A stretch of DNA of 63,573 nucleotides, the filler included, from Octopus bimaculoides (lineage: Eukaryota), in NCBI RefSeq assembly GCF_001194135.2. It is 6 parts of 6 records of this genome, joined end to end, with 100 filler letters (N's around TTAATTAATTAA, not from the genome) between each part and the next. Parts side by side here need not be neighbours in the genome. Positions count along the whole stretch, not along the records: positions 5,393 to 28,645 come from NC_068983.1; 5 more parts are not named here. One strand, given 5' to 3'. A program made the translations under genes and the position numbers. Under the pieces are notes generated by a model, which searched no databases, was not told where the DNA came from, and was given only the letters and a program-made list of their open reading frames with translations. Below, piece by piece: positions 1-63,573 of the stretch (position 1 is the first letter of the stretch; each line of letters starts with the position of its first letter).

Positions 1-111
1 TATATATATATATATATATATAAAAGCAAATAAATAACAAGGATGTCCAGGTGTTAATTAGTGCATTACAACCGTTTCAAGTGGCTCCATTCAATCGATC
101 AATACAAACAT

Positions 112-487
112 TACATCAATTTGAAATAAACCGCTCTCCTCGGATGAGTACAACCAAATAGATTTCCAGCATACAAGACAATCCATTATAATTATTTAGC
201 AAAATTTTCATCAGTACTAGAGACTAAAATAATAATCTTTTTGCTATTATTGTAGTAGAATGAATTTAGGGAGAAGATACCTAAAGCCTACTATAAATTA
301 GACTGGCAGAAGAAAATAATGGGGGGTCAAGAATGAAGAATGGTGATATAGCAAAAAGAAGTAATGCATTTCAGTCTCTAGTATTAATGAAGAATTTGCT
401 AAACAAATTATAATGGATTATCCTGTATGCTGGAAATCTATAAGGTCGTACTCATCCAAGGAGAGCGGTTTATTTCAAATTGATGTA
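112..487. mobile_element. Long imperfect palindromic (foldback/MITE-like) element
   Basis: 112-151 (tacatcaatttgaaataaaccgctctcctcggatgagtac) is the reverse complement of 448-487 at 39/40 nt. Weaker inverted similarity continues inward (about 155-250 vs 345-445). Confidence 0.7.
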
Positions 488-1810
488 TTTAAGACTAAAA
501 CGTTTTTAGTCTAAAATAGTCTAGCTTAAATTATTGCATCATTTAAATATGTTCTAATACTATCTTTATTATTTTAACCTTCAACTTCGTTCAAATTGTA
601 TTTTAAACGAAAAAAATTTGTTAAGTTGGTTTTTGCATATAATATTCCTGTTAGCTTATATTATAATGGACGTAGGGTTGATTATGGAATGTTTATCATT
701 TTGATATTTTTAATAATATTTTTCTATCTTTATATAATAAGTATTTTATATAAATTCATTTGGTATTTATTGTTGGTTGATATATACATTCTTTTATTAT
801 TATTATTGTTGTATTTTGATCTGAAGATTAGCTATATTATTGAATAGAATTTATTTTCGATAGTTTTAATCGATTTTAATCAATTTAAATATTCTTTCTA
901 TTTGAAAATTGGTTATGAAACACGTGTAGTCATTTTATTATCTTNNNNNNNNNNNNNNNNNNNNNNNNNNNNNNNNNNNNNNNNNNNNNNNNNNNNNNNN
1001 NNNNNNNNNNNNNNNNNNNNNNNNNNNNNNNNNNNNNNNNNNNNNNNNNNNNNNNNNNNNNNNNNNNNNNNNNNNNNNNNNNNNNNNNNNNNNNNNNNNN
1101 NNNNNNNNNNNNNNNNNNNNNNNNNNNNNNNNNNNNNNNNNNNNNNNNNNNNNNNNNNNNNNNNNNNNNNNNNNNNNNNNNNNNNNNNNNNNNNNNNNNN
1201 NNNNNNNNNNNNNNNNNNNNNNNNNNNNNNNNNNNNNNNNNNNNNNNNNNNNNNNNNNNNNNNNNNNNNNNNNNNNNNNNNNNNNNNNNNNNNNNNNNNN
1301 NNNNNNNNNNNNNNNNNNNNNNNNNNNNNNNNNNNNNNNNNNNNNNNNNNNNNNNNNNNNNNNNNNNNNNNNNNNNNNNNNNNNNNNNNNNNNNNNNNNN
1401 NNNNNNNNNNNNNNNNNNNNNNNNNNNNNNNNNNNNNNNNNNNNNNNNNNNNNNNNNNNNNNNNNNNNNNNNNNNNNNNNNNNNNNNNNNNNNNNNNNNN
1501 NNNNNNNNNNNNNNNNNNNNNNNNNNNNNNNNNNNNNNNNNNNNNNNNNNNNNNNNNNNNNNNNNNNNNNNNNNNNNNNNNNNNNNNNNNNNNNNNNNNN
1601 NNNNNNNNNNNNNNNNNNNNNNNNNNNNNNNNNNNNNNNNNNNNNNNNNNNNNNNNNNNNNNNNNNNNNNNNNNNNNNNNNNNNNNNNNNNNNNNNNNNN
1701 NNNNNNNNNNNNNNNNNNNNNNNNNNNNNNNNNNNNNNNNNNNNNNNNNNNNNNNNNNNNNNNNNNNNNNNNNNNNNNNNNNNNNNNNNNNNNNNNNNNN
1801 NNNNNNNNNN

Positions 1811-1861
<51 letters not shown>

Positions 1862-2019
1862 TGAGTAACAAAGATGTACAGGTGTCAATTCATTATGGCT
1901 GTCTCAAGCGACTCCTCTGCTGCTATTTCTTTGGTAGAATCAATGTAAATATTTGAGTTCCAGTTGGTGATGTGATTATGTTAAAGCAGTTGGTTGGTCC
2001 TTTGTGTTCGAAGTCTATG

Positions 2020-2109
2020 CAGTCATCTGATGAAAATGGTTTCTTTACAAAGATGTAATGTTTTCGTTAATCAATTAAAGGAGTCACTTGAAATGGCTGT
2101 AATGAACTG
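2020..2109 (+). ncRNA. Type I hammerhead ribozyme-like motif (Penelope-like retroelement type)
   Basis: Stem I cagtcat/atgaactg; CTGATGA 2027-2033; stem II 2034-2047 pairs with 2076-2089 (13/14 with GU); GAAA 2090-2093; stem III tggctg; putative cleavage triplet GUA 2099-2101. Confidence 0.65.
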
Positions 2110-2392
2110 GCACTTGTACATCTTTGTTACTCATTTATATTTTATTCACCTACCTTGGAATCTGCACATTGGAAATATTAGAGAAAGAATTTTATATAAA
2201 GTACATGTCTGAACAACCATGAGCGGATCTCTTCACTAAGTTGGATCATGTTATCAACATACACTGCAAGAATATCAAGCGCAAATGCTTCTGCACAGAG
2301 TCTGGTATTCACTTAATATTGTTTGGGTGTGCGTGTTACTCTGACCTAACAGTGTGCCTCAATTTAAATATTTAATTCAACTGAATCTTAAC

Positions 2393-2430
<38 letters not shown>

Positions 2431-2433
<3 letters not shown>

Positions 2434-2836
2434 CTCTTTTACTCTTTTACTTGTTTCAGTCATTTGACTGCGGCCATACTGGAGCACCGCCTTTATAGTC
2501 GAGCAAATCGACCCCAGAGCTTATTCTTTGTAAGCTTAGTACTTATTCTATCGGTCTCTTTGGCTGAACCGCTAAGTTACGGGGGACATAAACACACCAG
2601 CATCGGTTGTCAAGCAATGCTGGGGGGACAAACAGACACACAAACACACACATACATATATATATACATGTAAAACAGGCTTCTTCCAGTTTCTGTCTAC
2701 CAAATCCACTCACAAGGCTTTGGTCGGCCCGAGGCTATAGTAGAAGACACTTGCCCAAGGTGCCACACAGTGGGACTGAACCCGGGACCATATCGTTGGT
2801 AAGCAAGCTACTTACCACACAGCCGCTCCTGCTCCT
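2431..2836 (-). mobile_element. tRNA-derived SINE, family 1 (CORE-like segment ccttgggcaagtgtctt)
   Basis: The minus strand begins with a tRNA-like head (gtggtaagtagcttgc...gggttcagtccc) and ends in a short simple-repeat tail. Near-identical copies occur at 4829, 24821, 31561 and 60586. Confidence 0.85.
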
Positions 2837-4828
2837 ATATATATATATGCTTTATAAAAATTATTGGTAGTAGACTCATTTATTGAAAATGTTTAAAAAA
2901 TTTAGATTGTTAAAATCACAGTATATAAAATAAAAAAATATATAACAAATCACTAATGTTGTGCTTCGTTGAGGTTTTTTCTTTTGTGTATTTGCCAATA
3001 TTTCCTTTTCAATTTCAATTGATTACATTGAATTTCAAACAATCTACACGTTTGAAATTGAAACTAAGATACATGAAATAAAAGCATTGTTTATCAAAAC
3101 ATCCATTCTCTTTCTTTCTTCTGACCATAGAATATCAGCCAAAGAAAAAAGTAAACTCATTCACAATCAGATTTGTGTCTAAGAATCAAAGATAAATATG
3201 AACAAAATACCAATAATATACATTTTTGTTTTACAAATTCTCTTTGACTGGAAAAAAAAAATTCCATTTATCTTGATAGTTTTTCTTTTTCAGTCTCATT
3301 ACATATAATATTTCTTCTCAAAATGGCATATTCCTTAAACAAATTATTATCATTAAATTTGATGTTTGATTTGTGAAAATCTATGATTGATTCTGCAACT
3401 GCCTTCTATTCTGGAGACTTATTCAGAATCAGTCAGCACAAAAAACTGAAACTGGTGTTTTTTTTTTAAATCACTTTGTGAGATAATCTTGTGTTGTTGC
3501 ACAGGAAAACTTCAATAATATTTTGAAAATTCTAAACTTTTTCATCATCATCAAAGTATTTCAGAATTTTCTCTGCTTGACTGAAGAGAAAAACATCAGT
3601 AATTGTATTATTTCTGTAGTAGCAAAAATATTTCTTTCACCTCAAGAATTGTTTGATCTGATTTATCTACTTATGAATTCCAGAAAATTGTTCAAGCCAA
3701 TATGTATAGCTCACCAAAATAATGATTGAAAAAATTGACTAATAAATTAAAACTTATCTATAGACTAAAAATAAGATTTCAAACCTTTGAACATTTCTAA
3801 GATGTTTTATAACCCTAGAAAGTGAAAGCCAATGTGTTTCAGAGGAAGATAAAAGAATTTTGTATTCAACGCCAAGAAAAGAACAGAAATCTTCCAAATT
3901 TTCTGTTTTCACAGTTGAATTACTGATGAAAGTAAATTTTCATTGTTATTAATTGAATTTTATGTTTATGTCTCCCAGAAGCTTATTGAACTGTATTGGG
4001 ATCAAAAACACAAATAAAACAACCAGTTTCTTAAATTCTTTCGTTCAAAAGATTTAATTTATAAAAAAATATTTTCCTAATCTTTACAACCAATTCCTTC
4101 AAAATTCATATTATAATCATCAGCCACAAATGCTACATGTTTTTTCTTAAGATATTTTGTTATTGTCCAAACGTTTCTTTATATAGCTAGCTACAGTTTC
4201 TGATCTTTCATTTAGCAAAGTATTCAATGTTAAAACTTTTACTTGCTTTACTTTTATATTTCAGTATCAAAATGCAACAGTAAAGGAAAAACATTTTCTG
4301 TTTAATGGTTGCTAACATTTATTGAAATTCCATAAAAATTGCAGTTTTCCAAATCTTTTAAAAATGTATTGATTGCAAAAGGTGTATAAAGGAAATATAT
4401 ATTGTCTTTGTTCTTGTTATAGAAAACTTTTTAGACAGTTTTGTGTTTGGAAAGATTTCAGTGAAAAACTTTGATAAACACTCAGTGTTTTTAACACTTT
4501 AGTATTCAGATTATTCTATCAAATGTAACACTTATTTATTCACATTGTTTTGAATTTGTCCTGCATTATCTCATAGCCTTGAAATTTTGATGATATGACT
4601 AAATTTTTTAGATTGAAATTGTAGGGTAGGTGTGAGAGACTGGACCTGGCCAGTTTAAATGCTAAAGAATTAATATACAGTGTGTTTACCAGCTAATGAG
4701 TAATCATTCCATCTAACATCATCAATGGTTCCAGGCACATAATGGTACTTACATGTCTGGAACCATGATGATTCTCAGATTAGAACAATCAATTTGATGT
4801 CATTCCCTTATATCCTGGTTTCAGATTC

Positions 4829-5232
4829 TTTCTTTTATTCTTTTACTTGTTTCAGTCATTTGACTGCGGCCATGCTGGAGCACCACCTTTAGTTGAGCAA
4901 ATCGAACCCAGGACTTATTCTTTGGAAGCCTAGTACTTATTCTATTGGTCTCTTTTGCCGAACCACTAAGTTACAGGGACGTAAACACACCAGCATCAAG
5001 CGATGTTGGGGGGACAAACACGCACATACATATATATATATACATATATACGACGGGCTTCTTTCAGTTTCCATCTACCAAATCCACTCACAAGGCTTTG
5101 GTCGGCCTGAAGCTATAGTAGAAGACACTTTGCCCAAGGTGCCACGCAGTGGGACTGAACCGCTAAGTTACGGGGATGTAAACACACTAGCATTGGTTGT
5201 CAAGTGATGTTGGGGGGAAAAACACAGACACA

Positions 5233-5235
<3 letters not shown>
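4829..5235 (-). mobile_element. tRNA-derived SINE, family 1, with internal rearrangement
   Basis: Same sequence as 2431-2836, but at about 5157-5161 it jumps back to an internal segment (cgctaagttacgggg). Confidence 0.85.
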
Positions 5236-5292
<57 letters not shown>

Positions 5293-5392
5293 NNNNNNNN
5301 NNNNNNNNNNNNNNNNNNNNNNNNNNNNNNNNNNNNTTAATTAATTAANNNNNNNNNNNNNNNNNNNNNNNNNNNNNNNNNNNNNNNNNNNN
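5293..5392. other. Assembly gap spacer (N-run + TTAATTAATTAA + N-run); repeated at about 28690, 33217, 41460 and 61761
   Basis: The identical 12-mer, which contains stops in all frames, sits inside N padding five times. Confidence 0.95.
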
Positions 5393-5434
5393 ATATATAT
5401 ATACATTTACGTAACAGCCTACTAATAACTCTAC

Positions 5435-5470
<36 letters not shown>

Positions 5471-6284
5471 CTGTGGGTATTGGAGTATTGGGGTATCGGG
5501 GTGCATACACATACATGCAAACACAAACATACACACATGCATACAAATACATGCATACACATACATGCATACATGCATACGTACATGCATACATACATAC
5601 ATATGTGGGAAAAAGTAAGTTCAAAAGAGAACAATTCAAACTTTTTGAGAGATCCAAAAAGAGAGAAAGAATGATTTTTCATAAAGGTTCATCATATTCA
5701 TAAAAAAACAGCCACAGCAAGTAATAAGAATATGAAAATAGTAGTCGAAAAATATTGTTATGGGTATATATATACCATAAAGAATTATAGAAAAATGGAG
5801 GACAAAAAGATGTTGAATCAAAATTAGATATTAAATCCTATTTTGTATCTAAATCTAATTTTGTAATTAAATCTAATTGTATTTAAATCTAATTTTGATT
5901 TAATATCTTTTTCTCCTCCACTTTTTTTTCTTTTTTATACTTGTTTATGGTATATCTATACCTATAATGATATTTTCAACTACATACATACATATGTTTA
6001 TACACATGCACACTGACGCACGCATATTCGCACAAACACACACAAATAGAATGCAGCTCTGATAACGGACGGAGCCAACGACTACTGAAAAGTTTACAAG
6101 ACTCAACGAAAATTTTAGAAGAAATAAATAAGTAAATGAGTGGAAATCGAACCGGTAAGTGTGTTAAATATTAAGGCAGTAAAGGGGAATGACTCCCCAC
6201 AGACACAATAAAATATGCTTCAACACACGAATTCACATAAAGAATCATGATAATCAAATACAAAAACGAAATATATATATACAA

Positions 6285-6319
<35 letters not shown>

Positions 6320-7171
6320 TAAACATATGGATGGATGGATGTATGTATACGTATATATTATATCTTATTTAAAACTATTGTGCAAAAACATGAATGTGCA
6401 CGATACAGTATCGCAACATTGTCATGTGTGCCACATCGCACAACCCAATTAAAAAAAATTCAGTCGTTTCGACCTGTCCACACATTTTAAAATTCATTTC
6501 CATAAATTTCTGTCATGTGAAACATCCAGTAGTACTTGAAATCGTGCTGAACGCAATTTAATCTGATATTTGGAATTTACTCTCAATCTGCTCATGTGTA
6601 TCCTCAGCAAACCGCTATTTTAACCAAACCATGGATCGGTTTACGTAATCATCTTTATTTTACATTCGGATACGCTTAAATCACGTTCTATTCACTTCTA
6701 ATACAAAGTGAGTATAAGGCAAATGTATATTTTCGTTTTAAAACATCAAACAAAATCTATATTCTATAGCTCCTGCGTGGTTGAATGTGGTCAAATTTAA
6801 CAAAATTTGTGCATAAGTATGTAATGAAAATAGTTCAATTCCAGCAATATCCAGAGTGATAAAACGTGTGAGATTGAAGGATCATATAAATATAGAAAAC
6901 ACCATCACCACCAACAACAACAGAATCAAGTAGAATGCACTTATTTTAAAGATTGAATATTATTTTAATTTTATAATTATGCCTTCTATTAGCTATGGGA
7001 ATATAAAACAAATCAGAAACCTGGTAAAAAATACAAAATAGGATTGTTTCACTTACACTGTTATAGTTGTGTAGTTAAATATGAAATATATTCCATTCCA
7101 TTTAAGACAAATTACGCATGCATGTATATGTTTTATGTAGGAGAAAGCTTATGATAGGGAGTACTTTGATA

Positions 7172-8653
7172 TTACAATTTATGACACATCAAAGCGCAAC
7201 ATGTTCCAGTGTAAGGCACAAAAGATACTTCAGATGTTTTAGCTTTCAAACGTACTCTGACGCAATCAAGCAAGTCACACGTTATCCATGTACAATGTCC
7301 GTCACGGTACCCAAAAAATTCGCAAGAACTGTTTTTGGCACAAACACGCATTGATGTTCTATTTCTGAACATAAGGTTATTAGCTCTATTCAAGTATACT
7401 TTATTCTTATAGTTACAGCTTGGTTTTGGTGTCAAAGTACCATTAGCACACGTCACATTCTCGTTAGATTTCTTCCAGTAATTAAGGTGACATGAATAAG
7501 TAATATTCGTATTTTCTGGGACTCTGCTTCCAAACGGAAGATATTGCAGCGTTTCTCCATTTCGGTAGCTATATAATCCAAGCTCGGGTAACAGTTGGCA
7601 GTTCTTAACACAACTTGGAAGGTTTCCAGTCCATGTTCCATTTTCTAAACAGGTTCTTTTAGAATCTCCCAACAAAGTTTCTCCTGCTGAACAGCTATAT
7701 TCAATAACTGAAAAATTTTGTGACAAAATAAAATTTAATCCATGCAGTTTCTCAATTTTACACGTTTTTCTGCACTGTAGGTTTGGGTACCATTCACCCG
7801 ACAAGCATTGAACGACTCCATACGTGACAGGAATGAAAGATCGTTTGCAAGAATATAACACTTTCTCTCCTTCATTGATTAAGGTTCTTGGTTTTAATAT
7901 TGTACCTTCAGAAATAGTCACCACTCTGCCAGCAATTTCAGGCACAACACAATTCAAAGTGCAAACAGGTGTCGGAAAGTTCCAGCTACCGTCTTGAAGA
8001 CAAGTTAATACAGATTCACCTTTCACATTATATGGTTGCGTGCAACTGAAATGAATTGTTTCGTTAATTTTAACTTCATTTGTATTGTTTATATTGCCAT
8101 GTTTGGGTGGAAGCGGTGGCAGACATTTAGTACTTTCACAAACTGGTGGTGGGGACGACCACTGTTTAGTTTCTTGACAACGTATTGAACTGTTTCCTCG
8201 CAAAAAATAACCAGAAAAGCAGGTAAAGTAAACAACAGAGTTATATGTGTATGCAACATTTGTCATGAAACTATTAGCAGGTTTATGAAAAATTGGGCAG
8301 GCTGTTAACTTACATTGTATAACTTCATACGTCCATTTACCATTCCGACAAACAATCTCGGTCGTATTGCCTCGGTTTGCTTTAAAATATCGGTTGCATT
8401 TTTGTTCCAGATATATCTTTTGTTCTTCCCATTTTATGATATATTGTATTCTACTGTTGTTTAATTCCGGTAAAGAACTGCAGTTTAAGAAATCTATCAC
8501 TTGTTTAAAAAACCAAGGAGTAAAGTTTTTGTCAATTGAACTTCTATGACTATATTCCGACAAAATATTTTGCATAATACTATTAAATGCATTATTCTCA
8601 CTTTTCACAGTGAATATGATTAAAAAAAGAAAATAGAAATATGTGAATATCAT
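7172..8653 (-). CDS. Secreted Sushi/CCP (SCR) repeat protein, 493 aa, single exon: signal peptide, six CCP modules, Cys-rich C-terminal domain
   Basis: Uninterrupted ORF from ATG (8653-8651) to TAA (7174-7172). Hydrophobic N-terminus MIFTYFYFLFLIIFTVKS. Six C-x-C-x-C-x-W-x-C modules (e.g. CPIFHKPANS...YFTCFSGYFLRGNSSIRCQETKQWSSPPPVC; module 6 lacks the Trp). At least 13 N-x-S/T sequons and no transmembrane segment. Confidence 0.92.
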   Translation of the reverse strand: MIFTYFYFLFLIIFTVKSENNAFNSIMQNILSEYSHRSSIDKNFTPWFFKQVIDFLNCSSLPELNNSRIQYIIKWEEQKIYLEQKCNRYFKANRGNTTEIVCRNGKWTYEVIQCKLTACPIFHKPANSFMTNVAYTYNSVVYFTCFSGYFLRGNSSIRCQETKQWSSPPPVCESTKCLPPLPPKHGNINNTNEVKINETIHFSCTQPYNVKGESVLTCLQDGSWNFPTPVCTLNCVVPEIAGRVVTISEGTILKPRTLINEGEKVLYSCKRSFIPVTYGVVQCLSGEWYPNLQCRKTCKIEKLHGLNFILSQNFSVIEYSCSAGETLLGDSKRTCLENGTWTGNLPSCVKNCQLLPELGLYSYRNGETLQYLPFGSRVPENTNITYSCHLNYWKKSNENVTCANGTLTPKPSCNYKNKVYLNRANNLMFRNRTSMRVCAKNSSCEFFGYRDGHCTWITCDLLDCVRVRLKAKTSEVSFVPYTGTCCALMCHKL

Positions 8654-8859
8654 TTTCTGAATTTTGATGGTAAACTTTACGTAAATAATTTACAAAACTA
8701 TATTGCCGAATGAATAGCTGTAAGTCTTTTACAGTCGAGTTAGTAGGCAGTTCGTCGATTCCACAAGTGTATCTTATAAAAATATTTTCATTTATATACT
8801 TCTTTAATTTTGAAATTAAGGCATATGGCATTGCTTAGGGAGAGAATTAGAGATATGAA

Positions 8860-8897
8860 TATTTATAGGAGGTGGGGTTTAAAGATTAGATGATTGG
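8860..8897 (-). promoter_or_regulatory. CCAAT box + TATA box upstream of the CCP gene
   Basis: Minus-strand CCAAT at 8897-8893 and TATAAATA at 8867-8860, about 207 nt upstream of the ATG. Both motifs and their spacing are retained in the paralog (12274-12311). Confidence 0.6.
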
Positions 8898-9045
8898 TTA
8901 TTTTAATTTTTTATAGTATAATGTGGCTTAGATTATAGCAGAACAGCACAGGTCATGTAGTACAGTAGTAAGCGTATTTACATAAATTACATACATTGAA
9001 TTAGCTTCACACATACACACACACAGACACACACAGACACACACA

Positions 9046-9112
<67 letters not shown>

Positions 9113-9617
9113 CATGTGTTGAAACATATGGCTTGAAAATTTAAAATATTAATGTCTGCAGTGCAAATAAAATAAATACACAGAGTGCAGAGAAAATCAA
9201 GCACGCATAAATATCCACAAGATAAAAACTGTATGTCTAAAGTGAATTGTATGTCTAAATTGAGTAAATTTCATACACGTTAGTTACTTTATTGGTCTGA
9301 AAGATGGCACTGAGTGGTCGCAAGTTGACGGCGGCAGGAGAAACATTGTCCAGATTTTTTTAGGCTGACTAAAGGAAAAACTCAGCTTAATGTTTAGTGC
9401 CTTCTAGGAATGGCAGACATAATTTGGGTGATGAGAGGAAGCAAAATACAAAAGTCGAGAGTTCCTGAGTGAAAGTAGAACGAGATCAACAAGCCAGGCT
9501 GTAAAGAAGGCAAGCAAGTCAAAGAATTAAAGCTCACTGTAGTCGTGTGAGAGAGAGAGAGGGGGGAGGAGAGAGGGAGAAAGAGAGAAGGGAGAGGAGG
9601 GAAGGAGAGGAGGCAGG

Positions 9618-9661
<44 letters not shown>

Positions 9662-9699
9662 CATGAAGGTAGAGAGACAGAGTTATACATCGTGTCCTT

Positions 9700-10300
9700 T
9701 CGTCAGTGGTTTGAAGAATGTCACGATGGTCAGTCGGTTGATCATTTTCTTGGAAGCGATCTTGTAATTTCGTATGCACGCTATCAACACCGTCTTAACT
9801 GCAGAAACAATATGACATAATGGCTTTCACTTGTGCCTTGTAAGTAGTTAAGCCCTTGTTAGGGTCTGGAAGATTTTCTTTACCAGTAGGCCAATCTTTG
9901 TGATGTAATTTTGACTATACTAAAGAAATACGTTCCCTGAGAGAGATTCTCAGTGATGTGAAAGGCCTAGTAGTTGAAACTATTAGTTTTATCCTTCATG
10001 TTTAGTGTGTATTTTACGAAATTATTTGAAGTGATTTTGACAACATTAGAAAATGGTTTCGATGTCTCTGTTTATGGAGTTAATGCAAGTTTGGCGTGAG
10101 GTTTTTACATTGCGTATCAATGATATCAGACTGTGAAAGATTTAAGAGGAATAAAGCTTGCTGAAGCTGACAGCAAATACATCGATGTTGTTCTGGAAAA
10201 AGAACGTTGAAAGCAAAATCGAAATTGGGGTTGTCCAAAATTTTATAGCGTATGTCACAGAGACGCCCATCAGTATGTCTCCGATGTTAAATTTTGACTT
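9700..10300 (-). mobile_element. Degenerate Penelope-like (GIY-YIG) fragment
   Basis: The minus strand gives remnants such as TSESI..YC and KLQDRFQE. Homologous to 16910-17560. Confidence 0.45.
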
Positions 10301-10849
10301 CAAGGCACCGATCTATAGTGTTGTATGCCGATAAGAACAGCCCTCGAGTTTGCCAAACTCTATCCTTACTCCCTATTCAGACTTATACACAAACTCTCGC
10401 ACGCGGTTAACTATCACCATTGCTACGGGTCCTCCACATCGCTACCAACCGCCATTCTAGCTTCGCAACTACTGATCCAAGAGATTTTCTACCATTCATC
10501 ATGACATCTATATCCAAACTGGTGATGATATTACTATTTTTGCGGTTCAATTGCAAGGCGTCTATTAAGGGTTTCATTAACAGAAGTGTTAAATTCAAGG
10601 ATGACAGATTGTATTATCTTACTGTTATGTCTGTCGTTCAACTGTTCAATAAACTGATTATTGAGTATGTTTATTAATTGCATCAAATGAGAATATTCTT
10701 TCTCTCTTCTTTCTTTTAATCCTAACCATTAAGATTTAACCGTATTTTTAGTCTCTAAAAAGATTACCACTTTCACTACACGATGTCGTATCAGCTTCCC
10801 TCTAAAAGGATCCAGTCTCTCAATTGTAGTACTCCAAAGAACCACCCGC

Positions 10850-11400
10850 ACGCTATTCCATCGAATCCCAAAGTACTACACGGGCATGATCCCCAATGCC
10901 TTCAAGGAATGGTATACGCAGCATATGTATTCGCTTAGATGCATGGAAAGAGACAATTCCATCTCTTTGTCTCGTTTTTTCTACAGCCGAAATTGGGGGT
11001 GTCCAAGTGTTTATAAAGTATGGCCGAGAGACAACCATTCACACACAACACATGACGAAATTGGATACTTGGGCTAATTCAGTTACCTGAGGGTGCCAGA
11101 AAATAGTTTAAGAACAAGTACCGCTGATGTACCGCTGATGTACCGCTGATGTACCGCTGATGTACCGCTGATGTACCGCTGGTGGTACATCATCTAGCTA
11201 CGCCACTGTAGAGCGGTAACATCGTGTCAAATTTCAGCATCGAGTGTGTGATAATGGGTGTCGCTCCAACTCTCCCAATTTCGCTTTTCTTTTCAACATT
11301 CTTCTTCCAAATCATCAACGGCATATTTACTGTCACTCCCAACAACGTCCACTACTAAACAATTCTTCCAATCTGACGAATGGATGGGATGTACCACACC
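10850..11400 (+). mobile_element. Degenerate Penelope-like composite with internal inverted repeat
   Basis: The plus strand gives KYYTGMIPNAFKEWYTQH (GIY-YIG-like). 10988-11090 and 11220-11285 are inverted copies of one segment. The whole unit matches 18050-17390 on the opposite strand. Confidence 0.5.
11118..11183. repeat. 11-bp tandem repeat (GTACCGCTGAT) x5 plus one variant
   Basis: Read directly from the sequence. Confidence 0.95.
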
Positions 11401-11445
11401 ATCACTCTTCTCTCTCACGTCCTCTCACCCCATATCTCTCTTTCA

Positions 11446-11481
<36 letters not shown>

Positions 11482-11543
11482 TTCATTCTCTCTCTCTTTC
11501 GCTGCGTCCACATTCCTCTCTCTCGCCCTCTTTATCTCCCAAC

Positions 11544-11575
<32 letters not shown>

Positions 11576-12013
11576 AAAACACGACTAAAGCTAGCCATAC
11601 TCCTCTGACCTACCTGCCTCGCGGCCTGGTTAGTTCGTCTCGATTTACGTCCACTCAGACTCTTCAGATTTATGTATTTCGCTTCCCCTCGTCACCTAAA
11701 TTATGTCCATCATTTCTAGCTGGCACTAAACATTATGCTCAGCTATTCCATTCTTCATCCTACAGGAATTTTCAACAATGATTTTCCTGTCGCTGCGAAC
11801 TTGCAAAATCTCAGAACCTTCTTTCAAACCAACGCAATAAAAAACATGTATGTATAGATTTTATCCTGCAGATAGTCATGCGCACTCGGTTTTCTCAGCA
11901 CTCTGTGGATTTATTCCATGTCCACTGGTCATATTGATATTTCAATCGTCCAGGTCCTGTTTCACCAAATGTAGAATGTGTTTGTAGGTTCGTGTGTGTG
12001 TATGTATGTGTGC

Positions 12014-12049
<36 letters not shown>

Positions 12050-12273
12050 ATTTGTGTGTGTGTGTGTATTTGTGTGTGTGTGTGCGTGTGTGTCTAATCC
12101 AATGCATGTAATTTATGTACACATGCCTACTGCTTTCTTATAATCCTAAGATTTAACCGTATTTTTAGTCTCCAAAGACTGCGTTCTTTTGGTACCTTGC
12201 TTACTGCTGTGCAACACTACTTGTGTTGTTCAGCTATAAACTAAGCCACATTTTACTATTCAAATTAAAATAG

Positions 12274-12311
12274 CCAATCAACTAATCTTCAAACCCCTCT
12301 CACTATAAATA
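12274..12311 (+). promoter_or_regulatory. CCAAT + TATA box of the paralogous copy
   Basis: CCAAT at 12274-12278 and TATAAATA at 12304-12311, homologous to 8897-8860. Confidence 0.55.
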
Positions 12312-12518
12312 TTCATGTCTCTTATCCTCTCCCTAAGCAATGTAATAAGCCTCGACTTCAAAATAAAATAAGTATATAACTGAAAAATATTTCTCTGAGA
12401 TGCAGTTGTGGAATCGACTAAAAAGTATCATTTAAAATACATCTGAACTAACAGATCTACTTTCGGAACTATAGTTTCGTAAATTTTTCACGAAAAGATT
12501 ACCATCGAAATTAAGAAA

Positions 12519-13312
12519 ATGATAGAGCAATTTATTTTCTTTCTTTAATTATATTCAGTGAAAAGAGGGCAAAGTGCATTTGATATTATGCAAAATACTC
12601 TGTCTGAATGTAGTAATACCACTACATCAGATAAAAACATTTCTCCGTGGTTTCTTAAACAAGTGATAAATTTCTTAAACTGTGGTCCTTTACCGAAATT
12701 ACTCAACAGTAGAATACAATATATCGTAAAATGGGAAGAACAAAAAATATGTCTGGAACAAAAATGCAACCGCTATCTTCAGTTGTCGAATTCAGTTCAG
12801 CAGGAGAAAAACTGTTGGGAGATTCTATAAGAAATTGTTTGAAAAATGGAACTTGGATTGGAATACTTCCAAGGTGTGTAAAAAGCTGTCTACTGTTACC
12901 CGGGTTTGGCATATACAGTAACCGATATTCACACAATTTACAATATTTTCCGTTTGGCAGCTCAATTCCACAAAATACGGAAATTACTTATTCATGTCAC
13001 CGCAATTACTCGAGGAATTCTTAAGAAAATGTTACTTGTAATAATGGTGTCTTGAATCCCAAACCAATTTGTTCATGTAGAAATGTTTGGCTGAATAAAA
13101 TGAACATTCTTCAGTACAAAAATCATTCATCAGTGTCTGTTTGTGCCACAAAATAAACTTACGTATATTTTGGTTACGTTGATATAGGTCGTGAAAAGAT
13201 AACATGCAACTACTTCGATTGTGTTACTGTGCATTTTGACAATGCCACATTAGAAATAAATTTTAGGGATTACTTTGGAGATTGTTGCGCTTTGAAGTGT
13301 AATGCATACTAA
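12519..13312 (+). pseudogene. Pseudogene paralog of the CCP-repeat gene (inverted duplicate)
   Basis: ATG at 12519 aligns with ATG 8653, and the translation matches both ends of the protein (FLKQVINFLNC...EQKCNRY; ...DCCALKCNAY*). Lesions are TAA stops at 12546, 13022 and 13154 and a 673-bp frameshifting deletion at about 12775-12780. Confidence 0.9.
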
Positions 13313-13957
13313 TATCACAGTACTTCCAACATGAAGCTATCTCTTAAACAGAAAGATATATATACATTCATAATTTGTCTTAAATGGAATGGAGCCTATT
13401 CCATATTTAACTACAGAACTATAACAAATATAAGTGAAACAATCTTATTTTGAATTTTCGCAAGGTTTCTGATTTATTTTAAAATGGCATCAATAATTGA
13501 AGACATATTTTTAAAATTAAAATAATCGTTAATATATTCCCCTTAATTCTGTTGTTGCCGTTTCTATTTTATGTTTCATGAATATGAACCTTCAGTCTCA
13601 CACGTTTTATCACACTGTATATCGCTGGAATTCAATTATTTCCATTACATACATATGCATAAATTTTGACAGGTGTGATGATATATGAATGAAGTGAATA
13701 GAACCATATTTAAGATTCAACGAGTGTGAAGTAAACATTATTACATAAATCGGGCAATAGTTTCGTTAGAAAAGCTTTGCTTGCTCTAGACATGACGGAT
13801 GTGAAACTATAGGTAAAACTCATCTTTGTAAATGTTTAATACGCGCGTATTGAGCCACAAAGTATTGAGTAATTATTAAGTTTAATGCAACGTTGTTTTT
13901 ATATAGAACTTGACGTAGATATATATGTATTTATATACAATTTGATGAAAATATATA

Positions 13958-13995
<38 letters not shown>

Positions 13996-14466
13996 GACAC
14001 AAGATGTGATCTATTTCTAGCGCATTAATTGTCCACGTTAGTGGTCGACGTCATTTTTTTTAAATGTACCTTAATCCCCTGAGATTGCAGATAATATTTC
14101 TGAATCTCTTTGATTCTTTAGATGTGCTGGCCTCCTGATAATTAATCGATATTAATTAATATATGACTAATTACCAGATTTTATAATAATATTATATANN
14201 NNNNNNNNNNNNNNNNNNNNNNNNNNNNNNNNNNNNNNNNNNNNNNNNNNNNNNNNNNNNNNNNNNNNNNNNNNNNNNNNNNNNNNNNNNNNNNNNNNNN
14301 NNNNNNNNNNNNNNNNNNNNNNNNNNNNNNNNNNNNNNNNNNNNNNNNNNNNNNNNNNNNNNNNNNNNNNNNNNNNNNNNNNNNNNNNNNNNNNNNNNNN
14401 NNATATGACCGTTGACTGAACACTATTCAATTTTTTTTCTCCGTGTTTTTCTCCTTGTCTCCGTAT

Positions 14467-14503
14467 TCTTTCTGTTGAAGAGCGTAGCTCGAAACGTCAA
14501 AGA
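14467..14503 (+). ncRNA. Minimal type I hammerhead ribozyme-like motif, CUGUUGA core variant
   Basis: TCTTT-CTGTTGA-A-GAGC-GTA-GCTC-GAAAC-GTC-AAAGA. Stem I TCTTT/AAAGA is perfect, stem II is GAGC/GCTC, stem III is the palindrome ACGT, and the triplet is GUC. Confidence 0.6.
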
Positions 14504-14635
14504 CTTTCCGTATTCCCGAGCGTCATACTAATATATACTTTTGTTATTTACATCACCTGTCCTCGTCTGTTGTTATTTTTTGTATATTCTCCCATATATA
14601 TACATATATATATATACATATATATATATATACAC

Positions 14636-15160
14636 CTGATGCACAAAAGGGATAGAGATGCAGGAAAAAGCCGTAAAATGTGACAACCGACGCAGACTTT
14701 GTGGAGTTCACACTGAAGATATCACCCACATCATAAGCAGTGGTCCGAAAATGTCAACACGGTATATCTACCGACCGATGAGACATGACGTTGTATCTAG
14801 GGCACTCTATAATGAAATCCGTCGGAAGGATAATCCCGAGGAGAAAGAAATAAGAAGCCACAATATAATAGAAGCCGTAGCCACTCATAGTAAAAGGGAA
14901 TACTGGTGGAACGTACCAGTGAAGACTTCAATAAAATGTAAGCACAACAGACCTGATATAATGATTTGGGATAGACAAGAGAAACTGTGTACAGTTGTGG
15001 AAATTAGCTGCCCAGCGGATATTAACGTAAAGCTGAGATCAGTGAAAAACAGAACACCTACGCTGAACTATTGAGAAATCTGCAGTTACTCTATCCAGAT
15101 TACAAGTTCAGGTTTATACCTGTAATTATTGGGCCCCTGGGATATGTAACACACTGTCTA
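14636..15160 (+). mobile_element. Non-LTR retrotransposon 3' fragment with restriction-like endonuclease (R2/NeSL/R4 type), frameshifted
   Basis: HIIS...RHDVVSRALY, HNRPDIMIWD, VVEISCP and FIPVIIGPLG match the RHD / PD..E / KY endonuclease architecture. Confidence 0.8.
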
Positions 15161-16086
15161 NNNNNNNNNNNNNNNNNNNNNNNNNNNNNNNNNNNNNNNN
15201 NNNNNNNNNNNNNNNNNNNNNNNNNNNNNNNNNNNNNNNNNNNNNNNNNNNNNNNNNNNNNNNNNNNNNNNNNNNNNNNNNNNNNNNNNNNNNNNNNNNN
15301 NNNNNNNNNNNNNNNNNNNNNNNNNNNNNNNNNNNNNNNNNNNNNNNNNNNNNNNNNNNNNNNNNNNNNNNNNNNNNNNNNNNNNNNNNNNNNNNNNNNN
15401 NNNNNNNNNNNNNNNNNNNNNNNNNNNNNNNNNNNNNNNNNNNNNNNNNNNNNNNNNNNNNNNNNNNNNNNNNNNNNNNNNNNNNNNNNNNNNNNNNNNN
15501 NNNNNNNNNNNNNNNNNNNNNNNNNNNNNNNNNNNNNNNNNNNNNNNNNNNNNNNNNNNNNNNNNNNNNNNNNNNNNNNNNNNNNNNNNNNNNNNNNNNN
15601 NNNNNNNNNNNNNNNNNNNNNNNNNNNNNNNNNNNNNNNNNNNNNNNNNNNNNNNNNNNNNNNNNNNNNNNNNNNNNNNNNNNNNNNNNNNNNNNNNNNN
15701 NNNNNNNNNNNNNNNNNNNNNNNNNNNNNNNNNNNNNNNNNNNNNNNNNNNNNNNNNNNNNNNNNNNNNNNNNNNNNNNNNNNNNNNNNNNNNNNNNNNN
15801 NNNNNNNNNNNNNNNNNNNNNNNNNNNNNNNNNNNNNNNNNNNNNNNNNNNNNNNNNNNNNNNNNNNNNNNNNNNNNNNNNNNNNNNNNNNNNNNNNNNN
15901 NNNNNNNNNNNNNNNNNNNNNNNNNNNNNNNNNNNNNNNNNNNNNNNNNNNNNNNNNNNNNNNNNNNNNNNNNNNNNNNNNNNNNNNNNNNNNNNNNNNN
16001 NNNNNNNNNNNNNNNNNNNNNNNNNNNNNNNNNNNNNNNNNNNNNNNNNNNNNNNNNNNNNNNNNNNNNNNNNNNNNNNNNNNNNN

Positions 16087-16445
16087 GTTTGTCCTTCCAT
16101 TCAACAATTATACAAATAATACAATCCTTCATTTCTTTAAAAGTTTTACCCAGCAGCTTAACTTTTGCCGATAATATTGACATCGCAACATAAACGTACA
16201 ATTTATAAACTGAGACCGCGCAAGTACTCTCTGTTGGAGTCATTCGAAACTTCTCCCTTTCAATAGTAAATATACACGAGGACTGGCCATATCAAAAGGA
16301 AAACATCACACTTCACACCTTTTAAACGTGAGCTGCAATCTGATAGATGTTTCACAACACCAAGGAAATTAGACCTTACAACACCGAAATGCATATACTT
16401 AACATGGCTAGGTAGATTAGCATCCTGAAGAGTGACCATTCTCTT
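16087..16445. repeat. Near-identical inverted copy of 22319-22674
   Basis: The reverse complement matches with only 2 mismatches seen by eye over about 356 bp. Confidence 0.9.
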
Positions 16446-16851
16446 CACCAACACAATCTTATTCCCATCTGGGACAGTCCTACTACTGTGCACAGAGACA
16501 ACCTAAACCGTGTCCAGAGAAAACCACTTGACTGACTGGTATAATTTCACTGTTTTGTAATGTTTTGTAATGATTTCTATCTCATCCGAAAAATAAGCCT
16601 GCGAAGGATGTGTGTAAATGGGGAAAAGACGTGTAACCCTGAAATATATATCTACGTATGTATAAATAGATATGTATTTACACGCACGTGCGGTCACATG
16701 TTTATGTATTTATGCTTATATATACATGTGTGTGTGTGTGTGTGTGTGTGTNNNNNNNNNNNNNNNNNNNNNNNNNNNNNNNNNNNNNNNNNNNNNNNNN
16801 NNNNNNNNNNNNNNNNNNNNNNNNNNNNNNNNNNNNNNNNNNNNNNNNNNN

Positions 16852-16898
<47 letters not shown>

Positions 16899-16909
16899 TG
16901 TCATATAAC

Positions 16910-18050
16910 TCGCCCGTTAGTCAGTGGTTGAAAGAATTCTTTGTTAAGCACCTTTGTGTGTCAGTGGGTTGATCATTTTCTTGGATGGTGTACACGGTAT
17001 ATACCATTTACACCGTCCCATATCTATGAACAGTACGATATTATGCCTCTCGCTTGTGCGTTGTACTTTCGTTTTTGGTGGGGCAATCTTTGGTTACGTT
17101 AAAGATTTATGTTCCCAGGAAAAGTTCTCAGTGACGTGATTGGCCTAGCAGATGAAGCCATGTTGAGAGTTTTAGTTTTATGTTCTCCGTTTTTGGTTTA
17201 TAGTTTACTATGTTGTTTCCCTGATGAGTATTGTGATTTGGATATTGTACTGGTGAAGGAGAAACGATATGGATGACGATATTAGAGAATGGTTTCGATG
17301 GCTCGGTTCCTGGAGTCACTGCAAACTTAAACGTGACGTGTCTAGATTGCATATGAATGGCGTCTGGTGGCAAATAGTTAAGGAAGAATAAAAGTTGTAT
17401 ATTAATAGAATTGGTTGGAGGTAACAGCAAATATGCCGTTGATAATTTAGAAAAATTCAGGAAAAAAAATTGAAATAGGGTATGTCCAAGTGTTTATGAA
17501 ATATGGGCGTGCGACGTCCATCAGCTCACACCTGATGGTGAAATTTGATGCGTTGCTACCGCTCTAGAGTGAGGTAGCTGGAGGATGTGCTGCCAGCGGA
17601 AGCAATTTTGCTTAGACTATTATCCAGTATAATCAGGTGATTGGGTTAGTAGAAGGGTCAAATTTCACTATTGTGTGTTTGCAGATGGGTGTCTCTCGGG
17701 CATAGTTTACAAACTCTTGGACGACTCCAGTTTCGGCTGTTGAGGAGACGATACAAAGAGATGGGCATGCCTCTTTGTATCTATGCGAAAGCATGTCCTG
17801 CGTGTGCCTTTACTTGAAGGCATTGGTTATCATGCCGGTGTAGTGTCTTGTGATGCAATGGGACGGTGTGTCGGTGGCTTTGTAGACTACAGCACTTGAG
17901 AGGCAGTATCCTCCTAGAGGGCAGCTGGTATAGTTTCGACATTTACAATTTTGTTTTTGAAGGTTGCATGTTTGCGTCTACTCTAAACTACAATGGTAGG
18001 AGCTGTTGCAACCACACTTGCATACATGTGTCATGTTTGCAAGCATAATA
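16910..18050 (-). mobile_element. Degenerate Penelope-like composite (GIY-YIG remnants, internal inverted repeat)
   Basis: Minus strand 17950-17780 reads CKCRNYTSCPLGGYCLSSAVVYKAT...HYTGMITNAFK*R. 17470-17560 and 17735-17660 are inverted copies of one segment. Confidence 0.6.
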
Positions 18051-18820
18051 AATAACAGAAGCATGAATATGTTGCTTTTTAATGCATTTGATCTTTCTGG
18101 AATGTCGATCTTATTTTAGACACTCTATATAACTCGCCTTGACTAACAGCAGTGCAGGTTCTGGTTGCCGCTTTGAATTTCCAGCTTCTTTCCATACAAT
18201 TAAATAAGCCCGTTACTGCGAGAAGTTACTGTAGGTTACTGCAAGAATATACTGTGTGTGTGTGAATGAGATCATAAATTATAATTTTTATTACTCTCTA
18301 AAAAAAGAAAAGAAAAAGGCATTATCATGTTTCCATTAGCTCTACAAATGTAAAAGTTATTTGACATACATGTTCAGGGCAGCGATGTGAGAACATATGT
18401 ATACATTTATAAAACATGCATGAAAAAAATTATTACAGATAAAACATTAAAATAATAGAAATATTATTATTTCTAAATCTCTTAAAGTTCTTTTAAGTAG
18501 AGGCTATTTACCAACATAATGTGGCTGTGTAGGACAACCACATTATGTTGGCAAATGGTCTTTACTATACTATAAAAATAATCCTGCTGAAGAAGATCAA
18601 ACATGGCGAATTTTCGAGGATATTTGTAAGAAAATGTTTTCTTATTCTTAACACTAATATCTTTACATCGTCTGCATAGCATAGACGAACGAATTGGATA
18701 GATTCAGTATGCAAACATAAAATACATACAGAATATAAAAACTATTGTTATATGTGGTTATGTGAGAGTATATATCAATATCTATACGTATGTATGTATG
18801 TGTGTATGTATGTATGTATG

Positions 18821-18879
<59 letters not shown>

Positions 18880-19316
18880 GTATCTATCTACACACGATTT
18901 CAAAAAAAAATATTTAATCATGGCGGTTACCGTGTTTCCTCTTAAATCGGTTTTATATGCCGGCTAACCACAGCAAATTAACAGTGAGTGTACTAGATTC
19001 TGGTAATAATTCACGCTTGGTAAATCCAAGTCTCCTATTCGGGACTGCATAGTTTCTATAGAGTAAGTAATAGTATTAATAGTGATCAGGAGACGGTGAC
19101 TTTCCATAACTATAATATTATCAAACAGTTATTTACAGCATTTTTTCGTGGATCTACGCGTGTTTCAACTTCATCGACTCAATACTTTTAGATATGCATC
19201 CTGGTGTCGTTGTCAGTACAGTTTCGTTAGGGTTGAAGAATGCTGTAAATACCTGTTTAATAAAATCATAGACGTGGAAAATCTCCATTCTTGTCATCAT
19301 TATTAACACTATATAA

Positions 19317-19530
19317 GGCGGCGAGCTGGCAGATTCTTTAGCACGCCGGGCGAAATGCTTTGCGGTATTTCGCTTGTCGCTACATTCCAAGTTCAAATTC
19401 AACCGTGGTCGACTTTGCCTTTCATCCTTTCGGGGTCGATGAAACAAGCAGCAGTGAAACACTGGGGTCAATATGATCGACTAGTCCCCTCCCCAAAATT
19501 TCAGACCTTCTGCCTACTGTAGAAAGGATT
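19317..19530 (+). mobile_element. tRNA-derived SINE, family 2 (central gtcgactttgcctttcatcctttcggggtcgat)
   Basis: tRNA-like head ggcggcgagctggcaga...gttcaaattc. Many copies occur in the window. Confidence 0.85.
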
Positions 19531-19540
19531 ATTTTACACT

Positions 19541-19682
<142 letters not shown>

Positions 19683-19779
19683 TAATGATAATAATATGAC
19701 AAGAAAAGAATGAATGAGACCTCGATATTATGTAAAATAGAGGAATTTATCTATTGATATATGTGACAATTATTTGGTT

Positions 19780-19850
19780 GTCATAATAAAACTCAGAGTT
19801 TCAGATGTCGGGGCTGAAGTCTGCTCCGGTATCTCATCAGTTATTAAGAC
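19780..19850 (-). ncRNA. Type I hammerhead ribozyme-like motif
   Basis: Minus strand: gtcttaataa-CTGATGA-gataccggagc-agacttca-gccccgacatc-t-GAAA-ctctgag-TT-ttattatgac. Stem I pairs 9/10 and stem II 8/11. Confidence 0.55.
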
Positions 19851-19929
19851 AAAACGCTATGAAAAAAAACCCATTGAATAAAGGGAAATTACTCTAAAAG
19901 GCATGTTGAAAGTAATAATTCATAGAAAC

Positions 19930-20420
19930 CGCATATGCACACATATACACACATACATACATGTATGCACACACAGACATGTATGTATTTCTATCTATAG
20001 ACATACACACGTGTGTACATATACATACAAACACACACATATATATATATATATATATGTCTACGCATACACACACATACACACACGTATATACCCATGC
20101 ACGTATCACTATGCTCATATATACATCTCTACACGTACACACACATATACATACGCGGTTTATACGCACATGCATATACATACGCAGTTCATACGCACAT
20201 GCATATACATACGCAGTTCATACGCACATGCATATACACTCGCGGAAAACGTATATACAAATAAAAACGCATGCGCAAAAATGCACGCATCATTATGTTC
20301 ATATACACATCTCTATACGCACATACACATACATACGCGATATACAAAACGTAGTCTATGCGCACATGCACATACATACGCGGATAGACGTAAGTAAAAA
20401 CACATGCGCAAAAAACATAA
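19930..20420. repeat. Degenerate CA/TA-rich minisatellite including an about 29-bp unit (ttcatacgcacatgcatatacatacgcag)
   Basis: Direct repeats are visible at about 20160-20240. Confidence 0.75.
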
Positions 20421-20899
20421 ACCGTAAAACATTCACACTCGCCGCAAAATTTGAATATACAAATGAGTTATATATGTATATACACAAATACACCCTCCTG
20501 TCTGTCAAACACATCTACCCCAGCAGATATATAAACGTATATACATACATATATGTATAAAGGAAGGAGACAAGTACAACAGGTAGAGTCTTGCACTCGT
20601 ATATATACAACCATTCGTACACATGTATATATGCACGCACATATACATTAGGTATATACTACACGCGTATACGTCACACAATTATAAAGAGTGAAAAATA
20701 ATATACAGAAAAAATATATAAAGTAATAAAATATATGTAAATATATAAGAGATGTCAAGACGTATGAAAGGCTTGTACGTGGACATAATATAAATAGCAG
20801 GTTCTATCTGTGATCTTGTAGGGTCCAAAAACGTAGCAAATATTTTGCCATATGTGAACATGATCCAAAAACTTCAGTTCTAGAATTTAAATATTTAGC

Positions 20900-21580
20900 G
20901 GGTCTAAAGAACTTTTCCAGATAAGCCATCTTTCCATATCGCAAAGACTGCACTTTCCACTGCCGTTAGTGTAAGGCTTACACATGGCCAAGATCTTCCA
21001 GTGAATCTTATAATTGACACCTTTTTCTTTTAAGGACCATATATAAGTGAATAATTTGTTTGTTTTCTATATATGCCGGTGTCTGAAGCTTATGGTGTGA
21101 TTGTTGAACCTGGCTTTAAAATTTCCCTCATATTTCTTTGACGAAACTATGTCCTTAGTAGTTGTAGAGTTTACGGTGGCTTCATAAGTGATGGCTTCGG
21201 CCATACAAGCTCCATTTAGCGGGCACAAACTTTTAACACTGCAGGAACAGCCGGCTTCATTTTGTTGTTTTTGTTTGTTGTGTGCAATTATATTTTTAAT
21301 GTTAGTAGTAGAACTAAAACTAATTTTTAAGTTGTGCTTATTAAAGAGCTTTCTATAATTATGATTGATTGAAAAATGCCTATCAATAATGGATAAGAAA
21401 TATCTACCTATATTAAAGGTCACTTCGGGGGAGTAAGGTGGTGTGAACCAGATAATTTTCTTATTTGTATTTTTCCTTTTCTTTGTTACTGGACAGGTGT
21501 ATAGGTTATTTCCTCGCTAAAACCACTATTTTTTAGAGCTTTATTATATATATAATTAAGCAACAACACGTGTGCGGTTA
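20900..21580 (-). mobile_element. Penelope-like retroelement fragment (linker + GIY-YIG endonuclease)
   Basis: WFTPPYSP followed by ORF 21423-21067: NIGRYFLSIIDRHF...CSCSVKSLCPLNGACMAEAITYEATV...FKARFNNHTISF. Confidence 0.85.
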
Positions 21581-22318
21581 CATTGCTGAAACGTCAAACT
21601 CTGTTTTTACCGAGCGTCAAGCAGGTACATTGCTTATGCACGTCCTCTTGCTGTCCGTTAATTATATTATTTTTTGTTTTGTTAATTGATTGTTTATTTG
21701 AATTCACTATTTACTGCACACTCACATGGACCNNNNNNNNNNNNNNNNNNNNNNNNNNNNNNNNNNNNNNNNNNNNNNNNNNNNNNNNNNNNNNNNNNNN
21801 NNNNNNNNNNNNNNNNNNNNNNNNNNNNNNNNNNNNNNNNNNNNNNNNNNNNNNNNNNNNNNNNNNNNNNNNNNNNNNNNNNNNNNNNNNNNNNNNNNNN
21901 NNNNNNNNNNNNNNNNNNNNNNNNNNNNNNNNNNNNNNNNNNNNNNNNNNNNNNNNNNNNNNNNNNNNNNNNNNNNNNNNNNNNNNNNNNNNNNNNNNNN
22001 NNNNNNNNNNNNNNNNNNNNNNNNNNNNNNNNNNNNNNNNNNNNNNNNNNNNNNNNNNNNNNNNGAGTTGATCTATTTATAGCGAATTATCGGCTCCCGA
22101 AGGCTTCAGAAAAATACTCTATCACATGACCTTATTAAGGGCTGTGATTGGTCAGTTTGCGTTCTGGCGGGAACGGTTCGAAGAAGTTGCCGCTTCGAAT
22201 ATTAATCAGTCACGTGATGACAAGGAGATGGGTTCTCCGCTACGGCAGCGCTTGTTTATATTTAAATGAGAAGAATGGCGAGAGCAGTTTTGTATCTAAT
22301 GGCGATAGGTAGTTTCAG

Positions 22319-23230
22319 AGAATGGTCACTCTTCAGGAAGCTAATCTACCTAGCCATGTTAAGTATATGCATTTCGGTGTTGTAAGGTCTAATTTCCTTG
22401 GTGTTGTGAAACATCTATCAGATTGCAGCTCACGTTTAAAAGGTGTGAAGTGTGATGTTTTCCTTTTGATATGGCCAGTCCTCGTGTATATTTACTATTG
22501 AAAGGGAGAAGTTTCGAATGACTCCAACAGAGAGTACTTGCGCGGTCTCAGTTTATAAATTGTACTTTTATGTTGCGATGTCAATATTATCGGCAAAAGT
22601 TAAGCTGCTGGGTAAAACTTTTAAAGAAATGAAGGATTGTATTATTTGTATAATTGTTGAATGGAAGGACAAACAAGCCATAGATGATAAGAAATAAAGG
22701 AACGAGGGAGAAATTGAACTTTGGAGCACACCAGTATTGTTTGAGTGTGAGAAAGGAAGTTCTTCGTTAACATGCAACGGAATGGCATGATGCGATAAGA
22801 AGCTGTCAGAGCCCAAAGTCTAAGATTCGAGAAAGTACCGAAGCGTATAGACTAGGAGTTTCGAAATGACACTCCCATACCAGAAAAAGTCTGAAGCTTT
22901 GCCGGTATCAAGGGCAACGACATTGCTTTCTCAAATGGATTGTTGAACGATAAATGAGTGTCGACCTGCCACCCTAGTGGAAATGGTTCTACAGAAGAAG
23001 TGCCAGTGATTGTTGTTTGGCAACTGATGTAAGCTGATATGATTAGAAAATTGAATCCGTTTGCCGCCGAAGAGATATTTTAACCCTTGAAGATTAAAGG
23101 GAACTGTTAAGTTTAATGCGACGCAGGAGAATTGTAAAAGAAACGATGTCACAGAAGCATAGAAGTATGACGAAAATCGTGGGAACTTTATAGCAGAGCA
23201 TACTATAAAGAAATACATGTCCACACGCAT
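22319..23230. repeat. Unclassified dispersed repeat (probably a decayed retroelement, sense on minus strand)
   Basis: About 900 bp of direct homology to about 27540-28425, and an inverted near-identical part at 16087-16445. Confidence 0.75.
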
Positions 23231-23651
23231 TACATGTTTATGTATGTATGTATGTATGTATGAATGTATGTATGTATGTATGTATGTATGTATGTATGTA
23301 TGTATGTATGTCATTGTTCAGTTTTATTTCAATATTTCTTACCAGCAGAGAAAGAACCGGTTTTTAACCTAGATTCAAGGTTCCTTCATTGGAATTTCAA
23401 CATCAACAACAAGGTGTTTTTGTATGTATGTATGTATGTATGTATGTCCAGATTTGTATGTTTTATGTATGTATTCTTTTATGTATGCATATAGTTGCAT
23501 ATCTGGACATGCTAAATTGTGGGTCTTTCCAACTTCTAAGAAGATGAAATTTTAGAAATATTACTTCATTTGTGTGTAATATCTATGGTTAAAATTTCAT
23601 CAACAGCAAAAATATATGAATTTTCATGGGGATTATGGTCCTTATGCATAG

Positions 23652-23748
23652 AATATAATTTCCAAATATCATAAAGATCCATTGAATATAATTTCCAAAT
23701 TTCATAAAAATCCATTTAATATAATTTCCAAATTTCATAAAGATCCAC
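23652..23748. repeat. 33-bp tandem repeat x3
   Basis: Units start aatataatttcc at 23652, 23685 and 23718. Confidence 0.9.
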
Positions 23749-23789
23749 TATTACTATCATTCTGATTACCACTAGTGATATTTTCACTT

Positions 23790-24330
23790 TAGAAGGGCCC
23801 TAGACAAACTTAAGCTAAGAATTAAGGTTGTTGAAAGGCCAGGCAATCCTATCAAATCCCTTATCAGTAGAACCTACCCTTTTAGTAGAACCCCCTGCAC
23901 TGGTAGAAACTGTACTGTATGTAGATTTAGCCCACAAACAAACTATAAAGCCAGAAATGTGGTCTATAGTATAAGATGTACAGAGGGACGATGCAGTAAC
24001 AAGACAACGACATATGTAGGGGAAACAGCACGGAGCATAGGAGAGCGGGTAAATGAAAAACTGGAGGGAACTTAAGGAAGAGAAGAGCTCATCAGTTCTG
24101 TACCAGCACGCTGAGCAGGAACACGGAGGCTCACTCAACAACATAGAAATTAAAATCTTGTCCACACAGAGAACAGACGCAACGCTTAGACAAATTACAG
24201 AAGCTACACACATAATAGAAGATAAATGTAGCCTGAATAGGAAACTGGAATGGAACACTAGCACACACCTCCAACAAACTACAACATATGACAATAAAAT
24301 CCTCATAAACCGATAACAATATGAACAAAA
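23790..24330 (+). mobile_element. Penelope-like GIY-YIG endonuclease fragment
   Basis: NYKARNVVYSIRCTEGRCSNKTTTYVGETARSIGERVNE, then SSVLYQHAEQEH...RQITEATHI in the adjacent frame. Confidence 0.8.
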
Positions 24331-24635
24331 TATAATACAATACATAGATAAACAAATGGAATTAAATACTACATACGTTAACTAAATTAGATTAAATACA
24401 AAAAAAAAGAAGTAGGTATAAACACATGAACAAATAAATAAAAACAAAATTAACGAACATGTATTAACAGAGGATACAGATAATACAGGCACTCCCCATA
24501 CACACACATGCACTTACAAAACATAGACACACATAGAGGGATACGCATGCGTAGACACATACAACAGGAATACAAAATGCGAGATGGCTGATCGTTAGCA
24601 AGGAGGGACACACCTATAAGAAAGAAGAAAGCAAA

Positions 24636-24680
24636 GGACCACTGATGAGGTGACAGAAGTGTGACGAAAGAACTCTGGCC
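24636..24680 (+). ncRNA. Minimal type I hammerhead ribozyme-like motif downstream of the GIY-YIG fragment
   Basis: ggacca-CTGATGA(24642-24648)-g-gtgaca-gaag-tgtgac-GAAA(24666-24669)-gaac-TC-tggcc; triplet CUC. Confidence 0.65.
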
Positions 24681-24820
24681 GAAATATGATTAATGTAATG
24701 TAATATAAAACTGAAGCAAATTAACACCAAATATACAGTGCGTGTGTTTTTATTGGCTAAACTGGCCACATGACCATCCCCAAATACAACATATGTATAT
24801 ACATATATATACATAATATA

Positions 24821-25107
24821 TACTCTTTACTCTTTTTACTCTTTTACTTGTTTCAGTCATTTGACTGCGGCCATGCTGGATCACCGCCTTTAGTCGAGTA
24901 AATCGACCCAGGACTTGTTCTTTGGAAGCCTAGTACTTATTCTATCGTTCTGTTTTGCCGAACCGCTAAGTTAATGGGACGTAAACATACCACCATCGGT
25001 TGTCAAGCAATGTTGGGGGTATAAACACAGACACACAAACATATACATACATACATACATACATACATACATACATACATACATGCACACACACATACAC
25101 ACACACG

Positions 25108-25145
<38 letters not shown>

Positions 25146-25309
25146 CGACGGGCTTGTTTTAGTTCCCGTCAACCAAATCCACTCACAAGGCTTTGGTCGG
25201 CCCGAGGCTATAGTAGAAAACACTTGCCCAAGTTGCCACGCAGTGGGACTGAACCCGGAACCATGTGCTTGGTAAGCAAGCTACTTACCACACAGCCACT
25301 CCTGAGCCT
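24821..25309 (-). mobile_element. tRNA-derived SINE, family 1 (with expanded internal microsatellite)
   Basis: Homologous to 2431-2836. Confidence 0.85.
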
Positions 25310-25760
25310 ATGTATATTATATATACGTATGCGTGTATGCCTGTATATATGTGAGATAATAATTTCACTTGAATAGTTTCAGTATTAAAGTGAAACTATT
25401 AAAGTGAAAATATCTGACATTACAATAAAGATGTTATTATTTCACTTTTGACACGTAATACTGCAATAATGGAGGAGATATGATATTGCTCTGGGTGCGC
25501 ATTAGGCAAGAAGTTAAAAATTGTTTTGGCCTATGACACTATATAAGGCATGTGTAAAATTTGAATGAAATTGGTTGTGTAGTTCTCAAGTTTTAGGGAT
25601 TCACACAGACACACTGACAGACAGAGAGACAAACATTCTCATCTTTATATATATAGATAACCGCATATTGATGTAAATATATATTGTATATAGACAGATA
25701 TGCTGATGCAAACAGGAAAAATAGAACTCAAAATATGAGTATATGTATATTTTTTATTAC

Positions 25761-25884
25761 TATTCAGCAGAAGTAACAGAGCCACTCAATGTCCGAGATT
25801 CTCGTGCGTTGATACTTATCACTTTGATAAGTGCCAATGCACAAAACTCTCGGACTTTGCGTCACTCTGTTACTCCTACTGAAT

Positions 25885-25885
<1 letters not shown>
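25761..25885. repeat. 125-bp imperfect hairpin (MITE-like)
   Basis: 61-nt arms tattcagcagaagtaacagag...gatacttatca / tgataagtg...ctctgttactcctactgaata around a 3-nt loop (ctt). Confidence 0.85.
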
Positions 25886-25945
<60 letters not shown>

Positions 25946-26103
25946 TATATATAGATAAATGATTTATTTCGATGCTATCATATCTAACTGGCTCCTTTGA
26001 ATCTAGCTGGTAGATTCTAGCAGACGCTGACAGTTTCTATTTGGTCGGTGTGAGCGTGCCTTTAATACGTTCTTAACGGAATACACTTCAACTATATATA
26101 TAT

Positions 26104-26151
<48 letters not shown>

Positions 26152-26605
26152 NNNNNNNNNNNNNNNNNNNNNNNNNNNNNNNNNNNNNNNNNNNNNNNNN
26201 NNNNNNNNNNNNNNNNNNNNNNNNNNNNNNNNNNNNNNNNNNNNNNNNNNNNNNNNNNNNNNNNNNNNNNNNNNNNNNNNNNNNNNNNNNNNNNNNNNNN
26301 NNNNNNNNNNNNNNNNNNNNNNNNNNNNNNNNNNNNNNNNNNNNNNNNNNNNNNNNNNNNNNNNNNNNNNNNNNNNNNNNNNNNNNNNNNNNNNNNNNNN
26401 NNNNNNNNNNNNNNNNNNNNNNNNNNNNNNNNNNNNNNNNNNNNNNNNNNNNNNNNNNNNNNNNNNNNNNNNNNNNNNNNNNNNNNNNNNNNNNNNNNNN
26501 NNNNNNNNNNNNNNNNNNNNNNNNNNNNNNNNNNNNNNNNNNNNNNNNNNNNNNNNNNNNNNNNNNNNNNNNNNNNNNNNNNNNNNNNNNNNNNNNNNNN
26601 NNNNT

Positions 26606-27068
26606 ATGACAGAGAAAGTTGAGCAGAGAATTTGCATCAAAGTTTGCCAAAGTTTATCAGTTGGCCAGAGGCCTACGTAAAGTTTTCTAAAAGTTTTCAA
26701 TCGTTCTCGGCTCAGTGAAGGAGATCTTGTGCGGCTGAAACCCGAGTGTCTTTCTGGTCAGCTGAAAACAGTTTGAGCACAAACTTGGCAGACTAGCGTC
26801 TCATACCCAAATCTTCAGTGATAATGGACTGAACTGAACCGTAACTAATCTGCACATCCTCTGATAACTCACGGATGGTGATTTGAATATTTTCCCTCAC
26901 AGCTGCAATGTTTTTCTCAGTTCTACAGGTTGCGGGTCTCCCAGAACGTTCGTCCATCTTAGAAACAGCTGAATTACTCGTACACTCGTGTGTGGCTCAT
27001 ACATTCCTCTCCATACACTTTCTGCAACTTTGCGTCGGCCTCTGAGCAGGTATCGCCATGACAACTTT
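26606..27068. mobile_element. Degenerate mariner (Tc1/mariner) transposase with internal inversion
   Basis: Plus strand 26606-26655 reads MTEKVEQRICIKVCQ. The continuation GDTCSEADAKLQKVYGEECMSHTRVYE...ERSGRP...TIRELSEDVQISYGSVQSIITEDLGMRR lies on the minus strand, 27058-26656. Confidence 0.8.
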
Positions 27069-27539
27069 ATATATACTTAGATATATGTTTCAGGGTTACA
27101 CTACTTTTCTTATATTCCGGGACTGGAGAAATAGGCAGTGCACACATCATTTCCAGGTTCGTAACTCTGATGAAATAGAAATCGTTAATTGTTCTCTGAA
27201 GATGTTTTAAGTCAACACTTTCAGGAGAAACATGGAGAGAGAGGACATTTCAGAGGTCGTAGCGTCTGCGAAGGAAGAACTAGGTGTAGCAGGTTATTGC
27301 GAATCTTGAGGAGTTTAGACACGGCACAACATGAAATAGAAGAGGATAGGAGACATACAGAGTGGGAGTGCTTGAGGTGAGTTGGCATGAGACCAGCCAG
27401 CAACGAGGAACTGACCCCATTATAATGGTGGCCGAAAAAACACTGTTATGCTAGTCAGTCAAGTAGCTTTCTCTGGGTACAGTGCAGAATGTCTCAGGTG
27501 CAATTGTGAGGCGTCTAGCAGTTTACTGTTCATGTTTCA

Positions 27540-27789
27540 AATGTGTGAAATGCGATGTTTTTCTTTTGATATGAGCAATCCTCGTGTATATTTACTATTG
27601 AAAGGGACAAGCTTTGCATGTCTCCAATAGAGGGAATTTGCGCAGTCACAGTTCATGGGTTTCTTTTGCAGTGTTAATATTACTGGCCAAGGATGCGTAG
27701 CCGGGGAAAATTGTTGAGGAAGAAAGGATAGTAGTGCGCGCGTAAGAGTTGAACGGAAGGGCAAAGAGGTCATAGATGATAAGAAATAG

Positions 27790-27843
<54 letters not shown>

Positions 27844-27883
27844 NNNNNNNNNNNNNNNNNNNNNNNNNNNNNNNNNNNNNNNN

Positions 27884-27933
<50 letters not shown>

Positions 27934-28425
27934 TGAAATTTAGAGCATACTAGTATTGTTTGAGTGTGATAGAGGAAGATCTCCGTCAACATGCAGCGCG
28001 ATAGTGCGGTGTGATTGGAAGCTACCTATCAGATCTCACCGTCTAAGGTCTGAGGAAGTACCGAAGCATATAGCCTGGAAGTTTCGAGATGAGACTCACA
28101 TACCAGAAAGTGTCTAAAGTTTACTGATATCAAGAGTAGCGACACAACTTTCTCAAATGCATTGGTGAATGATATATGAGTTGGACGCCTTGGTTCATAT
28201 AGTTCAACAGAAGAAGTACCAGTGATTGTTATTCGGGGAGTGACGTAAAGTGATATCATGTTTAGTAACTGAAACAATTTGCCGTTGAAGAGGTATTTTA
28301 ACCATTTCAGAATAACTGGAACTGTTAAGTTTAACGAGACACAGTGGAATTGTAAAAGAAACGAAATCACAGAAGCGTAGAAGCATGACGAAAATCGTGG
28401 GAACTTTATGAGCAGAGCATACTAT
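27540..28425. repeat. Second diverged copy of the unclassified repeat at 22319-23230
   Basis: Shared blocks such as cctcgtgtatatttactattgaaaggga and gacgaaaatcgtgggaacttta. Confidence 0.75.
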
Positions 28426-28508
28426 AAAAATATGCATATATATATGTACACGCACATACAAGTATACATGTGTGTATCTAGACACACGCGCGCGCGCGTG
28501 CACGCACA

Positions 28509-28551
<43 letters not shown>

Positions 28552-28758
28552 ACACAGATACATACGTACATACATAAATACATTCATGCGCACATGCATA
28601 CACAGACACACGCGCTCGCACACAGACATGCACATCTCTCTCTCTNNNNNNNNNNNNNNNNNNNNNNNNNNNNNNNNNNNNNNNNNNNNTTAATTAATTA
28701 ANNNNNNNNNNNNNNNNNNNNNNNNNNNNNNNNNNNNNNNNNNNNTATATATATATAT

Positions 28759-28824
<66 letters not shown>

Positions 28825-29119
28825 CGATAGATAGATAGACATGTTCAGTTACCAACTGCATATATGAAAGGAATAAGTGCCGTCGTTACTCGTAAGCATG
28901 GCCTAGTAGCTTGTACTATGACTTCCATAATCATATCATGTGCCTTTGTTGTCGCAAACTAACATAGACGTCCCAGGCTTCCCACTCATTGACCCGCCAG
29001 AGCACACTGAGTGTAACAGAGTAAGGGTTGGAGAGCGAGATATATCTCAGTACTAGACTGATTTTCTTTTTTCGCTGAGGAGGCGGGACCAACATGAAAT
29101 GAAGTCTTTTTGTGAAGGG

Positions 29120-29450
29120 CGTTAAGGGGTAAAGTTCCCCTTCCGTCATGACTGACCATGGGATTGTAGCGAAGCATAAGTCTAGACAAGGTTGTTTATG
29201 GCAGACCAGCAATCGCACATGCATACCAGCCTCCATTCTCCACGCCACCAGTGTAACCCAAGGGAAAGGCAAAGGTTGATACAGCTTGGCACCAGTGACA
29301 TAGCAACTCATTTCCACAGCTGAGTGAACTGGAGCAGCGTGAAATAAAGTGCCTTGCTGAAGAACACAACACACAACTCGGCCTGGGAATCAAGCTCACT
29401 ACTTCATGATTGTGAACTCGACGCTCCAACCACTGAACCATGCGCCTCCC
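29120..29450 (-). mobile_element. tRNA-headed SINE-like element, family 4
   Basis: Minus-strand head aggcgcatggttcagtggttggagcgtcgagttcacaatc...gcttgattccc, followed by a gcaaggcactttatttcacg segment shared with family 3. Confidence 0.7.
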
Positions 29451-29468
29451 AAGGGACTTATTATTATT

Positions 29469-29676
29469 GAGGCAGCGATCAGGCAGAAACGTTAGCACGC
29501 TTAGCGAAATGCTTAGCAGCATTTCGTCTGTCTTTCGGTTCTAAGTTCAAATTCTGCCGAAGTCGACTTTACCTTTTATCCTTTCGGGGTCGATAAATTA
29601 AGTACCAGCTGAGGTCGATCTAATCGACTGGCCCCTCCCCATAAATTTTGGGCCTTGTTCCTAGCGTAGGAAAGAT
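29469..29676 (+). mobile_element. tRNA-derived SINE, family 2
   Basis: Homologous to 19317-19530. Confidence 0.85.
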
Positions 29677-29720
<44 letters not shown>

Positions 29721-29723
<3 letters not shown>

Positions 29724-30465
29724 CTTAAAGCAGAGACTGAAGGATTTTTAATTGCTGCACAGGACCAAAGCCTCCCCACCAGAAATTACCAAAAACACAT
29801 AATGAAAAGAAATATAACAAGTAACTGTAGAATATGTGGAGATCGACAAGAAACAATAAATCATATTATCTCTGGCTGCCCAGTCCTGGCTAAGAAGGAA
29901 TATATTCACAGACACGACAGAGCTGGGACCTATATACACTGGAAGCTATGCCAACATTATGGAATAACAACAGAAAAAAGATGGTATAAACACACNNNNN
30001 NNNNNNNNNNNNNNNNNNNNNNNNNNNNNNNNNNNNNNNNNNNNNNNNNNNNNNNNNNNNNNNNNNNNNNNNNNNNNNNNNNNNNNNNNNNNNNNNNNNN
30101 NNNNNNNNNNNNNNNNNNNNNNNNNNNNNNNNNNNNNNNNNNNNNNNNNNNNNNNNNNNNNNNNNNNNNNNNCCTGGAAATAGAGATAACTCGAATGTGG
30201 AATCTAAAAACAGAAACAATTCCTATCATAGTAGGTGCCTTAGGTATAATAAAAAAATATTCAGACAAATACATAACAAAAATAGCAGGACTTACAAATA
30301 TATATAACATACAGAAAATTGCACTACTGGGTACTGCACACATTCTACGCAAAACACTTTCAATACAGTAAACATAAGAGCACCACAGCAAACCACAGCA
30401 CATACCCAAGGCGCACAGAGCTGCGCTCGGTAGTGAAGTGAAAGCACGTTATAAAAATAAAACTA

Positions 30466-30470
<5 letters not shown>
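29721..30470 (+). mobile_element. 5'-truncated R4/Dong-like non-LTR retrotransposon (CCHC finger + RLE) flanked by (AAT)n
   Basis: LKAETEGFLIAAQDQSL; CRICGDRQETINHIISGCPVLAKKEYIHRHD; IPIIVGALG; IQKIALLGTAHILRKTL*. AAT arrays lie at 29678-29721 and 30469-30521. Confidence 0.9.
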
Positions 30471-30522
<52 letters not shown>

Positions 30523-30533
30523 TATTATTATTA

Positions 30534-30566
<33 letters not shown>

Positions 30567-31506
30567 ATTTTCTTAATCATGTACAAATGTGTGTGCGTAT
30601 TCATCATTATTTTATTTATTCTATTCAATTTTAGGGAAATTGAAGCACATTTTTGACATTACCGGAGCATATTGAACTTATTTTGTACGCAAATTTTGGC
30701 CCACCTTGTATATATATATATACACTCACACGTAGATACATATACACATATGTATGTGTGCGTGTACGTGTGTGAGTTGGTGTATGCCTATTTGTGTATG
30801 CAATTAAACGATAACATGTGGTTTATTTAGATTCTTGCCGTTCATCAATCATAATCCATAGACCATGGCGGCTTTTTGTTAACAACGAGAGAACACAACC
30901 CCTCCCCTGCCCTCTGTTTCACAGTCATCTGCCAACTCTTATGTTTACCACTATCTTTCTCCCTGTCCATTCCTTGATGTTACTCAACTATAACCATTCA
31001 TAGTCTTTAAGCCTCAATTTTTTCCCCCGGCTGCTTCTTCATGCGTGACCTTATTCTCTAGTAAGCAAGGTGTCATGATGTCATTTTACAAGACCAAACC
31101 ACTTCATTTTCCGCCTTTTGGTAATTAACACTATTCTTTCATGGTTCACATCTTTACCAACAAATTCTTTTCTAACACACTCCTTAGTCCAAAGCCCTGT
31201 CTATAGAATGCAAAATATGTCTTTATAACATTGTATTTAAAATGTCATGATGTTTCTCTCACATTCAACATCCACTCTCAGCATTTCTTTCGTTGTTATT
31301 GTATCTCAAACAGGGTCTCATTTTGCTAAAGTAGGAGCAGCTTCTCTATAATTAAAAGTTAATAGTGACTTTTTAATACTTCTGTTACTATATTTCTGTT
31401 GAAATTGTCTGCTTTTGTTTCGAATCAATTTTAAATAAATCTTCGTTCCTCTGTTTGGTTTGCAATATCCTTGACGTGAATTTGTGTGTTGAAAGGAAAC
31501 TTGCTG

Positions 31507-31560
<54 letters not shown>

Positions 31561-31712
31561 GACGGGCTTCTTTCAGTTTCCGTCAACGAAATCTACTCAT
31601 AGGACTTTGGTCGGCCAGAATCTATAGACAAAGACACGTGCCCTACGTGCTGCGCAAAAGGGACTGAACCTGGAACCATATAATTTAAAAGCAAACATCT
31701 TACCACAAGGCT
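31561..31712 (-). mobile_element. SINE family 1, 5' portion
   Basis: gacgggcttctttcagtttccgtc...gggactgaacctggaacc. Confidence 0.75.
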
Positions 31713-32135
31713 ATACCCGCACCTACATTAAGAATTGATAATAAAGAGTTTAGTAAAGTAACTTTATCCCAATTAATCTAGTGCTTATAAAGTAAATTTA
31801 AATGAACTTTTGATGTCAAGTTTTAATTTAAAACAGGAATCTTTTATTGACAAATTGCAGAATAGAATAAATACAAAACATGTTTAGATATGAAGCAGTT
31901 AAAACAAATGCAAAACGTAGATATAAACACTTTCGAAAATAACTACGACCTTGCTGTAGCACTGCCTTCAAGAATTTCATAGGCTTATTCGATCATATTT
32001 ATAAGAATCCGAAGTTATACCATTGAATCGCTATGAAACGAGGCATAAACATTAACGCGAAATTGGGTCCATGTTACACATAGGCACTCATGCATACATA
32101 CATACATACATATATGTCTTTCTTTCTTTCTTTCT

Positions 32136-32350
32136 TGCAACAGAAGGCTAAATATAGAGGGGACAAACAAGGATAGACAGAGGGATTAAGTCGATTACGA
32201 CGACCCCAGTAATTGGTACTTATTCAATCGATCCCGAAACAATGAAAGGCAAAGTCGACCTTGGTGGAGTTTGAACTCAGAAGGTAACGGCAGACGAAAT
32301 ACCGCTAAGCATTTCGCCCGGCGTGCTAACGTTTCTGCCAACTCGCCACC
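32136..32350 (-). mobile_element. SINE family 2
   Basis: Reverse complement of the family 2 consensus. Confidence 0.8.
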
Positions 32351-33139
32351 CCTATGCATACATAAATATTAATTTAGAAAATTGTCTGCTAATATCAATT
32401 CAATTAAAAATAGTACAAAACACATTTTATCCACTTATTTAATAATTTACTTATTTATTTCTAAAGAAGTGAAATGGAAAATATGTTTCAAATGAAACTG
32501 AATTAAAATTATTTACATAGCATGATAACATTAAAAACAGCAGCGGTAACAACAGCCAAAGAAGTACTTAGACAGAAATAATCAAAGAAGGAAAAGGAGA
32601 AAGAGACATGGAAAAACGGTTAAAAGGAAATGAATATAGCAAGTTTAAAATGTGTAACAAAAACTAAGGAAAATAAATTTTTAAATAGACTAACAAGTAG
32701 TCTTATCAACGACATTGTGACTAATCGGAACAAGCTTAACTGACGAACAGCTAACACTGATTTGATTGGTTGATGATAAGTAAAAGTCCGATATATATAT
32801 ATAAGAAATTCCACTGAAATCATGTAATGCATCCTCGCTGTGTGGTTCGTTGGAAATGTAAGATAAAATAAACTTGTTACGAAAAAGAAATTCTAAGTAT
32901 AACCTTGAGAGATAAGCCCTAAATAGTACAGTAAATAGATGGGTTTCAAACGTGCTACGATCGGGCAACCAGGCAGGAAGATGGGGTAAAATATTTTAGT
33001 GGGACTGAACCGAAAACCATGTGGTTTCAAAGCTAAAGTATTTAGCCACACAATCGTGTCTCAGTGTGTGTGTGGGTGGGGGTGAGAGAGAAAGAGAGAG
33101 AGTGAGTGAGTGTATATTTGCGTACATATGTACGGGAGT

Positions 33140-33172
<33 letters not shown>

Positions 33173-33339
33173 NNNNNNNNNNNNNNNNNNNNNNNNNNNN
33201 NNNNNNNNNNNNNNNNTTAATTAATTAANNNNNNNNNNNNNNNNNNNNNNNNNNNNNNNNNNNNNNNNNNNNTATATATATATACATACATACACTTTAT
33301 ATACATTCTCACATACATACACAGACATATAGATACGAT

Positions 33340-33950
33340 GTAAATTATGTCGAGCCCTACTGGTAACATGTAATCCTGTACAACCTGTTGCATGATCGGG
33401 TCGTCAGCGACTAAACTGGCAACCCCATCAAGCTTGCTTGGTGAGGAGGGTAATGGTTGGACACCATGCGGGACGAAACATAAGATCCGTCAAAGGGCGG
33501 AAGAACTACTGTGTAGTCAACGGCCAATTCAATAAGTACCTTGTGTTGGGGAAGTGCCAGTGTGCTCCATTGACCCGGAGATCTGTGGTAGAGGGAGAGA
33601 ACTCTTCAGGCAGGTCTTACCAGGCCAGACAGGTCCAAGGGTAGGAGACAGACAAATCCTTAAAGACAATAAATCGAAGCATCGGCAGTGGAGCGTGGAT
33701 TTAGCTGTCGGCAGGACCTAACAGATCAGATTCTTGACTTTGAACTAGCAGGATGTCATGCAGAGGATCTCGAATGCAAAACTATAGCTGAGACCCTAAT
33801 ATTCCTAGTTAGATGGAAACTGAGGAACCACATGGAGCAGCGCCCTGTGACTGCTATAGTATGCGCAACTGTAAACACTATGAAGGGGCGTCCAATGATA
33901 CGACCTAGATGACAGAGAGATATATGGATACGCAGGTGGACTAAATCCCA
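33340..33950 (+). mobile_element. Degenerate RTE-like LINE 5' region
   Basis: The ATVNTMKGRP remnant resembles the RTE AP-endonuclease N-terminus (TxNVxTMKGR). The preceding region is GC-richer and 5'UTR-like. Confidence 0.45.
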
Positions 33951-34033
33951 AGGTCGTGCTCCAGCATGACCGCAGTACAATGAATAAGTAAACGATGAAA
34001 AATAAACATCAATTATATAATGATAATTTATAC

Positions 34034-34078
<45 letters not shown>

Positions 34079-35174
34079 NNNNNNNNNNNNNNNNNNNNNN
34101 NNNNNNNNNNNNNNNNNNNNNNNNNNNNNNNNNNNNNNNNNNNNNNNNNNNNNNNNNNNNNNNNNNNNNNNNNNNNNNNNNNNNNNNNNNNNNNNNNNNN
34201 NNNNNNNNNNNNNNNNNNNNNNNNNNNNNNNNNNNNNNNNNNNNNNNNNNNNNNNNNNNNNNNNNNNNNNNNNNNNNNNNNNNNNNNNNNNNNNNNNNNN
34301 NNNNNNNNNNNNNNNNNCTTCTCTTGAGAAACACTGTGTAAAAAACACAGAACTTGTCCTAAAGGTCGTTCGTTGACCGATAGATATTTAGACACCAGCG
34401 TTTCGATCCGGTTTCGACTCCTAAGTGACGAATACGTTCGAATATTCTAAAACATTCCTTGATTTGTACAAAAGCTTGTCGGACAAAATTTGAATGAAGT
34501 TCTGCACTTTAATCATCACTAGATTGGAATAATGATGTAAGCAAAATGTTTAAAATGTATAAAAACTGAGAACGGCGCCTTTCACTCATAATGTCGGTAG
34601 CGGGGCGTTAGACACCAATGTTTCAATTGGATTTGGTCTCCTCAAGACCGAACAGCCTCAGACATTCCGGGCTGAAATCTGGAATCTTCATTCCAACTTA
34701 AGATTCATTCCAGCTTAAAGCTCGGCAAAGAAGACTTTCACTAATATGTGAAAAAGTTGGCCACACACACAAAAAAAAAAAAATTAAATAAATATATGTG
34801 CATTTAAAATAATTTTCGCCTGTATCACGAAGGTGTTTCTCTTCACATTGTGGAAATTAAATCTGGCCGAAACATAGGTGTCTAATGGATACGAAGACGA
34901 TATTCTGGGGAATATAGAAGGATGTCTTCTTAGGAGAAGACTCAGTAGAAAAAAATAACTTGTGTGATATGAAGTAATATGGAGCCAGTAATATGGTGTT
35001 TTTTACGTGCCACCTGCACAGGAGCCAATCCAGCGGCACTGGCAACGACCTCGCTCGAATGATTTTCTAACGTGCCACCGGTACAAGTGCCATAGATTTA
35101 AGATAAGATATATATTCAAATATAAAAATATGAAAATAATTTGTGCATGGGTGTATGTCCTGGTGTATATAAAG

Positions 35175-35412
35175 GAGTACTACATGTGTGTGAGCATACT
35201 CTTAACGTAGCTCTCAGGGAGATTCAGCGTGACACAGAGTGTGACAAGGCCGGCCCTTTGAAATACAGACACTACTCAGTTTTTCCAGCGGAGTGGATTG
35301 AGCAATGTGAAATAAAGTGTCCTGCTCAAGGACACAACGCGTCGCCGGGAATTGAACTTACGACCTTACAATCGTGAGCCGAATGCCCTGACCACTCAGC
35401 CACTCGCCTTCA
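35175..35412 (-). mobile_element. tRNA-derived SINE, family 3
   Basis: Reverse complement of 61892-62130. Confidence 0.8.
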
Positions 35413-35657
35413 CATTCTTTATATATAATACATATAACACATGTCATATATATATGATATAAATGCAATATATATTACACAAGTTATACAATATATGTAA
35501 TTAATATATAGAATATATATAGTATACATTTTGTACGTATTCAAACAAGTATATATTGTATATATTATATGTATTATTATATAATGTTTATGCATATAAA
35601 TATATATATATAAGATATATAATATTTACATGTGTGTGTGTGTGTATATATATATAT

Positions 35658-35721
35658 AATTTTATCCTATATTAGAAGTATATATATATATATATATATA
35701 CTTCTAATATAGGATAAAATT
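35658..35721. repeat. Perfect 64-bp palindrome centred on (TA)11
   Basis: aattttatcctatattagaag-(ta)n-cttctaatataggataaaatt. Confidence 0.9.
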
Positions 35722-35752
35722 TTGTCAAAAAAAAGAGTAAAAGAATTATATG

Positions 35753-35802
<50 letters not shown>

Positions 35803-38255
35803 TAACTAATTTAGAGACGAACCACCACTCTACAACTTAGTCAACGAAGAACCCGTCCAAAACCATGCTGTGAGGCAAATATCATATAAAAACTTATCTA
35901 AGATTTTAATCTAAAATTTCAAAGCAATAATCGTATTATAAATATATCAAAAGTATTAGAGTAATAATATTAGGGAATAAAAAATTATTCCAACCTCACA
36001 GGTAAAATTCGGTATCACAGCCTAACGCATAATGTATAAGCTTCTCTTTTGCACATTGCGTGACTTTCAACCGGTGTGCACGCGTCTCATAGTATCAGTA
36101 CATGTGTATATGTTTGTGAAGATGTATATATGCATAAGTGCGTATATTATATATGTATATATGAGCGTACACACATTTATGTATGCAAGCATCATATATA
36201 TATAACTCGTGCCATGATTGTGGGTATAAGTGTCTTTGACTCTTATTTCTAGCAATGTAGGTGCTACAATGCACCTTCAGTCACTATTAATGATAATTGA
36301 ATTCTTCCTTTTTGGTTTTATATTACGTCTAGCCACCTTTATTTGATAAATATAGAATAGAGTAGTGGTACAACAAGGCACCAATGTTTACTGGAAATAG
36401 CAGTCGGTATATTTACGACGCTATAATAAAGCTTCACTGTGTATATACTGGCAAAGACGTGCGAGGGAAGTGAATCTTCAGATACGTTTGTTATCGTAAA
36501 TTTGGTTATTCTTCTTCAGCTAGATTTTACCTGGACAATATATANNNNNNNNNNNNNNNNNNNNNNNNNNNNNNNNNNNNNNNNNNNNNNNNNNNNNNNN
36601 NNNNNNNNNNNNNNNNNNNNNNNNNNNNNNNNNNNNNNNNNNNNNNNNNNNNNNNNNNNNNNNNNNNNNNNNNNNNNNNNNNNNNNNNNNNNNNNNNNNN
36701 NNNNNNNNNNNNNNNNNNNNNNNNNNNNNNNNNNNNNNNNNNNNNNNNNNNNNNNNNNNNNNNNNNNNNNNNNNNNNNNNNNNNNNNNNNNNNNNNNNNN
36801 NNNNNNNNNNNNNNNNNNNNNNNNNNNNNNNNNNNNNNNNNNNNNNNNNNNNNNNNNNNNNNNNNNNNNNNNNNNNNNNNATATATATATATATATATAT
36901 ATATAGCTGTATGCATGAATTCTGTTTCTGAGGTAATTTACTCTCACATGGATATATATATATGTATGTATGTACAGTTACAAATAATGGGGAGACGACC
37001 ATGGTGCAAACAGTTTAAATATAAGAAAACGATGAATCAATATGGCACAAGTTTGATATACCAATATACAATTGTTTCAGCACTATTCCTTTTGATTCCA
37101 AATCGCACGTAAATGATATGATGCAGTGATATTATCACACACAACACCAGTATAAATCTAGCCATGGTTGGGTAAGCTGGAGTGACACAGCATCTGACAA
37201 ATAACGAGGTGTTCCTCTACTATAGATGGTCTCGTTGCTTGACTTCCATAAAAATTTTACGTGTCTTGTATACATATATTCACGGACTTTGTGTGTGTGT
37301 GTGTGTGTGTACAAATCTATTTATATTATGTATGTATTAGTTATTGATGCAGATATATTTATATATGTATATATATAAGTATATCTGCACATATTTACTA
37401 TTGTTGTACAAGATTATTGACAGTGACTTCGAAGTTTCGGTCAACTAAGCTATCGTCGGCAGCCCGATGATGGCTTAGCTGGAATTTATTAAGGAAAAAA
37501 TTCCATGGGCGGGAAGATGAGTTTTAGAAAATTCACACAAGTTGGCTTTGTTTCCTCATAACTTTCAGAAAAATGATTATTTTTTAATGAAATTTTCTAC
37601 AAATACTTTTCACAGTGTCTAAATTACGAATATATCGGAATTGGATGTGGAAAACGAAAGCACTGATCACGCACACAAACGGACAGGCACACGTCGCAAT
37701 TTTCTTCCAAATCGCAAGTTTCATTTTGATGATATACGGGATAGGTATCACGGTACGTGTCCGTACGAACTCGCCGATTTTTTTTTTTTTCATTTTTTTT
37801 TTTTTACATTAAATTCCGATATCATCGTAATCTATGCACTCTGAAATGTATTAATAGAACATTTCATTAAAAATTACTCATCTTCCTGATACTCATGTGT
37901 AAAGAATGCCGTTTCATATGAATTTTCCAAACACCCTCGGAATTTTTTTTTTTTTTTTCATCACATATTCCGATATTATCAGATTCTACACCATCTGAAG
38001 CATACTTGCAGAAAATTTCATTCAAAAATATACTTTTTTTTTTCCGGATGCTATGAGACAACAAAATCGCACGTGAGTACTAGGTCCGATATGATCGACA
38101 AGTTAGTTCTATCACCTTACACTACATTCCAACCCTGTAAATTTAAATTGAGATTTTCTTCCTAATATTATTATCCTGCTTGTGTCAGGCTACTTTGGCT
38201 TTAAGCCTCTTCAAAAGTTTTACAAGATGTTTATTTTTTATTTATTATGCGCCCT

Positions 38256-38556
38256 TTTAAAGCGTAGCCAGGCTCATGGACCCGGTTTCCCGGTTTCTAT
38301 GGCGTATGTGTTCCCCCCACCACCAGCTGGACGGGACGCCAGTCCATCGCAGCTTTACTCAAGAAACAGGAAGAAAGAATGAGAGAAAGTTCGGGCGAAG
38401 GAGTACACAGGGGTCGCCACCGCCACCTGCCGGGGCCTCGTGGAGCTTTAGGTGTTTTCACTCAATAGACACACACAACGCCCGGTCTGGGAATCGAAAC
38501 CTCGATCCTCCGACCGCGACTCCGCTGCCCTAACCACTGGGCCATTGCGCCTCCAC
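38256..38556 (-). mobile_element. tRNA-derived SINE, family 5 (V-SINE-like central segment)
   Basis: Minus-strand head ggaggcgcaatggcccagtggttagggcagc...ggtttcgattccc, plus gcgatggactggcgtcccgtccag. Confidence 0.75.
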
Positions 38557-38789
38557 TTTTACATGTACCTGTCAATAATTTCCGGTTGTTTAATTCAGAC
38601 TTTGATCTTAATTACAACGTATATTTTTGTTCCAGTTAAATACACATTGTCCCCATTTCGAAAATTAGAACGACTGACTTATGATTGATGAGAAATAATT
38701 GTATTTAAAATCCCGAAGCTCAATATGTACTGGGCAACAGTAATTGATCACAGATCAAATCATTTACCAGACATCTCCAATTATTTTTC

Positions 38790-39301
38790 TTGGCAGAATC
38801 GTTAGCACGCAGGGCGAAATGCTTAGCGGTATTTCACCCGTCACTACATTCTGAGTTCAAACTCCGCCAAGGTCGACTTTACCCTTCATCCTTTCGGGTT
38901 TGATAAAATAAGTACCAGTTGAACACTGGAGTCGATGTAATCGAATTGTTCCCTCCCCAAAAATTGCTTAAAATTCTGCCGAGGTCGATATTGCCTTTCA
39001 TCCTTTCGGGGTCGATAAATTAAGTACCAGTTGCGTACTGGGTTCGATCTAATCAAATGGCCCCTCCCCCAAAAATTTCAGGCATTGTGTCTATAGTAGA
39101 AAGAATTATTATTATTATTATTAAGCGGCGAACTGACAAAATCGTTAGCATGCCGGGCGAAATGCTTAGCGGTATTTCGTCTGCCGCTACTTCCTGAGTT
39201 CAAATTCCTCCGAAGTCGACTTTGCCTTTTATCACTGGGGTCGATGCAATCGACTAGTCCCCACCCCAACAAATTCCAGGCCTTGTGCCTATAGTAGAAA
39301 G

Positions 39302-39302
<1 letters not shown>
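38790..39302 (+). mobile_element. Cluster of three SINE family 2 copies/fragments
   Basis: Repeated gtcgactttgcctttcatcctttcgggg blocks at about 38870, 38985 and 39215. Confidence 0.8.
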
Positions 39303-39344
<42 letters not shown>

Positions 39345-39933
39345 ATTTGAAGTAGCAATAGAATCAGAAATAGTATTTTAATCGATAGATTACTTCCTTC
39401 GATCTTAATAGTTATTTTTGTAGACCTAGTTTAACAACATTGTTTTTGATTTTTTTTTTTTTTTTTTTTTGAAATCAGCCAAACACAGTTTCTGTCACAG
39501 AAATAAATGGTTTTTAAAGTCAAACAGAATCAATAATCAGTTATAATATCTGGGCCTGTTATTCATCGATCCAGAGATTATTGGAACTTAAGTATCGGCT
39601 CCACTGCGACTCAAGCTCTCTATTGCTCACGTGATATACCGACTGAGTTCTGGACAAATAATTACAAATGTAGGTATTTGACAAATTAACGCATACATCG
39701 CTTCACGAAACGGCTATTTTCCTTTCTTCTCTTTTTTCTTTACGTGTATTAGTCGTTAGATTGCGGCCAAGTTGGGGCACGCTTTAGATGATTTTTAAGT
39801 GAAGGAATCGAACCCAGTATTTGTTTATTTTTGGTTTGTTTTGTTTTTTTAAGACTGGTACTTATTCTATCGTACTCTATTGCCGAGCAGCAAAGTTACG
39901 GGAAGAGGTAAACACAACAATGCTGGTTGTCAA

Positions 39934-39982
<49 letters not shown>

Positions 39983-40324
39983 CATACATACAGGGTGTCC
40001 ACAAAGTCTGGGTACATACTTTAAAAAATTAATTCTTATGATTTTATTTACTCAACGTAATATATATATACAGATATATATTATATATATATACATATAT
40101 ATATATACACACAGATGACCGCAGCCACTTGGCTGAAACANNNNNNNNNNATACATATATATACATACATATATATACATATATATACATACATATACAT
40201 GCATATATATATACATATATACATACATATATATATATACATATATACATACATATATATATATACATATATACATACATATATATACATATATACATAC
40301 ATATATATATATATACATACATAT

Positions 40325-40355
<31 letters not shown>

Positions 40356-40368
40356 CATACATACATAT

Positions 40369-40399
<31 letters not shown>

Positions 40400-40423
40400 C
40401 ATACATACATATACACACACACA

Positions 40424-40458
<35 letters not shown>

Positions 40459-40672
40459 CTGTACGTATATGTATGTATGTATGTAGTTGTACGGAACACA
40501 AAATACTGAAATAATGAGATGATGATGATTACGACTATGACGTCGATAGTGGTTGGTGGTGGTGGCGGTGGTGGTAGTGCTGATGCTGCTGATGATGATG
40601 ATGATGGTATTAATAATGGCGATGGTAAATTAATACTCAAAACGATGATCTCCAGCGAAATTTTCATCGTTC

Positions 40673-40713
<41 letters not shown>

Positions 40714-40723
40714 NNNNNNNNNN

Positions 40724-40764
<41 letters not shown>

Positions 40765-41364
40765 ATGGGTGGGTGGGTGTGCATGTAATCTATGTGTCTG
40801 GGCAGGCAGACAGGCAGGCAGACAGATAGATAAATGGAAAGGTGTATAGATAAATAGGTAAACTGATAGATATATCGTTAATTAAAAACAGAAGTCGTGT
40901 ATATATGCTGTCATGTGTGTGCGTATAGACAGACAGAGAGACAAAAAGATTATACATATAATGTTTATGTAGAAATGTATTTATAGGTATATATACATAC
41001 GTACATATATGTATATATAAATTTATACATATACAAATTTATATGCATAAATATGTATATATGTATACACAAATATGATATAATATATAAAATATATGCA
41101 TATATACATACATATATGTCCATACCAACATATATATGTCTATATACATGCATATATGGCATGCATATATGGGTACAGGACATAAAAAAAAAATACGCGA
41201 ACAAAATGAGAAAGGAGAACATAAAAAACAAAAAAAAACATAGAAAACAAAATATTTTTTTCGAATAACGAAAGAAACAAATAGAGAAACGAGGCAGGCA
41301 ACATAAATAACATTTCCTTCATCAGTTGTCCCCTGTTCTATCTACTCCGCGTTTCGAAGGTAGG

Positions 41365-41397
<33 letters not shown>

Positions 41398-42639
41398 TAT
41401 ATATATATATATATGNNNNNNNNNNNNNNNNNNNNNNNNNNNNNNNNNNNNNNNNNNNNTTAATTAATTAANNNNNNNNNNNNNNNNNNNNNNNNNNNNN
41501 NNNNNNNNNNNNNNNTATATATATGAACACATAGATACATGCACGCATTACTACACGCACCAATTTATTTTTGTTTCTGAAATACAAAGAGGTGTTTTTT
41601 ATACGTCAACAAAACCAGCTTGTACGATTTTCTCTTTGAAATTCCGGTTTTGTTTTTCTGATTTTGCATAGAATAAGTCAGAAGCAGTTTATTAGCTAGG
41701 TGAGCGACCCAGTAGGACACTAATAAATGAAATATCAACAATAATAGTCATTCTTTTAGAAGAATAAAAAGTAAAAGACGAAGAAGAAAAAGAAAAAAGA
41801 CGATGAGGAACACTTAGAAGAGAAAGGTGGAGAGGAAGAATATGAAGAACATATTATAAAGAGAATAGAATGTGAAATATAAATAAAGAAAATAAAGTAG
41901 AAATGAGGACAAAAGCGAAACAAGTTACACATAAATAATTGCTTAAAAACTGGTTTGGTTTGATGAAAAATTTAATGATAGGGCGAAATTAAATATATTG
42001 TGAAACATGAAGATACGTCATCACAATAAATCTGATATAGACGAATCACATAGATAGACATGAGCCAATGTGCAGTTTCGCAAGTCGTTATTCAATCTCC
42101 TAGAAATGATAGCTAAATTTCCAAACCATATCGTTCTATTGAGTAATGTAGCTGACTACCGGAAAGAAAGATGAGGAGTACATGATTGGGGAAACTTTGA
42201 TCATAAGTCGGTATGATCGGAGACGTTAACCAACAACCCGCTTATACACACACACAAACATCATCTTTTTTAAACAATCGTCTGCAGTTTCTTTGGAAGA
42301 TCTGCTGCTATTTGTTGAGGTTTCATTGTAGGTCCACATTGTAAAAACACTACAGAACACTATGTACGTGTGAAAATTACAAGTGATAGCCGTGCCTCAA
42401 AGCCTGGAAGGTGATATAAACTGACACCACATCCTCTTCTGGAATATAAGTTACATTCCGGATCTCGGAACTCAAAAGATCCATTTACCACAGAAGGAGA
42501 TTCTATGGATATTCGGTACATATATATGTATTAACATCCACCCCTAGGGGTCAGCCACACTTAAGTGGCAATATACTACACTTTATCGTGCAGTTACTGT
42601 TAATACTTCATTTAGAGAATTAACATTGCTTGTTTTCAC

Positions 42640-42703
<64 letters not shown>

Positions 42704-43457
42704 GTATACAAACGCAAGGAAACATATTTAAATAACTGAATAGTCTTTTATTATTTTGATAGAGAAGAGAATGAAGCCTATTTTTCGCTGCTGAAGGTTA
42801 ATAAGAGCGAAACATGCACGACTTAGTATCTCTCATTTACTGCAATCGTTAAAATGATATTATTCATTAGCTTACTGCTCTCTTTCCCTAAATGCATCAG
42901 CATTTCTAATTAGACTTTTTACGTTCTAAATTAAATATTTTCACCCCTAATTAACTCTATACGTGCTATATACGCTTGCTAATAAGTGTTTGTGGACTTG
43001 CGTCTACATAAACGAAAATGTGTGTCAGTTTGTAGCAAACGTATATCAGAATAAGTGTATATATCTCTGTGTATATATGTGCTTGTGTTTAAGTACATTT
43101 GTTAGTTTGTGACATGTTTATATGTGTATGTGTGTACGTGTGTATATGTATGTGTGTGTATATGTGCATTTACAAGTGTGTTTTTGTTGATGTGTATTTA
43201 TGTGATTTTGTGTATGCGCTTATGTGTCTGTTAGTGTAGGTGTGCGTCACTGCGGAAATGGAGGCATGCGGTGGTGTGACTCTATCGATCAGTTTCTGTA
43301 TATATTTGTATGTGTCTTTCCATCTATTTCTATAGATGATGCACATCTGTGTACCAGTGTCTTTCTGTCTCCTTCCCTCTCTTTCACTCACTCTCTCACT
43401 CTAACCCTGTCTGTGCGTATCTTCGAATGTATGCATGCCTATGTATGTATGCATGCA

Positions 43458-43496
<39 letters not shown>

Positions 43497-43517
43497 ACAT
43501 CTCTCTTTCCCTATCTA

Positions 43518-43549
<32 letters not shown>

Positions 43550-43642
43550 TCTATATATCTATCTATCTACCTATCTATCATCAACCTCTCTAACTCTGTA
43601 TTGACTTTTAATATCTGTACGAATGTATATTTGATTGTTGGT

Positions 43643-43673
43643 GTATATGTGCCTGCACATGTGTGAGTATATG

Positions 43674-43716
<43 letters not shown>

Positions 43717-43740
43717 TCACACATGTGCAGGCACATATAC
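43643..43740. repeat. 30-bp perfect inverted repeat flanking a (TA)n run
   Basis: gtatatgtgcctgcacatgtgtgagtatat (43643-43672) / atatactcacacatgtgcaggcacatatac (43711-43740). Confidence 0.9.
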
Positions 43741-44383
43741 ATACATATATGTCTCTCTCTCTCTTTTTCCGTTCTATTATGTTATCTATGTTTTAGGTCA
43801 GCATCTACATGGAATTATGTCTAGAAAATGGTCGGTCTTCGTATTTACTTATTACGAATTCGTGTCTTGGGAACATCCGTGCCGAATTTAATTTCAGAAG
43901 GTTTTTAATGAAACAAATCTTGATATTTCTCTGCTGTAATTAATGAGTCTTAAGATGCAGTAAACGTCGTCTATGTATGTTGAACCGAAATTACTCTAAT
44001 TAAGGGAACCAACCAAAATTAGATCAATTAGGAAAGGAAATTGATCAAAGTTTGAATCATCTAGTTAGGTCCCGATAAAAATGAAACTAAATTATGTGGG
44101 AGGACGGAATGAGTTTGAGGAGAGCTGCGAAGAAGGAGACGAAAAAGGAGTGGAGGAAAGAGAGAATAGGGAAAGAATATGGAAGGAAGAAAGAGAAGGT
44201 TGGAGAAAGAAAGGTGAAAGAGGCGAATTAGTGCCATTACGTTTAGTAACCAAAATGTATGAACGGCTTTTATAACTCAATTAAAGCAAGCAGACAAAAT
44301 TGACCTTAATTTTCAATAGATTTTATGTATCAACTTACCTATCTACACCTGTCTACCTACGTACCTACGTACGTGCCTATCTG

Positions 44384-44495
<112 letters not shown>

Positions 44496-45085
44496 GCTAG
44501 CTAGCTAGCTAGCTATCTATCTCACTTTGTATATATATATGTATATATATATATTTGGATTTAGAGAGAAGATTTTTTTCTCAAAGAGTTAAGATTGAGA
44601 AAAGAACCTTTTTAGAAAGTCGAAAGGCACTAACCTTTGGTAAGAGATATCACAAAATGTGTGTAGGCTTTGCTTTCATAGATGTGCAAGCGCTTTCAGT
44701 TCTTAACGCTTTCAAGCCCGTGTTATTACATATAGTGAAAGTTGTTTTCAGTAAAATTGTTGTTGACTATTTACGGTTTAGTTTCGGACTCAGAAATCTT
44801 ATGAAATATTCTTCTTTTGCCTTCCAGAAAAATACAAATATATATTTGTATACATACATACTCATATGTATTATATACACATACATACATATATACATAC
44901 ACACATACGCACACATATGTATATATAATTTAAAACAGTTTGATTCGGCTCTATGTTGCATAAAGTTTCGCGAGCCTCTTACAGAAACGCAGCTCGTTCA
45001 GACTCATATATAATGTACGTAATACCTAATAAATGCCTTGAGGGCCTTTTTATTTCGTTTGTCAACCTATCGTGTGTCCGACTGC

Positions 45086-45157
<72 letters not shown>

Positions 45158-45864
45158 ATAAATTAACTCCGGGCTAAATAAAAACGTGGATGTACTCTAA
45201 GAAGCTCTCTTCACAAAATAAACTTAATCCAATAACATCGGTGTGATGGAAAGAAAGCTTTGCAATACAACTATGGAAAAAGTCCTGTTACAGTAAAAGA
45301 ACTAAAAAATCGCAAAGATTTTTGCTACATAAAGTGTATTTTCTTTCTTAAATGCACGGTATCTCAATGCGATATACGCAAGAAGTCGAAACTAGTACCA
45401 GAAAGCCTGGAAAAATACACCAATTACACGCCTACACGATAAGAAAAGAAAAACACGTATCACGAGTGACGTCGAACCAAACAAAAATAAAGCGACTTCT
45501 CAGTTACTCAGTATAAAACTTCGCTACACAGTTATGCCCGGAAACATAGCTTCCAAAAAAAAAAAAAAAATAACTAAATAAATAAAACGATTTTCGATCT
45601 ATTAGCCAACTATATTACAAATGTATCCATTCGAAGAAAAAGGAAGCGGTATCATGTCAAAAAGTCAACTCTGAACAAACAATCCCGTCTCCTATTGTCA
45701 CCGTCAAAGCTTTAATGACAAGCCCAAACTCATGCCGGATCAGTCACCGCCCGAGACTACAAGAACTGCGTTACCAAGTGGGGAGCCAGACTGGGGTCGG
45801 AAGGTCTGATGCTGGAACAAACTCTCAAAATAGTAAAAAGTGAACTATCAGCTATGTATAAAGG

Positions 45865-46135
45865 CGCTCAGGTGGCAGATTCGTTACCGCGCCGAGTAAA
45901 CTACTTAGCGTCCTCTCCTCCGTCTTTTCCTTCTGAGTTGAAATCAGCAAGTCGACAATGCTTTTCATTCTTTCGGGATCGATAAAATATGTACCAGTGG
46001 AGTTCTGGGGTTGATGTAATCGACTTACTCCGTCTCCTGAAGTTGTTAGCCTTGTGTCAAAATTTGAGATCCTTATAGAGGTGCTCCAGCATGGCCGCAG
46101 TTAAATGACTGAAACAAGTAAACGAATAAAAGAAT
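45865..46135 (+). mobile_element. Degenerate SINE family 2 followed by a family 1 3' tail
   Basis: aaggcgctcaggtggcaga...gctttcattctttcgggatcgat, then gtgctccagcatggccgcagttaaatgactgaaacaagt. Confidence 0.7.
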
Positions 46136-47102
46136 ATATATATGTATATGTGTGTGTGTGTATGTGTGTGTGTGTGTGTAGTGTGTGTGTGTGTGTGATG
46201 TATGAGTGTGTATGTTTAAATACGTTAGTACTTATGATTGTCAATGATTCGTTCCTTTAGGGTTACATATCATATCCACCAGTGCTTGACATACCAAATA
46301 TGTGGACCCCATTTATACAATATTCTCTCAAGGCTCATTTCAGTTGCATTTAGAAAACAAATTATATTAACAGTTCTACAAGTGCAGCTACATTCGCAAC
46401 CTTCAAATATAGGATTTTCAGTTCAATCACGTTTCAACTGGTCTTCCACTCCTCGGGTCTTATTCTCTCCTTGTCATGAGCGTTTATGATATTTCACATA
46501 TATTTCCTGATAGCGTCGGTTTTGATTGCGTTAATACGTATGCTCTCAGTTCCCCAAAAACATAATCTGCATCCTGATAAAAGATGTCTCATTTTAGTAC
46601 ATATGCCTCGAAAAATTTCTTGAGATTCAATTCGTATACATTTATACAGACATGCATACATTCATTCATAAACTCGCGCACACATATGCATAAACACATA
46701 CATACATACAAATATACATATATATACACATACACACACAAGCACACACAAACACAGACACATACACATACTTTATGTTCATTTATGTATTTGTGTACGT
46801 AGATATGTATGACCGTTTATTTCAATTTAATAATTAACTTGGCTCTGATAATTTGGTGTATTTTTCTTTCTGTGCCCAATCAATTTATCCGAATGGAAAT
46901 GACCCAATTTTGATTTAATTTAGCCAATTACCCCTCATCCTCTTACCCAATCTAACACGTGAGCACACATAAATACTCATACCCATACCCATTCATGTGA
47001 GCGTGCCTTCGTAATTACACATGTAAAACCATACACACATACATACATCATACATCATACATACATACAATACATAAATACATTTGTACACAAGCAAGCA
47101 TA

Positions 47103-47169
<67 letters not shown>

Positions 47170-47378
47170 ATATATATACATANNNNNNNNNNNNNNNNNN
47201 NNNNNNNATATATGCAAGTGTATATGTAAATGTGTGTGTATAAACTATAAACACACACGCAGCACACATATATATATATATATATATGTTACCTTTAATT
47301 GCACCAATTAAAAGCGAGCTTCCATCAAATGAACTTTTTTTTTTATTGTTTGTTACTCTCTTCCTTACCCCCTCCCCA

Positions 47379-47419
<41 letters not shown>

Positions 47420-48854
47420 ACACACAGACACACACTGCAATTAATTCAATGTACTTAATGAATCAATTTGTTTCACTGCAACCAAATTGCGACTGATGAC
47501 AAGCAATGTTTTAAATAAGATACATGGCAGCAACGAATTAAATTAGAAAGGGATGTTCGGACTATTTAAATCGACTTTTGTATTTCTAACTCACCACTTC
47601 CGGTTCTTTGCCTCTTCTTTCGCAAAGTTTAAATGGGATTAACATGTGGAAGTAAAACAAGAAAAGAAACAAAAACGAAATAATTAATGTTCTCAGTTCA
47701 TTCGAAACCAGCTATTCGTATAAATGTTACCTGCAATCTTCTTGCTACATATATAAGCAACATCGGTGTGCAATGCGCCGGGGAGTAAACTTACGTTGAT
47801 GCACATGCGTCTCGTGATTATAGTAACAGGCAACCAAGAGAGAAGTAAGATAATTCGTATCCTGTTGTCGGCAGTCTGCTGTGGTCACGCCAGGACGAGT
47901 TCCGCCACAGGTCGATCAAGAAAAAAAGAATTATAGCAGCTATAGTTTTTTTAATGTATTATATGTTGTATAATACAATATTGTATCTCCCATCCTAGTG
48001 CTTATGGTTAGATTCGTAGATGTTGCTGGTGTCTATTTGAAATCATGAGCCTGTCGTTACTATACATGTCGACGCTACAATCATCAAAAGCTATTTCTAT
48101 TTCAGTGAATAGATCAGGCCTTTAAATAACAGGATTCGGTGCCACCAAAGTTCGCATAATAATGTCAAAATCGCCAATTTAGAAATTGTCTTAAACCGAC
48201 AGTTACCATTTCGCAGAAAATCTTCTACCATGCGTGACAACAAACACATGGCATTAAGGGATTTGCATAGTCCGATCAGATGTTATCTATGTCTTCTACA
48301 ATCTAATATAAATGTAGAATCTACAAAAATAGGCGCTATATCACAATAACATCTACGTGCCAAGTCTTAGTTCAAACATACATAGTAATATTTTCTCAAC
48401 CCTTTGAAGAGTGCAGTCTTCCATTATTTTGATTTTACGATAACATTTGATTATGTATAATTATTACTGTTTACTCAACAAGACAAATATGTATCGGACT
48501 CTACACATACTTGGTCCCAAAATATATTGGATACGTTCATATTTTTATTTAAAAAAATACATATATATATTAATATACAATTAATAAATTACTATTTTCA
48601 TAACATAATCATACTGTTCAATTTATGGCTTTTCTGTTTTTTAATAGAAAAACATAACAGAAGCGTTGAAAGGCACCACTTCGCAAGAGTTCCAGCACTG
48701 CCTCAAACAGTGGGAAACGTGTCTGGACTGATGCATTGCTTCAAATGGAGAATACTTTGAAAGCGATGAAAGTGTAAACATGTAAAACTAAGTGAATAAA
48801 ATGATATTGCAAAGTTCCGGTCTCTTTTGGGTACCCTCTCGTATATTACATTTT

Positions 48855-48891
<37 letters not shown>

Positions 48892-49913
48892 CCGTATGCG
48901 TGCGCACACACGCTTATACATACATGATATATATATATATATATATATATANNNNNNNNNNNNNNNNNNNNNNNNNNNNNNNNNNNNNNNNNNNNNNNNN
49001 NNNNNNNNNNNNNNNNNNNNNNNNNNNNNNNNNNNNNNNNNNNNNNNNNNNNNNNNNNNNNNNNNNNNNNNNNNNNNNNNNNNNNNNNNNNNNNNNNNNN
49101 NNNNNNNNNNNNNNNNNNNNNNNNNNNNNNNNNNNNNNNNNNNNNNNNNNNNNNNNNNNNNNNNNNNNNNNNNNNNNNNNNNNNNNNNNNNNNNNNNNNN
49201 NNNNNNNNNNNNNNNNNNNNNNNNNNNNNNNNNNNNNNNNNNNNNNNNNNNNNNNNNNNNNNNNNNNNNNNNNNNNNNNNNNNNNNNNNNNNNNNNNNNN
49301 NNNNNNNNNNNNNNNNNNNNNNNNNNNNNNNNNNNNNNNNNNNNNNNNNNNNNNNNNNNNNNNNNNNNNNNNNNNNNNNNNNNNNNNNNNNNNNNNNNNN
49401 NNNNNNNNNNNNNNNNNNNNNNNNNNNNNNNNNNNNNNNNNNNNNNNNNNNNNNNNNNNNNNNNNNNNNNNNNNNNNNNNNNNNNNNNNNNNNNNNNNNN
49501 NNNNNNNNNNNNNNNNNNNNNNNNNNNNNNNNNNNNNNNNNNNNNNNNNNNNNNNNNNNNNNNNNNNNNNNNNNNNNNNNNNNNNNNNNNNNNNNNNNNN
49601 NNNNNNNNNNNNNNNNNNNNNNNNNNNNNNNNNNNNNNNNNNNNNNNNNNNNNNNNNNNNNNNNNNNNNNNNNNNNNNNNNNNNNNNNNNNNNNNNNNNN
49701 NNNNNNNNNNNNNNNNNNNNNNNNNNNNNNNNNNNNNNNNNNNNNNNNNNNNNNNNNNNNNNNNNNNNNNNNNNNNNNNNNNNNNNNNNNNNNNNNNNNN
49801 NNNNNNNNNNNNNNNNNNNNNNNNNNNNNNNNNNNNNNNNNNNNNNNNNNNNNNNNNNNNNNNNNNNNNNNNNNNNNNNNNNNNNNNNNNNNNNNNNNNN
49901 NNNNNNNNNNNNN

Positions 49914-49944
<31 letters not shown>

Positions 49945-50360
49945 GAACAACAACAAAAATCAGAGCAATAGTGCACGTGAAACGTATGAAAATGAATTCC
50001 CCTTCTTTTCTCCCCTTTACCTCCGCAGAAACAAGAGAAGAAAATTACAAACACAGTAACACAAGCGAAAACACTATTTCCACCGCTACAACCAGTCCCA
50101 GCAGCAGCAGCAGTAGTTGTAGTGGTAGCAATATCAACAATAAGAGAGACAGCAATGGTAGCAGTAGCAGCGATAGTAACAACAGCAACAACGACAGCAA
50201 ACGAGTCAACAACACCAACCAAAACAATGTCAACAACAACAACAACAACAACAGAAGCAGCAGTAAAAGTAGCAGCAACTGCAAACAACAGCAAATACGA
50301 TACCAATATTTCCAACAACAACAAAAAAAAACACTTTCCCAGCGGCAGCAGCCAGAATAA
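49914..50360. repeat. CAG/CAA/AAC trinucleotide low-complexity tract
   Basis: Read directly; open in one plus-strand frame. Confidence 0.8.
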
Positions 50361-50439
50361 GACCACGATTCAGCCTAGACCTCACAAGCAAAGACGAAAA
50401 GTTGGCCTAAGCCTGGAAACTCATTAATCACGATCAAAC

Positions 50440-51050
50440 CTGGGCCAACCTGACTAACCTTCAGAAGCTATTGAAGCAGTGGAGAAAAAAACGGTGCTGT
50501 TCAATTGCATCTCAGCAGAGAGGAAGAAAGCAGTTTTAATAGCAAACGCAGATATTGAAGTTGCGCTAAGATGTATAAGGATGACACCGAGTACATAGCG
50601 AGGGGCAGACAATACGGCACCATTTCGATGCTTTTTAAGTCGGAAGCCCTCACTATGAAGCACTTAATGACCCCTTTCAAAACCAGCGAGGTCATTATGT
50701 AACACTCTCACATGGTAAAAAGAATTGCACGCGTCCACATTCCCATGATTCCACCAGATCTTGATATGTTGTGTCTTCTGGGATGCGTAATCGAGTAAGG
50801 GACAGATACCGTCCCGATAGAGGTGACAAAAACTGCCAGAGAGGACTGGTTCGTGGTTGACCTGGAGATGCTTCTCCAGATCAGACCAGAAAACATAAAA
50901 AGAATCCCGGACCACATCTGTCTCCAAAACGGGACGGTAGCACATAATGACAGAGCAAAATGCCACATTGTTTTGTTTGCAGAGAAACAACCCATTTGCG
51001 AGCCTTCTGCTCTCAACTGATAAAAGGTTCAAGTGGTCTAAGGTCTTCAC
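50440..51050 (+). mobile_element. Possible highly degenerate non-LTR reverse transcriptase fragment
   Basis: YRP(I) (gataccgtcccgata) and DHI remnants only. Confidence 0.3.
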
Positions 51051-51746
51051 TTAGATCGACCCCAGGAAGGATGAAAGGCAAAGTCGACCTCGGCGGAATT
51101 TGAACTTAGAACGTAAAGACAGACGAAATACTGCTAAGTATTTCGTCCGGTGTGCTAACGTTTCTGCCAGCTCACCGCCTTGATAATAATAGTAATAATC
51201 CTTTCTACTAGAAGCACACGGCCTCAAATTTAAGTCGATTACATCGACCCCAGTGCGTAACTGGTACTTATTCAATCAGTCCCAAAAAGATGAAAGGCAA
51301 AGTCGATGTCGGTGGAATTTGAACTCAGAACGTAGTGGCAGACGAAATACCTATTTCTTTACTGCCCACAAGGGGCTACACACAGAGGGGACAAACAAGG
51401 ACAGACAAACGGATTAAGTCGATTATATCGACCCCAGTGCGTAACTGGTACTTAATTTATCGACCCCGAAAGGATGAAAGGCAAAGTCGACCTCGGCGGA
51501 ATTTGAACTCAGNNNNNNNNNNACTGCCCACAAGGGGCTACACACAGAGGGGACAAACAAGGACAGACAAACGGATTAAGTCGATTATATCGACCCCAGT
51601 GCGTAACTGGTACTTAATTTATCGAGCCCGAAAGGATGAAAGGCAAAGTCGACCTCGGCGGAATTTGAACTCAGAACGCAGTGGCAGACGAAATACCGCT
51701 AAGCATTTCGTCCGGTGTGCTTAACGATTTTGCCAGCTCGCCGCCT
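51050..51746 (-). mobile_element. Cluster of SINE family 2 copies (includes probable assembly duplication)
   Basis: Four gaaaggcaaagtcga blocks. 51361-51512 is repeated at 51523-51674 across a 10-N gap. Confidence 0.8.
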
Positions 51747-54567
51747 CGATAATAATAATAATAATAATAACAACAGCGACGATGATAACAGCGCTGATGA
51801 CGGAGGTGTTATCACTTTGTATATCGTGTAGCGTGACCAATAGTCCACGGCGGAAATTAGGTGTTGATGATGTAAGTACAAGAAGAAGCATTTCCCTTTT
51901 TACTGACTGCAATATCAGATTATCGTTTAACTGTTCATTTATTTCAGAGGAGTCAATGAATTGATCGTATTTAGAGCTTCAGATCCTGCATGACCTGAAA
52001 CATAACAGACATCAACAGGATTATATAGGGAGATCATACTGCCGGCTCTAATTGATCAGCTGTAACTAACTTTACTTCACCTTCCTTGTTCATCCAAAGT
52101 TGCGTTGTTTCACGCATGATTGAGATATTCTGATTCGACTAGAGATTTCACCATGCTATTCTTATATGGCATTGACCCGTATCTAACTAATTTCAAAAGA
52201 TGGATTGACTGTTATCAGATCAGAGTTCCCAGAATAACTTGGCAGCCGGAGACATCTCGTAATCGTTCAAATGTTACTGTATGATTAAACAATGCACATT
52301 GAAAATAATCATAGAAATTAGTGATTCAATTATTGTATCCTTGGAGAGTAGCGTTTCATTGTTTGCACTGCTCATTCCGTAGCTTTGTCTGCCGCGTTTT
52401 GCAGCTTCGATTGCAGAAGGCTTGTAAACAGGCAACTCTAATCCACGATGCTAATGCTGGCAGCTCTAATGTCATATTAAGAAATCTAAGCGTATTTGGA
52501 ACTCCAGAAAGAAGAAAAAAGCAGTCGTAATACTCTGCTTCGTATATTTTCTGCTGTTGTTATTGTTGCTGATGTCGTTTATGTTTCAGGTCAGCCTTGT
52601 CGAGCAGAAGTATGGGAAAAGTCGTTCCAGCCGTGACCATCCTATTTGCTATTTTTCTATTATTTTATTGTAGAGGCTCTCTTAACAATGTATCCTCTTT
52701 TGAAATTCTAGGACATAACTTGGAGATTTGCTTGCTATTTCTAACAGAGCAAGCAATCTTGAGTACACTCCCTTGATTTTTTTCTCAATGTAGAGACGCC
52801 AGAATTCATTAGTTATTTGAATCCTAGATAATTAGTATTTTCGCAATATTTTTAACGAATATCTGCAGAAAAGAATATTTTAAAAATTTGATTCAGACCA
52901 TTAGGCACATGAAGCTGCAATGTATTCTTTACTGTGAAGACACTCTACCTTGTCCATAAGTGCTAAAAATTTTAAGGAAACCTCATTCAAATTTATCAGT
53001 ATTGTCTTAAATGTGAATGACAATACTAAATGAGATAATCCTTAATATAACATGCCTGGTAAAGAAGAAAAGATTATTAAGGCTATAGTACTGACTAAAT
53101 AATAAAAATAGTTTACGAAACAATAATACACGTATTGGAAACAAAAATGCGGTGACTCAACACCTTTCATTCATTAAAGTGTCTAAAACAATAGTTAATA
53201 CTTTTTAAACATAATCTCCGCGTACCATGTTATGGGAGAAGAACAATAACTATCGCACACGATCTCAATTTCCATGTCTTTCTCGACTGTGACCACAGCA
53301 AAATCTGCTGACGTGTATATAGGTTAACGAAGGAGCATCTATGTCTTCGTTCAGGAAGCTAGAAACACTAGCAAGATCATCTTCAAATAGTACCTTAACG
53401 ACTTAAAACATGATATATTAGGTAATGCTGTCTGAAGCTTCTTTTTCTTGGTCTTATAATAAGGAGGGAATATAGTGTCCGCAAACATTTACTGGGCCTC
53501 CAAGATGCTGGGAGGAAGGGAAGGAGGACAGTATCCTTAGACATGAGACCTTGAATTAATGTTTTCAATAGAATGGAGTCCGCTAAAGGGACACAACGTG
53601 CCAAGGAGCGATGTGAAATCAAGTGATGGCTTAAGTCTACCACACACGCAAGCCATGGCGGGACTTGAATTAAGAAAGCAAAGAACTGACTCAAATACCG
53701 CAAAGCACCCAACCACGTTTAGAGTTCCGCCGATCTACAACCTTACGTTTTTATCGACCTCGACGAAATGAATGGTAAGGTTAACCTTAAGGGCATTTGG
53801 ACTCAAAGCATACAGAGCTGGAGCAACAAACAGTGAGGAATTCTATCTGTTGCCATCACGATTCTACCATTTCTTTGCATATAGCCAAAATATGAGATAG
53901 CCAAGGTTTGAATCCTTTTGATCACAGAGTTCAGTGTGACTAAATCTGACCCGGTGCTAAATAAAAGCTATGGTGTATAGTCAAGCAAAAGAGAGAGCCT
54001 GTAATGAGTCGCTCGACCAGATACAAGCCTTCCTTGAACCATACTTAAACCTCTTAAATAAAGAAAAGAAATGGAAACAGAATGCTGCATGCCTGGTAAC
54101 ATTATATCAGGCACGGGCAACAGTTTTAATGAAGTGGGTCGTATGAAACATGGCTCATCATCAAGAGGGTCACGCTACAAAAAATTTCCTGGTATTTTTG
54201 GTTAGGACACCAGTCAGAAAGTCTCACGAGACACAATTTACACAAGACTGCATTATGCCACGAAAATGATGGTATGGTCATAAGTGAAACATATTTGATG
54301 ATAGTTCAGTTTAATCAAGGAAAAAGAAAAATACTTCGATTACTGTTACTTGAAGAGGTATAATAAAAACGAAACACACTTTTCTTTATAGTTTTCAAAG
54401 ACCAGCCACATTTTGAGAACATCTTCATTTAATTCTTTTGTAGACGGTAAGTTTGTGAGTTATTTCCCTTGACAGTTATTGCCAAACTGTGTCATTAACA
54501 TAATTTCGAATCTAAGCGTAGGATGCTCCGTTTACTATCTACTATCACTATGGCTAACTGTGACGAA

Positions 54568-54634
<67 letters not shown>

Positions 54635-57600
54635 ATATATATATAATACTAAGAATTCTTATTGCAGCAATTTGTTACCAACGCCACACCAGATGGAGAC
54701 ATTATTAGGCGGTTTATAATTAAAGAATATAATTATAGAATATGGTCAAGCAGAGAAGGGAATCTAAATTAATATCAACGTATGTATTTCAATGCGGATG
54801 GTCGTTGCCTATCTCGTTATCCACTGCTGCTCTACTAATATAAATCCTGTTTTGATATTTCCAAAATAACGCAATGATTATTACTTGTCAATGTATGTTG
54901 TATTGTTTAAATTGGATGCGTTATTTGTAAATAATGTCCTCTCCCCTCTCAACGCCCGAACATACATATATACATACACTGATTACATTCTCATGCGTAC
55001 AAACTCTATTGAATAAATCATAAAGAAGAGAAAGAATGGACGAAAGACAACCTCTAATCCCAATGTAATTTGTGGCCATAGAGAGAAATTCAAGTCGATT
55101 TTGATTAACTTATTAAAAGCGTATCAAAATGATTCAATACGTGATGGCGCCTAAAAGACTGGTTTAGTATTGTTGAGTTAGTTTCTCGACGATAAATCTC
55201 GAAAAATAATAGTTTTACGTCATTAATTACAATCTAGCCTGACCTACAAATCATGTAGATCTATTCTTACACATGCACACACAAAAAAGAAACAAAATCG
55301 TTGCACCTATTTTGACCACTATATTTTCGTAGAATGGTTTAGATTAATTTCTTTTCTTTTCAAAGATAAACTCGAGAATAAAGAGCAGAAAACACAAGCT
55401 TCTTTTTGTCCGTCAAAATGTTAAATATACATATATACATATATGCACACACACGCACGGATGTATATAAAGACAATGCTTAGATAGGAATAGACAAAAA
55501 TGGAAGAAAAAATAGACAAGAAAAACACGTCAACTTAGTTCATGCTTTCAAAAGAAATATTTTAAACAGAAAAGCAAACAAACGTCTCTCTCTCTCTGTC
55601 TCTGTCTCTCGCTCTGTCTCTCTCTCTCTCTCTGTCTCTGTCTCTGTCTCTCTGTCTCTGTCTCTGTCTGTCTGTCTCTCTCTCTCTCTTTCTCTCTCTC
55701 TCCTCTCTTCTTCTCTGTCTTTTCTTCTCACTTCCTCGTTATTCTTTCCATTTTCTAAAATCAGAGAACAAAGAACAGAGTCGATGATGCATTTCAGAGT
55801 CTCTCTGAAATTCCTGGAAGGTAAAAAAGAAAGCTTTCTTTTATTGAAGACCTTGCAAAAATGCTTGTAGAGTAGACTCCACGAAAGGGAAATAGTAGAT
55901 ATGGGTTGTTGTGATACATTAGGCGACAGATTAAGTCTATCATATGAGGACAAGAGCAGTTTCTTAGACGGTTTTCTGGACCGGTTTCACCTATCGAAAT
56001 TTTACTCATAAAACGGTTATCGAATCGACACTTTTGCTGAATTAACTTGCCTCTGCACTGCACAGAGAGAGACACACTACATTTTCAAGCATACAGTTCG
56101 ACGTAGTATAGAGTATAAACATGCAGTGTAAACATCGAAACATCGCCACTATCTTTCAAAATTCGACCGCATTCAACATGGATCTATTTCCTTCTGGCTG
56201 TAAATTTTGATGGTGGAAAATGGAGTATATCCGATAAGTAAACACTAAATTTTTTCCCCTCATCAGTGGTTTCAAGTTGTTAAAAAATGCTCCATGTGAT
56301 AATTTTGGAATAATTTTACCAACATATACATTTAACATTTAATCAGGGGAGAAAGAAGAGCCTATAATCCTTTACAGGGGGTGTGTGACTTGTGGGACGG
56401 AGAGGAAGATGTCTTGGAACCGGAGACATTAAACGAGTGGATTTCAGAAAAGGCACCCAAAGGTGAGATTGTGATGCGAAAGGGGAAAATGGATTAAGTC
56501 TAGTAGCCAAGTAAACTTAATCTTCTTAGCGTCTAGGTCTCTGCACAGTATCCGTTTTCCAATTTTTAAGCCAAACCTTCGTGAAACCGTGATTATTATA
56601 CCGAACGCGTGAGTAAGGTGCTTCACAATGGTACCGGACTGGGACACAGGTTTCTAAGATATGAACTCAACCTCACGTGTGTGTATCTGCGCGTACATAA
56701 CTTCCCAGATGGAGACTAAGAGACTTTCAAAAATACCAACAAAGTTTACGTGTTAGTGCAATACAAATGGAAGTAAACAAAGGCAGCTGTTGTAATATTA
56801 TATATACATGTCCTAATTTCGACGGACAAAAAATAGCTGGCGACTTTGGTGTAATGGTTATCATAGTCGTACGTTATCCGACAGATACGGGTTTCAATTC
56901 CCGTAGGTGATCTTACAAATTTCCTTTCGATCTTATGCTATACTTGTGAATCTACTTAAATTTTAACCGTTCATATTATAATAGACCATACACTTACACA
57001 CAAACACATGTATGCTTTTTGTTTCTTCGATGCTACGTCGTCGAGGTTATGGAAATACTGGAAAATAAATTACAAAAGAAAACAATGAATAAAAATAAAT
57101 ACAAAAAGACTGTGGCAGCGAAAAGAAGTTATGGTTAAATGACGATCCCTGATGTTCCAGGATACATGTTGTTTCTATCTATCGTAGCCATATTGTAATT
57201 TTATTTTCATATCTTTTTATTCCTTGTATTTATTTGTCCTTTACTCTCATGATCTTTTGGCGTATTTTGACATTATTACACACACACACACGCGTACACT
57301 TATATATATATATATATATATATATATAGGTAGTGGGGTGAAAAGCGCATGTGCTTTGATATACATATGTGCGTGTATATATGTATATGCAGATGTATCT
57401 GTGAGTGCGTGTAATTATTTGCATGTGTGCCTGTGTGTATTATCTATGTAAGTATGAGTCTCAATGTGTGTTTGTGATTTACGATGGCTCTTCGCCAAAG
57501 ATACGACATAGAACCCCGAGGGGTGAATTCGACACAGAGGAGAAATAAAAAGTAAAAAAATAAGAAAGAGGTGGGTAAAGAAAATACAAGCCACAAAGTT

Positions 57601-57682
57601 GACAGATAGTCATATAGATAGATGAATATACAGATTACTAAATGATAATAATAAGTGAAAAGATAGATAGATAGATAAATAA

Positions 57683-57727
<45 letters not shown>

Positions 57728-58010
57728 GAGAGAGATAGATTGATAGATTGATAGAGAAAGGAGGGTAAAAACAGAATGAAAAACGAGAGAGATAAGAACG
57801 AGAGAGATAAGAACGAGAGATATAAAGAGATGGATTGAAAGCGGAGAACTAAGGGGAGATGGCGCAAGAGGGCTTAAACAATATTGTTGAATCTCCTGTA
57901 GATCATAATAACAAAAAGAAAGAAGAAAAAATAAAGCAAACCAGGTAGGGGTGTGAAAAACGCATGTGCTTTGATAATTTGTTCCAGGTGGTAGCAGTAG
58001 TGGATGGTGT

Positions 58011-58041
<31 letters not shown>

Positions 58042-58246
58042 TGGTGGTAGGTGTGGTGCCTATGTGCGTTTGTGCGTGCATGCATGTGTGCGTGCGTGCG
58101 TGTGTATGTGAGTGCGTATGTTTCAACTCGTCTATATGTGGGTGTGTATGTGTATGTATGTGTATGTGTGTGTGCGTGTACACATTGGTATATATATNNN
58201 NNNNNNNAAGAATAAAAAATTCAACATTGAATGTATTCCGTGTATA

Positions 58247-58289
<43 letters not shown>

Positions 58290-58421
58290 TATATATATAT
58301 GTATACATATGTATGCATGTATATATGTATATGTTTGTGTGTGTATGCCTCTCGCACATGTACACAAATACATACATGTATATATTTGTGTATGTGTGTG
58401 TTGTGTGTGTGTATGTGTGTA

Positions 58422-58460
<39 letters not shown>

Positions 58461-59054
58461 ATTTAGAAGGGAGGGAGGAAATGAGAAAACCTGGTCTAAT
58501 AAGTAAGAAATCTTAAAACACTTCAACACTGCACGGAGTGATTGATAGATTGTTGGTAAGTCAGACGTGAAAGGTGTCTGTCTGACTGACTTTCTCACTG
58601 GTTGGCTTTTCTCGCTGGTAGATCCATCACATGCTTCAATGAAAACAGAAGCCATAAAGAATAAGCAAGAATTTTAGCTTTATCCGCAAAAGTTTGTTCA
58701 GAGTATGAAGCGTTACCACTGCAAACGTCTTCTGCCAGTAATATTGCCTTACAGTATAAGTGACCAATATATGTCAGCTGTATTAGAAATCATTGTCTCA
58801 TTTTTAAAAGATTTTAACTGTAATTGTGCATGACGATCTTTGTAGATTAAGATAATTGGCTGTCGTTTTCGCTGTCGTAGCCTTCATCTCCTTTCTTTGT
58901 GTTGTGTTATGATGCAGTGGTCTCAGTCAGACTAATCGAGAATCAAATATGAAGTATTCGATCCCGCTGCCCATGTACATAGATACTAATTGTGTAAAGA
59001 AGGTCCGCCTATCAGCTGAGTGCTTAAAGGTCTTCCTGCCGCCTTCCTTTTGCC

Positions 59055-59578
59055 ACTTATTTTTCAACCATTCTTTGTCTAAGGACCCTTTTCCTACTTT
59101 ACTCGGATGGACCCTCCTAGCCTTTCGATGTTTAAAAAAAATCATACATTTTTATAATTAAACATTATTAGGAATTGTATAAAAGAAAGTGTTAAAATAT
59201 TTTGAGCATTGCAGATGTATAATTCATTTATTGAACATGACTTTTAACAACAAAATCCTTTGTGGATCACCAGGGGCCCAATGGACCCCGGTTGAGAATC
59301 TCTGTTAGATCAGAAAACGTTGTCTTGAGAAATGGTTTACAACCATTTTTGCCTATGGATCTCTTGTCTATGGATCTTTTGTCTATGGATCTCTTTGACT
59401 CATGTTTTACTCTCCTGGAGCTTCATAACCATTCGTATCAATTATCAGGAATTGTATATAAACATCAAAAAGACTTTGTGTATTGTAGATGTAAAAGCAA
59501 TGCATTGCACATAAATTTTAAACACAAAACCTTATATGGACCACATAGAACTCTATGAACCGCGGTTGAGAGCCGCTG
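59055..59578. mobile_element. Two tandem hAT-like MITE copies (about 59055-59304 and 59331-59578)
   Basis: Parallel blocks tcaaccatt..tatggacc and attatcaggaattgtat; right ends ggttgagaatctctg and ggttgagagccgctg. Confidence 0.55.
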
Positions 59579-60585
59579 GCTTCGCCGGAAGAAGTTGTGT
59601 GCTAAACAAATCTAAAACTACTAAAGACAGATACTTTCCGTTTTGGCCAGGCACTATCACCTCTCATGAACTTTTACTGTGATAAACTCTTGTACAATGC
59701 GAGGACCGTTAAACTTATCATCCACCAGTCAAGTGTCTTCCTTTTGTCGAGGTTCAGCCGGCAGGACTGTTCAGTTCTCTATTTACTGTTCTGCATACAT
59801 ACAATCGACCGGAATTTTAATTCTCAGCCCATTCTCTGATACTGACAGTCCACAAACACTTTTGACAACCTCTTGCTCTCTTACTTACAGTCAAGACTCC
59901 CTGTCAGTAACATGTGACGCATTGTAGAGCAAAATTATGAGAGGTCTGTAGACTTTGATTCTAGAAAATAGCTGTCTTTGGCTTTCAGCTTTTCTAGTAC
60001 TGCGGCATTTGATACCGTGACTTACCAGATTATCTTGCTAAGCCTGCAAAAGATCCACAACTCAAAGTCTTTCATTTTTCCTATAGCTGTGTGCATTGTC
60101 CAAGTTTCTGTCCGATTAAAGACACCTAGCAACTGCTTGACAAAAGCAAAAACAACATCTAGACAAAACAAAAGAGAAGGCAGAACGGCACCTACAAAAG
60201 TCCAGTTTTCAAGTGACCGTATTTTTCTGCTCTATACATTTACATACAAATGTAATTATACGTATATATGCATTAATTTATGAGTTTGCAAACACACACA
60301 CACACACATAACACACACACACACACACACACACATAACACACACACGTACACATACACACATACACACACACATACGCACGCACGAAGATATGCAGGCC
60401 CATACACACATACACACATGCATATGTACATATAGTCACGCTATCAGAGTCCCCACTTTGGGGCTTTCACTATTTGAATACCCGGTTTTCTCGAATCCCA
60501 GAAACTTCATCTGTGTGTATGTGTGTGCGTGTATGTGTGTGTGTGCGTGTGCGTGCGTGCGTGTGTGTGTGTTTGTAGGTTTGTG

Positions 60586-60737
60586 ATGGGCTTCTTTCAG
60601 TTTCTGTCTACCAAATACACTCAAGGCTTTAGTCGGCCCGAGACTACAGTAGAAGATATGCCCAAGGTGTCACGTAGGGGAACTGAACCCCAAACCGTGC
60701 AGTTGTGAAGCAAGCTTCTTACCGCACTGCCACGCTT
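60586..60737 (-). mobile_element. SINE family 1, 5' portion
   Basis: gatgggcttctttcagtttctgtctaccaaa...gaactgaaccc. Confidence 0.75.
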
Positions 60738-60850
60738 GCATCTAAAAGTAAGGCACGCTGTGAGAAAATTCCGCATTTACATACGCACATTTAGTGGGTT
60801 TGCCGGTTAAATCCAAGGTGACTCAGTTTCAACTTTTATTTTCTGCATAG

Positions 60851-61690
60851 CCATGATACACCTTACAACTGAACTCAACAGAACAGACTATGGATATAAA
60901 ATTAGCGACAACAAAATAAGTCATCTATTTTATATGGATGACTTAAAACTGTATGGCAAAGACGATAATGAGCTTGAAGGACTACTACATACTGTGAAAG
61001 CATTCAGTGATGACATTGGGATGGAATTTTGGTCTTGATAAATGTGCCAAGGCCACTTTCCAGAAAGGGAAACTGAAAGACCTCACAATCAGTGGTGTTG
61101 GATGTTGATACAGTAATAAAAGAACTCGAGCAGGGACCAACTTACAAAAACCTCGGAATGAATGAGGGCTCTGGCATTCAGCATGCAAGTATGAAAGAGA
61201 AGACCAGGAAGAAGTGTTACAGGAGAGTTCGAATAGTCCTTAAATCTCAGTTAAATGCACACAACAAGGTGCTTGCCATAAATTCCTTAGCAGTTCCTGT
61301 TGTTATTTACAGTTTCAATGTGTTGAACAGGAATATGAGCGAAATAAGGAAGATTGACAGGAAAATCCGTAAACTGCTGACTTGCAATAAGATGCATCAC
61401 CTAAAGACAGACGCAGATCGTCTTTACCTACCTAGAACTCAAGGAGGTCGAGGCTTAATCCAATTTGAAATCTCCATCAAAACCGCCACATTTGGACTGG
61501 CAAAATATCTTGAAGCATCTAACGACTGGTAAGAAAAGCTCGTTGAAAACCATGAAAGACGTAAGAAGCTTCATTCTGTTATGCAGGAGAGCAAAAAAAT
61601 TCAAGTATAATACCTATGTTGAACAGCATAAGTGAAGTGCAGCGACTTCAGTTGCAAAGAAGTTGAAATCAATAGCAAAGTCATAGACGT
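60851..61690 (+). mobile_element. R4/Dong-like LINE reverse transcriptase fragment (frameshifted)
   Basis: ISHLFYMDDLKLYGK (catalytic YMDD), DDIGMEF/GLDKCAKATF, YKNLGMNEG and ADRLYLPRTQGGRGL. Confidence 0.9.
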
Positions 61691-61891
61691 TGTGAGTTCA
61701 AATTCCACCGTGTTCGNNNNNNNNNNNNNNNNNNNNNNNNNNNNNNNNNNNNNNNNNNNNTTAATTAATTAANNNNNNNNNNNNNNNNNNNNNNNNNNNN
61801 NNNNNNNNNNNNNNNNTTGGACTAACTTTTAGCTGATTTGCAATGTCAGAAGCCTTTGAAAAGGGTTAGTTTTCTACAATTCTCTACAAAC

Positions 61892-62213
61892 AGCGAAGGC
61901 GCGTGTCTTAGTGATTAGGGTATTCGGCTCACGATCGTAAGGTCGTGAGTTCAATTTCCGGCGACGCGTCGTGTCCTTGAGCAAGACACTTTATTTCACG
62001 TTGCTCCAGTCCATTCAGCTGGCAAAAATAAGTAGTACCTCTATTTCAAAGGGACAGCCTTGTCACACTCTGTGTCACGCTGAATCTGCCTGAGAACTAC
62101 GTTAAGGGTACACATGTCTTTGGAGTGCTCAGCCACTTGCACGTTAATTCCACGAGCAAGCTGTTCCGCTGATCGTATCTGCTGGGACCCTGGGCGTCGT
62201 AACTGAGAAAGTG
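61892..62213 (+). mobile_element. tRNA-derived SINE, family 3, near full length
   Basis: gcgaaggcgcgtgtcttagtgattagggtattcggctcacgatcgtaaggtcgtgagttcaatttcc (A and B boxes). Confidence 0.85.
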
Positions 62214-63035
62214 CTCCTTTATATGGGCAAGTAATATGTATTGAGTTAATCTTTCCTCTGTTGACAAATCTTGAACGATTGAATAAGTATATATTATATA
62301 ATATCTATTCAAAAGATTGGACAGATTAATGATAAACTGTGTTTTATTTATTCCTTGAGCTGTGTTATTTTTCCTGTAATTTTACCTTTTACTTATTTCA
62401 CTATTGTTCCTCAGCAACACGCACTCACACATACATACAAGCACACACAGATACAGTTACACACACACAGAGTCATACATACACATATGTATATGTATAT
62501 GTATATACGTGTTTGTGTATGTATGTAAGCATATGTATACATATAACACACCCCACAACAGTGTATTTTAACGTTTGATTGAGTATTTATTCCGCCCTAT
62601 TAGCAACACTTGCTGAACAACAGGTAACCTTAGAAAACATTTTATCAACTTAGCTTTGATGTGACACATTAAACGAGTACACACACAACCATAACTCAAA
62701 CAACGTACAACAATGTACGCTGCAACTGTTCGACTATCTACGCCCACTACACACATACCACGCTCTTTCTCACACACACACACATAAGGTTGCGTCCTTG
62801 CATATTGTATGTATATATGTATGTGTGTGTGTGTGTGTATGTATATATATGTATATCTATATCTATATCTATATACATGCACACACAGAGACACATACAT
62901 ATATGTATATATTTATATGTATGTAATTATAGTCCATGAAATGGATAATTATATACAATTAAATATAATATATATAGTTATAATACCTATATAATATTTA
63001 TATTACAATTATTAAACATACATACACACATACAT

Positions 63036-63108
<73 letters not shown>

Positions 63109-63216
63109 CACATATACACGTAGGTATTGTAAATTTTAGAGGTAATACTTGTAAGCACCTGTATATGCCGGATATTGGCCATATACAGATATATATTTAC
63201 ATATATATATTTATAT

Positions 63217-63573
63217 ACTAGCAGAAATACCCGGCTTTGCCCGGGTTAAAGAGAATAATGAAATCTAAAAACGCCGTCTAGACTACACAACCCTCAACTG
63301 TTAGTAGCTACGATACCATATTTCTACATTAATAACTCTCCAATCCATGCCAGCATGGAACATAGACATTAAGTGGAATGCCAGTCTCTCATCTAGGAGG
63401 GCCTTGAAATCAATGTTACCAACTGGGGACTATGTGTGTCGTAGTGATAATAAAAAGACCCAAAGGAGGTCTGCAACGAAATAATTTTACTCAACACTTT
63501 GCAAGTGAATCAGTGGAGGCAAAGATGCATCTCATTTACTTGACAATTTATGCACCACATTGCAGAAATCACA
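63217..63573 (+). mobile_element. Helentron/HINE (DINE-1-like) non-autonomous element 5' end
   Basis: Begins actagcagaaatacccggctttgcccggg after a TA-rich run, with a subterminal hairpin cccggc-ttt-gcccggg. Confidence 0.5.

Follow-up and report, generated by a model that had tools for sequence, protein, structure and literature searches.

The window, i.e., the whole stretch of Octopus bimaculoides DNA that was analysed (63,573 nt, filler included), contains a complete single-exon coding sequence of 493 codons at positions 7172-8653 on the minus strand, which runs from ATG to a TAA stop at 7174-7172. This ORF is a real, intact and already annotated gene: it maps to chromosome CM046603.1, 98,091,469-98,092,950 (GCA_001194135.2), and equals the annotated product. 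The calculated chance of a 493-codon open run is approximately 1e-16, at a stop-codon frequency of approximately 0.07 per codon for the local base composition, and the next-longest ORFs in the same N-free piece are low-complexity runs of at most 199 aa. Pfam gave no significant match for two ORFs that look like transposable elements (14658-15074 and 21067-21423). Head to head with the gene lies a pseudogene of the same family (12519-13312, plus strand), a decayed paralog that is broken by in-frame stops and a frameshift and lacks approximately aa 103-314 (CCP2-4), but in which the C-terminal tail is retained. The preliminary description of this DNA did not mention the minus-strand orientation of the gene, its eight-Cys tail, or this pseudogenised paralog 3.9 kb off in head-to-head orientation.

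The protein begins with a predicted signal peptide (aa 1-18, MIFTYFYFLFLIIFTVKS then EN; 8600-8653, on the minus strand, as are all protein features given below). The putative h-region, FYFLFLIIFTV, followed by VKS|EN, was read from the sequence and is kept across the family; hydropathy, conservation of VKSEN and an AF2 helix at residues 3-14 are consistent with this assignment, and the cleavage site is likewise a predicted one. The pre-CCP N-terminal region of 39 residues (aa 19-57; 8483-8599) is predicted, at low confidence, to be helical and is without a family match. The body consists of CCP1 (aa 58-114; 8312-8482; Cys 58/86/102/114, Trp 107), CCP2 (aa 119-172; 8138-8299; Cys 119/145/159/172, with the best Pfam stretch at 124-172), CCP3 (aa 177-231; 7961-8125; Cys 177/204/218/231), CCP4 (aa 235-294; 7772-7951; Cys 235/269/283/294, with an atypical long first loop), CCP5 (aa 298-348; 7610-7762; Cys 298/321/335/348), and CCP6 (aa 352-413; 7415-7600; Cys 352/388/402/413). 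These 24 Cys form six four-Cys groups that are invariant in the family, and the consensus Trp is found in modules 1-5 and is replaced in module 6, where it would lie between Cys3 and Cys4.

The Pfam Sushi profile (PF00084) matched six stretches of the protein, with 118.5 bits (cut-off 20.7; E=1.6e-34), and Sushi alone was above its cut-off in the 493-aa protein. The AF2 model has pLDDT values of 70-85 for CCP2, 3, 5 and 6, and CCP4 is poorly modelled, with low confidence. Foldseek comparisons of the full model returned generic CCP arrays only, with factor H, beta2-GPI and CD46 matched at E-values as low as 2e-18. The features of the CCP superfamily are present, i.e., the Sushi profile, four Cys per module, and a predicted beta-sandwich fold like that of solved CCP arrays. 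The number of N-x-S/T sequons, 14, exceeds that in composition-preserving shuffles (6.8±2.3, P=0.003); the sequons at 154 and 313 are conserved in 9/9 relatives, the one at 338 in 8/9, and those at 65, 189 and 197 in 7/9. Only at the N-terminus is a 19-residue window strongly hydrophobic (Kyte-Doolittle 1.53); the second-highest value, 1.31, is below the usual transmembrane cut-off of 1.6, and the C-terminus is not hydrophobic. From these features we infer that the protein is secreted and heavily N-glycosylated. The preliminary description had claimed an uninterrupted ORF of 1482 bp, a signal peptide, six CCP modules, at least 13 sequons and no transmembrane anchor, and on all of these points our results agree with it.

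The remaining 80 residues (aa 414-493; 7175-7414) are an orphan, non-CCP tail with eight Cys (438, 444, 454, 459, 464, 485, 486 and 490), each of which is kept in at least 8/9 relatives in the local-pair alignment. The tail follows the pattern C-x5-C-[EKN]-x-F-G-[YH] ... CC-x3-C, and approximately 70% of its residues differ between lineages. Pfam searches at E<=10 with the isolated tail, the tail of one paralog and the N-terminal segment yielded zero matches, and a word-indexed search with a tail profile found an O. bimaculoides fragment only. In AF2 models, the tail is predicted to be beta-rich, with modest confidence (pLDDT 60-85). Foldseek with the low-to-moderate-confidence model of the tail alone found no match in the PDB (best E=0.26); because the pLDDT of the tail models is only 60-85, the missing fold match is weak evidence. 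The tail is an undescribed cysteine-rich module without a known family or fold in Pfam and in Foldseek against the PDB.

The gene belongs to a family of approximately 490-aa proteins, found here in O. bimaculoides, O. sinensis, O. vulgaris and Argonauta hians only. The window protein is 49-74% identical over its full length to 10 relatives and has the architecture of the family, i.e., a signal peptide ending in VKSEN, the N-terminal segment, six CCPs and the eight-Cys tail; the default MAFFT alignment has 118 invariant columns, including five tail Cys. The coding sequence is a single exon (gene range of 3 x aa + 3) in 8/8 full-length members with loci read, and in the O. sinensis L8 copy a run of 491 codons is open without interruption. 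The paralogs cluster mainly on one chromosome, with the P0007 lineage on another, and O. sinensis carries a near-identical tandem pair of family members. The eight members are all annotated already, under generic names such as SVEP1, P-selectin and factor H-like, and a literature search by domain names, species and accessions found no paper on the family, the sole yield being one entry in a mucus proteome. The gene as such is thus ordinary and annotated; the generic database names are misleading. What is recognised here is a coherent family, seen in octopods only.

Word-indexed searches of 5.8 billion proteins found full-length relatives in Octopus and Argonauta only, and a search with the family profile found nothing new outside octopods. 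When 1.84 billion representatives were searched exhaustively with an HMMER profile, only family representatives matched over the full length among the best 150 matches (at least 338 bits). The list from this search was swamped by giant CCP proteins. No relative was found in IMG/VR, which was searched for a viral origin. The nearest non-octopod matches (P0012-P0018, 27-31% identity) lie on eukaryotic contigs from metagenomes, where genes were called in prokaryote style, and were rejected as uninformative with regard to a parent gene or its exon structure. The lineage-specific character proposed beforehand is in line with these searches; it should be noted that restriction to octopods holds for the word-indexed searches and for profile matches of at least 338 bits, and that squids, cuttlefish, Nautilus and other molluscs may differ.

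The gene and the pseudogene are parts of an inverted segmental duplication. The left arm (6801-9510) contains, in this order, the 3' flank, the gene, the promoter and the upstream region; the right arm (11613-13668) contains the upstream region, the promoter, the pseudogene and its 3' flank, so that the inverted repeats in the window span the coding sequence, the promoter and the 3' flank. Candidate promoter elements on the minus strand are a CCAAT box (8893-8897) and a TATAAAT box (8861-8867), the latter 214 nt upstream of the ATG; both are kept in the gene, the pseudogene and two O. sinensis copies. The window gene is collinear with these two O. sinensis copies over approximately 1 kb upstream and approximately 0.5 kb downstream. 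The flank in common with O. sinensis L8 ends approximately 564 nt past the stop, and the aligned blocks break at +144 and resume at +324. Candidate polyadenylation signals, also on the minus strand, are ATTAAA (6964-6969, 203 nt past the stop) and AATAAA (6654-6659, 513 nt past the stop and just inside the flank shared with L8). The flanks of the pseudogene are clearly orthologous between the two species (85-90% identity); the possibility that the window gene is a 1:1 ortholog of L8 was rejected, since its flanks have only 69-80% identity. Comparison of the window locus with the P2, P6 and P7 loci (blastn) detected homology only from approximately 25 nt upstream of the ATG to nucleotide 1239 of the coding sequence; the mode of duplication was decided on the O. 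sinensis L8 locus and the inverted repeat in the window, not on these comparisons. The window copy arose by DNA-level inverted duplication and, because flanks and CCAAT/TATA boxes are shared by paralogous copies, the promoter was inherited with it.

These results bear on the origin of the intronless state, which the preliminary description had attributed to an old retrogene with its own promoter. The intronless coding sequence stands, since the uninterrupted ORF equals the annotated product; a retrogene with an acquired promoter does not stand for this copy, given the shared flanks and promoter, the inverted duplication and the paralog cluster. As for the hallmarks of a retrogene, introns are missing from the coding sequence, but homology is not confined to the mRNA body, because the flanks are collinear with those of the O. 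sinensis copies and the neighbouring pseudogene. There is no poly(A) remnant beside the gene, the nearest run of at least 8 A's being 1243 nt past the stop, and no direct repeats bracket the gene among the repeats of at least 80 nt listed in the window, a range that shorter target-site duplications fall outside. Intronless, already annotated relatives in other molluscs, named beforehand as a finding that would refute the proposal, are present in O. sinensis and Argonauta hians. An intron-containing parent was sought with word-indexed, HMMER profile and tail-profile searches, and neither the N-terminal segment nor the tail of the family was found in an intron-bearing gene among the proteins searched. 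A model in which a multi-exon CCP gene gave rise, through its reverse-transcribed mRNA, to an old processed retrogene, with its own promoter gained later, is a doubtful explanation of the gene, in spite of the intronless coding sequences of this copy and its relatives in an intron-rich genome and the location of the P0007 lineage on a separate chromosome. Since 8/8 relatives are intronless, intronlessness is older than the Octopus-Argonauta split, and a poly(A) tract and target-site duplications could have eroded since; a retrogene origin of the family founder, before that split, is possible. The family clearly illustrates how intronless genes have spread in an intron-rich genome through duplication of DNA, and not through repeated rounds of retroposition.

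The coding sequence is a mosaic. The L8 lineage is the closest relative for nucleotides 1-450 (84-90% identity), P2/P6 for nucleotides 450-1050 (90-95%), and the sequence from nucleotide 1126 to the end is only 52-69% identical to every relative. The mosaic CCP body suggests gene conversion. In pairs of Octopus paralogs, dN/dS was 0.9-2.45 for the tail compared to 0.35-0.75 for the body, and the ratio Nd:Sd was higher in the tail than in the body in 8/8 pairs tested (Fisher p=0.0001-0.04). The tail dN/dS was nominally significantly above 1 in one pair only (p=0.04, uncorrected), and tail alignments are uncertain at approximately 70% amino-acid distance, which inflates both dN and dS. The pattern may reflect relaxed constraint on the tail instead of diversifying selection. 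The body is homogenised between paralogs, and the tail is hypervariable on a kept Cys scaffold. Judged from these sequence comparisons, the family is one of birth-and-death evolution, with local tandem and inverted DNA duplication, gene conversion and pseudogenisation.

We consider it fairly probable that the gene is a functional member of an octopod family and encodes a secreted, glycosylated six-CCP stalk with a variable eight-Cys tail as the ligand-binding end. The glycosylated CCP rod would serve as the stalk and the disulfide-bonded, variable tail would bind the ligand, probably in a secretion or body fluid, e.g., skin mucus or haemolymph; the most plausible role of such a predicted binder would be the recognition of foreign or variable targets. 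If the tail is indeed a diversifying binding site, the family would be a candidate system of lineage-specific recognition, immune or at surfaces, among cephalopods, a group in which humoral recognition molecules are, to our knowledge, poorly known. One family member, A0A6P7TXA6 (P0176), was detected in O. vulgaris skin mucus with 1 unique peptide, 1 PSM and 3% coverage (PMC10138644, Table S2 row 321), a detection that consists of one peptide from a paralog in another species, not from the window copy. The same mucus proteome contains haemolymph and cellular proteins (PMC10138644); therefore, the match does not fix the tissue of origin. Gland secretion, which was among the options raised beforehand, gains slight support from this skin-mucus match of a single family member.

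Another possibility is a regulator of complement-like (C3/TEP) proteins that, like factor H, CR1 or DAF, binds deposited thioester proteins via adjacent CCPs. In sequence and fold comparisons, the octopus protein best matches CR1, factor H, CR2, MCP, DAF and beta2-glycoprotein I; several members bear the NCBI name "complement factor H-like", and thioester-containing proteins and CD109 are present in the mucus proteome that contains the family member (PMC10138644). Factor H, CR1/CD35, CR2, MCP/CD46 and DAF/CD55 are, like the octopus protein, N-glycosylated extracellular strings of CCPs with linkers of 3-4 residues. However, the identity to complement regulators is approximately 17-23% and generic to CCP modules, and the CR1 and factor H scores come from many repeats at approximately 20% identity, as expected of any CCP array. 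The vertebrate regulators consist of CCPs only, or of CCPs and an anchor, whereas the octopus protein adds to its CCPs a 39-residue N-terminal segment and an 80-residue variable eight-Cys tail, lacks an anchor and is encoded without introns, so that it was rejected as a CCP-only protein; moreover, a hypervariable end is unexpected in the regulator of one conserved self protein. We regard a complement-type regulator as quite unlikely.

The proposed stalk with a ligand-binding tail can be compared to two other vertebrate CCP proteins. Beta2-glycoprotein I (apolipoprotein H) is a soluble glycoprotein of few CCPs in which the last, non-consensus part is the ligand-binding end. Its Foldseek match to the octopus model has E of approximately 1e-16 with low TM-scores (0.23-0.36), and there is no sequence relation beyond the CCPs; ligand binding there falls to an aberrant CCP5 that carries a lysine-rich loop, whereas in the octopus protein a normal CCP6 is followed by the tail as a distinct module of 80 residues. 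In C4b-binding protein, the CCP stalk is followed by a short Cys-containing, non-CCP C-terminal segment, an amphipathic helix that oligomerises the chains, unlike the predicted beta-rich, eight-Cys, hypervariable octopus tail.

The NCBI names of paralogs do not describe the protein. Selectins have an N-terminal C-type lectin domain, an EGF domain, CCPs, a transmembrane helix and a cytoplasmic tail; identity to P-selectin was rejected, because there is no Lectin_C or EGF match at E<=1 and no transmembrane segment. SVEP1 contains VWA, EGF, pentraxin and HYR domains, CSMD contains alternating CUB and Sushi domains, and both exceed 3000 aa; these identities were rejected for a protein of 493 aa in which Sushi alone passes the Pfam cut-off. 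The secreted multi-CCP proteins LEV-9 of C. elegans and Hikaru genki of Drosophila, which also lack a membrane anchor, raise the possibility of a synaptic-cleft organiser that would cluster ligand-gated channels. The likeness is one of resemblance only: Pfam finds neither the WAP domain of LEV-9 nor the Ig domain of Hikaru genki, and these are conserved, single-copy neural genes, whereas the octopod family is a cluster of rapid turnover with a hypervariable end. A look for neural expression yielded no evidence of it; in the octopus brain atlas, the sole mention is of a gene named svep1, in haemocytes. A synaptic role appears highly unlikely.

Reproductive and gland-secretion proteins, too, typically have one domain that evolves rapidly. 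Fast evolution of the tail on a kept scaffold, and the clustered, lineage-specific expansion with pseudogenes, are consistent with such a protein, acting in gamete recognition, the egg coat, the spermatophore, or saliva or venom. SE-cephalotoxin, known from cuttlefish, and DECA-CTX are secreted proteins of approximately 1000 aa from cephalopod salivary glands and contain Sushi modules together with LDL-A, TSP1 and EGF domains (preprints 10.64898/2026.04.09.716377, PMC13252362). The octopus protein has Sushi in common with them, but Pfam finds none of the other three domains in it, and the sole protein-level detection of the family is in skin mucus; a reproductive or glandular role is distinctly unlikely.

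An extension of the preferred reading, a secreted protein with a ligand-binding tail, is that the whole family arose in octopods as a system of diversified extracellular recognition, in which a conversion-homogenised CCP stalk and a diversifying, disulfide-knotted tail would make up a set of secreted variable binders. We regard this as rather unlikely. Such binders, in skin mucus or haemolymph, would be humoral pattern-recognition molecules; alternatively, and more speculatively, they might provide the skin-borne cue by which octopus suckers distinguish own skin from other surfaces. The FREPs of snails, the VCBPs of amphioxus and the 185/333 proteins of sea urchins are lineage-specific, clustered families of secreted proteins that combine conserved with fast-evolving parts. 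Their domains are unrelated to those of the octopod family, and the likeness is one of logic only.

The longest real ORF in the piece of the window that comes from NC_068983.1 (5393-28645) is located at 7172..8653 (-), runs from ATG to TAA and contains 493 codons. Local GC content is ~0.33-0.37 and stop codons occur at ~0.07 per codon; the chance probability of a 493-codon open run, calculated from this stop frequency, is ~1e-16. The product matches the Pfam Sushi family (PF00084) in six separate stretches (118.5 bits, E=1.6e-34), and its sequence matches among solved CCP arrays include CR1, factor H, CR2, factor XIII B, MCP and beta2-glycoprotein I. The protein has 32 cysteines, 24 of which fall into six four-cysteine groups with 3-4-residue linkers between them, and the consensus tryptophan was found in CCP modules 1-5. 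The sole strongly hydrophobic stretch is N-terminal, and hydropathy analysis found no C-terminal hydrophobic segment. There are 14 N-x-S/T sequons compared to 6.8±2.3 in shuffles (P=0.003), and six sequons are kept in at least seven of nine relatives. Thus, the ORF, Pfam match, cysteine groups, hydropathy and shuffles bear out the preliminary description of an uninterrupted, sequon-rich six-CCP ORF without an anchor. That description overlooked residues 414-493, which are non-CCP and make up a separate eight-cysteine tail.

The window protein is identical to a product annotated on O. bimaculoides GCA_001194135.2, chromosome CM046603.1 (98,091,469-98,092,950). Full-length relatives (483-495 aa, 48-74% identity) were found in octopods only: three further members in O. 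bimaculoides (two on the same chromosome ~200-270 kb off, one on CM046601.1), several in O. sinensis, one in O. vulgaris and two in Argonauta hians. When 1.84 billion representatives were searched exhaustively with a HMMER profile, 7458 CCP proteins were returned, and among the best 150 of these (all scoring at least 338 bits) the full-length single-stretch matches were family representatives only. The sole match of a tail-only profile was an O. bimaculoides fragment, and no relatives were found on viral contigs. As far as the tools used could reach, the family occurs in Octopoda only, which does not prove that squids, cuttlefish and Nautilus lack it. Members are already annotated under inconsistent and generic names, i.e., SVEP1, P-selectin(-like), complement factor H(-like) and CSMD3-like. 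The window gene likewise already has a gene model, but under a wrong name, and a literature search by names, species and accessions found no paper that describes the family. The window protein belongs to the CCP superfamily; identity with selectin, SVEP1 or CSMD was rejected because their defining domains are missing.

In every full-length member with a locus read, the gene call is exactly as long as its product requires (three nucleotides per residue and a stop codon), so all those members have a single coding exon. The only one that seems to depart from this is P0009 of O. sinensis, a 390-aa model named "complement factor H-like"; its locus, L008:10001-11476 (CM016861.1), holds an ORF of 491 codons without interruption, and the NCBI annotation removes 101 of these codons as an intron that is probably spurious. 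The family was already intronless before the Octopus-Argonauta divergence.

A decayed family copy is located at 12519-13312 (+), head to head with the window gene. In this pseudogene, residues 7-102 match in one frame and residues 315-491 in another; it has a frameshift and in-frame stops, and a deletion has removed ~212 codons (CCP2-4). Pairs of inverted repeats link the two sides at the 3' flank of the gene (6801-6919 / 13550-13668), the CDS (7415-7692 / 12795-13072 and 8384-8579 / 12584-12779), the promoter region (8785-8909 / 12262-12386) and further upstream sequence (9354-9510 / 11613-11769). Therefore, a segmental duplication in inverted orientation spans ~6800-13670, with the gene as one arm and the pseudogene as the other. 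The arms (6801-9510 and 11613-13668, 73-85% identity, spacer ~2.1 kb) each hold gene or pseudogene plus promoter and 3' flank.

The closest match of the pseudogene is the upstream copy in the two-copy O. sinensis locus L008 (88% nucleotide identity over 624 nt); with its flanks, the pseudogene is 84-90% identical to that copy, the level expected of orthologous neutral DNA. The same locus aligns collinearly with the window gene at 69-72% over ~1 kb upstream, ~81% in the CDS and ~79% over ~0.5 kb downstream. Because the pseudogene sets the orthologous level at 84-90%, compared to 69-81% for flanks and CDS of the window gene, the latter was rejected as an ortholog of L8, the 491-codon copy at L008, and is an older paralog. 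A conserved CCAAT box (8893-8897) is followed ~25 nt on by CTATAAATA (TATAAAT, 8861-8867), 214 nt before the ATG; the upstream alignment shows both elements in all four copies compared, namely the pseudogene, the window gene and the two from O. sinensis. Immediately upstream of this promoter block, the window gene and the O. sinensis pair carry a GT tract; in the window pseudogene such a tract sits further out, ~130 nt beyond the block. Long (GT)n, (GA)n and (TATG)n microsatellites occupy 8964-9171, as well as 9590-9680, 11970-12100 and 19500-19730. No A-rich tract was found near the 3' end of the gene, and no bracketing direct repeats were found among repeats of at least 80 nt, a floor below which short target-site duplications fall. 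Given the duplicated arms, the collinear flanks, the common CCAAT/TATA elements and the lack of an A-rich tract or bracketing repeats, the window gene copy inherited its promoter through DNA-level duplication, and its earlier interpretation as an old retrogene with an independently acquired promoter is rejected. For the family founder, no intron-bearing parent gene was found; a retrocopied founder is possible, albeit doubtful. Our confidence in the gene, the family and the duplication mode is very high.

Several other elements were observed in the piece. Assembly gaps (N runs) are present at 14199-14402, 15161-16086, 16752-16851, 21733-22064, 26152-26604 and 27844-27883, and such gaps account for the long "X" ORFs that mechanical ORF calling listed. 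A 358-nt inverted repeat (16087-16444 / 22317-22674, 99% complementary, 5.9 kb between arms), both arms of which adjoin gaps (15161-16086 and 21733-22064), may stem from a young transposon, as its terminal inverted repeats, or be an assembly artefact. A dispersed repeat of ~0.8-1 kb (22404-23191 and 27504-28409, also 16205-16357 inverted; 79-85% identity) is probably an interspersed element, and its copies give similar spurious ORFs (22931-23314 and 28029-28635). The ORFs 14658-15074 (+) and 21067-21423 (-) are Cys/His-rich and basic, by eye resemble mobile-element remnants and have no significant Pfam match.

We calculated dN/dS by the pairwise Nei-Gojobori method in nine sequences. The values were 0.25-0.75 for the body (six CCPs); for the tail, where alignments are uncertain at such divergence, they were 0.9-2.45 in Octopus paralog pairs and ~0.3-0.7 in the pairs furthest apart, whose dS is saturated. 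The ratio of nonsynonymous to synonymous differences was higher in the tail than in the body in all eight pairs tested (Fisher p=0.0001-0.04), and an excess of dN over dS in the tail was nominal only, in the closest pair (p=0.04). Tail protein distance between lineages is 0.66-0.75, and is as great within Octopus as between Octopus and Argonauta; all eight tail cysteines are retained in at least eight of the nine sequences. In a sliding window, the window gene is a mosaic of three segments: (i) CDS nucleotides 1-450, nearest the L8 lineage of O. sinensis (84-90%); (ii) nucleotides 450-1050, nearest the paralogs P2 and P6 (90-95%); (iii) the last 350 nt (1126-end), 52-69% identical to every relative. 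Relative to P2/P6, the synonymous distance rises from 0.23 for the body to 0.8-0.9 for the tail. The simplest reading of these comparisons suggests that the CCP body may be homogenised through gene conversion in the cluster, whereas the tail would escape and diverge fast. Two near-identical tandem genes in O. sinensis (L005:3505-4992 and 10001-11485, dS 0.01, starts 6.5 kb apart) are a very recent tandem duplication. The combination of a homogenised stalk with a hypervariable tail gives a real, if lightly supported, lead. Fast evolution is also consistent with a reproductive or gland secretion, an explanation that we consider quite unlikely.

An AF2 model built with an eight-sequence family alignment had a mean pLDDT of 68.6 (70-85 for CCP2, 3, 5 and 6; CCP4 poor), and the tail, at 62-85, was predicted to form beta strands and one short helix. 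Foldseek with the whole model retrieved CCP arrays only. Modelled by itself (pLDDT 60.5), the tail had no PDB neighbour (best E=0.26), and no Pfam family matched it; as far as can be told, it is an orphan cysteine-rich module. A complement regulator is unlikely, given that the sequence similarity is of a generic kind and that neither the tail nor its variability fits. Filing as an RCA regulator was rejected, since the window protein is not CCP-only.

The family member A0A6P7TXA6 (XP_029654565.1), in the same 90% cluster as the family protein P0004 (~67% identical to the window protein), was detected in the O. vulgaris skin-mucus proteome by one unique peptide and one PSM, with 3% coverage (PMC10138644, Table S2). 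Because this proteome also holds hemocyanin, thioester proteins and cellular proteins (PMC10138644), the source could be skin or haemolymph. The signal peptide, conserved sequons, lack of an anchor, stalk-like CCP rod, variable yet scaffolded tail, clustered birth-and-death dynamics and mucus detection together suggest a protein that is secreted, may act in a secretion or body fluid, and would use its CCP rod as a stalk and its variable disulfide-bonded tail as a binding end. A LEV-9/Hig-like synaptic organiser is highly improbable: the defining domains are missing from the window protein and the evolutionary mode is wrong. We hold the stalk with its predicted binding tail with low to moderate confidence, and consider the whole package of gene, family, duplication mode and function somewhat probable. 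In working mode, the octopus protein would be nearest to CCP-stalk proteins that are soluble and have a specialised C-terminal end, for example beta2-glycoprotein I and C4BP; its own end module has no relation to theirs.
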